A stretch of 62,365 nucleotides of DNA, from positions 1 to 62,365 of IMG/VR virus record IMGVR_UViG_3300018868_000006. One strand, given 5' to 3'. Within the stretch, counting starts at the first letter, position 1. Every line of letters begins with the position of its first letter. Of the stretch, positions 1 to 62,365 are shown piece after piece. The DNA comes from a virus. Lineage: Duplodnaviria; Caudoviricetes. The notes under the pieces are model-generated. The model was not told the origin of the DNA. It saw only the letters and a list, made by a program, of their open reading frames with translations, and made no database searches. The position numbers and the translations under genes were made by a program.

Positions 1-224
1 AAGGTGAACATAGCAGAGCCTGGTTGAGGACGGCCAATGTACCCGCCTACTTCTTCAACGATACAAGTAGGCTTGTCCAAGTGATAATAGATCTCTTTTA
101 ATCTCGCACAGATATCTGGCTCAGTTTCTGGCATTTTGATAGCGCGTACCCCGTAGGCTAGTTTCCAAGCTATCCCGCCCGATTTCCCCGGATCGATAGC
201 AATGAACTCTTTTGGATGGTTCAT
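1..224 (-). CDS. RuvC-like Holliday junction resolvase (partial, runs off left edge)
   Basis: Manual translation MNHPKEFIAIDPGKSGGIA...CIVEEVGGYIGRPQPGSAMFT has the IDPG and E...SAMFTF motifs of phage RuvC-like proteins. Confidence 0.8.
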   Translation of the reverse strand, partial: MNHPKEFIAIDPGKSGGIAWKLAYGVRAIKMPETEPDICARLKEIYYHLDKPTCIVEEVGGYIGRPQPGSAMFT

Positions 225-526
225 AAGATTCTAATTTTTTCCTTAACTTTTTCCCGGCTCAGCCAAGCCGAGAGGTCTGATTCGGTCACTCGCGGGCGTC
301 CACCCGCTTTGGAGTGCGGCAGGGGATTTACCGCCCTGCGGAAATAATTCTGAATAGATCTGCGGGAAACGCCGAGACGTTTCATTAAATCTGGAATTCT
401 GTAAATGGATTCGTGTGGAAGAGTTTTCGGCCATCCATTTTCGTCTACTGGCTCAAGCTCGACAGCTAGGTGTCCACTGGGCATTGTTAACACTCTGACG
501 GACTTTGTTTCGAGGACGAGTTTCAT
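221..526 (-). CDS. Excisionase-like HTH DNA-binding protein
   Basis: YRIPDLMKRLGVSRRSIQNY...LPHSKAGGRPRVTESDLSAWL is an HTH_17/Xis-type pattern; near the integrase. Confidence 0.75.
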   Translation of the reverse strand: MKLVLETKSVRVLTMPSGHLAVELEPVDENGWPKTLPHESIYRIPDLMKRLGVSRRSIQNYFRRAVNPLPHSKAGGRPRVTESDLSAWLSREKVKEKIRIL

Positions 527-540
527 TGGCGGTCTGTCTT

Positions 541-562
541 TTGTAAGTTCTGGAACTTACAA
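541..562. promoter_or_regulatory. Perfect inverted repeat, candidate operator upstream of xis-like gene
   Basis: TTGTAAGTTC-TG-GAACTTACAA. Confidence 0.5.
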
Positions 563-656
563 GTCCAGCACTTTTTGAGATATTTTTTAATCGATAAGTT
601 TCGTATCATTTTAGGGTTTGTACGAGTAGTAGTAATTCACAGCAAGCAAACTATAA

Positions 657-692
657 GGTGTTTAACACCATGTGTTTAGGGTGTTTAACACC
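657..692. promoter_or_regulatory. Two identical palindromic operators
   Basis: GGTGTTTAACACC at 657-669 and 680-692, between divergent xis-like and RHH genes. Confidence 0.6.
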
Positions 693-737
693 CCTAAAAC
701 TATTTTAGTTTTTACCGAGTGTCTGGTATGAGGACTA

Positions 738-920
738 ATGCCCAACAAGCGTCACCCAACCCGAAAATACATTGGTTTTTGGGGAACGAGTTTTTTAAAA
801 CAAAAATTAGTAATGCTTGCGACGCAGAAAAAAATGACACTGTCGCGTCTTATGACTAAAGTATTATGGAAACATCTAGAAAAATATAAACTTCTGGTCT
901 TGTTTTTTTACGACCTCTAA
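738..920 (+). CDS. Ribbon-helix-helix (Arc/CopG-like) regulator
   Basis: Alternating strand KYIGFWG followed by two helices (LKQKLVMLA..KKMTLSRLMTKVL). Confidence 0.55.
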   Translation: MPNKRHPTRKYIGFWGTSFLKQKLVMLATQKKMTLSRLMTKVLWKHLEKYKLLVLFFYDL

Positions 921-1095
921 CTCAATTCAAAAAAAAAACTATTTCTGTTTTTCGTTTTTCTGTTCCTGTCTTTTGTCCCACTCCTTCAGCAACAATGCTC
1001 GAATATATTCCGAAGTAGACTGGCCTCGGCTTTCGGCTTCTTTGGCCACCCAAACAAGCAGGTGTTTTTGTAAAACAAATGTTGCGGTTGTCTGA

Positions 1096-2349
1096 TTAGG
1101 CTTTCTGTGATTTGGCATGGCCTTTAATGGGAATTACGTTGTCGACCAACTTTGGTCGTATTTCAAAGTATTTCTTTGCTACCTCCTGGTTTAAAGACTC
1201 ACCATTTACGGTGATGGTCTTATATGTTCCCAAAAGCATCCCTGGGGAGTGACCGCAGGCGAGGGCAGTTTGGGCAGCGTTCTGGGTGTATGCGAGGTGA
1301 TACGAAGCAAATGAATGTCTCATACCATTGTCGATCCACTTCGATGGCAGTCTCGGGTTTTCCTGAGACGCCAACCAAGGAGAAATTAAAGTCGTTGGGT
1401 AACGTGATTTTGTTGAAGCAAGAATGTTTCCCTTAAGATCCTTATAGGGGGCAAGCCATTCAGCAAGGTTTGGCATAAGGGGAGCCAATCGACTTTGATT
1501 GGTCTTAGTGATTTCTCGGTCAAGACGAATGTTGCCGCCAACCCAATCGATGTTTTCCCACTTCAAGCGCGCCAGCTCGGCAGAACGAATGCCAGCAAAC
1601 AATCCGATCGCAAGGAAGGGGACGAGGTTCTTATCGCACAAGGTGAGCATCGCCTCGGCCTGTTCGGCGGAGTAAATCTCAACGGGTGGCTTTTTGAATT
1701 TAATCTCCTCTGATTTCTCGGCAGCGTGTTTACGCTCGTCGGACAAATAGCCTTTTCTACGGGCGTAGTTAAACAGGACGATAATTGCTGAACGCTGATT
1801 GTGCCTAGTGCGAGGAGCGTAGGTAGGGTCGGCAAGGTACTCGTCGATATCGTGTGGAGTTACCAGGGAGATAGGCTTGGACATTTTTGAAGCAAACCGC
1901 CTTAAGAGAGCTCGCATTGTGATCTTCTGAGAATTGGAGTTAAGTGAGCTTTCGTTTTTGGCCAGGAACTCTTCCACGAGTGCTGGAACACGGATTTCCT
2001 TCGTTTCTGCTGGATTGGTTTGGAGATAGGCTTTTACCGCCCGGTCGAGAGGGACGCCGTTGAGCATCGTTTCGCAGGCTCGATAGTATTGGAGATCCCG
2101 CATAGTAATTCCCTCGGCTGGCAAAGCTGATCCGTCAGCCAGTTGCTCCACGATTACTTTTGCCTCTCGCTTGGCTTCGGCAAGAGACGCCAGCCCGCGG
2201 CGCATTCTTTGTTTTCCCACCCTCCAGCACACGAAATAAGTGAAATATTTGTCACGAACTTTGCACTCGTAGATGCGAACTTCAGCCCAACCTTTCTTAA
2301 TAATCAGCGCTTTCATTTCTTGACAGATAGTATTGACAGTCTTGACCAA
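1096..2349 (-). CDS. int: Tyrosine integrase
   Basis: AGIRSAEL (R), ITKT (K), GMRHSFASY (RH of the HxxR/RH box), GHS...Y catalytic motifs. Confidence 0.95.
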   Translation of the reverse strand: MVKTVNTICQEMKALIIKKGWAEVRIYECKVRDKYFTYFVCWRVGKQRMRRGLASLAEAKREAKVIVEQLADGSALPAEGITMRDLQYYRACETMLNGVPLDRAVKAYLQTNPAETKEIRVPALVEEFLAKNESSLNSNSQKITMRALLRRFASKMSKPISLVTPHDIDEYLADPTYAPRTRHNQRSAIIVLFNYARRKGYLSDERKHAAEKSEEIKFKKPPVEIYSAEQAEAMLTLCDKNLVPFLAIGLFAGIRSAELARLKWENIDWVGGNIRLDREITKTNQSRLAPLMPNLAEWLAPYKDLKGNILASTKSRYPTTLISPWLASQENPRLPSKWIDNGMRHSFASYHLAYTQNAAQTALACGHSPGMLLGTYKTITVNGESLNQEVAKKYFEIRPKLVDNVIPIKGHAKSQKA

Positions 2350-2463
2350 CGCAAAGGAAATCTTTGCCTATTTTTGCCGATTGCGTTTCCGAGGTTTCCT
2401 ATGTATTCTGCTTTTACTGAAGGGCTTATCGGAAATTGTTGGAAGTTAGTAACTTACAGAAGC

Positions 2464-2482
2464 GGGGTCATAGCTCAATTGG
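2464..2482 (+). other. Candidate attP core: 5' fragment of a tRNA (Ala-like)
   Basis: GGGGTCATAGCTCAATTGG resembles a tRNA acceptor strand plus D arm; the rest of the cloverleaf is absent; lies about 115 bp upstream of int. Confidence 0.6.
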
Positions 2483-2569
2483 CAAAAAGTAGAAAGCACT
2501 GACAAACAGCTAATTACCGAAATCAATTAAAAATTCTTGACGTTTTCTTGACCGATTTTAATCTCGCAA

Positions 2570-4294
2570 TTGAGTGTGAACCAAGGTTTTGAGAGATATG
2601 GCCGAGTCTGGCCCGCTGGAACCACCGACGTAACAATCGAGTTAGTGGCCTTCCGCGAAAACTTTTCTCCAGAGCGGGGAGGTTTGGGCAAATATGCGCA
2701 TTTTCGCAACGTTGTTGAATTACTTTGGCCTTACGACAAGAAGAAAAACAAAGGCGGTTTCCAATGGAACCCTTGGGCGGAAAGAATATTTGAAGCCGCC
2801 TGTCAGCATAATTATCTCGGCGTCTCGGGTCCGAAATCTTCAAGCAAAACTCATTGCATTGGCATCTGGGGTTTAGTCAATTGGCTCTGTGATCCTTTTA
2901 ACACATTAGTTTTGGTCACCACAACGTCGGTTCGTGAGGCTCGCAAAAGAATGTGGGGAGTAATCCGTGAGAGGCACATTCAAGTCCCAGGACTCCCCGG
3001 TAAGATTATCGATTCAATGGGCAAACTCATTATGGAGGAGGCTGGAAGTGATCGGTCTTCTATTACGCTTATCCCTTCGGCCAAGGATAAGGAGAAGGAA
3101 GCAACCGAGAAGCTGATCTGATTAAAGAACAAAAGAGTGTTCTTGCTAGTGGACGAGGCCACGGACGTATCGCCAGCCATCTTCGAGGCCATTCATAACC
3201 TCGACTCCAACCCCTATTTCCAATGTATCGCCCTTGGAAACTTCGCCTCTGCATACGACCCTTTTGGTCAGTTTATTACCCCGACGGTTACTTGGAACGG
3301 GGTAAACGCTGAGATGGACGAGTGGGACACTACCCGAGGCAAATGCATCCATCTCGACGGGGAGCGAACACCCAATATCGACTCAGACGACGAGTGGCCA
3401 TTCCTACTCACAACCAAGCAACTTCGCGAGGCAAGGGATTACCAAGGGGAAAACTCGCTATCATACTGGCGGTTCATCCGTTCTTTCCCATCCCCCATCG
3501 GGGCAGAGCAGAACATTTATTCAGAAGCCGATATCCGAAGATACGAAGGTGAGGCACTACCCATATGGGATGGGTCTCCTACCAAGGTTGCGGGGTTTGA
3601 CCCAGCCTTCACCAACGGGGGAGATCGAAGCGTTTTGTACATCGGCTCTTACGGGAAGACGAATGTAGGGGTACCTGCGGTATCCTTTGGGAAGTCTTAT
3701 CTTTTGCGGGAAGACTCTACCAAGGCTAATGAGCCTAGAAACTTTCAGATTGCCCGCCAGGTGCGTGAAATATGCGAAAAGGAGGGAGTTAGGCCGGAAC
3801 ACCTTGCGGTCGATGCTACCGGCGCTGGAGACCCGTTTTGTGACATCTTAAGCGAAATGTGGTCACCAAGGATCTTTAGGGTCAAGTTTGGCGAAAAGCC
3901 TACAACAATGCCAACAAGCGGGGTGTCCCCTGTTAAGGCTAACGAGAAGTTTACGAATCGAGTTACAGAACTTTGGTATGTTGGTGTAGAATTTTTGAGG
4001 TCGGGGCAGCTCAAGGGAATTACTTCGGATCTCGCCAGGGAGCTTACTGCTCGAAAATACAGCACGTCTTCAGGCGGAAAGTTGGTGGTAGAGCCTAAAA
4101 AGGACATGAAAGCCAGGATGGGCAAATCTCCCGACTTAGCAGATGCCGCTTTTCTTATGTTGGACATCTGTCGTCAAAGACTGAACGCCTACGCTGGGGG
4201 CAAGCTCGTTATGAATCGGGGAGAAGGATGGCTGAAATCAGCTATAAAATTAGACGTAAGCTCGTTTGGAGATCGTCAAATCCTTGGAGCTTAA
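2570..4294 (+). CDS. terL: Terminase large subunit, interrupted by one in-frame TGA at 3119-3121
   Basis: Walker A-like GPKSSSKT, Walker B FLLVDEA, LGN coupling motif, nuclease GFDPAF/VDATG/SPDLADA; ORFs 2570-3121 and 3137-4294 share a frame (KLI*LKNKRVFLLVDEA). Confidence 0.9.
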
Positions 4295-4301
4295 ACACCT
4301 C

Positions 4302-4328
4302 TTGACGAAAATCCGTCAATGTTAGACT
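4302..4328 (+). promoter_or_regulatory. Promoter-like TTGACG-N15-TAGACT overlapping a TTGAC-N8-GTCAA dyad
   Basis: Intergenic, 10 nt before the portal start. Confidence 0.5.
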
Positions 4329-4337
4329 AGCTGGATA

Positions 4338-6545
4338 GTGTCTATCGAACTCGAGACGATCTCCGATTCTGGGAAAGCCCCTAGGACAAGAATTAAGGAC
4401 GCCAAAAGCGCTCATGCAATTTACACGTCCATACGGAACGCCGACGATGCCTCGTCAATCGATCGTCAAAAAATTCAGTCGATGCTCGACGGAGAGCCGC
4501 CGTATTCACCTCAACAGTTAAAGTCATTGGGGCAGGGGTATCGTGCAAATTTAAACTTTGGTGAGGCTGCCGCAGCTCTCGAAACATCCCTTTCTGCTTA
4601 TTCCGATTTAGTTAATTCCGTTGATAGGCTGGCCTCGGTGAAAACATCCGAGGGAGATCCCGCCCAGAGGGTAGAGTGGGAAAGCATCATTGCCGAAGAG
4701 TTCCACCGAACAATAACGGATTGGGACGAGTTTTTCTATAAGCAACAAATGCTGGCACATCAATTTGTCTCGCAGGGTGTTGGCGTTGCTTACTTCGAGG
4801 ATAACCGCAGTTGGAAGTGGAGCGTGTGCGGTCTCAAAGACTTTAAAGTTCCACGCGGAACACCCGCCTGCGACACCAAGGTCGAGGTAGCCACAATCGA
4901 GCGACATTACCTAGTCGGTGAGTTGTACCAATTTATTGAGAACCCAAAGATTGCGACTGAACTTGGCTGGAACGTGGAAGAAACTCGCAGAGCCATTCTG
5001 TTATCCACGGACAATGGGACAAGTTCCAATTCTCGCGATTGGGAGCGTCTGCAAGAAGAGCTTAAAAACAATGATCTGATGTACTCTCATGCACGATCCA
5101 AAATTGTTCGGTGCGTCCACTATTTCGTCAAGGAATTCGATGGGACGATCTCCCACTACATTGGTACTCGGGCTGGAGATACTGATGATTTTCTATTTAA
5201 GAAGCCAAGTCGATTCCAACACGCAAATGAGGCTTTTGTATTATTCTCCTACGGGATCGGCACGAATGGTCTTCTCCATAGTGTGAGAGGCTTGGGCTAC
5301 AAGCTGTTCCCCTTCATCCAGCTTTCTAATCGTATGCGGAACGCAATTGTCGACGGAGCTATGCTCTCTTCCGCCTTGATGATCCAGCCAGCTACTGGTG
5401 AAGACGTCAGCAACCTTTCTTTGATGTACAATGGCCCGCTCTCAATTCTGCCTCCCGGTATTAATGTTGTTGATAAAACTATGCCTAATCTGGCTGGTAA
5501 TGTTCTTCCGATTGTCCGAGATCTTGAAGTTGTCCGTCAAAACAATACTGGTACTTATAATCCAAAACAGGTTATGCCCGACGGGGATGCTCGAACTGCA
5601 ACCGAAGTTCAAGCTCAACTTGCACAGCAATCGCTTCTGTCGGCTCAGGCAATGAACCTTTATTATATCCCTTTCCAGAAGCTCCTCGCCGAGCAGTTCC
5701 GACGTCTGGCTACTGTGAATTATCGTTCTGACGAGCCAGGTGGCGAAGAGGCTATTGCTTTCCGCAAGAGGATTGAAGCTCGTGGTGTGCCTTGGAAGGC
5801 AGTTCAGAAGGTGTATCGTGTTCAAGCTGTTCGAGCGATTGGGGCTGGAAGCCCCGGAGCCCGTATGCTGGCCTTTAACGAATTTATGGCGATTATGCCG
5901 AGGTTTGACGAGGTGGGTCAGAGAAATCTTATTCGTGACAGGGTAGCCGCAAGAGTTGGTTACGATCAGGTCGATCGATACCTACCTAAGGGGGAAGTAG
6001 AACGCATTCCGATTGATGCCAAAATTGCGGAACTCGAAAACGATGCGATGCAAGGTGGCCGTGGCGTAAGCGTAAATCCTTGTGAAAACCACGCAGTCCA
6101 CGCCAAAGTTCACTTGGAAGACGCAAATCGTTTCTTGCAGGCTCTGCAACAGAATCAGGTCGACCCTAAAGTTGCGATGTCATATTTACAAGTACAGTAC
6201 CCGCATAGCACGGCACACGTTGAACAGTTGGCTTCAGACCCCTCAAGAAGAGAGGAAGTTGGAGTAGCAAAACAGATTCTCAATCAGATGCGGGAAGCCG
6301 TTGAGAATATCGGCAAACAACTCGCTGCCCAAGCGCAAAGAGAGGCGAGAGCTCGAGCCTCAGAGCAGGGCGGTCAAGTTGACCCCAAGACACAACTAGC
6401 AATTCAGAAAGCTCAAATTGACTCTCAAATTAAACTTCAAGAATCCCAACTAGATCAAAGGCTCAAGGCGGCCGATGTTCAGCAGAAAATGGCAATTAGA
6501 GATGCGGAAGCCGCCCAGAAGATACGACAGAAAAGTCTTGCCTAA
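4338..6545 (+). CDS. Portal protein
   Basis: 735 aa directly after terL; RTATEV motif; Q-rich coiled-coil C-terminus typical of podovirus portals. Confidence 0.85.
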   Translation: MSIELETISDSGKAPRTRIKDAKSAHAIYTSIRNADDASSIDRQKIQSMLDGEPPYSPQQLKSLGQGYRANLNFGEAAAALETSLSAYSDLVNSVDRLASVKTSEGDPAQRVEWESIIAEEFHRTITDWDEFFYKQQMLAHQFVSQGVGVAYFEDNRSWKWSVCGLKDFKVPRGTPACDTKVEVATIERHYLVGELYQFIENPKIATELGWNVEETRRAILLSTDNGTSSNSRDWERLQEELKNNDLMYSHARSKIVRCVHYFVKEFDGTISHYIGTRAGDTDDFLFKKPSRFQHANEAFVLFSYGIGTNGLLHSVRGLGYKLFPFIQLSNRMRNAIVDGAMLSSALMIQPATGEDVSNLSLMYNGPLSILPPGINVVDKTMPNLAGNVLPIVRDLEVVRQNNTGTYNPKQVMPDGDARTATEVQAQLAQQSLLSAQAMNLYYIPFQKLLAEQFRRLATVNYRSDEPGGEEAIAFRKRIEARGVPWKAVQKVYRVQAVRAIGAGSPGARMLAFNEFMAIMPRFDEVGQRNLIRDRVAARVGYDQVDRYLPKGEVERIPIDAKIAELENDAMQGGRGVSVNPCENHAVHAKVHLEDANRFLQALQQNQVDPKVAMSYLQVQYPHSTAHVEQLASDPSRREEVGVAKQILNQMREAVENIGKQLAAQAQREARARASEQGGQVDPKTQLAIQKAQIDSQIKLQESQLDQRLKAADVQQKMAIRDAEAAQKIRQKSLA

Positions 6546-6575
6546 ATAGTATTGACCTTCTAGCGTCAAGACACA

Positions 6576-6863
6576 ATGAAAATACAAGATTGGGCGAAAC
6601 GAGAAGATCTTCAATTAGAATGGAAAAATCTCTGGGATAACAACGAGACACTTAAAAAAGGTTTAGATGTTTTAAAGGATGTTGCTCTACCAGCCGAGGG
6701 AAGAGCTCCGCAAGGTGTTGATACGATTCAGTACAATGCCTTGATGAATGCACGTCGCGAAGGGTATTACGATGCTCTCCGTAACATCGAGGCTCTGAAA
6801 GAAATTGTTAAACCAAACGTAGTCAATCCAGAACCTTGGGAAAACCTCAAAAAGGAAGATTAA
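6576..6863 (+). CDS. Hypothetical head-region protein
   Basis: 95 aa ORF between portal and scaffold. Confidence 0.7.
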   Translation: MKIQDWAKREDLQLEWKNLWDNNETLKKGLDVLKDVALPAEGRAPQGVDTIQYNALMNARREGYYDALRNIEALKEIVKPNVVNPEPWENLKKED

Positions 6864-6866
6864 TTT

Positions 6867-8153
6867 ATGTCCACAGAAACCGTAGCGGCACCCGAAGCAG
6901 TCTCGCAACCAACAGCTCCAGCAACACCGACTCCTGCACCAGCGCCAGTTGTTTCTTTTGCTGACGCACTCGACAAAGCTTTAGGGGTAAGCGAACCGTC
7001 TAAAACCCCCATCAATGAAAAGGCGGCGGCTAAAGCTGTAAAAGCAGAGCCCGCCCCAACACCAGCTCCAGTTGCCAAGGTTGAGGAACCGAAGTCTGAA
7101 ACCAAAACTCCAGCATCGATCCTTGATAAGCTTGGTACTTTAGGGATAGAACCCAAGGAAGAGGTAAAGACAGAGACTAAGCCAGAAGAACCTTTGGCAG
7201 AAGTAAGCCAAGAAGCATCTACTCCGGCCGCACAGACTGCCTTTGCCAAACTGACTAAAGAGTTGAGGGAAGCAAAAGCCAAACTCAAAGACTTTGAGTC
7301 CAAAGTCGCTAATCGCACTGAGGCTGTTGAGGATAAGGGAGGGGATGTCAAAACCGATTCTCAGCTTTCTGAGTACCAAGCGAAAATTGAGCAGTTCCAA
7401 AAAGAGCGGGACGAGCTTGAGGGCGAGTTGAGGATTTCAAGGGTAGAGGCTACTCGCGAGTACAAAACCACAATTGGCGAACCGATTAAACAAACTACCC
7501 AGACGATTACGGATATCGCAAAAGTATACGAACTTAAAGCCTCCCCAATTCTGGATGCTGCACTAGAAACCGATGGGGCGAAGCGGAGAACCCTCCTCAA
7601 GGAACTTACGAGTGAGATGGATCCCGTAGACGCTTTGGCCGTAAGAACTAAAGTTGATGAGTTGGCGTTACTTAATGCCAAGCGTGATGAAGTCGTTCGA
7701 GAAAGCAAATCAGCTTTAGAGGCAATTGCCAAGCGCGATGCCGAAGCAGAAAAGGCAAGCCGTGATCAGTACGATCAAGAAGCTAGGAAAGCTTTTGGAG
7801 ACGTCTGGAATTCCTTTCAGGAGGAGATGCCTTTGCTCAAAAAGATTGAAGGCAACGAACCTTGGAATAAAACGATCGACGAACTCCGCTCAAATGCCGA
7901 GAAGCTGGATTCCGAGCCGCTGGACCACAAGCAGAGAGCTGCCTTAACTTATCAGGCGGTTACCCTCCCACTAGTTGTGCAGGTATTCAAAGATTACGTA
8001 TCTAAAACCAATCAGGAACTCGCGAGCCTCAAGGACAATTTGTCTGAGTATCGGAAAGCAACCCCTGGTGTTGGCTCTGGCGCGGCACCAGCCAAGTCGG
8101 AAAAACTTGATAAAGGTCTTAGCTTCTTAGAAGCCCTCGAAAAAGGTTTGTAA
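6867..8153 (+). CDS. Capsid scaffolding protein (probable)
   Basis: Pro/Ala/Glu-rich N-terminus, long charged helices, head module position; similar SF.DAL/SFLEAL motifs at both ends. Confidence 0.65.
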   Translation: MSTETVAAPEAVSQPTAPATPTPAPAPVVSFADALDKALGVSEPSKTPINEKAAAKAVKAEPAPTPAPVAKVEEPKSETKTPASILDKLGTLGIEPKEEVKTETKPEEPLAEVSQEASTPAAQTAFAKLTKELREAKAKLKDFESKVANRTEAVEDKGGDVKTDSQLSEYQAKIEQFQKERDELEGELRISRVEATREYKTTIGEPIKQTTQTITDIAKVYELKASPILDAALETDGAKRRTLLKELTSEMDPVDALAVRTKVDELALLNAKRDEVVRESKSALEAIAKRDAEAEKASRDQYDQEARKAFGDVWNSFQEEMPLLKKIEGNEPWNKTIDELRSNAEKLDSEPLDHKQRAALTYQAVTLPLVVQVFKDYVSKTNQELASLKDNLSEYRKATPGVGSGAAPAKSEKLDKGLSFLEALEKGL

Positions 8154-8156
8154 TCC

Positions 8157-10154
8157 GTGGACGATACGCCCTTCGTAAACGATGGGGCAGACACGTCCTT
8201 GCGGAAGGCGGTCAGTCTCCTTAACAAGATTGAGGCTAAGACTGGGTCGGCCACCATTACTGGCCCAGTCACGGTCACTAACGAAGTTGAGATTAAAAAC
8301 GATGCGAACAATCCTCTACCCGTAAGCGACAACAACGGTTCTCTGACCGTTGACGGCACAGTCGAACTTGGCTCAACGAGTCTTGCTGCCCTAGAGAACA
8401 TCAGCGTCACCTTTCCAGCGACTCAGAATGTAAATGTCACCAATGCTGGGTTAAGTGTTTCGGTATCGAATCTTCCGGCGACTCAGCCCGTCTCGCTTGC
8501 CTCAGTTCCTTCGCACCCAGTCACTGGCACGTTTTGGCAAGCTACTCAGCCCGTCTCCCTAGCCTCCGCTCCCGTTACCCCAGTCACTGATAACGGCGGA
8601 TCATTGACTGTGGATGGGACAGTCACTGTCAACGACATGACCAGCGGGAACGCAAAGACAAAAGTCGTAGATTCAGCCGGAGCTGACGTGTCCTACATTA
8701 CTGCTGGCACGGCTGGAACTCCGTCTCCAAATGTGCTTACCGTGCAGGGGATTAGTGGCGGAGTTTCTCTGCCTATCTCTGGCACGGTGACGGCGAACCT
8801 TTCCGCAACAGACTTTTCTGAGCTTGAAAACATCGCTATAAACACACAGAGTCTTTCCTCCATTGGTGGAACCTACGAATCAGCCGCCACGACAGACACT
8901 GGAACGTTTTCAGTCTTAGCATTTATCAAACGTGGAATGCAGAATTGGACAAGCCTTCTTGCAAAAATTCCAGCTCTTGTTTCTGGAAGAATTCCAGTTG
9001 ATGGGTCTGGTGTAACTCAACCAATCTCGGCTTCTTCGCTCCCACTTCCATCTGGTGCTTCGACTGCGGCTAAACAACCAGCTCTTGGGACTGCTGGAAC
9101 TCCCTCATCCGACGTAATCACTGTTCAAGGAGCTTCTGCTGGAACAGCTTTAAATACTAAGGAAACTCAGCCTACTGGTGATTACGTTATTAACTCTGGT
9201 CCGTTAAGTTTTGTCGCACCTAATAATGTTGTCACCACGACCTCAACTTTCGACGCAGGAGCAAATGCGGATTATGTAGTGCTCTCCGCTAGTTTTGGTG
9301 GGCCAAGTGGTGGACATCTAATTGATGTATCAACCGACGGTACTTATTGGCAAAGCGGAACATACAATTCAATCTATTATGATGCGCCAGCATTAAGTTC
9401 GACTGATACATATAGTTACAGAGGAGCGACCGGTTCATTGTACGGAGGCACCCAAACCAGCTATTCCGGACGTTATATTATAAACTGCGTCCAGGCTGTT
9501 CCTTTTCAGAACTATTCTGCAAGTTTCCGTTATTTTAGAATTACAACAGCGGCTACATACGGTTCGCTTAGGTACAGGTTTACATCTTACAAAAGTATTA
9601 AAAACTCGATTACTGGGGCTAACGCCGGATCAATAACAACCGTCAATGGACGTGTTGACGTTGGTTATGTTTCGGCCTTACCAACGCTTAGTGCGACTGT
9701 TACTCAAGCAACAGCTACAAACTTAAAGACTCAGGCTGAAAACTACCAAGGGGGGACTGCTGTTGGGTCTGCTAATCCTCTCCAAGTCACTCTTGCAAAT
9801 ACTGCGGCCAACGCAACAGCCGTTAAAGTTGACGGATCTGCCGTAACTCAACCAGTTAGCGGAACCGTTACGATTAATAATTCTCAAGGTGCAACCGTAA
9901 CTCAGAGCACGTTTACTAGTACAACTGCATCTACTTCCTTGGTTGCAGCGAGTGCAAATAGAAAAACCCTAACGGTTTTCAACGAAGGAGCAGGGATGCT
10001 TTACGTTTCAGTCGGAGCAACGTGTACAAGTACCTCTTATCAGGTGAGGCTGTCAGCCGGGGACTACTGGGAGTGTCCGTCCAATCAAACTTCACTGGCT
10101 CACACGGCAGTGTTTGCTACATCCGGAAATGCTAGAGTAACAGAAGTGGTTTAA
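8157..10154 (+). CDS. Fibre-like virion protein with TQPVS repeats
   Basis: Thr/Ser/Val-rich, repeated TQPVSL, DNGGSLTVDGTV and GTAGTPS units; beta-rich C-terminal domain. Confidence 0.6.
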   Translation: MDDTPFVNDGADTSLRKAVSLLNKIEAKTGSATITGPVTVTNEVEIKNDANNPLPVSDNNGSLTVDGTVELGSTSLAALENISVTFPATQNVNVTNAGLSVSVSNLPATQPVSLASVPSHPVTGTFWQATQPVSLASAPVTPVTDNGGSLTVDGTVTVNDMTSGNAKTKVVDSAGADVSYITAGTAGTPSPNVLTVQGISGGVSLPISGTVTANLSATDFSELENIAINTQSLSSIGGTYESAATTDTGTFSVLAFIKRGMQNWTSLLAKIPALVSGRIPVDGSGVTQPISASSLPLPSGASTAAKQPALGTAGTPSSDVITVQGASAGTALNTKETQPTGDYVINSGPLSFVAPNNVVTTTSTFDAGANADYVVLSASFGGPSGGHLIDVSTDGTYWQSGTYNSIYYDAPALSSTDTYSYRGATGSLYGGTQTSYSGRYIINCVQAVPFQNYSASFRYFRITTAATYGSLRYRFTSYKSIKNSITGANAGSITTVNGRVDVGYVSALPTLSATVTQATATNLKTQAENYQGGTAVGSANPLQVTLANTAANATAVKVDGSAVTQPVSGTVTINNSQGATVTQSTFTSTTASTSLVAASANRKTLTVFNEGAGMLYVSVGATCTSTSYQVRLSAGDYWECPSNQTSLAHTAVFATSGNARVTEVV

Positions 10155-10159
10155 TACCT

Positions 10160-10777
10160 ATGCTAGAAAAAGCACCAGTTCGTCCGCCTTTCCCGATGTC
10201 TGGGTACAACGCGAGCAATAAACGAACTTATGCTCCCGATGGTTGCTGGGATTACTTTAGTACCGGTGGTGGTGGCACAATCTCATCGGTCCTTGGGCAA
10301 ATGACACTATTCCCCTTTTACATTAGATATGACGTTCCAGCTAGTGCTCTTGAAATGAAAAGTTCCTATGCAGCAAACGGCTACGGCACAAGCGGAAACT
10401 CAAATACTGCGGTTTGGGGGATGTATCGTGTTGGCTCAAGTTTATATGACTCCTCGCTTTATGAATCCGTAACCATTGTCGATAGCACCTCCACATATAT
10501 GACTCCGACTAAAACGCAGACGATGTCTCTAGCATACCCGAAAGGATGGTATATTGCTTCGATTGTATTTATCGCTGCAACTGCTGGATCTGGGTCAGTA
10601 AGTTCAGCTTTTGCAAAGAATGAACCAGTTTTTGGTTCTCTCACCAATTACTCAATTGCTGGCGCAAGTATGGGACACGTTGGGATTACTGGACAAACAT
10701 CCGGATTACCCTCAAACCTTAACTCCGTAACACTTTCAAATATATATTACCACGCTCCTATATCTCTAAGATACTGA
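10160..10777 (+). CDS. Hypothetical beta-rich virion protein
   Basis: 205 aa, coupled to the upstream fibre gene. Confidence 0.6.
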   Translation: MLEKAPVRPPFPMSGYNASNKRTYAPDGCWDYFSTGGGGTISSVLGQMTLFPFYIRYDVPASALEMKSSYAANGYGTSGNSNTAVWGMYRVGSSLYDSSLYESVTIVDSTSTYMTPTKTQTMSLAYPKGWYIASIVFIAATAGSGSVSSAFAKNEPVFGSLTNYSIAGASMGHVGITGQTSGLPSNLNSVTLSNIYYHAPISLRY

Positions 10778-10778
10778 T

Positions 10779-11342
10779 ATGCCCACCGTCCTCCCATTAA
10801 AGATCCGTAAAGCTCCGACGATTTACGAGGTCGCTACATTTCACGCAGACACGGCTCCCTTTAAAACCGGCAATCGAGCCAAGCTCCGAACATCCCCACG
10901 TACTGGAACGTTTTATTCTAGTGCTGGGTCTGGTAAATATGTTGAAAACTGCGGGGCAACAGGTTTTGAGTTTGTGAAGCCCTCAAGTGGCACACCGACG
11001 TATAGATATTACCCAAGTATGAATAGGTATAACTGGAATGACGATTTCATTTATGGGACACCCACATACGCCGACTCTGGCCACTCTAACTATGCTTTTT
11101 GGCAGTCTGTATCCCCAAATCTCTATTCGTTTCTCAACACTTATCACTCGGGTGGCTTGCCGACCAACAAGCTTATTAGGGTATGGGTATCCTGGGATAA
11201 GTACGTTTCCGTATCTCCTAGAGCTTTTGAGTATTTCCCCGAGCTTGATGAGGAACAGTGGCAATATGAGAAGCGTCGAAGTTACTCGTATCTCGCTACA
11301 TCTCCCGCTGGTGTTTGCTGTCGGTATGCTATCTTTAGTTAG
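10779..11342 (+). CDS. Hypothetical aromatic-rich protein
   Basis: 187 aa ORF, ends just before the group I ribozyme. Confidence 0.6.
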   Translation: MPTVLPLKIRKAPTIYEVATFHADTAPFKTGNRAKLRTSPRTGTFYSSAGSGKYVENCGATGFEFVKPSSGTPTYRYYPSMNRYNWNDDFIYGTPTYADSGHSNYAFWQSVSPNLYSFLNTYHSGGLPTNKLIRVWVSWDKYVSVSPRAFEYFPELDEEQWQYEKRRSYSYLATSPAGVCCRYAIFS

Positions 11343-11359
11343 TTCTTTAACAGATTATC

Positions 11360-11577
11360 GGCCCGTACTGCTTAAATTCGGTGGAACTGTTGGGAGATAC
11401 CCAAGACAATACCGAGCCAAGGGCGCAACGCTTTGCGTCAAGGTGTAGAGACTACTGGAGGCTTAGGAAGCCTTAATGACCAGCCTGAACAAGCAGGGTG
11501 TCTAACGACATCAAGATATAGTCCAATCCACCCGGTGACGGGTCGGTATAAATGCGATTCTCATTTGGGATCGGGTC
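11360..11577 (+). ncRNA. Group I intron-type ribozyme (IA-like core), intergenic, possibly circularly permuted
   Basis: P3 CTGCTT 11368-73/AAGCAG 11491-96; P4 TTCGGT 11377-82/ACCGAG 11411-16; R element GGTGTAGAGACTA 11442-54; S element AAGATATAGTCC 11513-24; P8 GGTGTC/GACATC; P9 ACCCG-GTGA-CGGGT. Confidence 0.9.
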
Positions 11578-11594
11578 AAAGCATAGATTAGGTA

Positions 11595-11621
11595 TTGACA
11601 GAATTCAAAGTGAGTTACGAT
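11595..11621 (+). promoter_or_regulatory. Promoter-like TTGACA-N15-TACGAT upstream of capsid leader
   Basis: Consensus -35 and TAnnnT -10 with short spacer. Confidence 0.5.
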
Positions 11622-11625
11622 TTCT

Positions 11626-11800
11626 TTAGCTGTTAGGAATTGGCATGGGCGTACTCGCGGGCCGCCACCGCGTTAGCTAAGACCAAAACGAGCGCGGGCA
11701 ATAAAAGCTCTGGGATGCCGCCAGGGGAACCAAACATAGGAACTGCCATTACCTTCGGCAATGGACTTACAGTTCTTAACTCACTTTTGAAAGGATATTT
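11626..11800 (+). promoter_or_regulatory. Structured 5' leader of major capsid gene
   Basis: Several hairpins plus two competing pairings for 11770-11780; SD-like GAAAGGA 11789-95. Confidence 0.5.
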
Positions 11801-11806
11801 AATAAT

Positions 11807-13129
11807 ATGGCTACGACTTATACAAATATCGAACAGTTGCTGGTTTCTGAAAGTTCCCGCATCGGTGACGATATTTATCGCAAGACAGTTGATACGAGCC
11901 CCTGGCTCAAATTGGTGAAACAAGATGCTTGGCCGGATGAGATGGGCGATTCCGTCTCTGTCTTGGTTTACGAGCGTTCGCTCCCTTACAATACTGACGG
12001 GTCTGCTAAAGTTAGCTGGTCCTCTACTGTAACGCAAAACGGTGCCGCCTATGGCTCATCGGATTTTGCGAGTGGGACCAACACCCTCAACAATACTGGA
12101 AATGACTCGGCCTCGGCCTCGGCATTCCCCACTTCACCCGCCAGCACCATTGACTTCGGTCAGACGCTTCGGACTTACGGGTTGTTCCACGCGGCACTCG
12201 AATCCCCGAACATCTCGCTGAACGATCTGCGCTTCCCGATGAAACGGAAAGAACAGCTCGCCAACATCATGCAGATTCTCACCGAATCTACTACTGAAGT
12301 CTGGATTCAGCGCTATCGCGATCAGTACATCTCGATCGCCCAGAACAAGTTGGTGGCTACCACAGACACCACCGCCTATACTGGGTTCGATACAACGATT
12401 ACTGGTGTTCAGCGTAACACGACTGGTTCAACCTCGGCAGCTCAGTCTTCGGCTGGCTTCTTGAACGGAGCTACTCCGCTCGCTGGTGGAACTCAGTTGA
12501 CCCAAACCATCCTTGATCGGGTGTATATGGATCTTCTCCGTAACGGAGCGGGTGCAAACGCCTACGATCGGAATAACGGAGCCCCTGTGTTCTTGGCGAT
12601 TATGTCGCCCGAAACCAGTGACTCCCTAATTCGCGCTAACGCGGATATCCGTCAGGACTTCCGTTGGAGCGATCGGGTTAGCGAATTGCTTGCTCCTCTT
12701 GGTGTGCAGCGCAGCTACCGCAACTTCCATCACTTGGTTGATGCGTTTGCTCCTCGCTACAAGATCACAAGCAATGCGTTCGTTCGTGTGTACCCCTTCA
12801 TCAAGGTTGCAAACGATCTTGGTAACGCCCGCCAAGGCTTCAAGTATGAGCTTAACTCTGAATACTTGAACGCTGCGTGGGAAGATACCATCATCTTTGT
12901 TCCCGATGTGTTCACGAGCTTGGTTCCCAAGCCCTTGAGCATCGGTAATGGGATGGAGTTCAACGCACAAAACTATCGTGGTGAGTTCACTTGGAGGAAC
13001 ATCCTCGATCGCGAAAAAAATCCAGATGGCACAGTAGGCTACTTCCGGGCTGTATTCAGCAACGGTGGCAAGCCCATCTTCCCCCATCAGGGCTACGTGA
13101 TCCGTCACTTGCGCAACACCATCGCCTAA
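11807..13129 (+). CDS. Major capsid protein
   Basis: 440 aa in head module, own promoter/SD, followed by a small gene and strong terminator. Confidence 0.8.
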   Translation: MATTYTNIEQLLVSESSRIGDDIYRKTVDTSPWLKLVKQDAWPDEMGDSVSVLVYERSLPYNTDGSAKVSWSSTVTQNGAAYGSSDFASGTNTLNNTGNDSASASAFPTSPASTIDFGQTLRTYGLFHAALESPNISLNDLRFPMKRKEQLANIMQILTESTTEVWIQRYRDQYISIAQNKLVATTDTTAYTGFDTTITGVQRNTTGSTSAAQSSAGFLNGATPLAGGTQLTQTILDRVYMDLLRNGAGANAYDRNNGAPVFLAIMSPETSDSLIRANADIRQDFRWSDRVSELLAPLGVQRSYRNFHHLVDAFAPRYKITSNAFVRVYPFIKVANDLGNARQGFKYELNSEYLNAAWEDTIIFVPDVFTSLVPKPLSIGNGMEFNAQNYRGEFTWRNILDREKNPDGTVGYFRAVFSNGGKPIFPHQGYVIRHLRNTIA

Positions 13130-13151
13130 TTAGAGAAAGGGGAACATTTAT

Positions 13152-13454
13152 ATGCCTCTTCCTATCTCTAATAAAACGCTGGATCAAGTTGAAGCAGCCA
13201 ACATTCGTGCCGCCCTTAACGGCGGCTCGGATTGGGGCACTTCTGGAACCACGATTGCTTCCGTTGGAGCCGCTACGGGTGGTGCTGCCACTACCCTCAG
13301 TGCTCTTACGGCTGCTTCTGGAACTGTTAGTGCAACATCAACCCTTGTTGATGTCACGGCTACTCCTACGCAGGCGACCATCAACGCTAACTTTCAGACT
13401 TTGGCGACAAAGCTGAATGTTGTGTTGAACCTCCTTCGCAACTTAAACGCCTAA
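13152..13454 (+). CDS. Head decoration/head fibre protein
   Basis: Ala/Thr-rich, C-terminal LATKLNVVLNLLR motif, follows MCP. Confidence 0.65.
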   Translation: MPLPISNKTLDQVEAANIRAALNGGSDWGTSGTTIASVGAATGGAATTLSALTAASGTVSATSTLVDVTATPTQATINANFQTLATKLNVVLNLLRNLNA

Positions 13455-13462
13455 GTTAATAA

Positions 13463-13508
13463 TGGAGGCTCCTAGGGTTCTATCCCCTAGGGGCCTTCAC
13501 CTTTTCTT
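13463..13508 (+). terminator. Rho-independent terminator
   Basis: TGGAGGCTCCTAGGG / CCCTAGGGGCCTTCA stem followed by CCTTTTCTT. Confidence 0.75.
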
Positions 13509-13841
13509 ATGCTGGCCAATCAAGTCGTAGTTCCGAAAAGCAAACAAGTCGCTGACGAGACTGGCGCACGAGAAGCGCCCGTTTCTAACGACCTTGTAGT
13601 TTTTCCGGTTCCCAATGGTTTTGTTCCCCCCGACGGCGTACAACCAGGGCAATCTTTTGAAGTTGTTGCTCGGGTTCAATACACCAAAGGCCAAATGATT
13701 CTCGAAGCGATTGAAGGGAATGAAGTTCGTATGGCTTCTACCATCAAGCGAGCAAAGATCCAAAAAGATGCTTCTTTTGAGAATGCAGTTGAGCAGGGGT
13801 TAAGCGAAACCGAGACAGGTGGAAGTGCGGGGATGGCTTGA
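13509..13841 (+). CDS. Hypothetical protein
   Basis: 110 aa ORF in operon. Confidence 0.65.
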   Translation: MLANQVVVPKSKQVADETGAREAPVSNDLVVFPVPNGFVPPDGVQPGQSFEVVARVQYTKGQMILEAIEGNEVRMASTIKRAKIQKDASFENAVEQGLSETETGGSAGMA

Positions 13842-14109
13842 TCTGACGGCAGCTATTGCCGAGCAAGCTATTGCGGATCTCGATCTCGCAATATCACCTT
13901 GCAAAGCAAAGCGAAAGCCAGATTGGGCGTTTACCCCAGAACACTTCCGTGAGTTCTTTGGGATGACGGAAGACTTGTTTCGGGTATGCGGCTTTCGGCT
14001 GAACCCAGAAGCAGTTCGTGATCGGCTAAATAAGAGACTAACAAAACTGGATAAAATACATGCCTCGCAAGGAAATAAACGAAATACTAGTAGAGCTAGC
14101 CGCCATTAA
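13819..14109 (+). CDS. Hypothetical protein (start uncertain)
   Basis: AIAEQAIADL helix pattern seen in small phage proteins. Confidence 0.5.
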   Translation: MEVRGWLDLTAAIAEQAIADLDLAISPCKAKRKPDWAFTPEHFREFFGMTEDLFRVCGFRLNPEAVRDRLNKRLTKLDKIHASQGNKRNTSRASRH

Positions 14110-14290
14110 CGGAAAATTGGACGGTATTGCCGATCTTATTAAGAGGCATGACGACCATCTTTCTGGTCACGACGGCAGGCTCCGACACGTAGAGAAGAAT
14201 ATGAACGTTGCGTTTGGGTGGGCTGGTGCAATTGGGTTTTGTGCTTCCGTCGTAGGTACTTGGTTGTGGGAAAAGCTTGGAGTCAAATAA
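14060..14290 (+). CDS. Coiled-coil plus C-terminal TM protein (holin/hemolysin XhlA-like)
   Basis: HDGRLRHVE coiled coil then hydrophobic helix; lysis cassette. Confidence 0.6.
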   Translation: MPRKEINEILVELAAINGKLDGIADLIKRHDDHLSGHDGRLRHVEKNMNVAFGWAGAIGFCASVVGTWLWEKLGVK

Positions 14291-14296
14291 CATCTG

Positions 14297-14728
14297 TTGC
14301 GTCTAGACAAAAGTATGTCAAAATCAGCTATGGGCGCCGTAACGATCCTAGCCTGTCTCATTCTTTCTGGTTGCACCACAGTTTCTAGTAAAGGATTACC
14401 TAATTTTTCAACTACTGAGGCAAGGTTGGATGCCGCCTCAGCCGTAGCCAACCCCGAGGCCAAGAAGCACATAGAGGCCGCTAGAGAGCAATTAAAAGCC
14501 GCTAAAGAGGCTTGCTATGCCAATACCGAGTCTTTGGAGCAGGCGATTAAGGAAAAGAACGAAGCTGTTAAGGACGCAGTTGTTTGGAAGGAAAAACAAA
14601 GGAAGGCTTTAAAGGAACTTTGGATCTACCGAGGTGCTATTATTGCCTTAGTGCTTTGGGTTTTCCGTGGGTTTCTTTTCAGCGGGGCTATGGCAATTGC
14701 TCGTAAGTTTGTGGGGATACCCTGGTGA
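14297..14728 (+). CDS. Lipoprotein with C-terminal TM helix, unimolecular spanin-like
   Basis: Lipobox LILSGC, coiled coil, C-terminal GAIIALVLWVF; true start probably a downstream ATG. Confidence 0.6.
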   Translation: MRLDKSMSKSAMGAVTILACLILSGCTTVSSKGLPNFSTTEARLDAASAVANPEAKKHIEAAREQLKAAKEACYANTESLEQAIKEKNEAVKDAVVWKEKQRKALKELWIYRGAIIALVLWVFRGFLFSGAMAIARKFVGIPW

Positions 14729-15066
14729 TCCATTGGCTTCGTAGCAACTTCCAAGGGCTATTGGCTCTCGGCGTCGCTATCATCGTATTTTTCTTTCTAG
14801 GCCCAATCCTTCAGGGTTTCGACACAACCGCTGGGGTCGTTGACTTGGGTTCGCTCCACGTCCTCGCATTTGGAGCTGTACGATTCCTTTTCTGCACATT
14901 CTTAAGTTGGTCGGTGCTTCAGATGGATTGGAAAATCCTTGATCGTTATGTCGATAAAGGAGTGCTCAAGGACGACTGGAAAGAAGCTTGTCCCAAGACA
15001 AGGCTGACAATCTTCTCGTTTGTTTTTGGGATCCTCCTGATCGCAGCAATTATTTCATGCAAATAA
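14725..15066 (+). CDS. Holin-like membrane protein
   Basis: Three hydrophobic segments, directly upstream of endolysin. Confidence 0.6.
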   Translation: MIHWLRSNFQGLLALGVAIIVFFFLGPILQGFDTTAGVVDLGSLHVLAFGAVRFLFCTFLSWSVLQMDWKILDRYVDKGVLKDDWKEACPKTRLTIFSFVFGILLIAAIISCK

Positions 15067-15587
15067 TATATGTTGCGCTTTTTATTGCGTTTCTTTCCGA
15101 CTCTTTGGCTAGCCCAGGAGTTGAGGCGTCGCGGGTTCTCGTCATTGAACAAGCCCGCAAAAGTATCGGTATTCGGGAAAAATCGGGACGCAACGACGGG
15201 CCCGTGGTGGACGAGATCCTTGCATCCGTAAACCTTGAAGGCACCAAAGCGCCGTGGTGCGCCGCATTCATCGTGTGGGTTGGTGACAAAGCCTTTGGGT
15301 CAACGTTACTCAATCCCTACCCTCGATCGGCTTGGAGCCCGATATTTCTCACGAAACCAACCTGGGATAGACAGAGGAAGGGAACCCCACTCAAGGCCGC
15401 CGATGTCTTTGGAATCTGGTTCAACTCGATGGGTCGCGTGGCGCACGTTGGCTTTGTGGAGAAAAACGAGGGGGATTGGCTCGTGACGATTGAGGGCAAT
15501 ACAAATGGTGGCGGGAGCCGGGACGGGGACGGCGTTTACAGGCGAAGACGTCTAGCTGCAAATGTCCTAGGCAGAGGGTGGCTATGA
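15057..15587 (+). CDS. CHAP-domain endolysin with N-terminal signal
   Basis: PWCAAF, HVGFV, TIEGNT motifs; hydrophobic N-terminus. Confidence 0.88.
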   Translation: MQIIYVALFIAFLSDSLASPGVEASRVLVIEQARKSIGIREKSGRNDGPVVDEILASVNLEGTKAPWCAAFIVWVGDKAFGSTLLNPYPRSAWSPIFLTKPTWDRQRKGTPLKAADVFGIWFNSMGRVAHVGFVEKNEGDWLVTIEGNTNGGGSRDGDGVYRRRRLAANVLGRGWL

Positions 15588-16009
15588 GCCTTCGGATTGG
15601 GGCAATCGGCGTTCAGAAAGTAGCCGCAAAGCTTCTCGAACAAGGCTTTCTTGTCAGTACTCCCATAATCGACGATGGGTACGATCTAATTACTGATTGG
15701 AAGGGGAAGCTGTGCCGAGTTCAGGTTAAAAGCACGATGGGCGCATCGGATGCACACGCTCGCAATAAAATGAAGTTCTTAGCTGTTCGCGGAGCTGGTT
15801 ATGGGTATGGAGCGTATTTGAAGATCAATAAAGAGAAGATGAAATACAAACCAAACGTATGTGATGCGTTTGTGTTTTACCATATTCCGCAAGACGCTGT
15901 CTTTGCTGTCCCCAGCAACAAGCTCCCAAAAACTAAATCGATTTACTTCTCACCCAATTCCTCTTGGAGAGACAACTGGGCTGTCTTGCGAAATTTTAGG
16001 AAAGGCTAG
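15584..16009 (+). CDS. PD-(D/E)XK endonuclease, I-Ssp6803I/PDDEXK_5-like
   Basis: G..G....A.KL...GF.VS.P...GYDLI...RVQVKS...DAF pattern. Confidence 0.8.
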   Translation: MSLRIGAIGVQKVAAKLLEQGFLVSTPIIDDGYDLITDWKGKLCRVQVKSTMGASDAHARNKMKFLAVRGAGYGYGAYLKINKEKMKYKPNVCDAFVFYHIPQDAVFAVPSNKLPKTKSIYFSPNSSWRDNWAVLRNFRKG

Positions 16010-16018
16010 AATTTGTTT

Positions 16019-18409
16019 ATGGCCAACGAATCTGATTTAACCCTATTTGATGGTCAGTATAATTGGACTAGGGGGATGGATTCGTCGTTAGCCCCTCAAA
16101 TAGCTGACCCAAATTCCGTAAGACTTGGGATTAATGTGACTTTTCGTGGCGGGCGCGCAAAGACTAGACCCGGCTTTCAGCAAATCTTTTTGACCGACGA
16201 TCCCGATTACCCCGGAAGTCTTGCCCTTTATTCTACTGGCCGAGATGCCCAAAACGCAAAAACTGGTAACTATTTCCAAGGAGCTTTCTTTTACGTCAAC
16301 AAAACAGATCCTAACAAATCGTGCTTAATCGTTTGCTCGGGAGGATATGTGTTTAGAATACGCCCAGTTGAGGGATATGTAGCTCGGTTACCCGTTTCGG
16401 AGTACTCGGTCATCGACAACGCAGGGACATTTCGTTGGGACTCCACAAGAAGGGTTTACTATTGCCAAGCGGAAAAATACCTAATCATCCAAAACGGGCT
16501 CGATAAGCCCTTGATATTTGACGGAGAGGTAGTTTACCAGGTTGGCGTAGGATCACTTGATACTATCGGGAATATTGCATCCGTGCCTGTTGGAACCTTT
16601 ATGACTTACGGGCAGGGGAGACTCTTTGTGGTTAACCCAGAAAAAGATAGTTTTACGGCTGGCGATATTGTTTACGGGGGGTCAACAAACCAAGTTGCGT
16701 TAAACTTTTCCAGTATCGGGGCTACGGCGATCCTACAAACTGTAGCGAACCACGGCTTTGCAGATAATTCTGTTGTTACAATTTCTGGCCACAGCTCTTC
16801 GCCTGATATCAATGGTACTTGGCGCATTACCCTTTTAAGCGCAAACACCTTCTCTATTCCAGTTGGGCTTTCAACAAGGGGTACAGGAGGGTTTGCCTCA
16901 GTTGCGCTTACAGGCAGAGATTCAGATTTACTTAGGTTTACTGAAACAACGTATTTAAATGAAGGTGGTAGTTTTCAAATCCCATCTCAGATGGGGAGCA
17001 TCCGAGGAATGATCTTTCAGCCAATCTCCGATACGGCTACTGGGCAAGGCGACCTTTTGGTGTTTGGGGAAAAGGGAGCAGTTTCTTTTGCCGTAGCAAA
17101 CCCTAGAGATGACTGGAAAAACCTTTCTGGCTTTATGCGGGTTGCTCTCGACAACATCGGCCTTGTTGCGGATCGATCGCTTGTAACGATCAACAACGAT
17201 ATTTTCTTCAGAAGCCTCGACGGTCTAAGAAGCTATCGCCACGCAAGAGCTCAAATTGAAGGTTATAATACTACTCCCCTTAGCTCAGAGATGGACTCGG
17301 TTATGGATTACGACACCGAAGGTCTCCTTGGCGATAGCTCGGCTGTTTATTTTGATAATCGACTTTTATATACTGTAAGTCCCCGCGAAAATTACGACAA
17401 CATCGAGGACGAGCCGATTAAGTTAAGACCCATTTCCCATCGCGGCTTGGGGGTACTAGATTTTAACTCGATGGGAAGCTCAGGAAATAAGCGACCCGCT
17501 ATTTTTGATGGTGTGTGGACAGGTGTCGATACCCTTCAACTTGTAACTGGGGTCACTCGAAGGCTTCCAAGATGTTTCGTTTTTGCTTATGACACCGACT
17601 CTAACAGCAATTTGCTTTGGGAGAATTATCCTTGGGCTCTATTTGATTTTCCACTTGGAGCCTCTAGCCGGAAGATTCCGTGTGCAATTGAGACGAGATC
17701 TTTCGACTTCAAAACCCCCTTTAACTTAAAGAAACTAACCCGAGGGGATCTTTGGATTGCGGAGTTATCTGGGGACACTCTTGTTAACGCTTATTGGAGA
17801 CCAGACGAAAACCCTTGTTGGTTTAATTGGCATACCTTTAATACGTGTGCCGAAACTGAAACTTGTCTTACTGGGATTGCCAACACTTCCGCAGTTTCTG
17901 GGATAAGTGTTGTTTCGTTTTCTGGCCGTACCCAAGAGTTGGCCACAACCTGGAAGATATCGTTTACCGATCCTTCTACTCAATTCTATGTTCGCCTAGG
18001 GAACACCCGAACTTCGTTTCTTGAGTTAAACACTACAAACCAAACTTGGGCAACAACTACCGCCGACACGCTTCGAACAGCTATGCAAAGCGCAGGGATG
18101 CCAGTAACAAGTGTAGTCAGGGAAAATAACGACTTCACGATTGTCTTCTCAGAATCAGTTGAAGCACCAATAGCAATTCCAGCTCCGTCGACCTGCCAGT
18201 TGTACCAACCCGCTAATGTACGGGACCAATACCGATCTCAAATTCGCCTGCCCACCCCATCCAACGAATGTGTTACTGCAAACAATACTTTGGCTAAAGT
18301 TGGCCACACCTTTCAATTCCGTTTTGAGTGGGAAGGGCAATTCGCAATTTCAAAGGTTATGTTTACTGCTTCGAGGCTTATCGAGCAGGTTGGAGGATCT
18401 TGCCCATGA
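16019..18409 (+). CDS. Tail tubular/nozzle (stabilisation) protein
   Basis: About 797 aa, beta-propeller-like, GRLFV motif, tail module position. Confidence 0.7.
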   Translation: MANESDLTLFDGQYNWTRGMDSSLAPQIADPNSVRLGINVTFRGGRAKTRPGFQQIFLTDDPDYPGSLALYSTGRDAQNAKTGNYFQGAFFYVNKTDPNKSCLIVCSGGYVFRIRPVEGYVARLPVSEYSVIDNAGTFRWDSTRRVYYCQAEKYLIIQNGLDKPLIFDGEVVYQVGVGSLDTIGNIASVPVGTFMTYGQGRLFVVNPEKDSFTAGDIVYGGSTNQVALNFSSIGATAILQTVANHGFADNSVVTISGHSSSPDINGTWRITLLSANTFSIPVGLSTRGTGGFASVALTGRDSDLLRFTETTYLNEGGSFQIPSQMGSIRGMIFQPISDTATGQGDLLVFGEKGAVSFAVANPRDDWKNLSGFMRVALDNIGLVADRSLVTINNDIFFRSLDGLRSYRHARAQIEGYNTTPLSSEMDSVMDYDTEGLLGDSSAVYFDNRLLYTVSPRENYDNIEDEPIKLRPISHRGLGVLDFNSMGSSGNKRPAIFDGVWTGVDTLQLVTGVTRRLPRCFVFAYDTDSNSNLLWENYPWALFDFPLGASSRKIPCAIETRSFDFKTPFNLKKLTRGDLWIAELSGDTLVNAYWRPDENPCWFNWHTFNTCAETETCLTGIANTSAVSGISVVSFSGRTQELATTWKISFTDPSTQFYVRLGNTRTSFLELNTTNQTWATTTADTLRTAMQSAGMPVTSVVRENNDFTIVFSESVEAPIAIPAPSTCQLYQPANVRDQYRSQIRLPTPSNECVTANNTLAKVGHTFQFRFEWEGQFAISKVMFTASRLIEQVGGSCP

Positions 18410-18588
18410 GCGAGGAGTGCCAAGCACTTGAATGCGGATGCTTCCAAGGCGTCTTCTCGGATATTGTATTTGGTGTCGTAGAAGTCCGAGATTATTTAGC
18501 TGACGAAAACAATATCCCATTTGTTATCGAGAACCCCGAACAATCAGGGTTTCAGACTATTGATGGCGAATATCTGGAGCTAAACTAA
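18406..18588 (+). CDS. Small hypothetical tail protein
   Basis: ATGA and TAATG coupling on either side. Confidence 0.55.
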   Translation: MSEECQALECGCFQGVFSDIVFGVVEVRDYLADENNIPFVIENPEQSGFQTIDGEYLELN

Positions 18589-19382
18589 TGTCTACCCGCA
18601 TCAGCAGCCTTACTACAGAGGCAAACCCACAGACAAACATTCTCCTGCCTTGTTTGGTATCTGGAGTTACACGGAAGGTTACGCTAAACTCAGTTCTTAA
18701 TTCCGTTACTGGTGGAACAGTAATAGCTGCGAATGTAACTGGTGGTTCTGGTATATCGGTTGCAATCGAGGGGACTGGGGATGCAAAGAGTTTAACTGTT
18801 TCCTTTAATGTGCCCGGGGTAATTGTTCCTTTCGCTGGGGGAGCCACAACCGAACCTTCGGGTTGGCTTTTCTGCAACGGACAAGCAATTTCTAGATCCG
18901 ACTACTCCTCTTTGTTTGGCGTGGTCGGCACTACCTATGGTAGCGGAAACGGCACAACTACATTCAACATCCCAGACCTACGTGGACGAATTCCATTTGG
19001 CGTTGCCGCAAATTCTTCAACAGCAAGTCCTTTAAATGGAGCAACCTTTGGTTCTGGAAACTTTCACACCTTAGCCTCTTCAGGCGGACAAGAAAACCAT
19101 CTAATAACCGCCGCCCAAACTCCAGTTAAAGATCATACTCATTCTGCCTCTGGTTCGATGACTGTGTTCGGTGACTACTCCGATACCCAAAATTGGGATG
19201 ACCCAAATGTTGGCCCACCAGAAAACTATTCAGATTATGGAAACTTGGGTGAAATTGCTCCCGGCACTCAAAAAACTATATCCTCTACTGCCAGTTCTTC
19301 TGCTCTCGCCCCTGTTGCAGCCGCCCTACCGCATTCAAATATTCCCCCAGTAATAGTTCTAAGTTACCTAATAAAGACATAA
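18588..19382 (+). CDS. Tail collar domain protein 1
   Basis: PSGWLFCNGQAISR...FNIPDLRGR; C-terminal HSNIPP. Confidence 0.9.
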   Translation: MSTRISSLTTEANPQTNILLPCLVSGVTRKVTLNSVLNSVTGGTVIAANVTGGSGISVAIEGTGDAKSLTVSFNVPGVIVPFAGGATTEPSGWLFCNGQAISRSDYSSLFGVVGTTYGSGNGTTTFNIPDLRGRIPFGVAANSSTASPLNGATFGSGNFHTLASSGGQENHLITAAQTPVKDHTHSASGSMTVFGDYSDTQNWDDPNVGPPENYSDYGNLGEIAPGTQKTISSTASSSALAPVAAALPHSNIPPVIVLSYLIKT

Positions 19383-19384
19383 TT

Positions 19385-20134
19385 ATGCCAAACTTTAAAG
19401 TGACCAACTTAACAACTGCAAATGCTGTTGCAGAGGATTCTGTTTTACCTTGTCTCCAGAACGGAGTCACAAAACAAATATCTGTTCTTCAGATTAAAAA
19501 CTTCTTTGACGATGGAACAGTAACTCAAATATCGTCAGGGGAGGCTATACGTTGTGACCCAAACCCAATTACGGTCAGTGGTACTATATCGTTCTCAAGC
19601 CCCGGCTTAATGTCGCTTTATGCTGGCTCATCTGACCCTAGTGGTTGGCTTATTTGTGATGGTAGGTCTTTGGCTGTTTCGCAGTACTCAGACTTATTTA
19701 GCTCTATTGGTTATACTTATGGCGGCTCGGGAGCCAATTTTAACATACCCAACTTAGTTGGACGCTCTGTTTTTGGCTTAGACAACATGGAACTAGGCGC
19801 AGCTGGTAGGGTTACGGTTGCTGGCTCTTCCACGCTTGGGCAGACCGCTGGTAGCAGGCAACACACACTTTCAGCCGATCAAACACCGCTTGTGAGCCAT
19901 ACGCATTCATTCTCGGGGAGCTTTAACTTCAACGCAGACCCAAAAAGGACTGGTAATAATTCTAGCCATGCGACGGGATTCCCACGATCTAGCTTTAATA
20001 CTAGCAGTGGAGGAGCCAACACGTCTTTAACCTTAAGCATTAACACTTCATCTTCAGCTACAGGAGCAAATGCGCCAGAGGCGCACCCAAACCTACCGCC
20101 CTTCTTGCTCTTAAACTGGATTATAAAAATATGA
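19385..20134 (+). CDS. Tail collar domain protein 2
   Basis: PSGWLICDG...FNIPNLVGR; HPNLPP. Confidence 0.9.
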   Translation: MPNFKVTNLTTANAVAEDSVLPCLQNGVTKQISVLQIKNFFDDGTVTQISSGEAIRCDPNPITVSGTISFSSPGLMSLYAGSSDPSGWLICDGRSLAVSQYSDLFSSIGYTYGGSGANFNIPNLVGRSVFGLDNMELGAAGRVTVAGSSTLGQTAGSRQHTLSADQTPLVSHTHSFSGSFNFNADPKRTGNNSSHATGFPRSSFNTSSGGANTSLTLSINTSSSATGANAPEAHPNLPPFLLLNWIIKI

Positions 20135-20898
20135 ATATATCTTATTTACCCGAAGTCGTTAGCCCAACAGGCGATCTGACCATCCCAGTAGTCTCGCAAG
20201 GACAATCTAAAAAAGTATTACTTAGTACCCTAGGGACTACTTTTTCTGGCTCTGGAAACGTTTCAAGGGTTGTTTCGGGTAACAATATTATGTTAAACCC
20301 GTCCACAATTACAAAAACAGGGGTTGCTAACTTCTATTTTCCAGGCTCTCTTTATCCTCTCCCAAGCACAAACATCCCGGCTGGTTGGCTTCTTTGCCAA
20401 GGTCAGGAAGTTTCTCGGGTGGCTTATAAGAACTTATTTGATGTCATTGGTGTAAGTTATGGGCCGGGAGACAATCGAATCACCTTCAATTTACCCGATC
20501 TACGAGGTCGAACCATTGTCGGGCTTGAAACTATGGGTGGCTCCGTTTCCTCGGGGCGTTTAACTAATTCTAGACCTGGCAACCTAGATGCGTCTGTTCG
20601 AGGCAACACAGGCGGGAATCAATCCCATACCCTTATAAGCCAAGAGGTCGGCTTACAATCTCACAACCATACTCATAGCCTAACTGCAAGTTTTGGAGGG
20701 GATGTGGAGAGGGGTAATACGGGAAATGGTGGGGATGGGGGTGAATCTGGTCGCTTCCCCCCTGGTTCGAGCCTAGGCAGTTCGCGTGCAGTAACCCTAA
20801 ACTACTCTTTTACAAATAACGCAGCTTCGAACTCCTCAGCAACAAGTCATCCAAATCTCCCACCCCTTGTCTTTTTAAATTGGGTGATAAAGTTCTGA
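20131..20898 (+). CDS. Tail collar domain protein 3
   Basis: PAGWLLCQG...FNLPDLRGR; HPNLPP. Confidence 0.9.
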   Translation: MNISYLPEVVSPTGDLTIPVVSQGQSKKVLLSTLGTTFSGSGNVSRVVSGNNIMLNPSTITKTGVANFYFPGSLYPLPSTNIPAGWLLCQGQEVSRVAYKNLFDVIGVSYGPGDNRITFNLPDLRGRTIVGLETMGGSVSSGRLTNSRPGNLDASVRGNTGGNQSHTLISQEVGLQSHNHTHSLTASFGGDVERGNTGNGGDGGESGRFPPGSSLGSSRAVTLNYSFTNNAASNSSATSHPNLPPLVFLNWVIKF

Positions 20899-20899
20899 T

Positions 20900-21268
20900 A
20901 TGGCTCTAATTTCTGGCTCGCTTCCTCCTCAAACCTGTTACGGAACGCCCCAGCAACTATTGGATTTGTTTGCGCAATATCTCTCGCCACCCACGCAAAA
21001 TGTAGTTTTAGAAGGTACGCTTACCTATGATTTTCCAGTTAACCCAAACTCGACTGTTGGGAGCAACAGCACGGCAACCTTAAGTGTGGCTGGGGCAAGC
21101 GTGGGAGACCCTGTTTTGGTGGGACTACCTTCAAGCCCTACGTCGGGCGTTGTGTTTGATGCTTATGTGGCTTCCCCCAACAGCGTAACAGTAAGATGTA
21201 ACTACCTAACCACAACCGCCAACCCAGGATCACAAACCTTTAAGATCAAGGTTTTCAAGGTTTCCTAA
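20900..21268 (+). CDS. Small beta-sandwich virion protein
   Basis: VAGASVGDPVLV...AYV...VTVR pattern. Confidence 0.6.
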   Translation: MALISGSLPPQTCYGTPQQLLDLFAQYLSPPTQNVVLEGTLTYDFPVNPNSTVGSNSTATLSVAGASVGDPVLVGLPSSPTSGVVFDAYVASPNSVTVRCNYLTTTANPGSQTFKIKVFKVS

Positions 21269-22552
21269 ATGCCGCTCACCCTTCTTGAAGCCAAGGCGGC
21301 GCTTTCACCTTTTGTCGATAATGGCGTTTGCCCAACTGATTCTCGAGTTGTAGCCAGAATTAACGAGGCACAGCGAAGACTACATAGTCTTCGTGCTTGG
21401 CTTGGCGTTCTCGCAAGGTATTCCGTCACCGTCGTTAATAATCAGTTTACCCTCCCGCCAGCTACCTCAAACATCACTACTCCCGCTGGTTTTGGTCTTG
21501 AGAGTGCAATGCGAGTTTCCTCGACAACTTCTGCGGAAGGTTTTCTGACCAACGGGATTCAAGCATACTTAACCGACACCACAGACGTCCTACCCCTAAA
21601 CTTTGTCCCGTCATCAAGCGATTTTCGAACCTACTCAATTGAGGGTCAGGCTCCAGCTCGAGTCGAGATTACTGGTAAATTAAACTTTGTAGCGGCCGCT
21701 TCGGATACTGACCTTCTGATTATTGACGACGTGGATGCCCTCAAGCTTATGATTTTGGCTCTGTACCGCGAGGAGAACAATCAACTTGAATTAGCCCAAG
21801 CTCTCGAAAATAAAGCAGTCGAACGTTTAACTTCTAAAACAGATCAAGCTCTAGAATCTGCGAGGAGGATTAATTTCCAAACCAAACGAGCCAGCACGAT
21901 CCCAAACAGCCTGGGAGATATGCGAGCCAAGCTTGCTTTAGACTTAAACCTAGGGATTAGAACTTCCGACGCTGAAATGGTTGAATTACTCAATACTGCG
22001 GAGGAAGCCTTGTTCGCCAGAGGGTGCTGGTATGGGACGATTGAGACCTACCGAGTCAACGTCACCAACACCAATGAGATTCTTTTGCCCACCCAAATTG
22101 GGACTGTGCTTGGGATTACTATGGGAGGATCTTCCGTTTCCGTATTTGATCGAAGATATGATTTCCATGAAAACGGTCCTGGTTACCAAGAAAAAGATAC
22201 CTCGGGTTATGATATGCTTATCGATCGAGGTGAAGTCTATGTAAACAATGAGTGGAAGCGGCGTTATTTTATCCGAGATTCAAAAGCTGTTGAATGCGTG
22301 AACATCTTGGCCAAGAAAAGGTGGTTACCTAAGTATCGAGATAGCGAAAAGATGGATATACGGAACTACCCCGCGATCAAAGAAATGGTGCAGGCTCTAA
22401 AAAGCCAAGAGCCAGAAAAAGTCGTTTTCTACGAAAACAAAGCAATCGCGTTATTGCAAAAAGAACTTTCAGAGATGCGAGGAGGAGCCAAGGGACACAT
22501 TCAAGTGCAAATGAAGAACTTTGCATTGAGCGAAATCCCTTCCTTAATGTAA
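21269..22552 (+). CDS. Head-tail adaptor-like protein with internal duplication
   Basis: Two similar halves (INEAQRRL..W / LNTAEEAL..W; ENKA in both). Confidence 0.6.
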   Translation: MPLTLLEAKAALSPFVDNGVCPTDSRVVARINEAQRRLHSLRAWLGVLARYSVTVVNNQFTLPPATSNITTPAGFGLESAMRVSSTTSAEGFLTNGIQAYLTDTTDVLPLNFVPSSSDFRTYSIEGQAPARVEITGKLNFVAAASDTDLLIIDDVDALKLMILALYREENNQLELAQALENKAVERLTSKTDQALESARRINFQTKRASTIPNSLGDMRAKLALDLNLGIRTSDAEMVELLNTAEEALFARGCWYGTIETYRVNVTNTNEILLPTQIGTVLGITMGGSSVSVFDRRYDFHENGPGYQEKDTSGYDMLIDRGEVYVNNEWKRRYFIRDSKAVECVNILAKKRWLPKYRDSEKMDIRNYPAIKEMVQALKSQEPEKVVFYENKAIALLQKELSEMRGGAKGHIQVQMKNFALSEIPSLM

Positions 22553-22731
22553 TGGCCTTTCAAGTTACACCCGTTTGCGACGAGATTGCGCCGACGTTAA
22601 CAACGTTGTGTGAAGACGTAGCCTCTACGGCTGTAGCTTTGTGTGCGTCGCTTAACTCTTGGCAGAGCTACACGCTTATCCCTGGCGAGAAATGGAACAA
22701 TGTTTACCTTATGTGGAACTTTGCCGAATGA
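22552..22731 (+). CDS. 59-aa hypothetical protein (not in ORF track)
   Basis: MAFQVTPVC...WNFAE; TAATG and ATGA overlaps with neighbours. Confidence 0.55.
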   Translation: MAFQVTPVCDEIAPTLTTLCEDVASTAVALCASLNSWQSYTLIPGEKWNNVYLMWNFAE

Positions 22732-25727
22732 GTACGCTCTTTGATCGCACGATTGCCGAGAGCTATAAAGAGCTCTTAAAGACGGCCTCAACCGACGGCG
22801 TAAACTCGTCTCTAACGATTGTCGAGGATGGGGACGCAACAGCTTCAGCCCTCCAGATTTCAACGACAACAGTCAAGTCTTCTGGAAGTCTCGAGGTTGT
22901 AGGTCCCGCAACTCTTGCTTCAACTCTCTCGGTTACTGGCGCCTCCACGCTTACTGGAAATGTCTCAATGGGTGGGGATCTGACAGTTGCTGGAAATGCT
23001 GTTATCCAGGGGACTCTGACGGCTAATGGTGGAACTTTGACACTTGGTGACGCAGACACGGACAACGTTGTTTTTAACGCTGACATCAACTCTCACATTC
23101 TCCCCAATACGGATAACACGTACGACCTAGGCTCTGCCGCCAAGAGCTGGAGAAACCTCCACATCGACGGCACAGCTACACTTAACAATCTCTCAATTAC
23201 TGGTTCTCAGACTGTGTCCGCAACAACCCAGTCAACGGACAAGGACACAGGCGCTCTAGTGATCGAGGGAGGTGTTGGGATTGAGAAGAACGCCAACATT
23301 GGCGGAACCCTTGGGGTCACTGGGTCAACCACGCTTTCCAATACTTTGGGGGTTTCGGGAGCCACCACACTTTCCTCCACACTCGGCGTCTCCGATACGA
23401 TTTCCGCAACTAAAGCTACTGGGACAGGACTGGCCGTCACCAGCAACGCGACTATCGGGGGAACCCTCGGGGTTACTGGTGCTTCAACTCTCACGGGGAA
23501 CGCCTCGCTCGGCGGAACCTTGGGGGTCACCGGGGATGTTGCAGTCAACACCAACAAGTTCGTCGTAACGGCCGCCAGCGGAAACACTTCAGTCGCTGGC
23601 ACTCTCGGGGTTACCAACGCGACAACGCTTTCCAGCACACTCGGTGTAACGGGTAACACCACCCTAACAGGAAACCTTACGGCTAACGCCAACACGACCC
23701 TAGGTGACGCAAACACCGATACGGTTACCTTCAACGCCAGAGCCGCCTCCAATCTTGTTCCCGCAACCGATGACACCCACGACCTAGGTTCTTCAACTTT
23801 GGAGTGGAAAGATCTTTACGTCGACGGCACGGCAAAAGTCGACACCTTAACTGTGGACGAGAATGCAACAGTTGCTGGAAACCTAACAGTTACTGGCGAT
23901 CTGACGATCAATGGTGCGACGACCAACATCAACACGACAAACCTTGTGGTTGAGGACAAAAACGTAATTCTCGGGGACGTCGCCACACCGACCAACACCA
24001 CAGCCGACGGCGGCGGGATCACTCTTAAGGGAACAACCGACAAGACCCTCAACTGGGTCAACGCCACCAATGCCTGGACATCGAGCGAAGATTTCAACCT
24101 AGTTTCGGGGAAGGTATACGAGATCAACGGAACTTCGGTTCTTTCTGCAACTTCGCTCGGTAGCGGAGTTACTGGTTCGTCGCTGACCAGCGTTGGAGCC
24201 ATCGGGACGGGAACGTGGCAGGGAACAATTGTCGACCCGACCTACGGCGGAACTGGGGTCAACAACGCTGGGAAGACTGTCACCTTAGGCGGAAGCTTAA
24301 CGACAAGCGGAGCTCACACGACCACCTTGACTACGACTGGCAACACCAGCGTAACCCTCCCAACCACGGGAACCTTAGCCACCCTAGCCGGAACCGAAAC
24401 GCTCACCAACAAATCGATCAACCTCGCTAACAACACCCTGACGGCTACGTCCTCTCAGATTGCCTCTGCCGTCACAGATGAAACTGGAAGCGGAAGCCTA
24501 GTATTTGCAAACTCCCCAACGCTCACGACTCCAAATATTTCTTCAATCGTTAACACGGGAACTTTGTCGCTACCTACAAGCACCGACACTTTGGTTGGGA
24601 GAGCGACGACCGACACGCTAACCAACAAGACAATTAATCTTTCCAGCAACACCCTCTTGGCTACTTCGGCTCAACTAGCGACTGCTATATCTGACGAGAC
24701 TGGAACCGGGTCACTGGTATTTGCAAATAGCCCAACCCTAGTTACCCCAACCCTTGGGGCAGCGAGTGCGACGTCGCTCTCTTTGACCAACGCTTTATCA
24801 GTAGCCAACGGAGGAACTGGGCGCACAACTGCTGGTCCAGCAAATACATTTGTTGGGGTTAATTCCGACGGCACAGCCTTCGAAAATAAGACACTAACCT
24901 CAGGCACTGGGATTAGTATCTCCGACGTTGCTGGGACTGTCACAATTACAAATACTGGGGGCGGGGGAAGTGGAGGAGGGGGGTCAGCAAGTGGAGCTGT
25001 TGCGATCTATCGCTACAACGCTACCGCTGGGCAAACAGTATTCAGCGGAGCTGACACCTCAACGCCTTCAACAAGCCTTGTCTATACGCCAAAGTATCTA
25101 AGCGTTTATCTGAACGGAGTGAAACTTGACGATTCCGACTTCACGGCCACCAACGGAACTTCAATCACTCTTAGTGTGGCTTGCGCCGTTAACGACGACG
25201 TTGACATAGTTGCTTTTGGTGCTGTTCCGCAACTGGCTAGCCCCGGCCTAGCTAATTACGTTGTTGGGACAAACTCGGGCGGAACCTCTTTGGAATATAA
25301 ACAGATTGTGGCTGGGAATGGTGTGTCAATTGCTCAAGGGGTTGGCTCTTTAACTATTTCTGCTTCTGGAGCTAGCCCGATATCAGCAGCTTTGGCCTCC
25401 TTTCGATATATCGCAAGCGCGAACCAAACTCTCTTTACAGGCGTCGACACCAACGGCAATCCCTTACTCTTCACCCCTGGGTTTATTTACGTCTTTATAA
25501 ACGGAATTCTGTTGGCTCCTACATTGGATTACACAACCACAGGATCTGGAACAATTACGCTAGTCAGCGGATGCTCGGCATCTGACTTTGTGGACATCCT
25601 AGCCTTTGGGCAGGTCACGACTATTGGGATAGCTGACAACTCTGTGACCTATGCTAAATTAGATTCCACAGCAAAAGGAACACTAACAGGAAAATCAATC
25701 GCAATGACTATTGTATTTGGAGGATAA
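22728..25727 (+). CDS. Long tail fibre
   Basis: Many TLGVTGATTL repeats, TLTNKTI repeats, two ATAGQT.F...VYLNGV modules; start MSTLFDR. Confidence 0.85.
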   Translation: MSTLFDRTIAESYKELLKTASTDGVNSSLTIVEDGDATASALQISTTTVKSSGSLEVVGPATLASTLSVTGASTLTGNVSMGGDLTVAGNAVIQGTLTANGGTLTLGDADTDNVVFNADINSHILPNTDNTYDLGSAAKSWRNLHIDGTATLNNLSITGSQTVSATTQSTDKDTGALVIEGGVGIEKNANIGGTLGVTGSTTLSNTLGVSGATTLSSTLGVSDTISATKATGTGLAVTSNATIGGTLGVTGASTLTGNASLGGTLGVTGDVAVNTNKFVVTAASGNTSVAGTLGVTNATTLSSTLGVTGNTTLTGNLTANANTTLGDANTDTVTFNARAASNLVPATDDTHDLGSSTLEWKDLYVDGTAKVDTLTVDENATVAGNLTVTGDLTINGATTNINTTNLVVEDKNVILGDVATPTNTTADGGGITLKGTTDKTLNWVNATNAWTSSEDFNLVSGKVYEINGTSVLSATSLGSGVTGSSLTSVGAIGTGTWQGTIVDPTYGGTGVNNAGKTVTLGGSLTTSGAHTTTLTTTGNTSVTLPTTGTLATLAGTETLTNKSINLANNTLTATSSQIASAVTDETGSGSLVFANSPTLTTPNISSIVNTGTLSLPTSTDTLVGRATTDTLTNKTINLSSNTLLATSAQLATAISDETGTGSLVFANSPTLVTPTLGAASATSLSLTNALSVANGGTGRTTAGPANTFVGVNSDGTAFENKTLTSGTGISISDVAGTVTITNTGGGGSGGGGSASGAVAIYRYNATAGQTVFSGADTSTPSTSLVYTPKYLSVYLNGVKLDDSDFTATNGTSITLSVACAVNDDVDIVAFGAVPQLASPGLANYVVGTNSGGTSLEYKQIVAGNGVSIAQGVGSLTISASGASPISAALASFRYIASANQTLFTGVDTNGNPLLFTPGFIYVFINGILLAPTLDYTTTGSGTITLVSGCSASDFVDILAFGQVTTIGIADNSVTYAKLDSTAKGTLTGKSIAMTIVFGG

Positions 25728-25731
25728 TTCT

Positions 25732-26085
25732 ATGGCAGCACCCAACATCGTAAATGTAGCAACGATTACTGGCAAAACAGCAGTCCAGGCTATCACAACT
25801 TCTGCAACCGCTATCGTTACAAACACGTCTGGAAGTAACAAGGTATTCAAAATAAATGCTCTCTACGTTAGCAACATAGACGGTGTAAATAGTGCTACTG
25901 CAAATGTAGACATATTTAGATCATCCGTAGCCTATCGGATTGCCAACACGATTACTGTTCCAGCCGACGCAACATTAGATGTCGTCACTAAGGCAATCTA
26001 TTTAGAGGAAGGAGACAGCCTTCGCCTTACGGCGAGTGCTTCAAGCAGGCTTGAAGCCGTCTGTTCTTACGAGGAAATTTCCTAA
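25732..26085 (+). CDS. Fibre-associated adaptor protein
   Basis: MAAPNIVNV...IYLEEGDSLR...SYEEIS, common phage fibre-linked family. Confidence 0.7.
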   Translation: MAAPNIVNVATITGKTAVQAITTSATAIVTNTSGSNKVFKINALYVSNIDGVNSATANVDIFRSSVAYRIANTITVPADATLDVVTKAIYLEEGDSLRLTASASSRLEAVCSYEEIS

Positions 26086-27038
26086 TGGCTAATTGGAATG
26101 GGGGTGTTCTTGGCGTTGCCAATAACCCTACCCAACTGCTTGCTTCTGGGCGGTGGAGTCTGCCAGAAGTGTTTGTAGCTAATCTGAATGGGAATTGGCC
26201 ATCTATGGCTCCTCCATCGGTTGAGTACCTTGTGATTGCTGGGGGTGGTGGCGGTGGATCTGGATACGGTGGTGGCGGAGGTGGGGCTGGTGGTTATAGA
26301 GCATCCACCTTGTCGGTTAGCGGTGGGGTCAACTATACGATTACGGTGGGGGCAGGGGCTGGTGGCGCACCAGCTAATGTTGCTCCAGACGGGTCTCCTT
26401 CTGTTTTCAGTACGATTACTTCAGCTGGGGGTGGTGGTGGTGGTGGCTATAGCGCTGTTCCTGGGGGAAGCGGAGGTTCTGGCGGTGGCGGCGGGTCTCA
26501 CGATTGTTTCGGTGGCTCAAGTGGATGTACAGTAGCGGGGGGTTCTGGGAACACGCCTGCTACTTCACCAAGCCAGGGGAACAATGGCGGTCTTGGCGGC
26601 AGAAGCGGAAGCCCTCTTGGAGGAGGTGGCGGAGGAGGTAGCGGCGGCGTTGGTGGAAACTATGTTGCCCACCAAGGAGGCGCTGGCGGTGCTGGGACAC
26701 CTTCTTCGATTACTGGGACGAGTGTTACTCGTGCTGGCGGTGGTGGAGGTGGTGGTGGAGTTGGGGCAACGGGTAATTCGGGAGGAAGCGGAGGGGGTGG
26801 CAACGGATCAAGTGCGTCTACCGGCACTGGCGGTGACGCAACAATAAACACGGGTAGCGGTGGTGGCGGGGGCGGACAACTTGGTGGAGGAACTGGTGGG
26901 TCTGGGGCAAAAGGGGTAGTGATTATTCGCCACTCTGACGCATTCCCAGCGGCCACAACTACTGGAAGCCCGACGCTAACAACCGCTGGTGGGTTCAGAA
27001 TCTACACCTTTAACGATTCGGGAACCATTCTCTGGTAA
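26085..27038 (+). CDS. Glycine-rich adhesin-like protein
   Basis: VEYLVIAGGGGGG, poly-Gly tracts, GVVIIR. Confidence 0.8.
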   Translation: MANWNGGVLGVANNPTQLLASGRWSLPEVFVANLNGNWPSMAPPSVEYLVIAGGGGGGSGYGGGGGGAGGYRASTLSVSGGVNYTITVGAGAGGAPANVAPDGSPSVFSTITSAGGGGGGGYSAVPGGSGGSGGGGGSHDCFGGSSGCTVAGGSGNTPATSPSQGNNGGLGGRSGSPLGGGGGGGSGGVGGNYVAHQGGAGGAGTPSSITGTSVTRAGGGGGGGGVGATGNSGGSGGGGNGSSASTGTGGDATINTGSGGGGGGQLGGGTGGSGAKGVVIIRHSDAFPAATTTGSPTLTTAGGFRIYTFNDSGTILW

Positions 27039-27042
27039 TTTT

Positions 27043-27423
27043 ATGGCGTACTTTGCACAGCTAAATTCAGATAACTTAGTCCAACAAGTAATTTCAGTAA
27101 ACAACTCTGTTGTAAACGAGCCAGACTACGCATTCCCACAAACGGAACCATTCGGCCAGGTGTTTATAAATCAAACCCTCAAGATTCCCGGAACTTGGAA
27201 ACAAACATCTTTTAACAAATCGTTCCGCAAAAACTATGCTGGCATCGGTTACACATACGATTCAGCTAGGGATGCCTTCATCCCACCTAAACCTTTCCCA
27301 AGCTGGATTCTTAACGAGGAGACGTGCTTGTGGGAATCTCCAATCCCATACCCCCAAGATGGTGGGGGACACATCTGGGATGAAGAGAGCAAAACCTGGG
27401 TAGTCACCCCATTGACTAACTAA
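27043..27423 (+). CDS. Conserved fibre-associated protein
   Basis: MAYFAQL...WKQTS...FRKNYAGIGYTYD...DAFIPPKPFPSW. Confidence 0.75.
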   Translation: MAYFAQLNSDNLVQQVISVNNSVVNEPDYAFPQTEPFGQVFINQTLKIPGTWKQTSFNKSFRKNYAGIGYTYDSARDAFIPPKPFPSWILNEETCLWESPIPYPQDGGGHIWDEESKTWVVTPLTN

Positions 27424-27444
27424 AAGTAAGGATAACATAGACCC

Positions 27445-28170
27445 ATGAGCAAAGCTCGCGACCTTTCTAAACTTCTAACAGATGGCCTAAGTTCGGTTCT
27501 AGCCGATAACAGCATTGGCCTCCCAAAACTTTCCAATATCACAACCGATCGGCTTGTTGGTCGAGATAGTGCTGGTACTGGAGCTATCGAGCAAATCTCA
27601 GTATCTGGCGGACTTGAATTCACGGATGCTACAGGCCTTCGCACTACTGCCTTTACTGGGGATGTGACAAAAGCCGCTGCCGGGACAGTTCTTACGATTG
27701 CCACCGATGCAGTCACCACAGCCAAAATCCTTAACGGAAACGTCACCGCCGCAAAGGTTAACACGAGTGAAGTAGCCGTTCTTGGAGCTGCTCAACAGTA
27801 CACTCGCACACACAACTTCACGGCAACTCCCTTAACGTTTGCATCTACGGTTGCTTGGGATCTGTCTTTGGCTCAAGTAGCTGTTCTCACTTTGACTGGA
27901 CCCGCGACGATGGGAACTCCAAGCGCCATTGCCGCTGGCGCGGTGTACATCTTGATTGTCAAACAAGACGCAGGTGGGGGGAAAACGCTATCATTCCCGT
28001 TCGGGTCTACTGGTGTCACAGGATATCGGTTCGCTGGAGCCACTACTTCATCTGGCGCACCAACGCTCAGCACTGGTGGCGGCAAGATCGACGTCATTAC
28101 CTTTGTTGCAAACACTCACACCGACGGAACAACACACCTTTACGGCGTATCGTCGTTGAACTACGCGTAA
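27445..28170 (+). CDS. Tail fibre protein
   Basis: MSKARDL start, AVTTAKI repeats, C-terminal AWDL...QDA.GG module. Confidence 0.75.
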   Translation: MSKARDLSKLLTDGLSSVLADNSIGLPKLSNITTDRLVGRDSAGTGAIEQISVSGGLEFTDATGLRTTAFTGDVTKAAAGTVLTIATDAVTTAKILNGNVTAAKVNTSEVAVLGAAQQYTRTHNFTATPLTFASTVAWDLSLAQVAVLTLTGPATMGTPSAIAAGAVYILIVKQDAGGGKTLSFPFGSTGVTGYRFAGATTSSGAPTLSTGGGKIDVITFVANTHTDGTTHLYGVSSLNYA

Positions 28171-28173
28171 GGT

Positions 28174-31100
28174 ATGTCTTGGCCAGTTCTCCCGCTTGGT
28201 CTGCTCGGTAGCCAAGCGTCTACTAGCGACAACGATACCTATCAGGTAAGCCGTAGCTTGCGTTTTAATGTTTCTGACTCAACGTATTTAAGTCGCACTC
28301 CAGCCAGTTCTGGAAATCGCAAGACTTGGACATTTAGTGCTTGGGTGAAGAGATCAACAATTGGGTCAGCCCAAGCTAATTATATTCTTGGTAGTGCTCA
28401 GGCTCCATCTGGAACTAATGGTGTATATTTCGGGTTTGGCTCTGATACATTGTTCTTTGGGGACTACGCAACAAGTGGGTGGGATTGGTATCTCCAATCA
28501 TCAAGTCTATTTAGAGATACCTCAGCTTGGTATCATGTGGTTGCTCAATACGACTCAACTCAAGCCACGGCATCCGAGAGAGCGAAGCTATATGTTAACG
28601 GAGTTAGGCTAACCGCATTTGATGGAGCAAGCACCTACCCAGGCCCTAGTGCTGATAGCAGATTTAATCAAGCATCTGTTGGAATGGCTATTGGAAGACT
28701 TGGGACGTATGATGGTAATTACTTTAACGGTTATATAGCAGAAGTTCAATTCATCGACGGACAAGCTCTCACCCCATCGTCCTTCGGAGAAACCGACGCA
28801 ACAACTGGAAGATGGAAAGCCAAAGCTTTTACCGGGACATATGGAGTAAATGGGTTTTATCTTCCGTTCTCCAACACAACTACTGGGTCGAATAGCGTTT
28901 TATTTAGTGAGGATTTTAGTGCGGCGATGTACCCGAAGGACGCCTCTAGTGTCACAACTAATACAACTACTGCACCAAATGGGGCAACTACTGCTGATAC
29001 CTTTACTGAAAACTCAGCAACGGCAACTCATCGTTTTTATTTTAATAACTTAACTTACACTAACGGGGTTACCTTTACTTCTTCAATTTACGTAAAAGCC
29101 AATACTCGATCGGCAGTAGCTCTTGAGAATTGGAATGGGACAGTCGCAAACTATTGTTTTGCGGATCTTTCTAATGGAACTATTATTTCGGGGTCTCATG
29201 CTTCAGCCGCGATTACCTCTGTCGGAAACGGATGGTACAGAATCTCCGTATCAAATGTAGGGACTGGTGCTGCGGCGTGTGGGAGTGCGTTTTATATCAT
29301 GAACAACGCTATTGCTGGATCTCTTAGCTATACTGGAAATGGTACTGGTTCTATTTTTATTTGGGGTCTGCAAACGGAAGCATCTTCAACAGTTGGGCCG
29401 TACTTTGCGACAAATGGTACTGCGATTGGGTCTACTTTGCTACTCGGCGCAGACGCCTCAGTTTCAACGGGTGGCTACAACAACTGGGTAGCAAATAACC
29501 TCTCCGTAACCCCCGGAACTGGTAACGACAGCCTTGTAGATTCACCGACAAATTTCGGGTCTATCTCAACGACTCTTGTGGATGATACTTACCAGATCAG
29601 TAAAAGTCTTAGGTTTAACTCGGCTGATTCCGCCTTTTTAACTAGAACACCTTCGGTTGCTAGTAACCGCACGACTTGGACGTGGAGTGGGTGGGTTAAA
29701 CGGAGTAGCCTTGGCGGCGCGCATATATTGATGGAAGGTGGGAGTCAGGGGACTACTGATTCGGCTTTTTATTTTGATAGCAATAACAATCTTGATTTCT
29801 TCAATAGAATAACAACATCGGTTTTGGGCAGGCGAATAACTAGCCAAGTATTTAGGGACATTGGCTCATGGTTTCATTTAGTTGTAGTTTGGGATTCAGC
29901 CAACGCAACAGCCTCAGAAAGAATAAGGATTTACGTCAACGGCTCACAAATAACATCGTTTTCTTCACAAACAAATCCAGGCCCAAGCGAACTCTCATCG
30001 ATTAATAACACCGTCCTGCAAAAAATAGGCGCAACAGGAGCTTCAACCCCGACTGGAGGATATTTTGGAGGCTATCTAGCAGAAGTTCACTTCGTCGACG
30101 GACAAGCCTTAACCCCATCCAGCTTTGGAACTCGTGACGTCAACACCTACCTCTGGAAACCCAAGGCTTATACTGGGACTTACGGAACGAATGGGTTCTA
30201 TTTACCTTTTACAAATCAAGGAACCACGCAAAATCTTTTGACACATTCAGAGGACTTTTCTAATGCAGCGTGGACAAAGCATCAATCAACTGTAACAGTA
30301 AATGCAGCTGTAGCACCAAACGGAACAACAACTGCCGATAAGCTAATTGAAACAGCCACGGTAGGAGATCATCAACTCAATCGAGCGTATACAGCTGTTG
30401 ATAACACTACCTATACTCTTTCTGCTTACGCTAAAGCTGGCGAGCGTACTGTCTTCCGCTTATACCTACAAAATAAAGCTGGAACATATAACTTTTCAGA
30501 CTTTGATGTAGTTACTGGAACTATTCCACTTACGTCAGGTGTCGTTCCTGCGATTTCTGCTGTTGGTGATGGGTGGTATCGTTGCTCGGTGACTGCCAAC
30601 GCGGGAACTGGAGCTTTTGCTTCCCCTCTGGCGATTTTATCATACGGAACAGGAACTGCTGGAAGTGGTACAAACGGACTTTTTGTTTGGGGCGCGCAAC
30701 TTGAGGCAAGCTCCTCAACTGGACCCTATATGGTTACGGGGGCATCTGCTCAGACTTCAACACTTGCTATTGGCGCAGATGCCTCTGTTTCAACGGGGGG
30801 TTACAATAACTGGGTAGCAAATAACCTCTCCGTCGAGGCTGGGGTTGGGAACGATAGCCTAGTTGATTCTCCAACCTACTATGGAACAGATAACGGAGCT
30901 GGGGGTGAGGCGAGGGGGGATTATTGTACGCTAGATCCTCTTTCAATAACAGGCGGTACCTTTACGAATGGAAATCTACGGTATGCCGGTCCGGGTGACT
31001 GGAGAAGAACAAACAGCACGATGAGCATGTCTGCTGGAAAATGGTATTTTGAAGTTACTCTTGCTAATGCTCCATATCCAGGAAGAACTGCCAGTACTGC

Positions 31101-33057
31101 TTACAACGCGTTTGGTCTTAGCCCTTCAAATGTAACAAACTCATCAATAGGCCCCGGTTCAGTAACCGACGCCTTGGTGCTTTTTGATAGCGGGTTTTTC
31201 AAGAACTTTGCTGGAGCCACCACGGATGGAGGAACTGCTTTTCTAGCGGGGGATGTGCTTTCAGTTTCGGTCGATCTTGACGCGAACACGTTTGTTTTTC
31301 GAAGAAACAATGTACAAATCACCAGTGGGACAATTGGGGGTACACCTGGGAGAAGTCTTACGCCTTGTATCCTAAGCTATTCGAATGAGTACGGCGTAAT
31401 GGATGTGAACTTCGGCCAACGCCCCTTCATCCACGCTGCACCCTCCGGCTTTAAGGCATTACGGGACTACAACAAACTACCCGTGCCTACCGGGGGAGAG
31501 GTGCGGGGGAATTATGCGACGCTAAATCCATTGGATTTTTCTTGCCCAGGGACGATCAGCAATGGAAATCTTCAGTATGTTCAATCTACCCTTAATCCAA
31601 GGGGCGGAAGGTCAACAATGGCCGTTAGTTCTGGGAAATGGTATTGGGAGGTGACAAATAACGGAGGTAATAATTGCCCTGGAATTATTAGAGATATTGG
31701 AGCTCTCACGTCATACATAGGATCAAACGCAGATGGGTGGGGTTATTTTATTGACGGGCAAAAATACAATAACGGCACTGGGACAAATTATGGGGCATCC
31801 TACACGACAAATGATGTTATAGGCATTGCACTAAATATGGATGCGGGGACTCTTGTCTTTTACAAAAACGGAGTTTCGCAGGGGACAGCATTTAGCGGTC
31901 TTTCTGGAACTATGTCTCCAGCATTTTCTTCGTCCAATGGGTCTGCCGTTTCTTTTACTGTAAACTTCGGCCAACGCCCCTGGGCTTACGATGCCCCATT
32001 TGGTTTCAAGCCTCTCTGCACCACGTTACTACCTCAACCGACCATCCAGAAGTCGAGCACGGCGATGGATGTGGTTACTTATACTGGTAATAGTGGAACG
32101 CAGACAATCAGCAGTCTTGGCTTTAGCCCCGATCTAGTGTGGTTAAAACGCCGAAACCTAGCAGATAGTAATGGACTCTTTGATTCTGTTCGCGGGGCTG
32201 GATGGCGGCTTCAATCAAACGACACTACTGCTGAAGTCTTGCGTACCGATGTTTTGACATCCTTCGACTCAAACGGATTCTCAATTACAGGAAGTGACAC
32301 TCAGTCAAACTTTCTTAACAGCACCTATGTTGCTTGGGCATGGGACGCAGGCTCATCTAGCGCAACTAACACATCTGGATCTATAACCAGCACAGTTAGG
32401 GCAAATCCAATAGCTGGGGTTAGTGTGGTTACTTATGCTGGGAATAGTACAGGTGGCGCCACCATCGGACACGGTTTAGGTGCTTCCCCTAAGTTAATAA
32501 TATTTAAATGTCGCAACTTCACGTATCAATGGTTGACGTACCACGGAAGTCTACCTAATACGTCCATACTAGCTTTAGATAGTACCGCTGCCGCAGCCCC
32601 AGGTTTTTCAACTTTCCTCAATTCGACCAATCCTTCTTCTACTGTTGTTACCCTTGGCAGCACAGTAGGAGTAAATGAGTCGAGTCGTACTTACGTCGCC
32701 TACTGCTTCGCCGAAGTCGAAGGCTTCAGCAAGATTGGTTCTTACACTGGTAACGGAAGTGCAGATGGTCCGTTTGTATACTGCGGGTTTAGACCGAGAT
32801 GGATTATGTACAAACGTACTGACACAACTGGCAACTGGAACATCATCGATACCGCCCGGGATACGTACAACCCCGAGCAGACCTTATTGCGAGCAAACTT
32901 GCCTAACCCTGACGAATCAAATGCTGTGTATGCACAAGACTTTACTGCTAATGGTTGGAAGATTCGCTCTACCAATGTTGATATAAATGTCGACACTAAA
33001 ACCTACATCTTTGCAGCCTTCGCTGAATCCCCCTTCAAATACGCCAGAGCAAGATAA
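28174..33057 (+). CDS. Large receptor-binding protein with duplicated LamG-like, carbohydrate-binding-like and SPRY-like modules
   Basis: SLRFN...WT.S.WVKRS twice; NGWYR/DGWYR...WGAQLE twice; GKWYFEV/GKWYWEV...NFGQRP twice; GFSPDLVWLK C-terminal region. Confidence 0.8.
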   Translation: MSWPVLPLGLLGSQASTSDNDTYQVSRSLRFNVSDSTYLSRTPASSGNRKTWTFSAWVKRSTIGSAQANYILGSAQAPSGTNGVYFGFGSDTLFFGDYATSGWDWYLQSSSLFRDTSAWYHVVAQYDSTQATASERAKLYVNGVRLTAFDGASTYPGPSADSRFNQASVGMAIGRLGTYDGNYFNGYIAEVQFIDGQALTPSSFGETDATTGRWKAKAFTGTYGVNGFYLPFSNTTTGSNSVLFSEDFSAAMYPKDASSVTTNTTTAPNGATTADTFTENSATATHRFYFNNLTYTNGVTFTSSIYVKANTRSAVALENWNGTVANYCFADLSNGTIISGSHASAAITSVGNGWYRISVSNVGTGAAACGSAFYIMNNAIAGSLSYTGNGTGSIFIWGLQTEASSTVGPYFATNGTAIGSTLLLGADASVSTGGYNNWVANNLSVTPGTGNDSLVDSPTNFGSISTTLVDDTYQISKSLRFNSADSAFLTRTPSVASNRTTWTWSGWVKRSSLGGAHILMEGGSQGTTDSAFYFDSNNNLDFFNRITTSVLGRRITSQVFRDIGSWFHLVVVWDSANATASERIRIYVNGSQITSFSSQTNPGPSELSSINNTVLQKIGATGASTPTGGYFGGYLAEVHFVDGQALTPSSFGTRDVNTYLWKPKAYTGTYGTNGFYLPFTNQGTTQNLLTHSEDFSNAAWTKHQSTVTVNAAVAPNGTTTADKLIETATVGDHQLNRAYTAVDNTTYTLSAYAKAGERTVFRLYLQNKAGTYNFSDFDVVTGTIPLTSGVVPAISAVGDGWYRCSVTANAGTGAFASPLAILSYGTGTAGSGTNGLFVWGAQLEASSSTGPYMVTGASAQTSTLAIGADASVSTGGYNNWVANNLSVEAGVGNDSLVDSPTYYGTDNGAGGEARGDYCTLDPLSITGGTFTNGNLRYAGPGDWRRTNSTMSMSAGKWYFEVTLANAPYPGRTASTAYNAFGLSPSNVTNSSIGPGSVTDALVLFDSGFFKNFAGATTDGGTAFLAGDVLSVSVDLDANTFVFRRNNVQITSGTIGGTPGRSLTPCILSYSNEYGVMDVNFGQRPFIHAAPSGFKALRDYNKLPVPTGGEVRGNYATLNPLDFSCPGTISNGNLQYVQSTLNPRGGRSTMAVSSGKWYWEVTNNGGNNCPGIIRDIGALTSYIGSNADGWGYFIDGQKYNNGTGTNYGASYTTNDVIGIALNMDAGTLVFYKNGVSQGTAFSGLSGTMSPAFSSSNGSAVSFTVNFGQRPWAYDAPFGFKPLCTTLLPQPTIQKSSTAMDVVTYTGNSGTQTISSLGFSPDLVWLKRRNLADSNGLFDSVRGAGWRLQSNDTTAEVLRTDVLTSFDSNGFSITGSDTQSNFLNSTYVAWAWDAGSSSATNTSGSITSTVRANPIAGVSVVTYAGNSTGGATIGHGLGASPKLIIFKCRNFTYQWLTYHGSLPNTSILALDSTAAAAPGFSTFLNSTNPSSTVVTLGSTVGVNESSRTYVAYCFAEVEGFSKIGSYTGNGSADGPFVYCGFRPRWIMYKRTDTTGNWNIIDTARDTYNPEQTLLRANLPNPDESNAVYAQDFTANGWKIRSTNVDINVDTKTYIFAAFAESPFKYARAR

Positions 33058-33070
33058 GGAGAACACATAT

Positions 33071-33493
33071 ATGTGGATAACAACCAACAACCAAATCATT
33101 TCCTCCCCAAGAGGAATAACAATCAACGAAATTCAGCACCCCCAGACCGTATTCCAATACTGGTCAAAGGAGGAGCTGGCGGCCATAGGTGTCAAACCCT
33201 ATCACCCAGCATATCCCCCAGCTGGCGAGAGGGTAACCTCATCGTCTACGGAGGAGCGTGACGGGGAAATCTACGAAGTTCTGACGACTGAGGTGGTACC
33301 GCCAGCCCCGGATACTCGCTCTTATTCGGAGAAAAGAGCATCGGAATACCCCAGCTTATCTGAGCTAAACGTAGCTCTCTGGGAAAAGGTCGTCGAGGGT
33401 CGGTCTGAATCCGCTGATGCTTTGGAAGCAAAGCGCCAGGAGATCAAGGCTAAGTACCCGAAGCCCGTGGTCACACCAGAGCCCGTAGAGTAA
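33071..33493 (+). CDS. Fibre assembly/chaperone-like protein
   Basis: SD AAGGAG; R..EYP...IKAKYPKP motif. Confidence 0.65.
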   Translation: MWITTNNQIISSPRGITINEIQHPQTVFQYWSKEELAAIGVKPYHPAYPPAGERVTSSSTEERDGEIYEVLTTEVVPPAPDTRSYSEKRASEYPSLSELNVALWEKVVEGRSESADALEAKRQEIKAKYPKPVVTPEPVE

Positions 33494-33497
33494 CTCC

Positions 33498-33884
33498 TTG
33501 AACTTCGGAGAGTTCCCAGCAGGCGTTGCCGTTTTGGGTTGGCAACAGGAGTACACGGCCGCTCACAACTTTAAGGCAACTACGCTGACGGATGGAGCAA
33601 CGATTGCTTGGGATCTTGCATCCAATCAGGTTGCTAAGGTCGTTCTTGGCGGAAACCGAACTTTGCAAAACCCAACCTTTGCCAAGGATGGTGGTGTTTA
33701 TGTGCTGTTTGTGACCCAAGATGCCACGGGTTCTAGAACTTTGAACTACGGATCAAACTATCGGTGGTCTAACGGGAATATTCCACCAACCCTTACAGCA
33801 ATCCCGAATCGGACAGATATTTTAACCTTTGTATCTTTCGATGGGAAAATGTACGGATCCGCAGTATCGAACTTCACACAATAA
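33498..33884 (+). CDS. Fibre adaptor, paralog of C-terminus of 27445-28170
   Basis: VAVLG.QQ.YT..HNF.AT.LT...AWDL shared. Confidence 0.7.
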   Translation: MNFGEFPAGVAVLGWQQEYTAAHNFKATTLTDGATIAWDLASNQVAKVVLGGNRTLQNPTFAKDGGVYVLFVTQDATGSRTLNYGSNYRWSNGNIPPTLTAIPNRTDILTFVSFDGKMYGSAVSNFTQ

Positions 33885-33888
33885 AAGT

Positions 33889-34689
33889 ATGCCGTGGCCT
33901 GTGTTGCCGTATGGGTTTATTGGCGGGGTTCGGAAGAATGCGGGTATCTACGGAAGGCAACCGCCAGAAACATTAAATATTCTTGTCGTGGGCGGCGGGG
34001 GTAATGGGAATTTCACAACGGCAAACGGAGGGGCCGCAGGTGGTGGTGGAGGTGTTTATGTTGCGTCTGTACCATCGGGAGCTTTATTAAGCCCAAACCC
34101 ATTCTACACAGTTGTTGTTGGGGGTAGGGGAGCATCGAGTCAATTTGCGTCGTACACCGCTACTGGAGGCCAGACGCCTAGTGGTTGCACAGGTGGAGCC
34201 CAGGGATCGCCTAATGGACACGGGGGTGGGGGCGGTTTCTCGTATGGTTCTGGCGTTAATGCGGGTAGTTGCGGGGGTGGCGCTGGTGGTTCTCACTCAG
34301 GTCCAGGGGTGGGTTCCCAGCAAATTGGAGCTGATTATTATCTTGGATACGCTTTGAACGGTTACGCTGTTGGATCAGTCATAAGCTCGTTGATAGGTAG
34401 TCCTTTTGTTGGAGTGGGTGGTATAGGAGCTTGGAGAAGTCCGTGGGGGCAAACCAACCAACCGCGCTATTTAAATAGCGGCGGTCAGGGAGCTGGTGGG
34501 GGAGGGCCAAGGGGAAATGCTTCTTATCTAGGATGCGGGGGTGGTGGAGGAGGTGGTTTGGGAACCGCTGGGGTTGTTGTAGTAAGTTACTCTGGAACTC
34601 AAGCTGGGCCCGGCGGGAGCGTAACTTACCACTCCCCATCAAACACAACCTACCACGTTTTTACTTCTAATGGAGTTCTTGAACTATAA
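33889..34689 (+). CDS. Glycine-rich adhesin-like protein
   Basis: MPWPVLP start, ILVVGGGG, poly-Gly, YHVFTS.G. Confidence 0.75.
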   Translation: MPWPVLPYGFIGGVRKNAGIYGRQPPETLNILVVGGGGNGNFTTANGGAAGGGGGVYVASVPSGALLSPNPFYTVVVGGRGASSQFASYTATGGQTPSGCTGGAQGSPNGHGGGGGFSYGSGVNAGSCGGGAGGSHSGPGVGSQQIGADYYLGYALNGYAVGSVISSLIGSPFVGVGGIGAWRSPWGQTNQPRYLNSGGQGAGGGGPRGNASYLGCGGGGGGGLGTAGVVVVSYSGTQAGPGGSVTYHSPSNTTYHVFTSNGVLEL

Positions 34690-34698
34690 CTCACATTC

Positions 34699-34725
34699 TT
34701 GACAAATCGGTGTCTGACTTAAACT
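34699..34725 (+). promoter_or_regulatory. Promoter-like TTGACA-N15-TAAACT
   Basis: Intergenic, before ejection-protein operon. Confidence 0.5.
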
Positions 34726-34737
34726 TAAGTAACCGCT

Positions 34738-35100
34738 ATGGCCGCATCAAAAATAGAAGAACTCCAATCTCTAGGTGAACTACAAGAACTTGTCGCGGCC
34801 GCAAAAGAAGACAATCACGATGTCCTGTTCCCTTCACATATCTTTAGAAAGAACGGAGAACTTATTGGGTATGCTGGGGTTTTCTCTATGCCCATTCTTA
34901 TGTGGTGGTTGGATTCAAAAAAGGGCAATGCCCGAGACACTTTAGAAATGCTCAAAGAAGTTGAAAACCTAGCAAGAGCGAAAAAAGTAAAGAGGTATGT
35001 AACAATCTGTGCCGAAAGTTCGCCATACTTCAAACATATGAATCGGCTTGGTTACTCAAAACTAGGAAAAACAGTCATGTTCCAAAAGGAGATTATCTAA
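34738..35100 (+). CDS. GNAT-like protein preceding ejection genes
   Basis: ELIGYAG...RLGY pattern; syntenic with podovirus acetyltransferase-like genes. Confidence 0.5.
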   Translation: MAASKIEELQSLGELQELVAAAKEDNHDVLFPSHIFRKNGELIGYAGVFSMPILMWWLDSKKGNARDTLEMLKEVENLARAKKVKRYVTICAESSPYFKHMNRLGYSKLGKTVMFQKEII

Positions 35101-35101
35101 T

Positions 35102-35965
35102 ATGGGATGCTTTGGAGACGACCCAGATAAGCCGCAGTACGTAGCGGCGCAACTCGAGAAACTATCTTTACCAGATCGCCTCAAGGCTATTGATGAATTC
35201 ATAGCACAAAAAGACAAGTTTGGTGGCATCCAAGAAACTATTAAAGCTTCTGCTTCTGGTTACTTGGATAGCCTTGATGCCCTAAGACCTGGATACAAGG
35301 CAGGTCTTGAAAAGACCCAGCAAACCGCAGACTCTTTGGCTCAAGGACTGATGCCAGATGATGTTGCTTCGAAAGTTTCTAGATCTGCCGCCTTTAAAGG
35401 ACTGACGGCTGGCTTGGGAGGTTCGGGAAGATCTCAACTCGAAGCCAGAGACATGGCTAGAACAAGTTTTGATTTAATGGGCCAAGGGATAACGATGCAA
35501 CAAGGGTTACGCCAAGAGACAAGAGGTCTTATGCCGCTTCAAAGTATGAATCTTGCTTTCACTCCGCAAAACATTCGGCAAGAGGACGTATCTCTAGCCC
35601 AATACAATAATAATATCGCCAATCGGCAGGCAGAGCTAAACGCAAACGTATACAACCGTCAGCAAGACGCAAATTACGCATACCAATCTGAAAATGGCGG
35701 TTCCCCATGGGCGGGTATTGCAGGAAGTGTCATCGGAGCTGGTCTCGGTGTTCTCGCAGCACCCGCAACTGGTGGAATGTCTATCCCGCTAGGTATGAGT
35801 ATGGGCGGTGCGATTGGTGGCCAGTTAGGTGGTGCTAAAGGAATGCAGGCCGGAGCAACTGGTATGTCGGTAGGCAATATGGGTATTGCTGGAGTCTCTT
35901 CCTACAACCAAGGAAGAAATCAAATGTTTAGCAATTACAAAGGTCCGTTTATTTGGGACTACTAA
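35102..35965 (+). CDS. DNA ejection/pilot protein
   Basis: MG start, Q/N-rich, C-terminal glycine-zipper hydrophobic segment. Confidence 0.65.
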   Translation: MGCFGDDPDKPQYVAAQLEKLSLPDRLKAIDEFIAQKDKFGGIQETIKASASGYLDSLDALRPGYKAGLEKTQQTADSLAQGLMPDDVASKVSRSAAFKGLTAGLGGSGRSQLEARDMARTSFDLMGQGITMQQGLRQETRGLMPLQSMNLAFTPQNIRQEDVSLAQYNNNIANRQAELNANVYNRQQDANYAYQSENGGSPWAGIAGSVIGAGLGVLAAPATGGMSIPLGMSMGGAIGGQLGGAKGMQAGATGMSVGNMGIAGVSSYNQGRNQMFSNYKGPFIWDY

Positions 35966-35968
35966 CAG

Positions 35969-37036
35969 ATGACGCCTCGCGAACAGATTGCCATTACCTC
36001 GGGTCTCGCCCAAAGCGTAGCGAGCAATATCTTTATGGCTCAACGTGCAAATATAGCACAAAAAGATTTGAGCCTTCGGGAGAAGTCTTACGCAGAGGGG
36101 ATTCGGCAGGCGGATCGTAATTTCGAGATGGAGACCAAGCGTCTTGAGATGACTGGGAAATACCAAGACGCTCAAATGCAGGCCTGGAACCGCCAAGCTT
36201 TGGATTTCGAAACCGACACAACAACCGCCCCCATAGTTGCCGACTATGCGTTGCAACTCGAAAGCCTCCACGGAGATCCAGATGCAATTGAGAAATGGTC
36301 TCCAGATATGAGCGTGATTGACCAAGCACCAGAAAATCTTAGGCCTAGGATGCGAGCCAAGCTTTCTATGGCTGGCCGAGAGCTCCGAGACAAGGCTTTG
36401 GCTTCTAGTACAGAATATAAAGACCGCAGCGAAAGGGGTGCTTTACTGCTAAAGGGCTCGAAATACCTAACGCCAGACAACGGATTTACAGAGGAAGCAA
36501 GAGGAGTTTCTGAAATGCTTGGGAGAAAACTCCTTCGTCGCCAGCCCTTGACTCAAGAAGAAGAGATGATGGCCGCATCTTTGACAAGTAAGGTTGAAAA
36601 GGAAGTTCAGAAGCGTGACCCCGATCTTATCAAGGCTCGGTACAAATACGGAACAGAACTTACAATTGAAGGTCTCAAGACAGCCACCATTGAGTTTAAC
36701 GAAGCCAGCAAGAGCTACAGAGACGCAACAGCCAACCCAGTTATTCCAGCAAGCGTTAAGCAACAACTCAAAGAAGAAAGAGATCTGGCTGCGACTAAGC
36801 TTCAAATCGCAAAGAAAACTGCTGGCATATCCGACAAGTTACCCGGTGAAACCGATGAAGAGGAAACTGAGCAAAAACCAAAACAGGAGGAAAAGACAAA
36901 GAAATCGGGAGTGGCGCCAGAAAGCCCGCTCAAGAGAGCACTCAAGCCTTACCCAAGTGTCCCAAGCAAGCCATCTTCTTTAAGATCTTTGCCTGGGATG
37001 GAGGGAAGTGCTGGTATCAACTCAGTTGAGGCATAA
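35969..37036 (+). CDS. Internal virion protein
   Basis: Helical, charged, between pilot and giant protein. Confidence 0.6.
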   Translation: MTPREQIAITSGLAQSVASNIFMAQRANIAQKDLSLREKSYAEGIRQADRNFEMETKRLEMTGKYQDAQMQAWNRQALDFETDTTTAPIVADYALQLESLHGDPDAIEKWSPDMSVIDQAPENLRPRMRAKLSMAGRELRDKALASSTEYKDRSERGALLLKGSKYLTPDNGFTEEARGVSEMLGRKLLRRQPLTQEEEMMAASLTSKVEKEVQKRDPDLIKARYKYGTELTIEGLKTATIEFNEASKSYRDATANPVIPASVKQQLKEERDLAATKLQIAKKTAGISDKLPGETDEEETEQKPKQEEKTKKSGVAPESPLKRALKPYPSVPSKPSSLRSLPGMEGSAGINSVEA

Positions 37037-37038
37037 TC

Positions 37039-40000
37039 GTGGCTGACGAGACGCTCGTGCCATGGACGGACTACGAAAACGACCTAGGCTATAAAGATCT
37101 TCCAGTCCAAGAAAAGATAGGACTATTTAAAGAGTGGCGTGACGCCACAGTAGATAGGTCAATGGCTCTTGGCCTCGTGACGACTCAAGAAGACGAGAAC
37201 TATCTTAACGATTATCTTGAGAAAGCGTATGACGGAATCCTTGACACACAAAGCAAAACGGATGTTTTAAAAAACGCCGCGGCTCGCTCACTTTTAAACA
37301 CAGAACAAGCCGCCCTTGTGGCGTCTATGGCTTCTGGCTTCCTAGACCCGAAGAATGAAGCCTCAGTTAAACTGGCTGAGATCAACAAGCAACTAGAGAG
37401 CTATCCGTCCTCAAGCATGGTTCGAAAGATTGGGTCTGACAAAGTAGGTGTGTTGGAGGGGTTAACTAAAAGCCCAATAGCTCTTGCCGAACTTCTTATC
37501 GAAAACCTGCCAGCTCAATTTGCAACAGCAGCACTTGCTGATGCCGCTGGTACGGCGGTAGGTGCGGCGGTGGCAGGTCCGGGGGGAGCGGTTGTTGGGG
37601 GTACGGCGGGTATGGTTTCTTCCGCAGGTGGTCAGTCATTGATGCTTGAGTACTCTGGATCGTTGCTTGAACAACTCTCAGAAAGTGGTGTGGATGTTCA
37701 GGATCCAGCTCAAGTTAGAGACGCTTTCGAAAACAAAGAGCTAATGGGGAAAGTTAACGAGAAGGCTCTTAAGAAAGGTGTTCCTCCTGGCCTATTCGAC
37801 GCGGCTTCAGCACTACTAGCAAAGGCACTCGGTGGGAAGTTTGCGGCGTCTCTTAAAGTAACCAAAGGCTTTACACCTACTGTTAAGTTACTTGCAAAAG
37901 AAGCAATCAAAGATACGACGTTGCAAGCTGGTCTCGGGGTGGCTGGCGAAGCTGGTGGACAGCTATTGTCTGAAGGCAAAATCACAAGTGCTAACCAAGT
38001 TGCATTAGAAGGTATTCTCGAAGTCCCTGGGTCTGCTTACGGCTTTGCCCGTGGGTTTGGTACTGAAGGTTTGAAAGCTGTGGTGGACAAGTTGAGCCAA
38101 GACCCAATTGCTGATATGCGGGCAAGAGAACTTGCGGAAAAAATGCAGGCTGATGGGACTATCCCAGAAGTTGAGAACCTCGCAAGGTCTGGGGCTCCTC
38201 AGACAGCCGCAGCGGTAGCTCAAACAAGGGCGACATCTGCAAACCAAGATCTGGAGCAACTCGATCTGGATATGAACAAAGCGGAGGCCGCTAAAGTGTT
38301 TGGTAGCGAAGAGCCAGCAACACCCGAAGCAGAAGCCCCCACATTGTCGCCAGAAGTTGAATCGGTAGCACCAACGGCAGAGACACCGATGGACGCACAG
38401 AATAGTCTCGAGGCCGCAAAGGTATGGGGTCGGATCAGATCTCGGCAACCAGTTCGAGGGGAAGATATTGAAAGGTTCGGTTTTGTTTTGCCCCAGCAAT
38501 GGTTGCTTAATCCTAAAACAAACGAATATGAGTTTAAGGCCGAGAAGAATGAAACAGAAAAACCTGCGGAAATTTCAGTCCAAGAAACAGCAACCGCCGA
38601 AGCAAAAGCTCCAGAAGCAGAAATGCCTCAAGCCCAAGCCATCGCTCCTGTGCAGACAGCCCAGCCCGAGTCTACTCAAGAAAGTCCAGAAGCTGTCGCT
38701 CCTCCATTAAGTACTCAGGCGCCAAAAACCAAACAAGCCGAACTTCCCAAGTGGGAAGAAGTCCAAAAGAACAAGAACCAGATACGCTTTTTGCGATCTA
38801 CATTAAGCAAAGTAAACAAGGCCTTGCCTGAGGGTCAGAAGATCGAGGAGAAAGCTGGGTGGAAACGCGGCGATTACTTGAATGCTCTTGAGACGCAGTA
38901 CGGGAAGGTAGCTGGGCTAGAAAAGAATATCGATGCTGTGCCTGGGATGGCCGCGGAAGTAAATCCGCTTGAGGCTATGAACTCCGATGAGAAGCGGAGA
39001 GCTAAGAAGAAAGCAAACCTTCGGCAAAAGCTCTACTCCGTTCGGGACAGCAAGTTGAACGAAGGCCAGCAGTCGTGGAAGGAGATGGCTTTCTCAAACA
39101 TCCGTCGGATTGCGAAAGAAGTATCTGAGAGATACACAAACATACCGAACGTTGATGACTACATTTTCGATGACCTTCTTCGCAAGGTAGCCAACTACCT
39201 TCAAAAGAAGAATACCTTTACCGAAGAAGAGCTGACATCAGAAGCAGTTAGCCCAATTCTAGCGAGTTGGGCAGAAGATTCCGCTAAAGACGCAAGGGGA
39301 AGTGCCGACATCCAAGCACTCATGCGCAACTCCCCGATAATTGAGCAAACAGAGACCTCAGATAGGCCAGCTAGGACTCAAATGGAGCTGGATGAGGAGG
39401 AACAGGCGGCTGGCGAGACAAAGCAAGCCAGAGTAGAGAGCGGGGCTAATGAACCTAGGGCGTCTAGAATCCTCCGTGAGAACGGATATAACCCAGCCCG
39501 TGAGAAACTTGGCCCAGACCAGAAACTCATTCTTGATTGGCTGGTTCACAAACTAAGTGGTGGGCCAACGCCTTCAGGTATTGAGACAAAGAACCTTCAG
39601 TCGTATGAGGATTTGGCGAAGTTCCTAAGCGAGCTGAACAAGAAAAAGGTTTCCGCAAAAGCCGTATCCAAGATGGCTAAAGAGGCTCAAACGGCGCTTG
39701 CCGCGGAGCTAAATAACTCTGGAATAGGGGTCTCGACCGACCAGATCTCTACGGCTCTAACCCCAGAGGGTGAGAAGGCAAGGGCGAGAGCAAAGGAAAA
39801 AGCTGAAGCCAAAGAAAAAGTTAAGAAAGACAAGGCCGAGGCTCAAGAGTTGGCCGATCGAGGGAGGAACGTAACCCAGAATCAATACTTAGCCGAAAAA
39901 CTTATCGAATTCCCCTTCAGCTCTACACCAGAGCAAAGGAGCAGACTTGCTTCCGAGGTTCTTACCCCTCTTGAAGAGGGTAACTTGGAGGAGGCTTCGG

Positions 40001-43000
40001 TAGAACAAAGACTTGAGAACATTAAGAAAGGACAACCAAATGAACCAATCGTTAAACAGCCCGAGCCTAGCAAACCTGTTTCCAGACGACGCAAACGCAC
40101 AGGAGTTCGTGAACAACCTAGCGTTCAGCAACCATCTGGATCAGGCGATACACAATCACGGGGGACACCCGCATCTGTCGGATCTACTGCGAGCGAAAGC
40201 GAAACCAACCAGAATTCTGGAAGCCGTACACGACCTAGCCGAAGACAACCCGGAGTGGGCAAAGAACAGCCAGCAACTTCGGGAAATGTTCCCAGCCTCA
40301 AAGTCGACGCAGGCTTCGAAAACTTAGACATATCGAAAGCCGCGCGGGCAGCGTTAAACGATTTGTTTAACACCCTTAGGGCAATCCGATTCCCTGGGGA
40401 ACTAAAGGTCGGGCAAACAGATAACCCAGTCTACGTTCTTAAGAGTGATAGGCAGGGGCTTTCCATATACGTAAGCCCAGAGGCTTTGCTTGCCCAGAAA
40501 CGTCAGCTCATCCGCAAATTCGGCAAGGAGGAGGGAGCTAAGAGATGGGTGAACTGGCAACTGATGGCTGTTGCGACGCACGAGACAGTTCACAACGTCC
40601 ATCTTAAACAGCTTGAGAAAGAAGCGGGTCAGCTTGGCCTTACTTTCGACCAGCACCTTAAGAACGAGGCCAAGCGAGTAGCTCGTCTGCTCAACAAGAA
40701 TCGCAGGCTCAAGAAGCTAGTGGCTCGGCTTTACAACAACGATGAGGGCAAGTTTGCAAACGACGAACAGCAATACTTTGAATTCATTCGGATGATGGTC
40801 GAGAACGAAACTGTTGGGAGCGTCACTGAGGACAACACAATAACGACCGAAGAGCTTGCGGCCTTTATGGACGACATTGAGAGGAAATCTCTAAGCGACT
40901 TTATTGATTCAATCATTCAGGCGATCACCAACATCGCGGCTCGCCTAGTAGGTGTAAGGGACAACGATGCCCGGTACCTCATTAACACGACCCGCCTCCT
41001 TAGGCAGAAGTCCTTAAATATTTTACGCCCGCCGATGCAAGAGAAGGCAGGTAACGCCTACGTCGAGCCTAAGAAAACGGGGTCAAGGTTTGAGAAGCCT
41101 CCCGTGACTCCCGAGGTTGAGAACAGCGGGTTATTTACGGCTAGGAAAGAATTTCTCCAGGAGTACGCCAAAGAACTTGGGATCAAGGTACCGACGGCAA
41201 AGATTACTGGCGTAAGGTTCAACCCGAAGACAAGAAAGAGCGAAGAGTTTAAGACATACGTACCCACTTGGAACAAAGCTCAATACGTCGAAGCCATCCA
41301 AGCAAAACTCAAGGAGCTAGGGCAGAAAGCTAAAGCAGCTCGAAGTGAGGTTATCGGTGCGGCAATCCCGACCGATCGCCCTTACTGGATGAAGAACGAT
41401 GGAGAAGTTCTTGAAGTTCCAGAAGAGGCTTTGATTGATTTAAACGCTATCGGCACACACGCCGAGACAGCCATCGAATGGCTCAACGAAAACCAACCAG
41501 AAGATCCTTTCTTATTGGAGTGGAGGCTTGTCGATACCTACAGCAAGAAGGAACAGCAAGAGAAGCCAGTCGAGGAGATGTTGAAGCGTGGTTGGTTACG
41601 GGTTGTGGGTGACGGGTTCAATCTGTATTTCGAGGGTAGCCCAAGCAAAACTCAACTAGACAAACTTCTTGAAGCCGCGATTGAAGACGAAGTTAAGCTT
41701 ATTCAGGATCTTACTTCGATCAGCGGTAGACCTCGGAGCAAGGTTGTATACGAACCACCGCAGTCAGACGTTATCGGAGCTCCCGCTATGCCGAGAAGGG
41801 GATTCCTTTCGAACCAGCGCAACGGAAGCCAGAAGAAAAGCAGGCTTCCAGACAGCATTGAGGAGCTGGCCTTTGAGCGAGAAGTTCCTGGCGGATCCCA
41901 CCCAGTTGCGATTTACCAAGATGTCGACGGCAATCGGTTTATCGTCAAGGCCGACCAAAGCCGGGAGCAGTTTGAGAACGAGGTCGCAGCGGAGAATGTA
42001 TATCGCGTCCTCAACTACCCGGTTGCCGACTCCAAACTTATTGAGGTAGATGGCAAGCCAGCCAAAATTGCTGCCTACCTTGCCGATGGCCAGAGCTTGA
42101 GGGAGTTTCGCCAGACCCATCAGAACAAACCCGAGCTTATCAAAAAGATCTATGACCAGATTGCGGATGGTCTTCTGATCGATGCTTTCTTGTTTAACTA
42201 CGATTCAGTCGGTGTGACCAAACAGGACAACGTGCTCATCCAGATGACGGAAACTCCGAACGAAGATGGAGACGACACGGAAACAATTTACACAACGTAT
42301 CGTGTAGACAGCGGCGGCACGTTTGACACCAAAGCTTTCGAAGAAGAGCCAAGAAACGAGCCCTTCTACTACGACTCGATCAAGGTGTTTAAGCAGAACT
42401 ACCCATACCTTAACCTGACTACCGACGACTTGATCGCCCAGCTTTCCGACCTTGTCCTTAACGCAGACGCTATCATAAACGCAGTACCCCAGCGTCTCCA
42501 GCAGTATATGGGCAATCGGCTTCAGTATATGGCCGACCAGCTATCGGCTGTTGATATCATCACTCCAGTAACTGGGGTTACGGAGAAGCAGACGGAAGAG
42601 TTCTTTGAGAGACTACGTGGCCAAATGGCTGCGGTAGAGGTAACCCGAAATAACAAGGGTAACCTAATCAACAAGGCTACGGGTAAGGAAAGTATGGTTT
42701 CGGGTATGGGGTATAAGGTTGTTCCAAAGTCCGAGTTTAGATACCGCCTCGAAAGAACCCCGCTGTTTAAGGCTTGGTTTGGTGATTGGGAGAACGCCCC
42801 AGAAAGCCGAGCCACCAGCAAGATCCTAGATGAAGCTGGCGAACCAGCCTTGATGTACCACGGGACTGGCTCGTATCTCCAAAGGTATAGCGACCTTTAC
42901 AAAGACGAACTCACCAACGCCATAAAGACTCCATCTTACCTCAGAAGGTTAGCAATGAATCGGTTCAAGGGTATTTGGACATCCACGATGCGAGAGTGGG

Positions 43001-46000
43001 CAGAACGATGGGCGACTAAGAATAATCCAGAGGGTCACTTCGAAGGCCAAGTGGTCATCCCTATGTACGTCAAATCGACCAAGCCTTTTGACCCAAGATC
43101 GCCAGAGAATATCGATCGGCTCCTTGAGGTGGTTAAAGGCCAAGGTTACACACCAGACCCAGAAGTTGAATTTGCTTTCCGATCTGGCCTGCACGATTGG
43201 CAAATTTTCGAAGGGAAGTTGGATTATCGGAAAGAAGACGGATCGCTGACTGGTCCAAGAAATATGCCAGATGTCGATGAGTTGAGGAAACAAGGGGTAA
43301 GCGAGGAAACGATCAAAAAGATGTGGGGCAAGACCTACGGATACCCAAGCCTCAAAAACATTATTGATCTTGGGTACGATGGCGTGTGGTTGAAAGAGGG
43401 CAGAGATGCAGAGGCAAGCCTAGCAATTGATGCCGCTCGGAAGCTAATGGCCGACCCGACGGATGCCAAGCTGAAGGCCGACTACGAACAAGCTTTGGCT
43501 AAGTACAACGAAAACTCTGCCTGGAACTTCTTGGCCTTCCGCCGGGATGGTGTGAAAAACGCAATGAACTCGGGTCGATTCAGCTCAATCCCAGAGCCTG
43601 CGGAAATGAAGAAGAGCCAACTAGCTCAGAAGCTAGAAGCCCTGATCACCAAAGACGGAGCCACGGGCAGAAACGTTCTTCGCTACAAGGGGCAGACGAT
43701 GTATTCGACCGACTCAGCCGCAGCCTTGGCCAGTTACGCGGTCGCTTCTGACTCAGCTCTGAACCGCCACAACATTGCAAAGATTAAGTTTAAAGGTCAG
43801 CCTAATACTTTCATTTTCCAGAGGAGGACAGCTCCCTCTGCAACGTCTGATCGAGCCTACCCAGTCAATGATATCCTCGGTGCGGCTGAAGTTCGGCCAA
43901 GGAGGTTTGGGGTAAAGCTTGAGAAGTTTGTTTCGAAAGACGTGATGGGTCTGCTCAAGAAGAAGAACTACGAAACCCTCCCAGATTCAGTCACGATCGA
44001 AGAAGCAAAGACGTATTTTGACAAGCACGGGCTGGAGAAAAGTGCTTTGGCAAGTTTGATTGATGACGAAGGTGAGCCAATCCAGGCGGGGGCACAAGAA
44101 GCCTTAGGTATGCTGGTAATCAAAGGGTACAGAGAGGAAGCCAAGAAGAGGCCAGAGGCCGCGGCAGAAATGGCGGCATTCCTTGATCAGTTCTTGGAGA
44201 AGAGCACGAAGACCGCTCGTGCATTGCGGGCGTACCAGTTCATTTCGCTTCTTGGACCCGAAGGTATGGAGGCTCTTTACTACAAGAAGGCTCGTAAGCG
44301 CGACGCATTAATGAGGGAGAGCTTCAAAGAATTTATTAAGAAGGCTCAAGACAAACTCAACCCGCTTGCCCAAGACGCATTAGAGAAGGTCTTGAAGGAT
44401 TTGGAGCAGGTTATTAATAAGGCCACAAATCTCTCCAAGTCCAATAACAGGAAGATTGCCGCCAAGACAACTATGACGTTGTGGCAACAATTCTCCGACA
44501 GCGTCGCCAAGCGGATGACCGATAGTGTTACCGAGCGTCTTGCGGCGTTAGAGCCACAAGAAGGAGAAGGAGTCGTTGAGGGAGAGGGTGATGCTGTGAC
44601 GGTGGCGGGTAGCACCAACAAGCCTAAGACGATCAATCAGGAGGCGACCGCGGCTCTTCGCCGGATTAAGGGGATGATCGACAATCTTTCCAAGGAACAG
44701 GGGAAAGCAATTAAAGATGTTGAAGTCGAAGGCAACCCAGAAAACGAGAACGCATCCAATGAGCAGATTGAAGATCTCATTAAACTAAAACAGAAAGCAA
44801 AGACGATCTCTAGAATGTCCGACCTACTGGCTCTCTGGCCGAAAGCCTTACAAGCTTGGTCGCAAATTAAGGACTCGGTTCGAGAAGAAGTGGCCGCAAA
44901 TCCTAAGCTTGCCCCGATATTTAACGAGTATTTGAAGACCGCTTTAGACCAGCCGTTCACGCTTCCCCAAATCAAAACCCTTCTTAAGGCCTCGGATATC
45001 GACCTCAAGACTCTCATACGCGAACACTTCAGGAAGAATACGATGCAGAAACAGGCATCGGACTTAGCAAAACTCTTTATCGAACAAGCTAATTTGGGTG
45101 AGATATTCACCAAGACAACCGAGGCCGACCTGCTCCAAGCTCAAGGTGCTAATACCGAATCGACATCAGAAGTAGGTGTCACTCCGACCATTGCTGAGAA
45201 GCTTGAGACAGCGATTGCAAAGAGGATTGAGGAGCTAGTAAGAACAGAAGCAAACAAAGCACTTAACAATCTGATTAAGAGCCAAGCCGATAAGCGACTT
45301 GAGCCTAGCCTAAAAAGATTCCTAGACCGCCTTGTTAAAGCCACGTCGTTGGGGCTTATGGACAAAGATAATATAAATCTTTGGGCTCAATTTGCGGAAC
45401 AAGAAGGTCTTACCGATCCCAAACTTGCTGAAGAAGTATACAACCTTGCCGAGGAAGCAGAGACCAAGCCAGAGGGTTACCAAAGAAACGTTTATTACCA
45501 AAAAGCAATGCGAGCGATCTACGAAAAGACGGAAATGAACAAGTGGGATTTCACGCTTACCTGGTGGTACTCGTCTATCTTGTCGGGATACGACACGCAA
45601 CTAGCCAACTTATACGGCAATGCCTCGACGGCTTTCTGCGTCCTAATGCCAGAGCTTATCCACTCTTCGTTAACTGGAAACGCGGGGGCAGAGAAGAGAT
45701 CCGCACTTCTTCGTGGAATCCAAGTCGGATGGGCAGATTTTCTCAACATTATGGGGACGGGTACTTCTTGGACGAAACAAGTTCAACTGAGCATAAGTAG
45801 CCTGAAGGCAACCGATACTGGGGAAGTGTTAAGAGAGCGGGCAAAAGGATTGCCCCAAAAACTAGGGACTTACTCGACAACAGTATCGAGGTTTATGTCT
45901 GCTGTGGATTCCGTGTTCTACAATATGAACAAGGAGTATTACCTATACAAATACGCCTACAACAAGGCGCTGGAGCTTGGGTTAAGCCGCAAAGACGCTT

Positions 46001-47484
46001 CTGCCCAGGCTTTGGCTTCTGCTCTTCGGGATAGCAACTCGATGAAGAGCGCCCAGAGTGACGCATTAATGGAGGGTTTAAAGCCGGGAACAAAAGAATT
46101 TAAGCTGAGAACCTTTGAGATCCTTGATCAACAGCTTGGGCAAAACAAGACCGAGTCTGGCGAAAGTCGGAACGTGGACACGCAAGAGTTGCTTAACGAA
46201 TCTGTCTTGTCGGCTTTGACCAATACTTTCCAACAAGAACCAAAAGGCTTCTTGGGTAACGTAATCCACTCGTTGAATGTTTTGGCCGCCAAACAACCAG
46301 AAACAAGATTTGTAATTCCTTTCACAAGAATCGTTGGAAATGTTTGGAATATGTCTCTCGATATGGGCGTAGTCCCAGGCTTGATCAGATACTACGGACT
46401 CCCGACAGAGAAGCTCATTGGGCGTAGGCTTGGTAAATGGGATGATGTCAAAGGCGCTGAGCGTGAAATGATTAGGGGAAGGGCATTGGCTGGTTTGTTG
46501 TTCTTGACCTTAGCAGCTGGTCTTCAGGCTTTCGGGTACGATAAAGATTACGAAAAAGCTTGGTGGAGAATCAACGGATCTGGCCCAGATGACCCCGCGG
46601 CTAAGCTGGCGTTATCTAAGACTGGTTGGAAACCTTGGAGCATTAAGGTTGGAAACGCTTACATCAGCTACTTGCCTACTCCTTTGGCGATCCCGCTCGC
46701 TTTCTTGGGTGAAATTACAGACAACCACCATTACAAGAAAACAGGAGCAAAGGCTTTGTTTAACACGACATCAGCAGTAAGTATGAGAGCCATCCTTGTT
46801 CCCTTCGATATGTTGTTTCTTTCAGGTTTGTCCGACTTATTCAAGAGCACAGACAGCTCGCAACCAGAGCAGGCGAAGGCCAGAGCTCTAGCCTTTGCTG
46901 GGCGTCTTGGGAGTTCCTTGCTCATTCCAAATATTATTCGAGATATTGACCAGAAGATCATACCCAAGATTCTTAACGTGTTTGGAGTCGAGACGGATAT
47001 GGATAAGAGGACGGCAAGAAATGGGCTAATGAATGGCATCTTTATTGCGAATACCCCAGTCCTCCGGGAGCTTTATGGGAAACCTGATGTAGATATGCTC
47101 GGTAACAAAATTCCGATTACTTCCCGTATCGCAACAGCTAGGAAGCCAGATCCGCTTGTAGAAACATTGGCTTCGAAGAACGCTTTCCCTAACCCCCCGA
47201 GGAGAGAGCTTTTGTTAGGTATGATCCCTATGGAAGAGGATCAATACTACCAATACAAAGTGGATCGGGGAACAATGTTGAACCAAACATTGAATACGCC
47301 CGAGATGGTTCAGCAACTAAAGGAATCTTCTTCGTTTGTTGCTCAAGAGATTGTTAAGAAAGTTACCTCTTCGGCTACTGAATACGCCAAGAATATGGCG
47401 ATCAAACGAATGGTTGATTCAAACGACGAGAGAATACAAAAACTTCAGAGTTTGGGCGAGTGGATTCAAAACCAAGAAGAATAA
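37039..47484 (+). CDS. Giant polyvalent internal virion protein (3481 aa)
   Basis: Gly-zipper N-terminus; HETVH zincin motif; kinase-like GGS..IVK..NE..D..N..VDSGG; ART-PolyVal-like FKAWFGDW..MYHGT..GYDGV; C-terminal helical region with GWKPWSIKVG. Confidence 0.85.
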   Translation: MADETLVPWTDYENDLGYKDLPVQEKIGLFKEWRDATVDRSMALGLVTTQEDENYLNDYLEKAYDGILDTQSKTDVLKNAAARSLLNTEQAALVASMASGFLDPKNEASVKLAEINKQLESYPSSSMVRKIGSDKVGVLEGLTKSPIALAELLIENLPAQFATAALADAAGTAVGAAVAGPGGAVVGGTAGMVSSAGGQSLMLEYSGSLLEQLSESGVDVQDPAQVRDAFENKELMGKVNEKALKKGVPPGLFDAASALLAKALGGKFAASLKVTKGFTPTVKLLAKEAIKDTTLQAGLGVAGEAGGQLLSEGKITSANQVALEGILEVPGSAYGFARGFGTEGLKAVVDKLSQDPIADMRARELAEKMQADGTIPEVENLARSGAPQTAAAVAQTRATSANQDLEQLDLDMNKAEAAKVFGSEEPATPEAEAPTLSPEVESVAPTAETPMDAQNSLEAAKVWGRIRSRQPVRGEDIERFGFVLPQQWLLNPKTNEYEFKAEKNETEKPAEISVQETATAEAKAPEAEMPQAQAIAPVQTAQPESTQESPEAVAPPLSTQAPKTKQAELPKWEEVQKNKNQIRFLRSTLSKVNKALPEGQKIEEKAGWKRGDYLNALETQYGKVAGLEKNIDAVPGMAAEVNPLEAMNSDEKRRAKKKANLRQKLYSVRDSKLNEGQQSWKEMAFSNIRRIAKEVSERYTNIPNVDDYIFDDLLRKVANYLQKKNTFTEEELTSEAVSPILASWAEDSAKDARGSADIQALMRNSPIIEQTETSDRPARTQMELDEEEQAAGETKQARVESGANEPRASRILRENGYNPAREKLGPDQKLILDWLVHKLSGGPTPSGIETKNLQSYEDLAKFLSELNKKKVSAKAVSKMAKEAQTALAAELNNSGIGVSTDQISTALTPEGEKARARAKEKAEAKEKVKKDKAEAQELADRGRNVTQNQYLAEKLIEFPFSSTPEQRSRLASEVLTPLEEGNLEEASVEQRLENIKKGQPNEPIVKQPEPSKPVSRRRKRTGVREQPSVQQPSGSGDTQSRGTPASVGSTASESETNQNSGSRTRPSRRQPGVGKEQPATSGNVPSLKVDAGFENLDISKAARAALNDLFNTLRAIRFPGELKVGQTDNPVYVLKSDRQGLSIYVSPEALLAQKRQLIRKFGKEEGAKRWVNWQLMAVATHETVHNVHLKQLEKEAGQLGLTFDQHLKNEAKRVARLLNKNRRLKKLVARLYNNDEGKFANDEQQYFEFIRMMVENETVGSVTEDNTITTEELAAFMDDIERKSLSDFIDSIIQAITNIAARLVGVRDNDARYLINTTRLLRQKSLNILRPPMQEKAGNAYVEPKKTGSRFEKPPVTPEVENSGLFTARKEFLQEYAKELGIKVPTAKITGVRFNPKTRKSEEFKTYVPTWNKAQYVEAIQAKLKELGQKAKAARSEVIGAAIPTDRPYWMKNDGEVLEVPEEALIDLNAIGTHAETAIEWLNENQPEDPFLLEWRLVDTYSKKEQQEKPVEEMLKRGWLRVVGDGFNLYFEGSPSKTQLDKLLEAAIEDEVKLIQDLTSISGRPRSKVVYEPPQSDVIGAPAMPRRGFLSNQRNGSQKKSRLPDSIEELAFEREVPGGSHPVAIYQDVDGNRFIVKADQSREQFENEVAAENVYRVLNYPVADSKLIEVDGKPAKIAAYLADGQSLREFRQTHQNKPELIKKIYDQIADGLLIDAFLFNYDSVGVTKQDNVLIQMTETPNEDGDDTETIYTTYRVDSGGTFDTKAFEEEPRNEPFYYDSIKVFKQNYPYLNLTTDDLIAQLSDLVLNADAIINAVPQRLQQYMGNRLQYMADQLSAVDIITPVTGVTEKQTEEFFERLRGQMAAVEVTRNNKGNLINKATGKESMVSGMGYKVVPKSEFRYRLERTPLFKAWFGDWENAPESRATSKILDEAGEPALMYHGTGSYLQRYSDLYKDELTNAIKTPSYLRRLAMNRFKGIWTSTMREWAERWATKNNPEGHFEGQVVIPMYVKSTKPFDPRSPENIDRLLEVVKGQGYTPDPEVEFAFRSGLHDWQIFEGKLDYRKEDGSLTGPRNMPDVDELRKQGVSEETIKKMWGKTYGYPSLKNIIDLGYDGVWLKEGRDAEASLAIDAARKLMADPTDAKLKADYEQALAKYNENSAWNFLAFRRDGVKNAMNSGRFSSIPEPAEMKKSQLAQKLEALITKDGATGRNVLRYKGQTMYSTDSAAALASYAVASDSALNRHNIAKIKFKGQPNTFIFQRRTAPSATSDRAYPVNDILGAAEVRPRRFGVKLEKFVSKDVMGLLKKKNYETLPDSVTIEEAKTYFDKHGLEKSALASLIDDEGEPIQAGAQEALGMLVIKGYREEAKKRPEAAAEMAAFLDQFLEKSTKTARALRAYQFISLLGPEGMEALYYKKARKRDALMRESFKEFIKKAQDKLNPLAQDALEKVLKDLEQVINKATNLSKSNNRKIAAKTTMTLWQQFSDSVAKRMTDSVTERLAALEPQEGEGVVEGEGDAVTVAGSTNKPKTINQEATAALRRIKGMIDNLSKEQGKAIKDVEVEGNPENENASNEQIEDLIKLKQKAKTISRMSDLLALWPKALQAWSQIKDSVREEVAANPKLAPIFNEYLKTALDQPFTLPQIKTLLKASDIDLKTLIREHFRKNTMQKQASDLAKLFIEQANLGEIFTKTTEADLLQAQGANTESTSEVGVTPTIAEKLETAIAKRIEELVRTEANKALNNLIKSQADKRLEPSLKRFLDRLVKATSLGLMDKDNINLWAQFAEQEGLTDPKLAEEVYNLAEEAETKPEGYQRNVYYQKAMRAIYEKTEMNKWDFTLTWWYSSILSGYDTQLANLYGNASTAFCVLMPELIHSSLTGNAGAEKRSALLRGIQVGWADFLNIMGTGTSWTKQVQLSISSLKATDTGEVLRERAKGLPQKLGTYSTTVSRFMSAVDSVFYNMNKEYYLYKYAYNKALELGLSRKDASAQALASALRDSNSMKSAQSDALMEGLKPGTKEFKLRTFEILDQQLGQNKTESGESRNVDTQELLNESVLSALTNTFQQEPKGFLGNVIHSLNVLAAKQPETRFVIPFTRIVGNVWNMSLDMGVVPGLIRYYGLPTEKLIGRRLGKWDDVKGAEREMIRGRALAGLLFLTLAAGLQAFGYDKDYEKAWWRINGSGPDDPAAKLALSKTGWKPWSIKVGNAYISYLPTPLAIPLAFLGEITDNHHYKKTGAKALFNTTSAVSMRAILVPFDMLFLSGLSDLFKSTDSSQPEQAKARALAFAGRLGSSLLIPNIIRDIDQKIIPKILNVFGVETDMDKRTARNGLMNGIFIANTPVLRELYGKPDVDMLGNKIPITSRIATARKPDPLVETLASKNAFPNPPRRELLLGMIPMEEDQYYQYKVDRGTMLNQTLNTPEMVQQLKESSSFVAQEIVKKVTSSATEYAKNMAIKRMVDSNDERIQKLQSLGEWIQNQEE

Positions 47485-47640
47485 TCCTTTGGTGAGAAGC
47501 CAAGGCAAGAAACCAAGAAACAACCCAAACAAAAGAATGCAAGCCCCCGATACAAAATGAGCAAAGATACGAACTAATACATCATACGAATAATACAAAC
47601 ATCCGTAGACAATTCCGACCTCTTGACGATTTACCTTCAT
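47419..47640 (-). CDS. Small antisense membrane protein (73 aa)
   Basis: SD AAAGGAGG 7 nt before ATG; hydrophobic ACILLFGLFLGFLPWLL. Confidence 0.5.
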   Translation of the reverse strand: MKVNRQEVGIVYGCLYYSYDVLVRIFAHFVSGACILLFGLFLGFLPWLLTKGLFFLVLNPLAQTLKFLYSLVV

Positions 47641-47693
47641 ATAATATCCTCCTTTAATAACGAAACATAATAAGAAATCAATACACAAAACAT

Positions 47694-48188
47694 ATGGGCT
47701 TAGGTACGCAATCTCCTGGTGATCAGAAACTTCAGGCTCTCTTTGGTAAGGGAGTTTTATCTGGCAAGACGGGACTCATTGTCCAAGCCGCTTCTACGGC
47801 TGGGATAAGCCCCGAACTTTTTGCGGCTGTCATTGCTCACGAAACTGGTCGAGGGACAAGCAACGCTATTCAAAACTACAACAACCCCGCTGGGATTATG
47901 GATCCTAAAAGTAAATGGACTAAACTTAAGAAGTTTGATTCGTTGGGTGAGGGGTTGCTTTATTCGGCTAAGAACCTTAAGCGAAGGCTCGATCAGGTTG
48001 GTGGCGATGTGGATAAACTAGCTGATGTCTATGCCCCGAAAGGCGCGGCCAACGACCCAACAGGTTTGAACAACAACTGGTTGTCGGGGGTCAACAAATT
48101 CTACAGTGAACTTGCAACCAAAGAAACGCCTTCGGCCAATGTCGAGCAAGGTAGTAAGCCAGAACTAGCATCAACAGCCGCGAAATAA
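47694..48188 (+). CDS. Lysozyme-fold peptidoglycan hydrolase (glucosaminidase-like)
   Basis: AVIAHETG, NNPAGI, YAP..A.NDP...N..W motifs. Confidence 0.8.
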   Translation: MGLGTQSPGDQKLQALFGKGVLSGKTGLIVQAASTAGISPELFAAVIAHETGRGTSNAIQNYNNPAGIMDPKSKWTKLKKFDSLGEGLLYSAKNLKRRLDQVGGDVDKLADVYAPKGAANDPTGLNNNWLSGVNKFYSELATKETPSANVEQGSKPELASTAAK

Positions 48189-48218
48189 TAACTGGCGTTA
48201 GAACCGCCAGAAGAAAAA

Positions 48219-48512
48219 CTAGTCGTGCCATTTGATGGTTAGCTCAATGCCATCACCATTAAAATCTGGATCTGCCCATAGTTCGAAAGATTGATGCTTT
48301 TTGCATAAATCAATAAACTCTGACAAAGCCTTACGACTCACCTGGAACGACCCGTTGCCATCAAGAACGGCGGCACCGAGGAAAAACTTTAGAAGCTTTG
48401 TCCCGGCGTCACTTGCCCCATTAAGAAGGACAAGGTCAACTTCTTCTCTCTCTTCATCTTCGTCCTCCTCCCTAGGGCTAACTTCATCTATATCGTCGTA
48501 TTCGTCCACCAA
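48219..48512 (-). CDS. Acidic hypothetical protein
   Basis: 97 aa ORF with D/E-rich N-terminus. Confidence 0.55.
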   Translation of the reverse strand: MVDEYDDIDEVSPREEDEDEEREEVDLVLLNGASDAGTKLLKFFLGAAVLDGNGSFQVSRKALSEFIDLCKKHQSFELWADPDFNGDGIELTIKWHD

Positions 48513-48534
48513 ACAAGGTTGAGTCTATAACAAA

Positions 48535-48891
48535 GTGTGTCAAGATACCCAAGTGCGATTAAAAGATAAAACAATAACACCGCCAACTGGATTCTTCTAT
48601 AAAGACCACGATACCAAAGCAATTATTACTGCTGTCACATTTGATGAGTTGTTAGCGAATGTAAATCGCCACCGCCACCTAAACGGACTTGTCCTGAACG
48701 GAAACCAAGAGCAGATGATACACGATCAGATCTGCGACAAAATTGATAAGAGCTTATGTGAAGGTGTTGGGTTAGGGGACATCGTTCATACCTTTGCCCA
48801 ACCTATTGCAAAAGCTATCGACCAAGTCGCTGGCACAAACATCCAAAGTTGTGGAGCTTGTGCCAAGCGACGGGCGATGCTCAACTCCTAA
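48535..48891 (+). CDS. Cys-rich hypothetical protein
   Basis: GLGD.V...CGACAKRR..LN motif. Confidence 0.65.
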   Translation: MCQDTQVRLKDKTITPPTGFFYKDHDTKAIITAVTFDELLANVNRHRHLNGLVLNGNQEQMIHDQICDKIDKSLCEGVGLGDIVHTFAQPIAKAIDQVAGTNIQSCGACAKRRAMLNS

Positions 48892-48893
48892 AT

Positions 48894-49202
48894 CTAAGGT
48901 TCAATAACTGGAGTTACCTCGAAGGGAGCGGTAAACTCAATCGGTGTGATTAGGCTTGGAGTCAAAAGAAGTAGGGTGCTTGCCTTTAGGCCAACACCAT
49001 AATCGTTTGATACGCTACCCAAGAAGTCAGGACTCCCAATAGGTCCGTAATCATTGTTGGGTGAATTGAGGAACTCTGGCGAACCCCAAGGTCCGTAGTC
49101 ATTAGCTGTTGAATATAGCAGATCTGGGTTGGCCGAGATCAAAACTTCCTGAGCCACAAGCGGGCTGGCAAGAGTCGCTATCATCAAAAGAATCTTTACC
49201 AT
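48894..49202 (-). CDS. Exported protein with NDYG repeats
   Basis: Signal peptide; three S..NDYG(P.GSP) repeats. Confidence 0.6.
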   Translation of the reverse strand: MVKILLMIATLASPLVAQEVLISANPDLLYSTANDYGPWGSPEFLNSPNNDYGPIGSPDFLGSVSNDYGVGLKASTLLLLTPSLITPIEFTAPFEVTPVIEP

Positions 49203-49429
49203 TGGTTCTCCTTTCCTTCATTGAAGATATCCTCCCACGATATAGGTAGGGTCTTTTCTTTGGTCGGCCACTCTCGATCGATCTCGAGTTGTAACCAATC
49301 CATACAGACTCCAGCAGATTCCACGGCACACTCCTTGTGGCCGTGTTCGCAAACGTGGGTGGCAGGTTCATCCGCTCCCCACATCCAGTAACCTAGTTTA
49401 TCTTCTCTAGTCTTTAGTTCTTCTTTCAA
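49196..49429 (-). CDS. Hypothetical protein
   Basis: 77 aa, C/H cluster. Confidence 0.5.
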   Translation of the reverse strand: MKEELKTREDKLGYWMWGADEPATHVCEHGHKECAVESAGVCMDWLQLEIDREWPTKEKTLPISWEDIFNEGKENQW

Positions 49430-49430
49430 G

Positions 49431-49811
49431 TTATCCTTTTGTTAACGGGTCTTGTCCAAACGCAACGACCATATCGTACCAGAATTGGCAGTAAGCGTTG
49501 AGCTTATGCTTCTGGTGTTTGGACTCCCCAATCATTCCCTTAAAGCTGGTGTAATCCACAGAGTTGCCAAGCCTTGCTAACACCTTGGGCAAGTCATTCG
49601 GGTGGATGAAGATGCGGTAAGTATAATCCACATCTTCACGCATTGAGATCTCGGGGGTGATCTTGAGGGATAATCCCCGGATCTCATTGATCAGTCTCTT
49701 CATATCGTCTTCGCTTCGTCCTCGAACATGAATCACGGATTCATACTCTGGGAACTGATAAGCTTTCTTGTTCGACATCGAATAAAAACCGAACTTGGTT
49801 GCTATCCACAT
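49431..49811 (-). CDS. Conserved phage hypothetical protein
   Basis: MWI.T..GFYS...VRGR...DY.YR...VDY.SFK. Confidence 0.7.
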   Translation of the reverse strand: MWIATKFGFYSMSNKKAYQFPEYESVIHVRGRSEDDMKRLINEIRGLSLKITPEISMREDVDYTYRIFIHPNDLPKVLARLGNSVDYTSFKGMIGESKHQKHKLNAYCQFWYDMVVAFGQDPLTKG

Positions 49812-51643
49812 ATTGATGCCTCCTTAATTTTGTTGCCGATCCATTCCATGCAGGGAACTGCCATCGAATTCCCTAACGCTTTGTAGCGTGGACCGTCGGG
49901 GCATTGATCGGCTGGCTTACCCCTCCAAGGAATTAGTGTATGCTCATCTGGAAATCCTTGCAAACGCTCGCACTCTTTGGGGGTGAGGCGGCGGACTGCC
50001 ATTCTGTCTGCTGGATTAATCACACCTCCCGTATGATTAATGTCAGAGGCAGAGGATGAAAGTGTCTGCGAAGTATGATTGATTGTCTTGTTGTAACAAT
50101 CAACCGCAACAGCCACTTGGTTATCCCCCATTTCCTTCCGTAAGGTAGGGGACATCTCCTTCACGAATCTGCTTTCGTTGCCCTCTCTGGATGCAATACC
50201 AGGTTCAAAGGCAATTGCCTCTTGAACAAGTGGGACATTCCCACCGCCTGTTCCGTACCTTGAAACACAAGACGGGGCAACATCGAGGGGTCCAGTAACT
50301 CGAGAGTCATTGGGGTGATTCTCATATAGGACTGCATGCTTGTCGCCCTTGGTCAGGGTGGGGCAGGGGTCACCTGGCTTACCGATACCTAGCCCGTTAC
50401 CTTTGCCGTCTTGCTTGTCGCCACGCTTGCCAGCATTTCTGGTGGCTTGGTCGTGGATAGGGATAGCAACGGCGTGGGGTCCTCGGGCTACCAGAGGATC
50501 CATTGTTTCGCATTGCTCAATGTGCGGTTTGTACTGAGCGTTCTCGCCTTGGTTAAAGGCAGCACGATCAATCACAATAGGAGACCCAACTAAACCAGAT
50601 CCCCCTTGGGAAAATAGTTCTTGGTTGGAGTAACCGATTGTTCTTCCTGAGCTAGATCCACCCGATTGCATTATTGTTGGATGAACTCCTGAGCCATCCC
50701 AATGAGACTTCTTTGTGGCAACCAAGTCGGTAGCATCCTTGTAATCCCTAGCCTTCATCGTGGATGCCGAGCCGTCATCGGTATATTCCCCAAAGGCTTG
50801 CATCCTAAACGCAGTAGCTTGTTGAACAGCCGTGATCTCGCTTATTGCTTCTGAGCTACATCCTCCTCGGCTCCCTTTGCATTGGGTGATTGTCGGACTG
50901 ACAATGCTAGCCTCGAGAACAGCATTAACTTGCTGGGTTACTTCGCTTGATTGGGGGCTTCGGCTTGGGTCGTTACTAGCTGTAAGGCTTGGCGCAACAT
51001 TGGGGGCAATTCCTTTCCTCGTTTCTCGGCTCGGCGCAGTATCCCTGCGCAAGCCTTCCCACTCAAATAGAACCTTGGCTGGATCTCCTTGGTCTCGAGG
51101 ACATGCGACAAGGAAACAACGCTTGCGTCGTTGGGCCACACCGAAATATTGGGCGTCAAGGCATCGCCAAGCGATTGACCTTTTGGGACCATACACACAA
51201 CCTGCGTCTGCCCATTTTTCCCCTGGCGGTTTGAGTTCACCATCTTCCCCGGCAAGTGCTCCCAGAAAGCAACCGAACCCGTTGTCCCTTGAGGAAAGGA
51301 CACCGGGGACGTTCTCCCAGAGGATCCACTTTGGGTTGAAGTGATCTGCGATGTTGACGAAGGTGAGTGAGAGACCACCTCTTGGGTCGGCCAATCCTTT
51401 CCTGAGTCCCGCGACGCTGAACGCTTGACACGGTGTTCCTCCGACCAAAACGTCAATTGCTTCTTCGAATTTCCATGATTCATATTTAGTCATATCTCCT
51501 AGGTTGGGAACCTCTGGCCAGTGGTGCTTCAGCACCGCTGACGGGAAAGGTTCGATTTCTGAAAAGGCGACGGGCTTCCACCCAAGTTTCTCCCAGGCAA
51601 CGGAGGCCGCCTCAATGCCTGAACAAACAGACAAGTATCTCAT
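49802..51643 (-). CDS. dcm: C5 DNA cytosine methyltransferase with expanded variable region
   Basis: CSGIEA, GGTPCQAFS, ENVPG, QRRKR, RRLTPKECERLQGFP, LGNS. Confidence 0.95.
   Translation of the reverse strand: MRYLSVCSGIEAASVAWEKLGWKPVAFSEIEPFPSAVLKHHWPEVPNLGDMTKYESWKFEEAIDVLVGGTPCQAFSVAGLRKGLADPRGGLSLTFVNIADHFNPKWILWENVPGVLSSRDNGFGCFLGALAGEDGELKPPGEKWADAGCVYGPKRSIAWRCLDAQYFGVAQRRKRCFLVACPRDQGDPAKVLFEWEGLRRDTAPSRETRKGIAPNVAPSLTASNDPSRSPQSSEVTQQVNAVLEASIVSPTITQCKGSRGGCSSEAISEITAVQQATAFRMQAFGEYTDDGSASTMKARDYKDATDLVATKKSHWDGSGVHPTIMQSGGSSSGRTIGYSNQELFSQGGSGLVGSPIVIDRAAFNQGENAQYKPHIEQCETMDPLVARGPHAVAIPIHDQATRNAGKRGDKQDGKGNGLGIGKPGDPCPTLTKGDKHAVLYENHPNDSRVTGPLDVAPSCVSRYGTGGGNVPLVQEAIAFEPGIASREGNESRFVKEMSPTLRKEMGDNQVAVAVDCYNKTINHTSQTLSSSASDINHTGGVINPADRMAVRRLTPKECERLQGFPDEHTLIPWRGKPADQCPDGPRYKALGNSMAVPCMEWIGNKIKEASICG
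50938..51483 (-). CDS. Nested alternative-frame ORF inside the methyltransferase (M.EcoHK31I beta-like arrangement)
   Basis: 181-codon open frame ending SLSHVLE...FYLSGKACAGILRRAEKRGKELP. Confidence 0.6.
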   Translation of the reverse strand: MNHGNSKKQLTFWSEEHRVKRSASRDSGKDWPTQEVVSHSPSSTSQITSTQSGSSGRTSPVSFPQGTTGSVAFWEHLPGKMVNSNRQGKNGQTQVVCMVPKGQSLGDALTPNISVWPNDASVVSLSHVLETKEIQPRFYLSGKACAGILRRAEKRGKELPPMLRQALQLVTTQAEAPNQAK

Positions 51644-52359
51644 GCGGTTACTGCCTTTCTGGAGTAGCCAGTAAAGCCACTCTTCTTTCGTAGTAAGCTC
51701 CTAGCCTTGGATGCTTCCGACCCAGCGGGCTGTGTCCCGTGGATCAAGAGAGCAAACGATTTCTCGTTGGGTCCGTAGGCAAGGCTGTCATCGTGATCGA
51801 TCTCAAGGCCGCGGATGTTTGCGTCCTCTTCGCTGAAGGCCACATACGAAGTCTTGAGGTTGTGCTTAATGGCTAGGTCATCGTGAGTTCCGCCAAGGCT
51901 GGCAGTCAGCCGAATGTTTGACGGCAATTTGTCAAGACGAGCCAACCAAAAAGGAATCGATTTGGTGTAGGCGTAAAACAAAACGTGAGGGTTTCTGTTG
52001 GCAACCTCAAGCCAAGCGTCGAAGTAGGCTAGGCTAAAGAAGTCTCCACCTTCGTGAATCCGAACACGCTTGGCTTTCTTGGGCAGTGCCGAAGAAAGCA
52101 AGTCAGCCATCTCGAGGGTAGTCTTGTGGTGTAACGATGCGAGATTAGCCCACCGCATCTTTCTTGCATTCTCATATTGGCTTTCGCCAGACGAAGAGAA
52201 GCAACGAAACTTTGTGTGCGGTCCGTCAGTAATCTTGCCAGTAACTGGGTGAGCCTTCGACAAACACTCCTTGGCACAAGGGCAGGTGTGCCCAGCGGGG
52301 AGGTTGAAGATGTGCGTACCCTTAAGCTTAGCATTACCTTTGACGTATCTTGGACTCAT
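51640..52359 (-). CDS. Gp88 family (radical-SAM-like) protein
   Basis: GNAKL, FNLPAG.TCP...C...C, RIHEGGDF, FYAYTK. Confidence 0.8.
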   Translation of the reverse strand: MSPRYVKGNAKLKGTHIFNLPAGHTCPCAKECLSKAHPVTGKITDGPHTKFRCFSSSGESQYENARKMRWANLASLHHKTTLEMADLLSSALPKKAKRVRIHEGGDFFSLAYFDAWLEVANRNPHVLFYAYTKSIPFWLARLDKLPSNIRLTASLGGTHDDLAIKHNLKTSYVAFSEEDANIRGLEIDHDDSLAYGPNEKSFALLIHGTQPAGSEASKARSLLRKKSGFTGYSRKAVTA

Positions 52360-52676
52360 AAGGATGGGACTTGCTGAACACGAAACGTTGGGAAGGTTGC
52401 TTCTGTGTAGCACCCATCCACGAGGGTGGCGGGTTCTTTGACACCGACGGCTGAGAGAACTTCGATTAGTTTGTAAACGTCTAATGTTCTCTTCATTCCA
52501 TCGGATGCCTTAACGATCCACGAGTTACCCTCGAAGAGTCGGTTGCCCGTCTCCTGGTAGGTAAGCTTGAGGATGGGGAGTACTGCTTCCCGTACTTTCT
52601 CTGCTTGGTTTCTCTTGGCGGTTGCTTCGCCAAACGTGTCGATCTGTTCCGTGGTTAACGGAATTATAGATTTCAT
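52356..52676 (-). CDS. Hypothetical protein
   Basis: SD GAAAGGA; ATGA overlap with Gp88. Confidence 0.6.
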   Translation of the reverse strand: MKSIIPLTTEQIDTFGEATAKRNQAEKVREAVLPILKLTYQETGNRLFEGNSWIVKASDGMKRTLDVYKLIEVLSAVGVKEPATLVDGCYTEATFPTFRVQQVPSL

Positions 52677-52695
52677 TGTGGTGTCCTTTCTTTGG

Positions 52696-53184
52696 TTAAG
52701 CGGCAAGGCGTAGGCGATGAGGCTTCTGCCTCATATGTCTCTTACGACCTAGGAATAATTGGATATCCCTCGGTTGTTCCTTGCTTTTGGGTTTCTTGCA
52801 AACGGATGCGGTGAAGTTCTTAGCCTTGGCGTGTCGAACGGTGTGGGTGTTGACGCCCCACTTCCTTGCAATTTCGGAGATGGGTTTGCCAGCCTTGTAC
52901 ATTTCTTCCCACTCTTTCCATCGTTTCGATACGCTTGCCACATCCCGGTAGTACGTCTCCGAACCCTTGACGTTGACAAAGGTTGTATGAGATGTCCGTA
53001 CCTTGAGATGCTCAGCAAGTTCCTTGGCTAGATCTTCAGTAACCTTGCGGTAGCTGGCCAAGTCTTGTTCAGTTTTAAGAACAAGGTTGGTGAGGGTGGA
53101 TAGAGTACCTCGGAGCTGGTCGATCTCGTTCTTGAGGATCGGTACTTCCGATTGCTCTACTAGTTTCTTTAGTGTTTCTTTCAT
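52696..53184 (-). CDS. Coiled-coil plus HTH protein
   Basis: GKPISEIARKWGVNTHTVRH. Confidence 0.7.
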   Translation of the reverse strand: MKETLKKLVEQSEVPILKNEIDQLRGTLSTLTNLVLKTEQDLASYRKVTEDLAKELAEHLKVRTSHTTFVNVKGSETYYRDVASVSKRWKEWEEMYKAGKPISEIARKWGVNTHTVRHAKAKNFTASVCKKPKSKEQPRDIQLFLGRKRHMRQKPHRLRLAA

Positions 53185-53193
53185 ATTTCTCCT

Positions 53194-53382
53194 TTAATAG
53201 TTGTCAACCTTGCGAAGCTTTCTGCAAACACTTCTCAGGTCATTTGCAATTTCACGCCAGGTTGTTGCATCTCTTTTCCATTTCTTTATCTGGTCACTAG
53301 CACCAGAACTTCTTTCCAAACCTTGTGCAGATGCGTCACAAAGTTTCGCCAAGTAATTTACATCGCTTCCAAGTCTTCTCAT
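53194..53382 (-). CDS. Hypothetical protein
   Basis: Packed early-gene ORF. Confidence 0.55.
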   Translation of the reverse strand: MRRLGSDVNYLAKLCDASAQGLERSSGASDQIKKWKRDATTWREIANDLRSVCRKLRKVDNY

Positions 53383-53564
53383 TTGGTTTTACCTTTGAGA
53401 AACAATTGTTCAACAAGGTGTACCATCCCTTGCCAATACCCAACGTCGTAGCTCATATAACAGGAAGACATTCTTGTCCCTTCGGAGTTCTCAAGAACAT
53501 CTTCTGCTTTCTTAAGCTTTTCCTTAAAGGTCTTATATATTTCACCCACTTGTTTCTTTGTCAT
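53379..53564 (-). CDS. Hypothetical protein
   Basis: SD GGAGG. Confidence 0.6.
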   Translation of the reverse strand: MTKKQVGEIYKTFKEKLKKAEDVLENSEGTRMSSCYMSYDVGYWQGMVHLVEQLFLKGKTK

Positions 53565-53731
53565 AGTTCCTCCCTATTCCTTTACGAACGGAAAAGCTTT
53601 TTCCATTTCGTCGATTGATCTTTGATGTGCTTTCCAATCGTGGACTTCTATGTCGTCCCGATCTCTTGCTTGCTTGGCTCCAATCAAGTCACAGTAGGCG
53701 CAAGTGATTGCTAGCTTCTGTTCTTTTGTGA

Positions 53732-54055
53732 TCACGACTTCTCCGTGGCTATCTCTTCAGCCTTCTCTTGTGTCTTCTCGAACAACGCCTCCTGCGCTGC
53801 TTCGATAAGGGCGGGTGATGGGTCGGTGAGGGGAGTGTCCGATCCAGCGGGGTAGATGTCGGGGGTAATGAACTCAGCTTCTGAGTACTCACTTACCTCG
53901 ACAATCTTGCTGTCGTATTCACGATGTCCCCAGTATTCGTAGCTACCGATACCAACATCCTCTGATGTCGTGTTGTGGACGACTCCACCAATGGCTTGAT
54001 ACGAAGCCCCTTGGTATCGGAAGTCAGCCTCTGCGTAGTCGATGTCGATTCTCAT
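53732..54055 (-). CDS. Acidic hypothetical protein
   Basis: SD AAAGGAG; GIGSYEYWG motif. Confidence 0.65.
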   Translation of the reverse strand: MRIDIDYAEADFRYQGASYQAIGGVVHNTTSEDVGIGSYEYWGHREYDSKIVEVSEYSEAEFITPDIYPAGSDTPLTDPSPALIEAAQEALFEKTQEKAEEIATEKS

Positions 54056-54122
54056 TAGGGTTACTCCTTTCGTGTGGTTATGTATGGTCCTGTCGTGACA
54101 AGAAAATGTCAAGACAAATGGT

Positions 54123-54392
54123 TTAGATGTGTTCGAGTATTTCTCCGATAGCCTCCATTGTGGGCATTACGGGTATGCCCTTGTTGTTCACACTCAAACC
54201 ACCCTTACCACCGAAGTATTTATTGAAGGCTCGTTCCACAATGCCGAACTCTGCTGTTCTGTATTCAATACCCATGTCCTTCAATTCCCTTGCAATATCA
54301 GCAATGCCAAGATTCCAATCCCATTCTTCGCATCGTTTCAGCCACTTGGCCTCTAGCTCTTTCGTCTTCTTATCTTTTAATGTTGTGTCCAT
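54123..54392 (-). CDS. Hypothetical protein
   Basis: SD AAAGGAG. Confidence 0.6.
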   Translation of the reverse strand: MDTTLKDKKTKELEAKWLKRCEEWDWNLGIADIARELKDMGIEYRTAEFGIVERAFNKYFGGKGGLSVNNKGIPVMPTMEAIGEILEHI

Positions 54393-54418
54393 ATATCTCC
54401 TTTATTGTTTTTAGTTAA

Positions 54419-54590
54419 GCGACTCCTAGCGTTTGCCATGACCGCTCTCCCATGCATGGAATTGGATTGCTCCAGAAGCTCACGGCTCAATACCCAAGCT
54501 TTTTAATGAAAGGTGCGGAGCCTTTCGCTTGGTTCACTTTGAGTCCAACTATCCCGCGAGTAGTTGGCACAACGCTACGCTAGGAATCAC
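54419..54590 (-). ncRNA. Candidate structured non-coding RNA
   Basis: 14-bp closing stem with G-U pairs only on the minus strand, enclosing three stem-loop arms; no ORF of 60 aa or more. Confidence 0.65.
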
Positions 54591-54598
54591 CTCATGTT

Positions 54599-54910
54599 TT
54601 AGTTGGAAGCTCCGTTGCGGCCATCGCTTAAGCCAAGCTTGCTCAAGCTCATAGCGTAGAAGAATCCCCCAACAAGCTCACCGAGCAAGGCGATGTCGTC
54701 GGCATTGCTAGGTTCTGTCTTACGCAATTCCTTGTAGGCAATGGCACAAGCTTGACCCAAGACATACTTGCCACGGATATCTTTGAATAGTTCTACTGCA
54801 CTTGCCCGTCTCTCTTCATCTTTCAAACCTTTGTATTTGCTCTGGTAGTTCTTTGCGTAATCTCTGAGTGAAGCTTCTAGTTTACGTTTCGATACTTTCT
54901 TTTTCTTCAT
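54599..54910 (-). CDS. Hypothetical basic protein
   Basis: SD AAAGGAG. Confidence 0.6.
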   Translation of the reverse strand: MKKKKVSKRKLEASLRDYAKNYQSKYKGLKDEERRASAVELFKDIRGKYVLGQACAIAYKELRKTEPSNADDIALLGELVGGFFYAMSLSKLGLSDGRNGASN

Positions 54911-54931
54911 AGGTTTCTCCTTTGTTGTTAG

Positions 54932-55189
54932 TTATTTCTGTTTGTCTTCAGCTACTAGCTTGTCGATTAACTCTATGTCTTCGTCTGAAAACGGCAGAGT
55001 TGTTCCGACCACAAGCGGGATATGCCCACCTGAAACACGGCTAATCATCGCATCGATACAGGACAAGCCATTGAGAACGCAGTCAGTTATCTCAATCAAA
55101 GCTGCCCGCTTGGACGTATCTGGTCGGCGGTCTGCAATATGTTTTCGCAAGTCCTCGTTATCGATTTCAATACTGAGTTGTATCTTCAT
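54932..55189 (-). CDS. Hypothetical protein
   Basis: Packed early-gene ORF. Confidence 0.55.
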   Translation of the reverse strand: MKIQLSIEIDNEDLRKHIADRRPDTSKRAALIEITDCVLNGLSCIDAMISRVSGGHIPLVVGTTLPFSDEDIELIDKLVAEDKQK

Positions 55190-55365
55190 TTGATTTCATC
55201 TACTCCTGTAACTTCCCAATCGTCGCACCAAGTGTGTTCTCTTTTCCACAAAGCCCCATCGATTTCATCGGCTTTGTCTCGTGCTTCGTATCGGTCTTTG
55301 GCTTTAACCTCAATTTCAAACTGCTGACTCTGGGTAGCTGTTACTCTCCATCTTTTTAATTTCAT
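55186..55365 (-). CDS. 59-aa hypothetical protein (DpnD/PcfM-like pattern; not in ORF track)
   Basis: WRVT...EIEVKAKDRYEARDKA; SD AAAGGAG. Confidence 0.55.
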   Translation of the reverse strand: MKLKRWRVTATQSQQFEIEVKAKDRYEARDKADEIDGALWKREHTWCDDWEVTGVDEIK

Positions 55366-55379
55366 TTAGTTATCTCCTT

Positions 55380-55748
55380 TCAATAGAAGTCGAAATGGCT
55401 GGGTGTGTCAGATGGGACAACCCGGTAGCCCTTCTTGGGGTAACCTATTTGTCGGGCTTCTGCCAACGCTTCTTTCTTAGTTTCGTAAAAACAATCTTTG
55501 TATATATCTGTGTCATCGTCGCAACATTTGATGTCGCCCCAATCTCCGTAGACGCTTTGATCCTGGATCTTCCACATCTTCTTCTTCTTGGGTTTCATCA
55601 GAATGTCGCACTTGGATAATTCAGCCTCTCCGTCCAACCGAATGATAATCTTGGCTTTCGCAAAGCTATGGTTGTCGGTGAGGTAGACAGCTCCACCCGT
55701 AGTTACGTGGCGATGTAGTGTTATCTTTGTAGGTATCTTCTGTTTCAT
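55380..55748 (-). CDS. Hypothetical protein
   Basis: Packed early-gene ORF. Confidence 0.55.
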   Translation of the reverse strand: MKQKIPTKITLHRHVTTGGAVYLTDNHSFAKAKIIIRLDGEAELSKCDILMKPKKKKMWKIQDQSVYGDWGDIKCCDDDTDIYKDCFYETKKEALAEARQIGYPKKGYRVVPSDTPSHFDFY

Positions 55749-55960
55749 TTCCTACCTTTCTTGGGAACGATCCCAACTTTCTGCCCGAGGAAATCAATGT
55801 GGATGACATTCATGTTGTGCCTCTCGCACCACACTTGCATCCCCTCCTTGCTGAACCCAACGTTCAGTCTTGCCCAGCTTGCTGGGCTTTCTCCATCGGG
55901 TATACATTCAAGACACTTCTTACAATGGTAGAACCTTACGATGTCGGATTGTGCTTTCAT
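55745..55960 (-). CDS. Small Zn-binding hypothetical protein
   Basis: HCKKC...QVWC.RH. Confidence 0.65.
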   Translation of the reverse strand: MKAQSDIVRFYHCKKCLECIPDGESPASWARLNVGFSKEGMQVWCERHNMNVIHIDFLGQKVGIVPKKGRK

Positions 55961-55973
55961 TGTATTGTTGCTA

Positions 55974-56207
55974 CTACCGCAAGCCTCCGTCGTAAGCCTT
56001 GCCTATTTCAACTTCGTATACGTAACCACTATAATACTCAAACGAAGTCTTGAAGTTTGTGCTTTCGTCTGGTCGTCCGTCTTTCCATATCCGATAGCTT
56101 CTTTTCATTGTCTCCATAACTTCTTTCTTTGAATTACCGAGACAGCTAATGCCGTAGCCGAATATCTCTGGTATCTCTCCGTACCATAATTTGTTTTTTG
56201 ACTTCAT
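55974..56207 (-). CDS. Hypothetical protein
   Basis: ATGA overlap with upstream gene. Confidence 0.55.
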   Translation of the reverse strand: MKSKNKLWYGEIPEIFGYGISCLGNSKKEVMETMKRSYRIWKDGRPDESTNFKTSFEYYSGYVYEVEIGKAYDGGLR

Positions 56208-56422
56208 TGTATTGTCGCTACTCCTTGGTTGATTGTTACGTTGCTTGCCCATCCACGAATGACGCAGCGTGGTTGTGACCGACGCTCGTGGCTTTCGCAG
56301 GGGGTCTGGATCTTGATGTTACGAACTAAATGGCAGACGTCTTTGTAGTGCAAGGTCATAACCGTATGACCTTTCTGTCTGCTCGCTGGCTTGTTGTAGT
56401 GGACGAACCATCTGGATTTCAT
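56204..56422 (-). CDS. Conserved small phage protein
   Basis: HYNKP...TLHYK..C...QP..V..G. Confidence 0.65.
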   Translation of the reverse strand: MKSRWFVHYNKPASRQKGHTVMTLHYKDVCHLVRNIKIQTPCESHERRSQPRCVIRGWASNVTINQGVATIQ

Positions 56423-56431
56423 ATGTGTTGC

Positions 56432-56674
56432 TTACAATCCGTCAGTTCCGTTTGACTCCATCGCCTCTCGCTCTAGGTAATCGGCTTCTATCTTTTTAGT
56501 AGTGAAGCGATCTGCCCAAGAGTATTCATCGCAAGCACAATCAGCTCCGCACTTAATGACTTTGCTTCCGTCTTTGTGGGACAACTCAAAGGTAAGATGT
56601 CCGTCGACATCAACAGCAAAGACTACTTCCCAATCTTTGATGGTGTATTGATGGTAGGTTTGTAGGTCGCTCAT
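56432..56674 (-). CDS. Hypothetical protein
   Basis: Packed early-gene ORF. Confidence 0.55.
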   Translation of the reverse strand: MSDLQTYHQYTIKDWEVVFAVDVDGHLTFELSHKDGSKVIKCGADCACDEYSWADRFTTKKIEADYLEREAMESNGTDGL

Positions 56675-56813
56675 CGGTCTTTCTTCAGCTTGAGGATTTC
56701 TTCCTTAAGCTTCTCGTTCTCAAGCCTCAACTTCTCGGACTTAAGGTCGTAGTATTCACGAGCACTCTCAGCCGCTACTTGCGATGACATCTGTGCCCGC
56801 CATTGGCCGAAGG

Positions 56814-57212
56814 TCATACATCCCACCCCGTGACCTTGATGTCCATTAGCTCATCCATCTGTTCGGTGGTTGGCACGTTGTCCACCCACACCACGAGATC
56901 TTGTATCTCCTGGACAGAGGATTGAGGGGAGATTGTTTGCCCCTCGTTCCCGGTGCCTACCACTAGGGTTCGTCCAACCAGATGCGATTGGCTTGCACCC
57001 TTGAGGGTATAGCAACCAGCCAGTTCCATATAGTGGTCGCCCTTCAGCAATCCTTCGTCGTCGCATAGAGCAACGTCTTCACCCCGTATGCCGAAGGAAG
57101 TGATGCAGCTACACCCAAGCAGGGCGTAGATTTCTTCGAGATCAAAGCCAGTCGTAGAGGTGTACTCGGTAACTGTCTTGGCTCTCGGGTCAATTAAGAT
57201 TCCTTTAACCAT
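56814..57212 (-). CDS. DUF3846-like protein
   Basis: ILIDP, LEEIY.LLGC, DDEGLL, G..LVVG...G.T. Confidence 0.7.
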   Translation of the reverse strand: MVKGILIDPRAKTVTEYTSTTGFDLEEIYALLGCSCITSFGIRGEDVALCDDEGLLKGDHYMELAGCYTLKGASQSHLVGRTLVVGTGNEGQTISPQSSVQEIQDLVVWVDNVPTTEQMDELMDIKVTGWDV

Positions 57213-57227
57213 ATTAGTATTCTCCTT

Positions 57228-57551
57228 TCATTCCGTATGTTTCTTGATGTCTGCCTTGAGGGCACGATACGCCACGATAACGTCGTGTAGTTTCTTCTCT
57301 TGATCGTGAACAATAGACAAAAGTTTGAATGTGGCGTTTATGTTGTGCCATAATTTACTTGCCACACGATCACTGCTTATGATGTCCATCCCACCCATAC
57401 CCTCGTTGTATTGTTGCCACTTGTTACAATCTTCATCATACATCCAACCAGTAATCAGGTGAACTAGACTGGATAAACCAGATGCCGTTTCGGGGTCATG
57501 CTGTTCTTCTGCCAGCTTAACAATTCGTAGTGCTGTTTCTTTTGTGAGCAT
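57228..57551 (-). CDS. Hypothetical protein
   Basis: SD AAAGGAG. Confidence 0.6.
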   Translation of the reverse strand: MLTKETALRIVKLAEEQHDPETASGLSSLVHLITGWMYDEDCNKWQQYNEGMGGMDIISSDRVASKLWHNINATFKLLSIVHDQEKKLHDVIVAYRALKADIKKHTE

Positions 57552-58015
57552 TAGTATTCTCCTTTCACCCCGTATGCACTTCGCATTGGGTTGGTTTCTT
57601 GTATGTCCTCGGCAAACGTGTGGCGTTTGTCGTTAACTAAATCGTGTTGGTCGACTGACATAGACTGGTAGTCCCGACTTTCTTCGGGAAGTTTCTGCGT
57701 CTTGCCCATCCAGACTTGTGGTTGGATGTGGCAAAACCAGTCTTGCATACTTGGGATTCTCCCAAGGTCTTCCGATACGTGTTGCTCTGCCACCCATCGT
57801 GTCGGAACTTTGCGTCCGTCACTATTGGTGATCGTATGACCGAAGATTCTCTCTGCCATAAAGCAACCCTCGGCGTGATGCCGTAGTGCCCTATGCCGGA
57901 AGTCGGCCATCATCATCTTGCTCTCGTCGAACCAATCGTGGATGGCTTGGTAATCCTCTGCCTTGCCACCCCATTTCTTTGCCGAGCTGACTGCGTGGTG
58001 GTAGGGGTTAGCCAT
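57551..58015 (-). CDS. DUF6915-like His-rich protein
   Basis: PYHHAVSSAKKWGG...IHDWFDESK...HRALRHH..G...EQHV.EDLG. Confidence 0.8.
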   Translation of the reverse strand: MANPYHHAVSSAKKWGGKAEDYQAIHDWFDESKMMMADFRHRALRHHAEGCFMAERIFGHTITNSDGRKVPTRWVAEQHVSEDLGRIPSMQDWFCHIQPQVWMGKTQKLPEESRDYQSMSVDQHDLVNDKRHTFAEDIQETNPMRSAYGVKGEY

Positions 58016-58521
58016 TAGTAGGTCTCTTCGGTTGTCTCTACGGACTCAACCCGTTGGTTGAAGGTGAGGTCAATCTTGTTGCCTTTGCCGAACTTGAATA
58101 CGAATTCTCCGTATGAACCTTCGTTGATCTCCCAACCTCCGTGGTTAGCCCCAAGTAAGTCGTAACAAATCTGTTCGACTAACTCCTCGATGTTCGGGGA
58201 TTTAGTAGTGGTGACCCACTCCTTCTTGGTTTCACAATAAGTTGTTGAGTCGTTTATACTTGCATCTGCAACTATAAGTTTCTTAATCATGTCTACATTA
58301 TTGATCCGTTGCTTACCCGCAAAGTAACGCACCTCATCTATCTGACCCGAATCTCCGCTACCAGAGAACTCTGCTTCAATTCGGGTGATTCTGAGTAGCT
58401 TAACAGCTGTGGCTAGTGCGGCTTTGTTCAGCTCTGCACTAGTGGCTCTCTTCTTTCTGTCCTTCGCCATCTGCTCCATAATACTTTTCATATCTATTCC
58501 TAATTCTTTATCTTTGCTCAT
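58015..58521 (-). CDS. DUF6878-like protein
   Basis: FSGSGDSGQI...GWEINEGSYG; SD before MSKDKE. Confidence 0.75.
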   Translation of the reverse strand: MSKDKELGIDMKSIMEQMAKDRKKRATSAELNKAALATAVKLLRITRIEAEFSGSGDSGQIDEVRYFAGKQRINNVDMIKKLIVADASINDSTTYCETKKEWVTTTKSPNIEELVEQICYDLLGANHGGWEINEGSYGEFVFKFGKGNKIDLTFNQRVESVETTEETY

Positions 58522-58546
58522 TGTTGTTTCTCCTTTTCTTTCTTGG

Positions 58547-59902
58547 TTAGTAACCGCAAGAAACTTCACCGATGAGAAGGGGACCGCTCTGGGCTTGTCC
58601 TTGTGCAACCTTCTTGAGATACGAAACCGCATCTCCAATGTGTCGGTGCATAATGGCCTTGGCCTTGATGGCCAACACCCTTGCCTCTGCTGTTAGATGT
58701 GAGTAGGTGCTGTCTGTTCTGCCGTCGGTGACTTGTCCGTCGCATACCCATAGGAGTGGCTCGTTCTGGAAACGCTTGGACTTGATTGCCCAGCGTAAGG
58801 CTGGTCCGTCAACGCCGTTACCATAGCCGTGACGTGTGGGTAATTTGTCTACCATCTTGCCGTCCTTGGCTAGTACCCAGAAGTTGGGAACGTTCTTGCT
58901 CCCTTCCTTGTGGGCATAGAGGGCGACAGTAGCTCCAGGTGCTGCGTTAAGTATCTCTAGGATGTCCTCACTCCGAACGCTCATTGAACCCGAGCCGTCG
59001 ATCAACACGACACCGCCTGAGTTACGCTTCGTCCGATCAAAGATCCGACGATACGGGTCAGTCAGCATCCGATGGATACGGCGAGGGTTGCGCCCCGTAG
59101 GAGAGGCCAGCTTGACCTTGCCTAGGTTGCCGTTGTGTAACCGAGTCAAGGGTGCTGGGCCTTGGCAAAGGTCACCGAACTTGGCGTTCATATCTGCACT
59201 CAAGTGCTCATCATTACGTTTCTTGAAGGACGGAATAGTGCCTGTCTCTTCAGCCAAGGCAGCACATTTGTCCAACAACATTGCGATCCTCTCGGTCACG
59301 GCAAAGCCACGATTGAGAAGCTTGTTACGACTGCCCGGTATGGGTTTGTCGGAAGCAAGTTCGGAGCTATGCGTATCGAGAATCTCACCAATCGAGTCAG
59401 CAAGATTCTCGATCGACTCCAACATACTGGAGTCACCAAGTTCATCACACGCCTTGTCGATGCCCTTGAGCCAAGAGTCCCAACTGGCAGTACCATAAAC
59501 GGCAGACGTGCAATAAACTAGGCGTTTCATATCCTTAGCTTTCGCACAGGTGTATGCGTTGTTGCCGTCGTTGATATCTAGCAGATGGGTCTCGGGTTCG
59601 AAGTTGAGCTTCGACAAGACACGATTGATACGTGCTTCCTCGGCCGCAATCAGAGAATCAAAGGAAGCTTTGCCTCGTTTGATCCAAGGCTTCAGATCGG
59701 GTGGACTCAACCGAACGTGCATCAACTCGTGTGCTCGTATGTGTCGAGCTGTCTCGTCGTTGTCCAAGGGGACGTGCATTGTATTGGTTGCGATGCTTGT
59801 CTTGGGTGCACCACGAATGCCAGCACATCGGATGATGTCCCAACGTTCGTTAGCACCACGCTCACCGCCCATCTGGCGGATAAACTCTGGATATACTCTC
59901 AT
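58547..59902 (-). CDS. Metallopeptidase-motif plus VWA domain protein
   Basis: HELMH...EEARIN; MIDAS IDGSGSM, G.G.D, CDG. Confidence 0.8.
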   Translation of the reverse strand: MRVYPEFIRQMGGERGANERWDIIRCAGIRGAPKTSIATNTMHVPLDNDETARHIRAHELMHVRLSPPDLKPWIKRGKASFDSLIAAEEARINRVLSKLNFEPETHLLDINDGNNAYTCAKAKDMKRLVYCTSAVYGTASWDSWLKGIDKACDELGDSSMLESIENLADSIGEILDTHSSELASDKPIPGSRNKLLNRGFAVTERIAMLLDKCAALAEETGTIPSFKKRNDEHLSADMNAKFGDLCQGPAPLTRLHNGNLGKVKLASPTGRNPRRIHRMLTDPYRRIFDRTKRNSGGVVLIDGSGSMSVRSEDILEILNAAPGATVALYAHKEGSKNVPNFWVLAKDGKMVDKLPTRHGYGNGVDGPALRWAIKSKRFQNEPLLWVCDGQVTDGRTDSTYSHLTAEARVLAIKAKAIMHRHIGDAVSYLKKVAQGQAQSGPLLIGEVSCGY

Positions 59903-59937
59903 TGATTCTCCTTTCTGTGAGGGTTAAAGGTTGCGGG

Positions 59938-60672
59938 TTAGTCGTTGCTCGGGGTGAGGGTGTCGACCTTGATGGCGTCGAGGAACTCACGAGCCGAGCC
60001 AGCAAACAACAAGTTCGCTGCACGTTCTGCACCTACCGACTTGCGGAGGTTGTCGAACGCATAGAAGGAACGAAGGTCAATACGACGATCGCCCAAGTCA
60101 GCGGCACGTTCGGCGTAAGCCCGAAGGTCAGACGACAAGCGGTTCAATGCTGTGACGTGTGGCTTGTTGACTCGAACACGGATAGGGAAGCGGGAACGAA
60201 TCGCCTCGGGCAAGTCGGTCAACTCCTCAAGGTTCGTCGTCATCACAACGCTGAAGCCTTTCTTAGGAGTTTCGGTCTCACCAGTCTGGGGATTCTCCCA
60301 CTTGCAGGATTCCGGGGAGTCGGTCATAGCAAGCAACGTGGCGAACACGTCACCGCCAGCCTTGTCGATCTCGTCGACAATCAAGCGACCACCTGAACGC
60401 CAAGCCTTAACAGCCTGACCCTCGTGCCAAGAGAAAGTACCTTTCTCGTTGGGCATCCAAGCACCAGTCACATCAGCGTTGGTCATATCTGGGGTGCAGA
60501 TAAGACGGAACGTCGGACGTTCTTGCGTTGCCATTGTCAGACCAGCGTAGGTCTTGCCAGTTCCAGGAGGTCCGTAAAGAACAAGGCGATCTACGCCAGC
60601 GTTCAATGCGTCCTCGATGTCTTTCCAGCAGTCGGTTGTTGTTGATTTCGTTTTGGTTTTTGGTGTAGGCAT
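59938..60672 (-). CDS. MoxR/CbbQ-type AAA+ ATPase
   Basis: GPPGTGKT, LIVDEID, TTN, EAIRSRF. Confidence 0.92.
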   Translation of the reverse strand: MPTPKTKTKSTTTDCWKDIEDALNAGVDRLVLYGPPGTGKTYAGLTMATQERPTFRLICTPDMTNADVTGAWMPNEKGTFSWHEGQAVKAWRSGGRLIVDEIDKAGGDVFATLLAMTDSPESCKWENPQTGETETPKKGFSVVMTTNLEELTDLPEAIRSRFPIRVRVNKPHVTALNRLSSDLRAYAERAADLGDRRIDLRSFYAFDNLRKSVGAERAANLLFAGSAREFLDAIKVDTLTPSND

Positions 60673-60702
60673 TGTGGGTTTCTCCTTTGTGGGTTGTGGG
60701 TT

Positions 60703-61113
60703 TTACTGAGCTTGGTTGTTCTTGGTGTCTTGCTCGGACTTTCTTTTCCGATTCTCAAGAATGGTTTCTTTGATCTTGTCTCTGACTTCTTGCAATTCCT
60801 TGGGCATATCCATAGCGAATCCGCTATTGGCAAAGTCGTGGTCAGGAATGCAGGCCGTGGATGATGTGCAAAGCATCATCACGATTTGGGAGAACATCTC
60901 GTCGTTGCACTTGGCAATCAAACCAAGGGCAGACAAAGAGGCTTTCACCCTCTCGCAAGTCTTGGTTTCTTCGCCACCAGTTACCTTGGCGGCAATCATC
61001 CCAAGCATCTTCAAGAGATCGACGTCTGCTTTCTCTGCGGTAGTTCGAATGCTGATGCACTCGACGCCCGATGTGGCTTTCTCTTCACTCGTACCAATAT
61101 TGATTCTGCTCAT
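60703..61113 (-). CDS. Hypothetical protein
   Basis: SD AAGGAG; TTGACA upstream on minus strand (61171-61176). Confidence 0.6.
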   Translation of the reverse strand: MSRINIGTSEEKATSGVECISIRTTAEKADVDLLKMLGMIAAKVTGGEETKTCERVKASLSALGLIAKCNDEMFSQIVMMLCTSSTACIPDHDFANSGFAMDMPKELQEVRDKIKETILENRKRKSEQDTKNNQAQ

Positions 61114-61194
61114 AGTTGTTTCTCCTTATGGGTTGTCTTGACACGCAGCATCCCTGACTGAACAAGGATCTGTCAAGAATACATTCTTAGTTAT

Positions 61195-61452
61195 TCAAAC
61201 TGCTCGGCCGCCAGCGAACAGCACGTTCCGCAAGGTGGAACGCTGACCAATACGTCTGGAGTACCTACGCAAATCCACAAAGGTATCAGGTGCCATCAGC
61301 TCGATGGTTGCTCCTGTCTTGTGGGCGTACACCATCGCACCTTTGTATTTGGGTGTCGGGTGGCGGGTTGCACAAGCAAAGCAGTAGACAAGACCTAGGT
61401 CTCGTCGTGCTTTCTCGGTCGGCTTGTCACAACAAGGGCAGACGTCACTCAT
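61195..61452 (-). CDS. C4 zinc-finger protein
   Basis: CPCC...R..LG..YCFAC...HKTG. Confidence 0.7.
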   Translation of the reverse strand: MSDVCPCCDKPTEKARRDLGLVYCFACATRHPTPKYKGAMVYAHKTGATIELMAPDTFVDLRRYSRRIGQRSTLRNVLFAGGRAV

Positions 61453-61582
61453 ACTGAAACCTTTCGTACTCTGGCCTTGTCGTCCCACTCCCAGCCTTCT
61501 GCGACTAGGAAGTGGAACGCCTTGTTAAGGTTTCTGAACCTTTTGATAACTCTGAATCCCTTGATAACATTATTCCAATAGA

Positions 61583-61786
61583 TCACTTCAAACATATAAC
61601 CTCCTCATAGGGTTCGAAGATGCGTTGAGTCTCACGAGTAATGCGACTCACGATCTTGTTGAGTTTCTCGTTCTCTTGTTCGAGGAATAGATTCCTCTCC
61701 CGGAGAGAATCAATCTGAAGGAAGGCATCCCGTAGTTGGTACTCGGGGATGACTGGCAATGGCTGAACGAGTCGTAGGTGTGCCAT
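61583..61786 (-). CDS. Coiled-coil hypothetical protein
   Basis: 67 aa ORF. Confidence 0.55.
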   Translation of the reverse strand: MAHLRLVQPLPVIPEYQLRDAFLQIDSLRERNLFLEQENEKLNKIVSRITRETQRIFEPYEEVICLK

Positions 61787-61789
61787 ACA

Positions 61790-62029
61790 TCAGCCTTTCA
61801 AGGGGACGTATGTTCCGTCAGCCGCCATCAGTGCCATCTTGGAAGCGTCGGGGAAGTTCGAGATGATCTTCGCCCAATGCAATACTTCCTCACGGCAATC
61901 ACCGATGTACTTGTGACGGAGGCCAGACACGGCTCGTCCGTTTCGCAATACAATCCAATCGGTCTTGGGTTGTAGGCGGTTCAGTGTTCTGCGTAGGTTT
62001 TCGTTGTCTCTCCATTGTCCTAGTTTCAT
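61790..62029 (-). CDS. Hypothetical protein
   Basis: SD AAGGAG; first gene of minus arm. Confidence 0.55.
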   Translation of the reverse strand: MKLGQWRDNENLRRTLNRLQPKTDWIVLRNGRAVSGLRHKYIGDCREEVLHWAKIISNFPDASKMALMAADGTYVPLKG

Positions 62030-62069
62030 ATGTCTTGACTCCTTATTGTCCTTCTGTTATAAGTAGCCA

Positions 62070-62365
62070 ATGCCGAAGGACTTGGGCATTGACTGGAAGT
62101 TGATCGAGGCTGACTACTTAAGAGGTACTCGGCCTGTTGAAATCGCTGCTCTGTACAACATCAAGCAGTCCACTCTGGACGCTAAGATTCGTAGGAAGGG
62201 TTGGGCTACAAAGAGACTTGCATTAAGGGAGTCTCTTCAAGCCCGTCAGACTCAAAACACTATGCAAACGCTCTCAAATAAAGCGTCTGGATATCTTGAA
62301 AGGGTTGTAAAACAAGTCGACCGAGGGTTGGACGTGTTGGAAGCTCAACAACCCGCCACGACCAA
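62070..62365 (+). CDS. Terminase small subunit-like HTH protein (partial)
   Basis: MPKDLGIDWKLIEADY...EIAALYNIKQSTL..KIRRKGW. Confidence 0.65.
   Translation, partial: MPKDLGIDWKLIEADYLRGTRPVEIAALYNIKQSTLDAKIRRKGWATKRLALRESLQARQTQNTMQTLSNKASGYLERVVKQVDRGLDVLEAQQPATT

What the first reader, a model, noticed from the sequence alone, without database searches (positions are those of the whole stretch)
11360..11577. Stand-alone, apparently circularly permuted group I ribozyme in front of the capsid gene
Seen: a complete group I core in the correct order. It has P3 (11368-73/11491-96), J3/4 AAA, P4 (11377-82/11411-16), P5, P6/P6a (GGCGCAA/TTGCGTC), P7 GAGACTA 11448-54 with TAGTC 11519-23, an extra helix between P7 and P3' (a subgroup IA trait), P8, J8/7 AAGATA and a GNRA-capped P9. 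It ends ...TATAAATG at 11554, the candidate omega-G. It is intergenic: the upstream ORF stops at 11342, only about 25 nt precede P3, and I see no convincing P1/P2 there. Directly after the candidate omega-G is a P1-like hairpin, CGATTCT 11555-61 paired with GGGATCG 11567-73 and closed by U11561-G11567. The adjoining GGGTC 11573-77 can pair with GGCCC 11360-64 just before P3, like a P2 opened at its loop. Established: group I introns normally run 5' exon-P1-P2-P3...P9-omegaG-3' exon, and permuted intron-exon layouts circularise the enclosed exon. Inference: this is a natural permutation opened in L2 with only a 7-nt 'exon'. It may process the late transcript rather than splice a gene, for example by cleaving and G-capping the downstream RNA, excising or circularising a tiny RNA, or acting in trans.
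Basis: partly seen in the sequence, partly recalled or inferred. Interest (0 to 1): 0.92.

Follow-up and report, generated by a model that had tools for sequence, protein, structure and literature searches.

The report
Circularly permuted group I phage ribozyme
A self-splicing-type RNA enzyme in a freshwater phage seems to be wired in a rearranged order, so that instead of cutting itself out of a gene it is predicted to cut the message just downstream of itself, a layout so far known mainly from laboratory designs.

Summary
The group I core at 11368-11543 is real. RF00028 scores 48.6 bits (E 3e-11, cut-off 50) and 54.6-66.9 bits in 3 of 3 homologous loci. Twelve base pairs show compensatory changes in six related phage sequences.

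It is not an ordinary intron:
- No upstream P1 is supported.
- No coding 3' exon is conserved.
- Relatives start 2-20 nt after a stop codon or about 10 nt after a promoter.

In canonical intron relatives (ribonucleotide-reductase gene), the internal guide sequence (IGS) lies directly 5' of P3. Here that place holds GGCCC (11360-64), which pairs with GGGUC (11573-77). So this 5'/3' helix is P1, not P2.

Its wobble pair U11576-G11361 is invariant. In 31 of 31 distinct relatives the fixed guide 5-mer has a matching downstream site, and the neighbouring pairs covary.

The break is therefore in the P1 loop (L1). The order is IGS, P3-P9, AAAUG (omega-G 11554), an 18-nt hairpin, GGGU|C, then the downstream RNA.

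Predicted chemistry: G or GTP attacks at U11576|C11577. A second step may circularise 11555-11576 (22 nt). The conserved element spans 11310-11602 and overlaps the last 11 codons of the upstream ORF.

Activity and function are untested. RNA contigs showed no joint.

The parts
10779..11342 (+). Upstream ORF (187 aa, no Pfam or PHROG family). Its last 11 codons (11310-11342) overlap the conserved RNA.
   Evidence: One search gives the ORF; searches find no family. All 23 aligned homologues end in an invariant GVCCRYAIF followed by S, T or D, after a variable stretch. The nucleotides are almost invariant.
11310..11359 (+). Conserved 5' flank of the ribozyme. It holds the clamp strand UAUGCU (11325-30) and an outer clamp strand (11318-22 in my register; 11308-10 plus 11316-19 by RNAalifold). 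It also holds a small hairpin whose loop carries GUUCUUUAA.
   Evidence: (helices 1-3). The loop motif is not repeated elsewhere in the window beyond chance (7 matches against 5.9 expected). It recurs at the 5' edge of relatives.
11360..11364 (+). Internal guide sequence GGCCC, the 3' strand of P1. G11361 is the wobble partner.
   Evidence: It sits where the IGS sits in canonical relatives. It pairs with 11573-77 in 6 of 6 sequences (helix 4). Relatives covary here.
11368..11543 (+). Catalytic core.
- P3: 11368-73 with 11491-96
- P4: 11377-82 with 11411-16
- P5: 11388-94 with 11400-06
- P6: 11417-18 with 11442-43
- P6a: 11422-28 with 11433-39
- P7: 11450-54 with 11519-23
- P7.1: 11455-58 with 11480-83
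- P7.2: 11459-64 with 11468-73
- P8: 11497-502 with 11507-12
- J8/7: AAGAUA
- P9: 11530-34 with 11539-43, with a GUGA loop
   Evidence: Rfam alignment and pair counts. Pairs changed on both sides: P6a 6, P8 1, P9 1.
11550..11554 (+). AAAUG, with the candidate omega-G at 11554.
   Evidence: Invariant in 6 of 6. An A-rich run ending in G stands at the same place in relatives and before the inferred 3' splice site of canonical relatives. The role is inferred.
11555..11572 (+). Hairpin (stem 11556-61 with 11567-72, loop CAUUU). It is the body of the 22-nt 'mini-exon' 11555-11576.
   Evidence: Three pairs change on both sides (helix 15). The sequence is not conserved, only the stem. There are indels in L050 and L011.
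11573..11577 (+). P1 substrate strand GGGU|C. The predicted reactive bond lies between U11576 and C11577.
   Evidence: The U.G wobble is invariant in 31 of 31 relatives and in L096 and L099.
11580..11602 (+). Conserved 3' flank. It holds the clamp strands AGCAUA (11580-85) and GACAG (11597-11601). Conservation among the six ends at 11602.
   Evidence: (helices 1 and 2; one change on both sides, C-G to U-A in L050).
11603..11806 (+). Leader of the capsid-like gene. It exists in two sequence types among relatives and shares one conserved hairpin block (about 11694-11730). It is not shown to belong to the ribozyme.
   Evidence: alignment. RNA contigs begin at 11626, 11695 or 11726; contigs cannot show RNA ends.
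11807..13129 (+). Downstream gene (440 aa), probably the major capsid protein.
   Evidence: No Pfam or PHROG hit. The atlas neighbours carry Phage_capsid_3 (41% of members) and N4-gp56 major capsid; this is only a lead. It has the highest RNA-contig depth of the stretch.

Best explanation
This is a natural circularly permuted group I ribozyme, opened in the loop of P1.

Architecture. The RNA starts with its internal guide sequence (GGCCC, 11360-64) and runs through a complete P3-P9 core to an omega-G (G11554). Then come a short hairpin and the guide's substrate, GGGU|C (11573-77). P1 is therefore formed between the 5' and 3' ends of the element, with the wobble U11576-G11361 marking the reactive bond. 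Two further helices between the flanks (11318-30 with 11580-11601) clamp the ends together.

Predicted first step. A free guanosine nucleotide, in cells mostly GTP, bound in P7 attacks after U11576. This cuts the transcript and leaves the G on C11577. The RNA that carries the capsid-gene leader is thereby separated from the upstream message and gets a new 5' end.

Predicted second step (less certain). The new 3'-OH of U11576 attacks after G11554. This releases 11555-11576 as a 22-nt circle and leaves the upstream RNA ending in the folded ribozyme.

What is shown: the core, the order of the parts, the helices and their conservation or covariation.
What is inferred: catalysis, the exact site, the second step and the biological use.
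For: Core and helices
- Core.
- P1 is recovered independently by RNAalifold.

Homology of the guide sequence
- In canonical relatives with nearly the same P7/P7.1 (L086, L088, L090, L095, L100) the reductase reading frame fixes the exon ends. The IGS then lies 4 nt before P3 and there is no P2.
- GGCCC lies 3 nt before P3 in the window.

Covariation of P1
- With the guide 5-mer fixed by position, I required three Watson-Crick pairs plus a U opposite the G.
- 31 of 31 distinct relatives then have at least one site 20-260 nt after P7' (49 sites against 19.4 expected from shuffles).
- The pairs change together:
  - G[G]CCC with GGGU|C
  - C[G]CCC with GGGU|G
  - U[G]CCC with GGGU|A
  - U[G]GCC with GGCU|A
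  - C[G]GCC with GGCU|G
  - A[G]UCC with GGAU|U
  - G[G]UCC with GGAU|C (L096 and L099)
- The U.G wobble never changes.

A second topology
- L026/L067 and L085 carry GGGU and GCCC as one hairpin, followed by a 16-27 bp closing helix.

Not an intron
- Frames after G11554 are not conserved and the hairpin has indels.
- Relatives begin 2-20 nt after a stop codon or about 10 nt after an 11-of-12 promoter match (L293).

Engineered parallel
- The self-targeting-and-splicing constructs have the same order: ribozyme with IGS, insert, target site, plus antisense clamps. They circularise the insert (PMC10457212; abstract and section 7 read).
Against: - P1 is only 5 bp and never varies among the six close sequences, so its covariation rests on more distant subfamilies that I aligned by position.
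- A broad search with a free guide position finds no more candidates than shuffles do (window 2 against 3.1 expected).
- The window has a second GGGUC at 11540-44, inside P9. It is present in 3 of 6 close sequences only in altered form and is absent in the other 3.
- The +1 pair is missing in L057 and L104.
- The omega-G assignment is by analogy. It is unclear in the L081, L093 and L101 group.
- The RF00028 score is just under the curated cut-off.
- In L096 and L099 an intrinsic terminator follows 10 nt after the site. In L057 and L091 an A+U-rich hairpin follows and no same-strand gene is evident. A role in maturing a downstream mRNA therefore cannot be general.
Confidence: 0.6

Rival explanations
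1. The ribozyme is permuted in L2. The hairpin 11555-73 is P1, with U11561-G11567 as the splice-site wobble and a 7-nt exon. GGGUC/GGCCC is an opened P2.
For: The hairpin is real and its loop-closing U.G is kept in 6 of 6 close sequences (pair 264/270 is UG in all six). An L2-opened layout does exist in L026 and L085.
Against: - The loop-closing U.G is not kept in L057 or L094.
- The hairpin sequence varies freely.
- The 5'/3' helix carries the invariant U.G and sits at the IGS position of canonical relatives, which have no P2.
- In L026 and L085 the P1 hairpin uses the same GGGU and GCCC letters as the window's 5'/3' helix.
Confidence: 0.08
2. An ordinary group I intron. P1 and P2 lie in the last 40 nt of the upstream ORF, as Rfam aligns them, and the 3' splice site lies somewhere downstream. 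Splicing would give the 187-aa protein another C-terminus.
For: - RF00028 aligns its P1 to 11304-25.
- The ORF end is unusually conserved.
- A 6-bp hairpin 11307-12 with 11320-25 pairs in 88.9% of cells.
Against: - That pairing is no better than shuffles (134 of 500 as high).
- The triplet 11322-24 varies freely (CGG, AGG, AGA, CAA) without compensation.
- No frame is conserved after G11554 or after 11601.
- Relatives have only 2-20 A+U-rich nt between the stop codon and the guide sequence.
- The conservation of the ORF end is explained by the clamp helices.
Confidence: 0.07
3. The fold is kept but catalysis is not used. A domesticated intron remnant would act as a stable RNA structure: a 3'-end protector of the upstream message or a leader structure. 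In relatives it would hide the ribosome-binding site in the P1-like helix.
For: - In 8 relatives the GGGU strand lies 2-7 nt before the next gene's AUG and resembles a Shine-Dalgarno sequence.
- In L096 and L099 the element sits just before a terminator.
Against: - The invariant U.G wobble, the A-rich run ending in G after P9, the unchanged P7 and J8/7, and a core as conserved as in splicing relatives all point to selection for catalysis.
- A mere structure would not need them.
Confidence: 0.15
4. It is a lariat-capping-type (GIR1-like) derivative that caps the downstream RNA by branching instead of G addition.
For: The topology is similar: a group I-derived core, a helix formed between the 5' end and sequence downstream of the cleavage site, and an mRNA downstream. 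This description of GIR1 is recalled. PMC8637638 (passages read) describes the one-step branching.
Against: - No match to any Rfam family other than RF00028 at E up to 10 in 11200-11900.
- The P7 G-binding helix and a standard P1 wobble are kept.
- The core is nearly identical to that of canonical splicing introns.
Confidence: 0.03

Closest known systems
Canonical group I introns (Rfam RF00028), here the homing-endonuclease-bearing introns in a ribonucleotide-reductase gene of other phage contigs (L086, L088, L090, L095, L100)
   Same: - P3-P9 core with P7.1 and P7.2, and the same P7 and J8/7 letters.
- The IGS lies directly before P3 and there is no P2.
- P1 has a U.G wobble.
- An A-rich run ending in omega-G.
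   Different: - In those introns the 5' exon and P1 5' strand lie upstream, and the exons join to restore a protein.
- Here the P1 5' strand lies downstream of omega-G and nothing coding is restored.
[quoted passage not shown]
   Same: The order is IGS-ribozyme-omega-G, then the insert, then a target site ending in U. Optional antisense clamps sit at both ends. The predicted products are an insert circle plus a cut-off tail.
   Different: Those constructs are man-made from the Tetrahymena intron with kilobase inserts. This one is natural, phage-borne, with an 18-33 nt insert in most relatives (22 nt here). Its purpose is unknown.
[quoted passage not shown]
   Same: It is a natural group I ribozyme acting on a permuted intron-exon arrangement, with a circular exon intermediate (abstract read).
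   Different: There the gene order in DNA is conventional. The permutation arises from transcription of a circular genome, and a real gene (ND5) is spliced. Here the DNA itself is permuted and no gene is spliced.
Circularly permuted group II introns of bacteria (PMC8637638)
   Same: These are stand-alone permuted self-splicing ribozymes. They do not interrupt ORFs and they release small RNA circles (passages read).
   Different: They belong to a different ribozyme class and use different chemistry (branching). They are bacterial rather than phage-borne.
Lariat-capping ribozyme (GIR1)
   Same: It is group I-derived, not an intron in its own right. It cuts upstream of an mRNA and modifies that mRNA's 5' end (passage; details recalled).
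   Different: It acts by branching with a 3-nt lariat, has a remodelled core and is eukaryotic. There is no Rfam match here.

Membership tests
Group I ribozyme (RF00028) | Conserved P3-P9 core with P7 G-binding helix and J8/7 | tested here: met
   (48.6 bits, E 3e-11, 1.4 bits under the cut-off). (3 of 3 relatives above the cut-off). (covariation).
Group I ribozyme (RF00028) | P1 helix with a U.G wobble at the reactive site, formed with an internal guide sequence | tested here: met
   11573-77 pairs with 11360-64. The U.G is invariant and its neighbours covary. However, the strands are in reversed order along the chain.
Group I ribozyme (RF00028) | Omega-G at the end of the catalytic part | tested here: inconclusive
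   G11554 in an invariant AAAUG. A similar motif occurs in relatives and before the inferred 3' splice site of canonical relatives. The assignment is by analogy only.
Group I intron (as a gene-interrupting, self-splicing element) | Flanking exons that are joined to give a continuous functional RNA or ORF | tested here: not met
   No conserved frame follows G11554 or 11601. The upstream ORF ends inside the element. Relatives start after stop codons or promoters.
Group I ribozyme (RF00028) | G-dependent transesterification | not testable with these tools
   This needs an in vitro reaction or raw-read end mapping. The RNA data available were contigs.
Permuted intron-exon / self-targeting layout | Order along the chain: IGS, core, omega-G, enclosed segment, 5' splice site | tested here: met
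   for the window. The same order is seen in 31 of 31 relatives.
Permuted intron-exon / self-targeting layout | Circular product of the enclosed segment | not testable with these tools
   A 22-nt circle cannot appear in assembled RNA contigs, which were all that was available.
Lariat-capping ribozyme (GIR1) | Match to the family model or a remodelled core | tested here: not met
   Only RF00028 appears at E up to 10 in 11200-11900.

The most novel reading that the evidence does not exclude
Phages carry a whole family of naturally permuted group I ribozymes with at least two break points (L1 as here; L2 in L026 and L085). These would work as GTP-dependent RNA-processing modules, not as introns. 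They would cut the transcript a few to some tens of nucleotides before a structural gene, or at the end of an operon. They would put a guanosine triphosphate on the new 5' end, a ribozyme-made primary-like end that could shield the mRNA from 5'-end-dependent decay. They would also shed a tiny circular RNA (22 nt here, about 100 nt in the L284 subfamily).
Probability: 0.4. Interest if true: 0.92.

Novelty: new variant of a known kind. Interest (0 to 1): 0.85.

Why it matters
Group I ribozymes are textbook self-splicing introns. Outside the laboratory, a permuted arrangement is on record only for one coral mitochondrial transcript (PMC6545197). Four full-text searches found no report of a DNA-encoded permuted group I ribozyme in phages or bacteria.

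If active, this family would show three things:
- Nature arrived at the design now used to make circular RNA.
- A group I core can serve as an mRNA-processing or 5'-end-tagging device.
- Phages make very small circular RNAs.

It gives a precise prediction that can be tested in one afternoon of in vitro transcription.

Tried and rejected
1. Coding 3' exon. The frame after G11554 gives a 24-aa tail in the window. It is not conserved: indels and early stops occur in L006 and L011. Rejected.

2. Upstream P1. Rejected.

3. P10 between CGAU (11555-58) and AUCG (11357-60). It forms in the window only. Relatives change the hairpin (CAAG, CGCG) while AUCG stays. Treated as chance beyond the first C-G pair.

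4. A roughly 40-bp closing duplex between 11310-58 and 11627-69.
   - Window: -35.1 kcal/mol against shuffles -26.5 +/- 2.8, with a shuffle minimum of -35.3.
   - It is present only with the type-1 downstream flank: L008 -33.8, L011 -28.7.
   - It is absent with type 2: L077 -25.3, L032 -26.2, L050 -21.2, all at the shuffle mean.
   - Not conserved, so not counted.

5. Alternative pairing of 11356-66 with the P9 3' strand (-17.7 kcal/mol). The P9 covariation argues against it.

6. TTGACA at 11595-600 as a promoter -35 element. The scan lists no promoter there. The letters are explained as a clamp strand.

7. A broad search for guide/substrate pairs with a free guide position gave no more candidates than shuffles. 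Only the position-fixed test was informative.

8. RNA evidence.
   - Four metatranscriptome runs were laid, all as Logan contigs.
   - No joint appears at 11554 or 11576. There is no cover of 10700-11371 or of 11540-11623.
   - A short relative's piece over about 11372-11539 has depth 5-34. The capsid gene has depth 250-1100.
   - Contigs cannot show ends or tiny circles, so this neither supports nor refutes.

9. DNA search of annotated phage records: no match.

10. PHROG and Pfam searches of the neighbouring genes: no family, except phrog_5838 for the gene downstream in L093.

11. Genome scan. 115 stretches matched and 80 were returned. Only 1 of the 80 (L235) has the P7 motifs; the rest are chance matches.

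13. A covariance model of the element (about 225-290 positions) was not attempted, because the stated time limit for calibration would be exceeded.

15. Rows dropped. Of 27 protein homologues, 23 were aligned. P0023 and P0027 are partial. P0007 and P0011 were left out for no good reason.

Full report
WHAT IS THERE

The window is a virus record of 62,365 bases from lake water (86% complete by CheckV). Between a 187-aa ORF (10779-11342) and a 440-aa gene (11807-13129) lie 464 non-coding bases.

At Rfam's curated thresholds the window gives no match. A sensitive scan of 11200-11900 gives RF00028, group I intron, at 11300-11545 on the + strand. It scores 48.6 bits against a cut-off of 50, with E 3e-11, over the whole model. 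Nothing else credible appears.

RELATIVES AND THE CORE

The upstream protein has 27 database homologues. A scan of viral contigs and one of metagenome contigs gave 5 loci each. Together with the window these make six distinct sequences: window, L002 (=L007), L003 (=L004, L005, L009), L006 (=L010), L008 and L011. Three of three scanned carry RF00028 above the cut-off at the same place.

On their alignment (A2) my full structure pairs 98.3% of cells against 93.0% in shuffles. Twelve pairs change on both sides: P6a 6, the hairpin 3, P8 1, P9 1 and the outer clamp 1. None of 500 shuffles is as high, and slid partners pair 30-44%. The core is real and under selection.

It runs from 11310 to 11602. 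Beyond that the six fall into two unrelated downstream types.

This explains an oddity of the upstream protein. All 23 aligned homologues end in an invariant GVCCRYAIF followed by S, T or D, after a variable stretch. Those last codons are part of the RNA element.

NOT AN ORDINARY INTRON

- Rfam places P1 at 11304-25, inside the ORF end. On A2 that helix pairs 70.4% of cells (shuffles 66.9%). A second register pairs 88.9% (86.5%), and 134 of 500 shuffles are as high.
- The triplet 11322-24 varies freely.
- The frame after the candidate omega-G is broken by indels and stops in relatives.

THE KEY COMPARISON

Two scans with core motifs brought in other phage ribozymes with almost the same P7/P7.1.

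Eight are canonical introns in a ribonucleotide-reductase gene, with a homing-endonuclease ORF. In five of them with enough sequence, the reductase frame fixes the exon ends:
- The 5' exon ends in ...AGACGU.
- The intron segment GCGUCU pairs with it. It is preceded by the complement of the first 8 nt of the 3' exon.
- That segment lies 4 nt before P3.

This lineage therefore has no P2, and its internal guide sequence directly precedes P3. The endonuclease gene sits in the P1 loop.

In the window the same place holds GGCCC (11360-64, 3 nt before P3). Its partner, GGGUC (11573-77), lies downstream of the core. The pair U11576-G11361 is the wobble expected at a group I 5' splice site. RNAalifold, run without my structure, recovers this helix and the clamp helix 11325-30 with 11580-85.

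DOES P1 COVARY?

Among the six close sequences P1 is invariant, so they say nothing on this point.

More members came from three further scans. Several matches were chance hits and were discarded: L103, L105, L108, L286, L292 and L300. L290 and L297 are cut by contig ends.

A broad search with a free guide position is uninformative: the window gives 2 candidates against 3.1 in shuffles.

The informative test fixed the guide 5-mer by position, ending 3 nt before the P3 motif. It required three Watson-Crick pairs plus a U opposite the G. All 31 of 31 distinct ribozymes then have a site 20-260 nt after P7' (49 sites against 19.4 expected).

The combinations are:
- G[G]CCC with GGGU|C
- C[G]CCC with GGGU|G (L081)
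- U[G]CCC with GGGU|A (L107)
- U[G]GCC with GGCU|A (11 sequences) or with GGCU|G (L288, L291)
- C[G]GCC with GGCU|G (L293)
- A[G]UCC with GGAU|U (L132)
- G[G]UCC with GGAU|C (L096 and L099)

The wobble never changes, while the pairs on both sides of it do.

Weak points:
- The sequences are related, so they are not 31 independent trials.
- Some have two candidate sites.
- L057 and L104 lack the +1 pair.
- The window has a second GGGUC inside P9, which is not conserved.

A SECOND TOPOLOGY

In L026/L067 and L085, GGGU and GCCC form one hairpin downstream of the core. It is followed by a strand that pairs over 16-27 bp with the strand just before P3. The same P1 letters occur in both layouts, which supports the P1 assignment here.

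RESULTING ANATOMY IN THE WINDOW

Reading 5' to 3':
- 5' clamp strands and a small hairpin (11310-59)
- IGS (11360-64)
- P3-P9 (11368-11543)
- AAAUG with omega-G (11554)
- hairpin (11555-72)
- GGGU|C (11573-77)
- 3' clamp strands (11580-11601)

This is a circular permutation opened in the P1 loop. It has the same order as the engineered self-targeting-and-splicing constructs, including their antisense clamps (PMC10457212).

MECHANISM (INFERRED)

- Step 1: a guanosine nucleotide attacks after U11576 and ends up on C11577.
- Step 2: U11576-OH attacks after G11554. This frees a 22-nt circle and leaves the upstream RNA ending in the ribozyme.

The hairpin's stem covaries but its sequence does not. 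It therefore looks like a spacer that sets geometry rather than a product with a sequence-specific job.

CONTEXT

- In eight relatives the site lies 2-7 nt before the next gene's AUG.
- In the L127 group it lies 6 nt before the AUG of a roughly 600-1000-aa protein.
- In the L284 group it lies 11-84 nt before the AUG of a 118-129-aa basic protein. There the ribozyme follows an 11-of-12 promoter match by about 10 nt (L293).
- In L096 and L099 a terminator follows.
- In the window the next gene is 230 nt away. It is probably the major capsid protein, but this is a lead only.

No single use fits all cases. I think processing of the transcript, with a new G-bearing 5' end, is most likely here.

RNA DATA

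Four metatranscriptome runs, available as contigs only, show the capsid gene at depth 250-1100. A short ribozyme piece of a relative has depth 5-34. No joint is seen. This neither supports nor refutes the reading.

LITERATURE

Four full-text searches found engineered permuted group I systems, the coral mitochondrial back-splicing intron (PMC6545197, abstract) and permuted group II introns (PMC8637638, passages). None reports a DNA-encoded permuted group I ribozyme in phages or bacteria. Supplements were not consulted. Subscription journals are not covered.

VERDICT

- It is a new variant of a known ribozyme class, and the prediction is sharp and cheap to test.
- Confidence in the architecture is about 0.6. 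Confidence in the proposed use is lower.

Noticed in passing
L026 (=L067) and L085, around the ribozyme: This is a second permutation type. An intact P1 hairpin (GGGU, short loop, GCCC) lies about 95 nt after the A-rich run ending in G. It is followed by a 16-27 bp perfect helix with the strand just before P3, that is, a P2 opened at its loop.
   Followed up: partly
L284, L285, L291, L293, L295, L296, L298: This subfamily has guide UGGCC or CGGCC and site GGCU. The ribozyme follows a sigma-70-like promoter by about 10 nt (checked in L293). The enclosed segment is about 95 nt and has conserved motifs. The site lies 11-84 nt before a 118-129-aa, very basic protein with no PHROG family.
   Followed up: partly
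L081, L093, L094, L101, L102, L104, L106, L107; L127, L131, L133, L148: The predicted cleavage site lies 2-8 nt before the start codon of the next gene, and the P1 substrate strand looks like its Shine-Dalgarno sequence. Cleavage would leave an almost leaderless mRNA. The L093 gene matches phrog_5838, a virion structural protein.
   Followed up: partly
window 11603-11806, and the same region of L002, L003, L006, L008, L011: The capsid-gene leader exists in two unrelated sequence types. They share one block (about 11694-11730) with a hairpin that keeps pairing through two compensatory changes. RNA contigs of four runs begin at 11695 or 11726. One run has adapter sequence about 9 nt before 11695.
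   Followed up: partly
window 11335-11352, and the 5' edge of L085, L026, L091, L119, L127, L131, L133, L153, L161: The motif (A)GUUCUUU(AA) recurs at the 5' edge of these ribozymes. In several it lies in the loop of a hairpin whose stem covaries. In L026 and L085 it is part of the closing helix. Its partner in the window was not found. It is not repeated elsewhere in the window.
   Followed up: partly
L086 and L088, homing-endonuclease ORF inside the canonical intron: In-frame TGA codons stand where the L090 homologue has tryptophan (for example in the GDGC.T.G motif). This suggests either that TGA is read as W in those phages or that the endonuclease genes are decaying.
   Followed up: no
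L087: A group I intron with the same P7/P7.1 letters sits in what looks like a tRNA gene of a 321-kb viral contig.
   Followed up: no
window 11356-11366 with 11537-11549: The guide region can also pair over 11 bp with the 3' strand of P9 and the bases after it (-17.7 kcal/mol). The single-sequence minimum-free-energy fold prefers this. It could be a competing inactive fold or mere chance.
   Followed up: partly
window 8157-10154: This 665-aa ORF upstream has repeated Thr/Ser/Val-rich segments and no PHROG or Pfam family. It may be a fibre-like structural protein.
   Followed up: no
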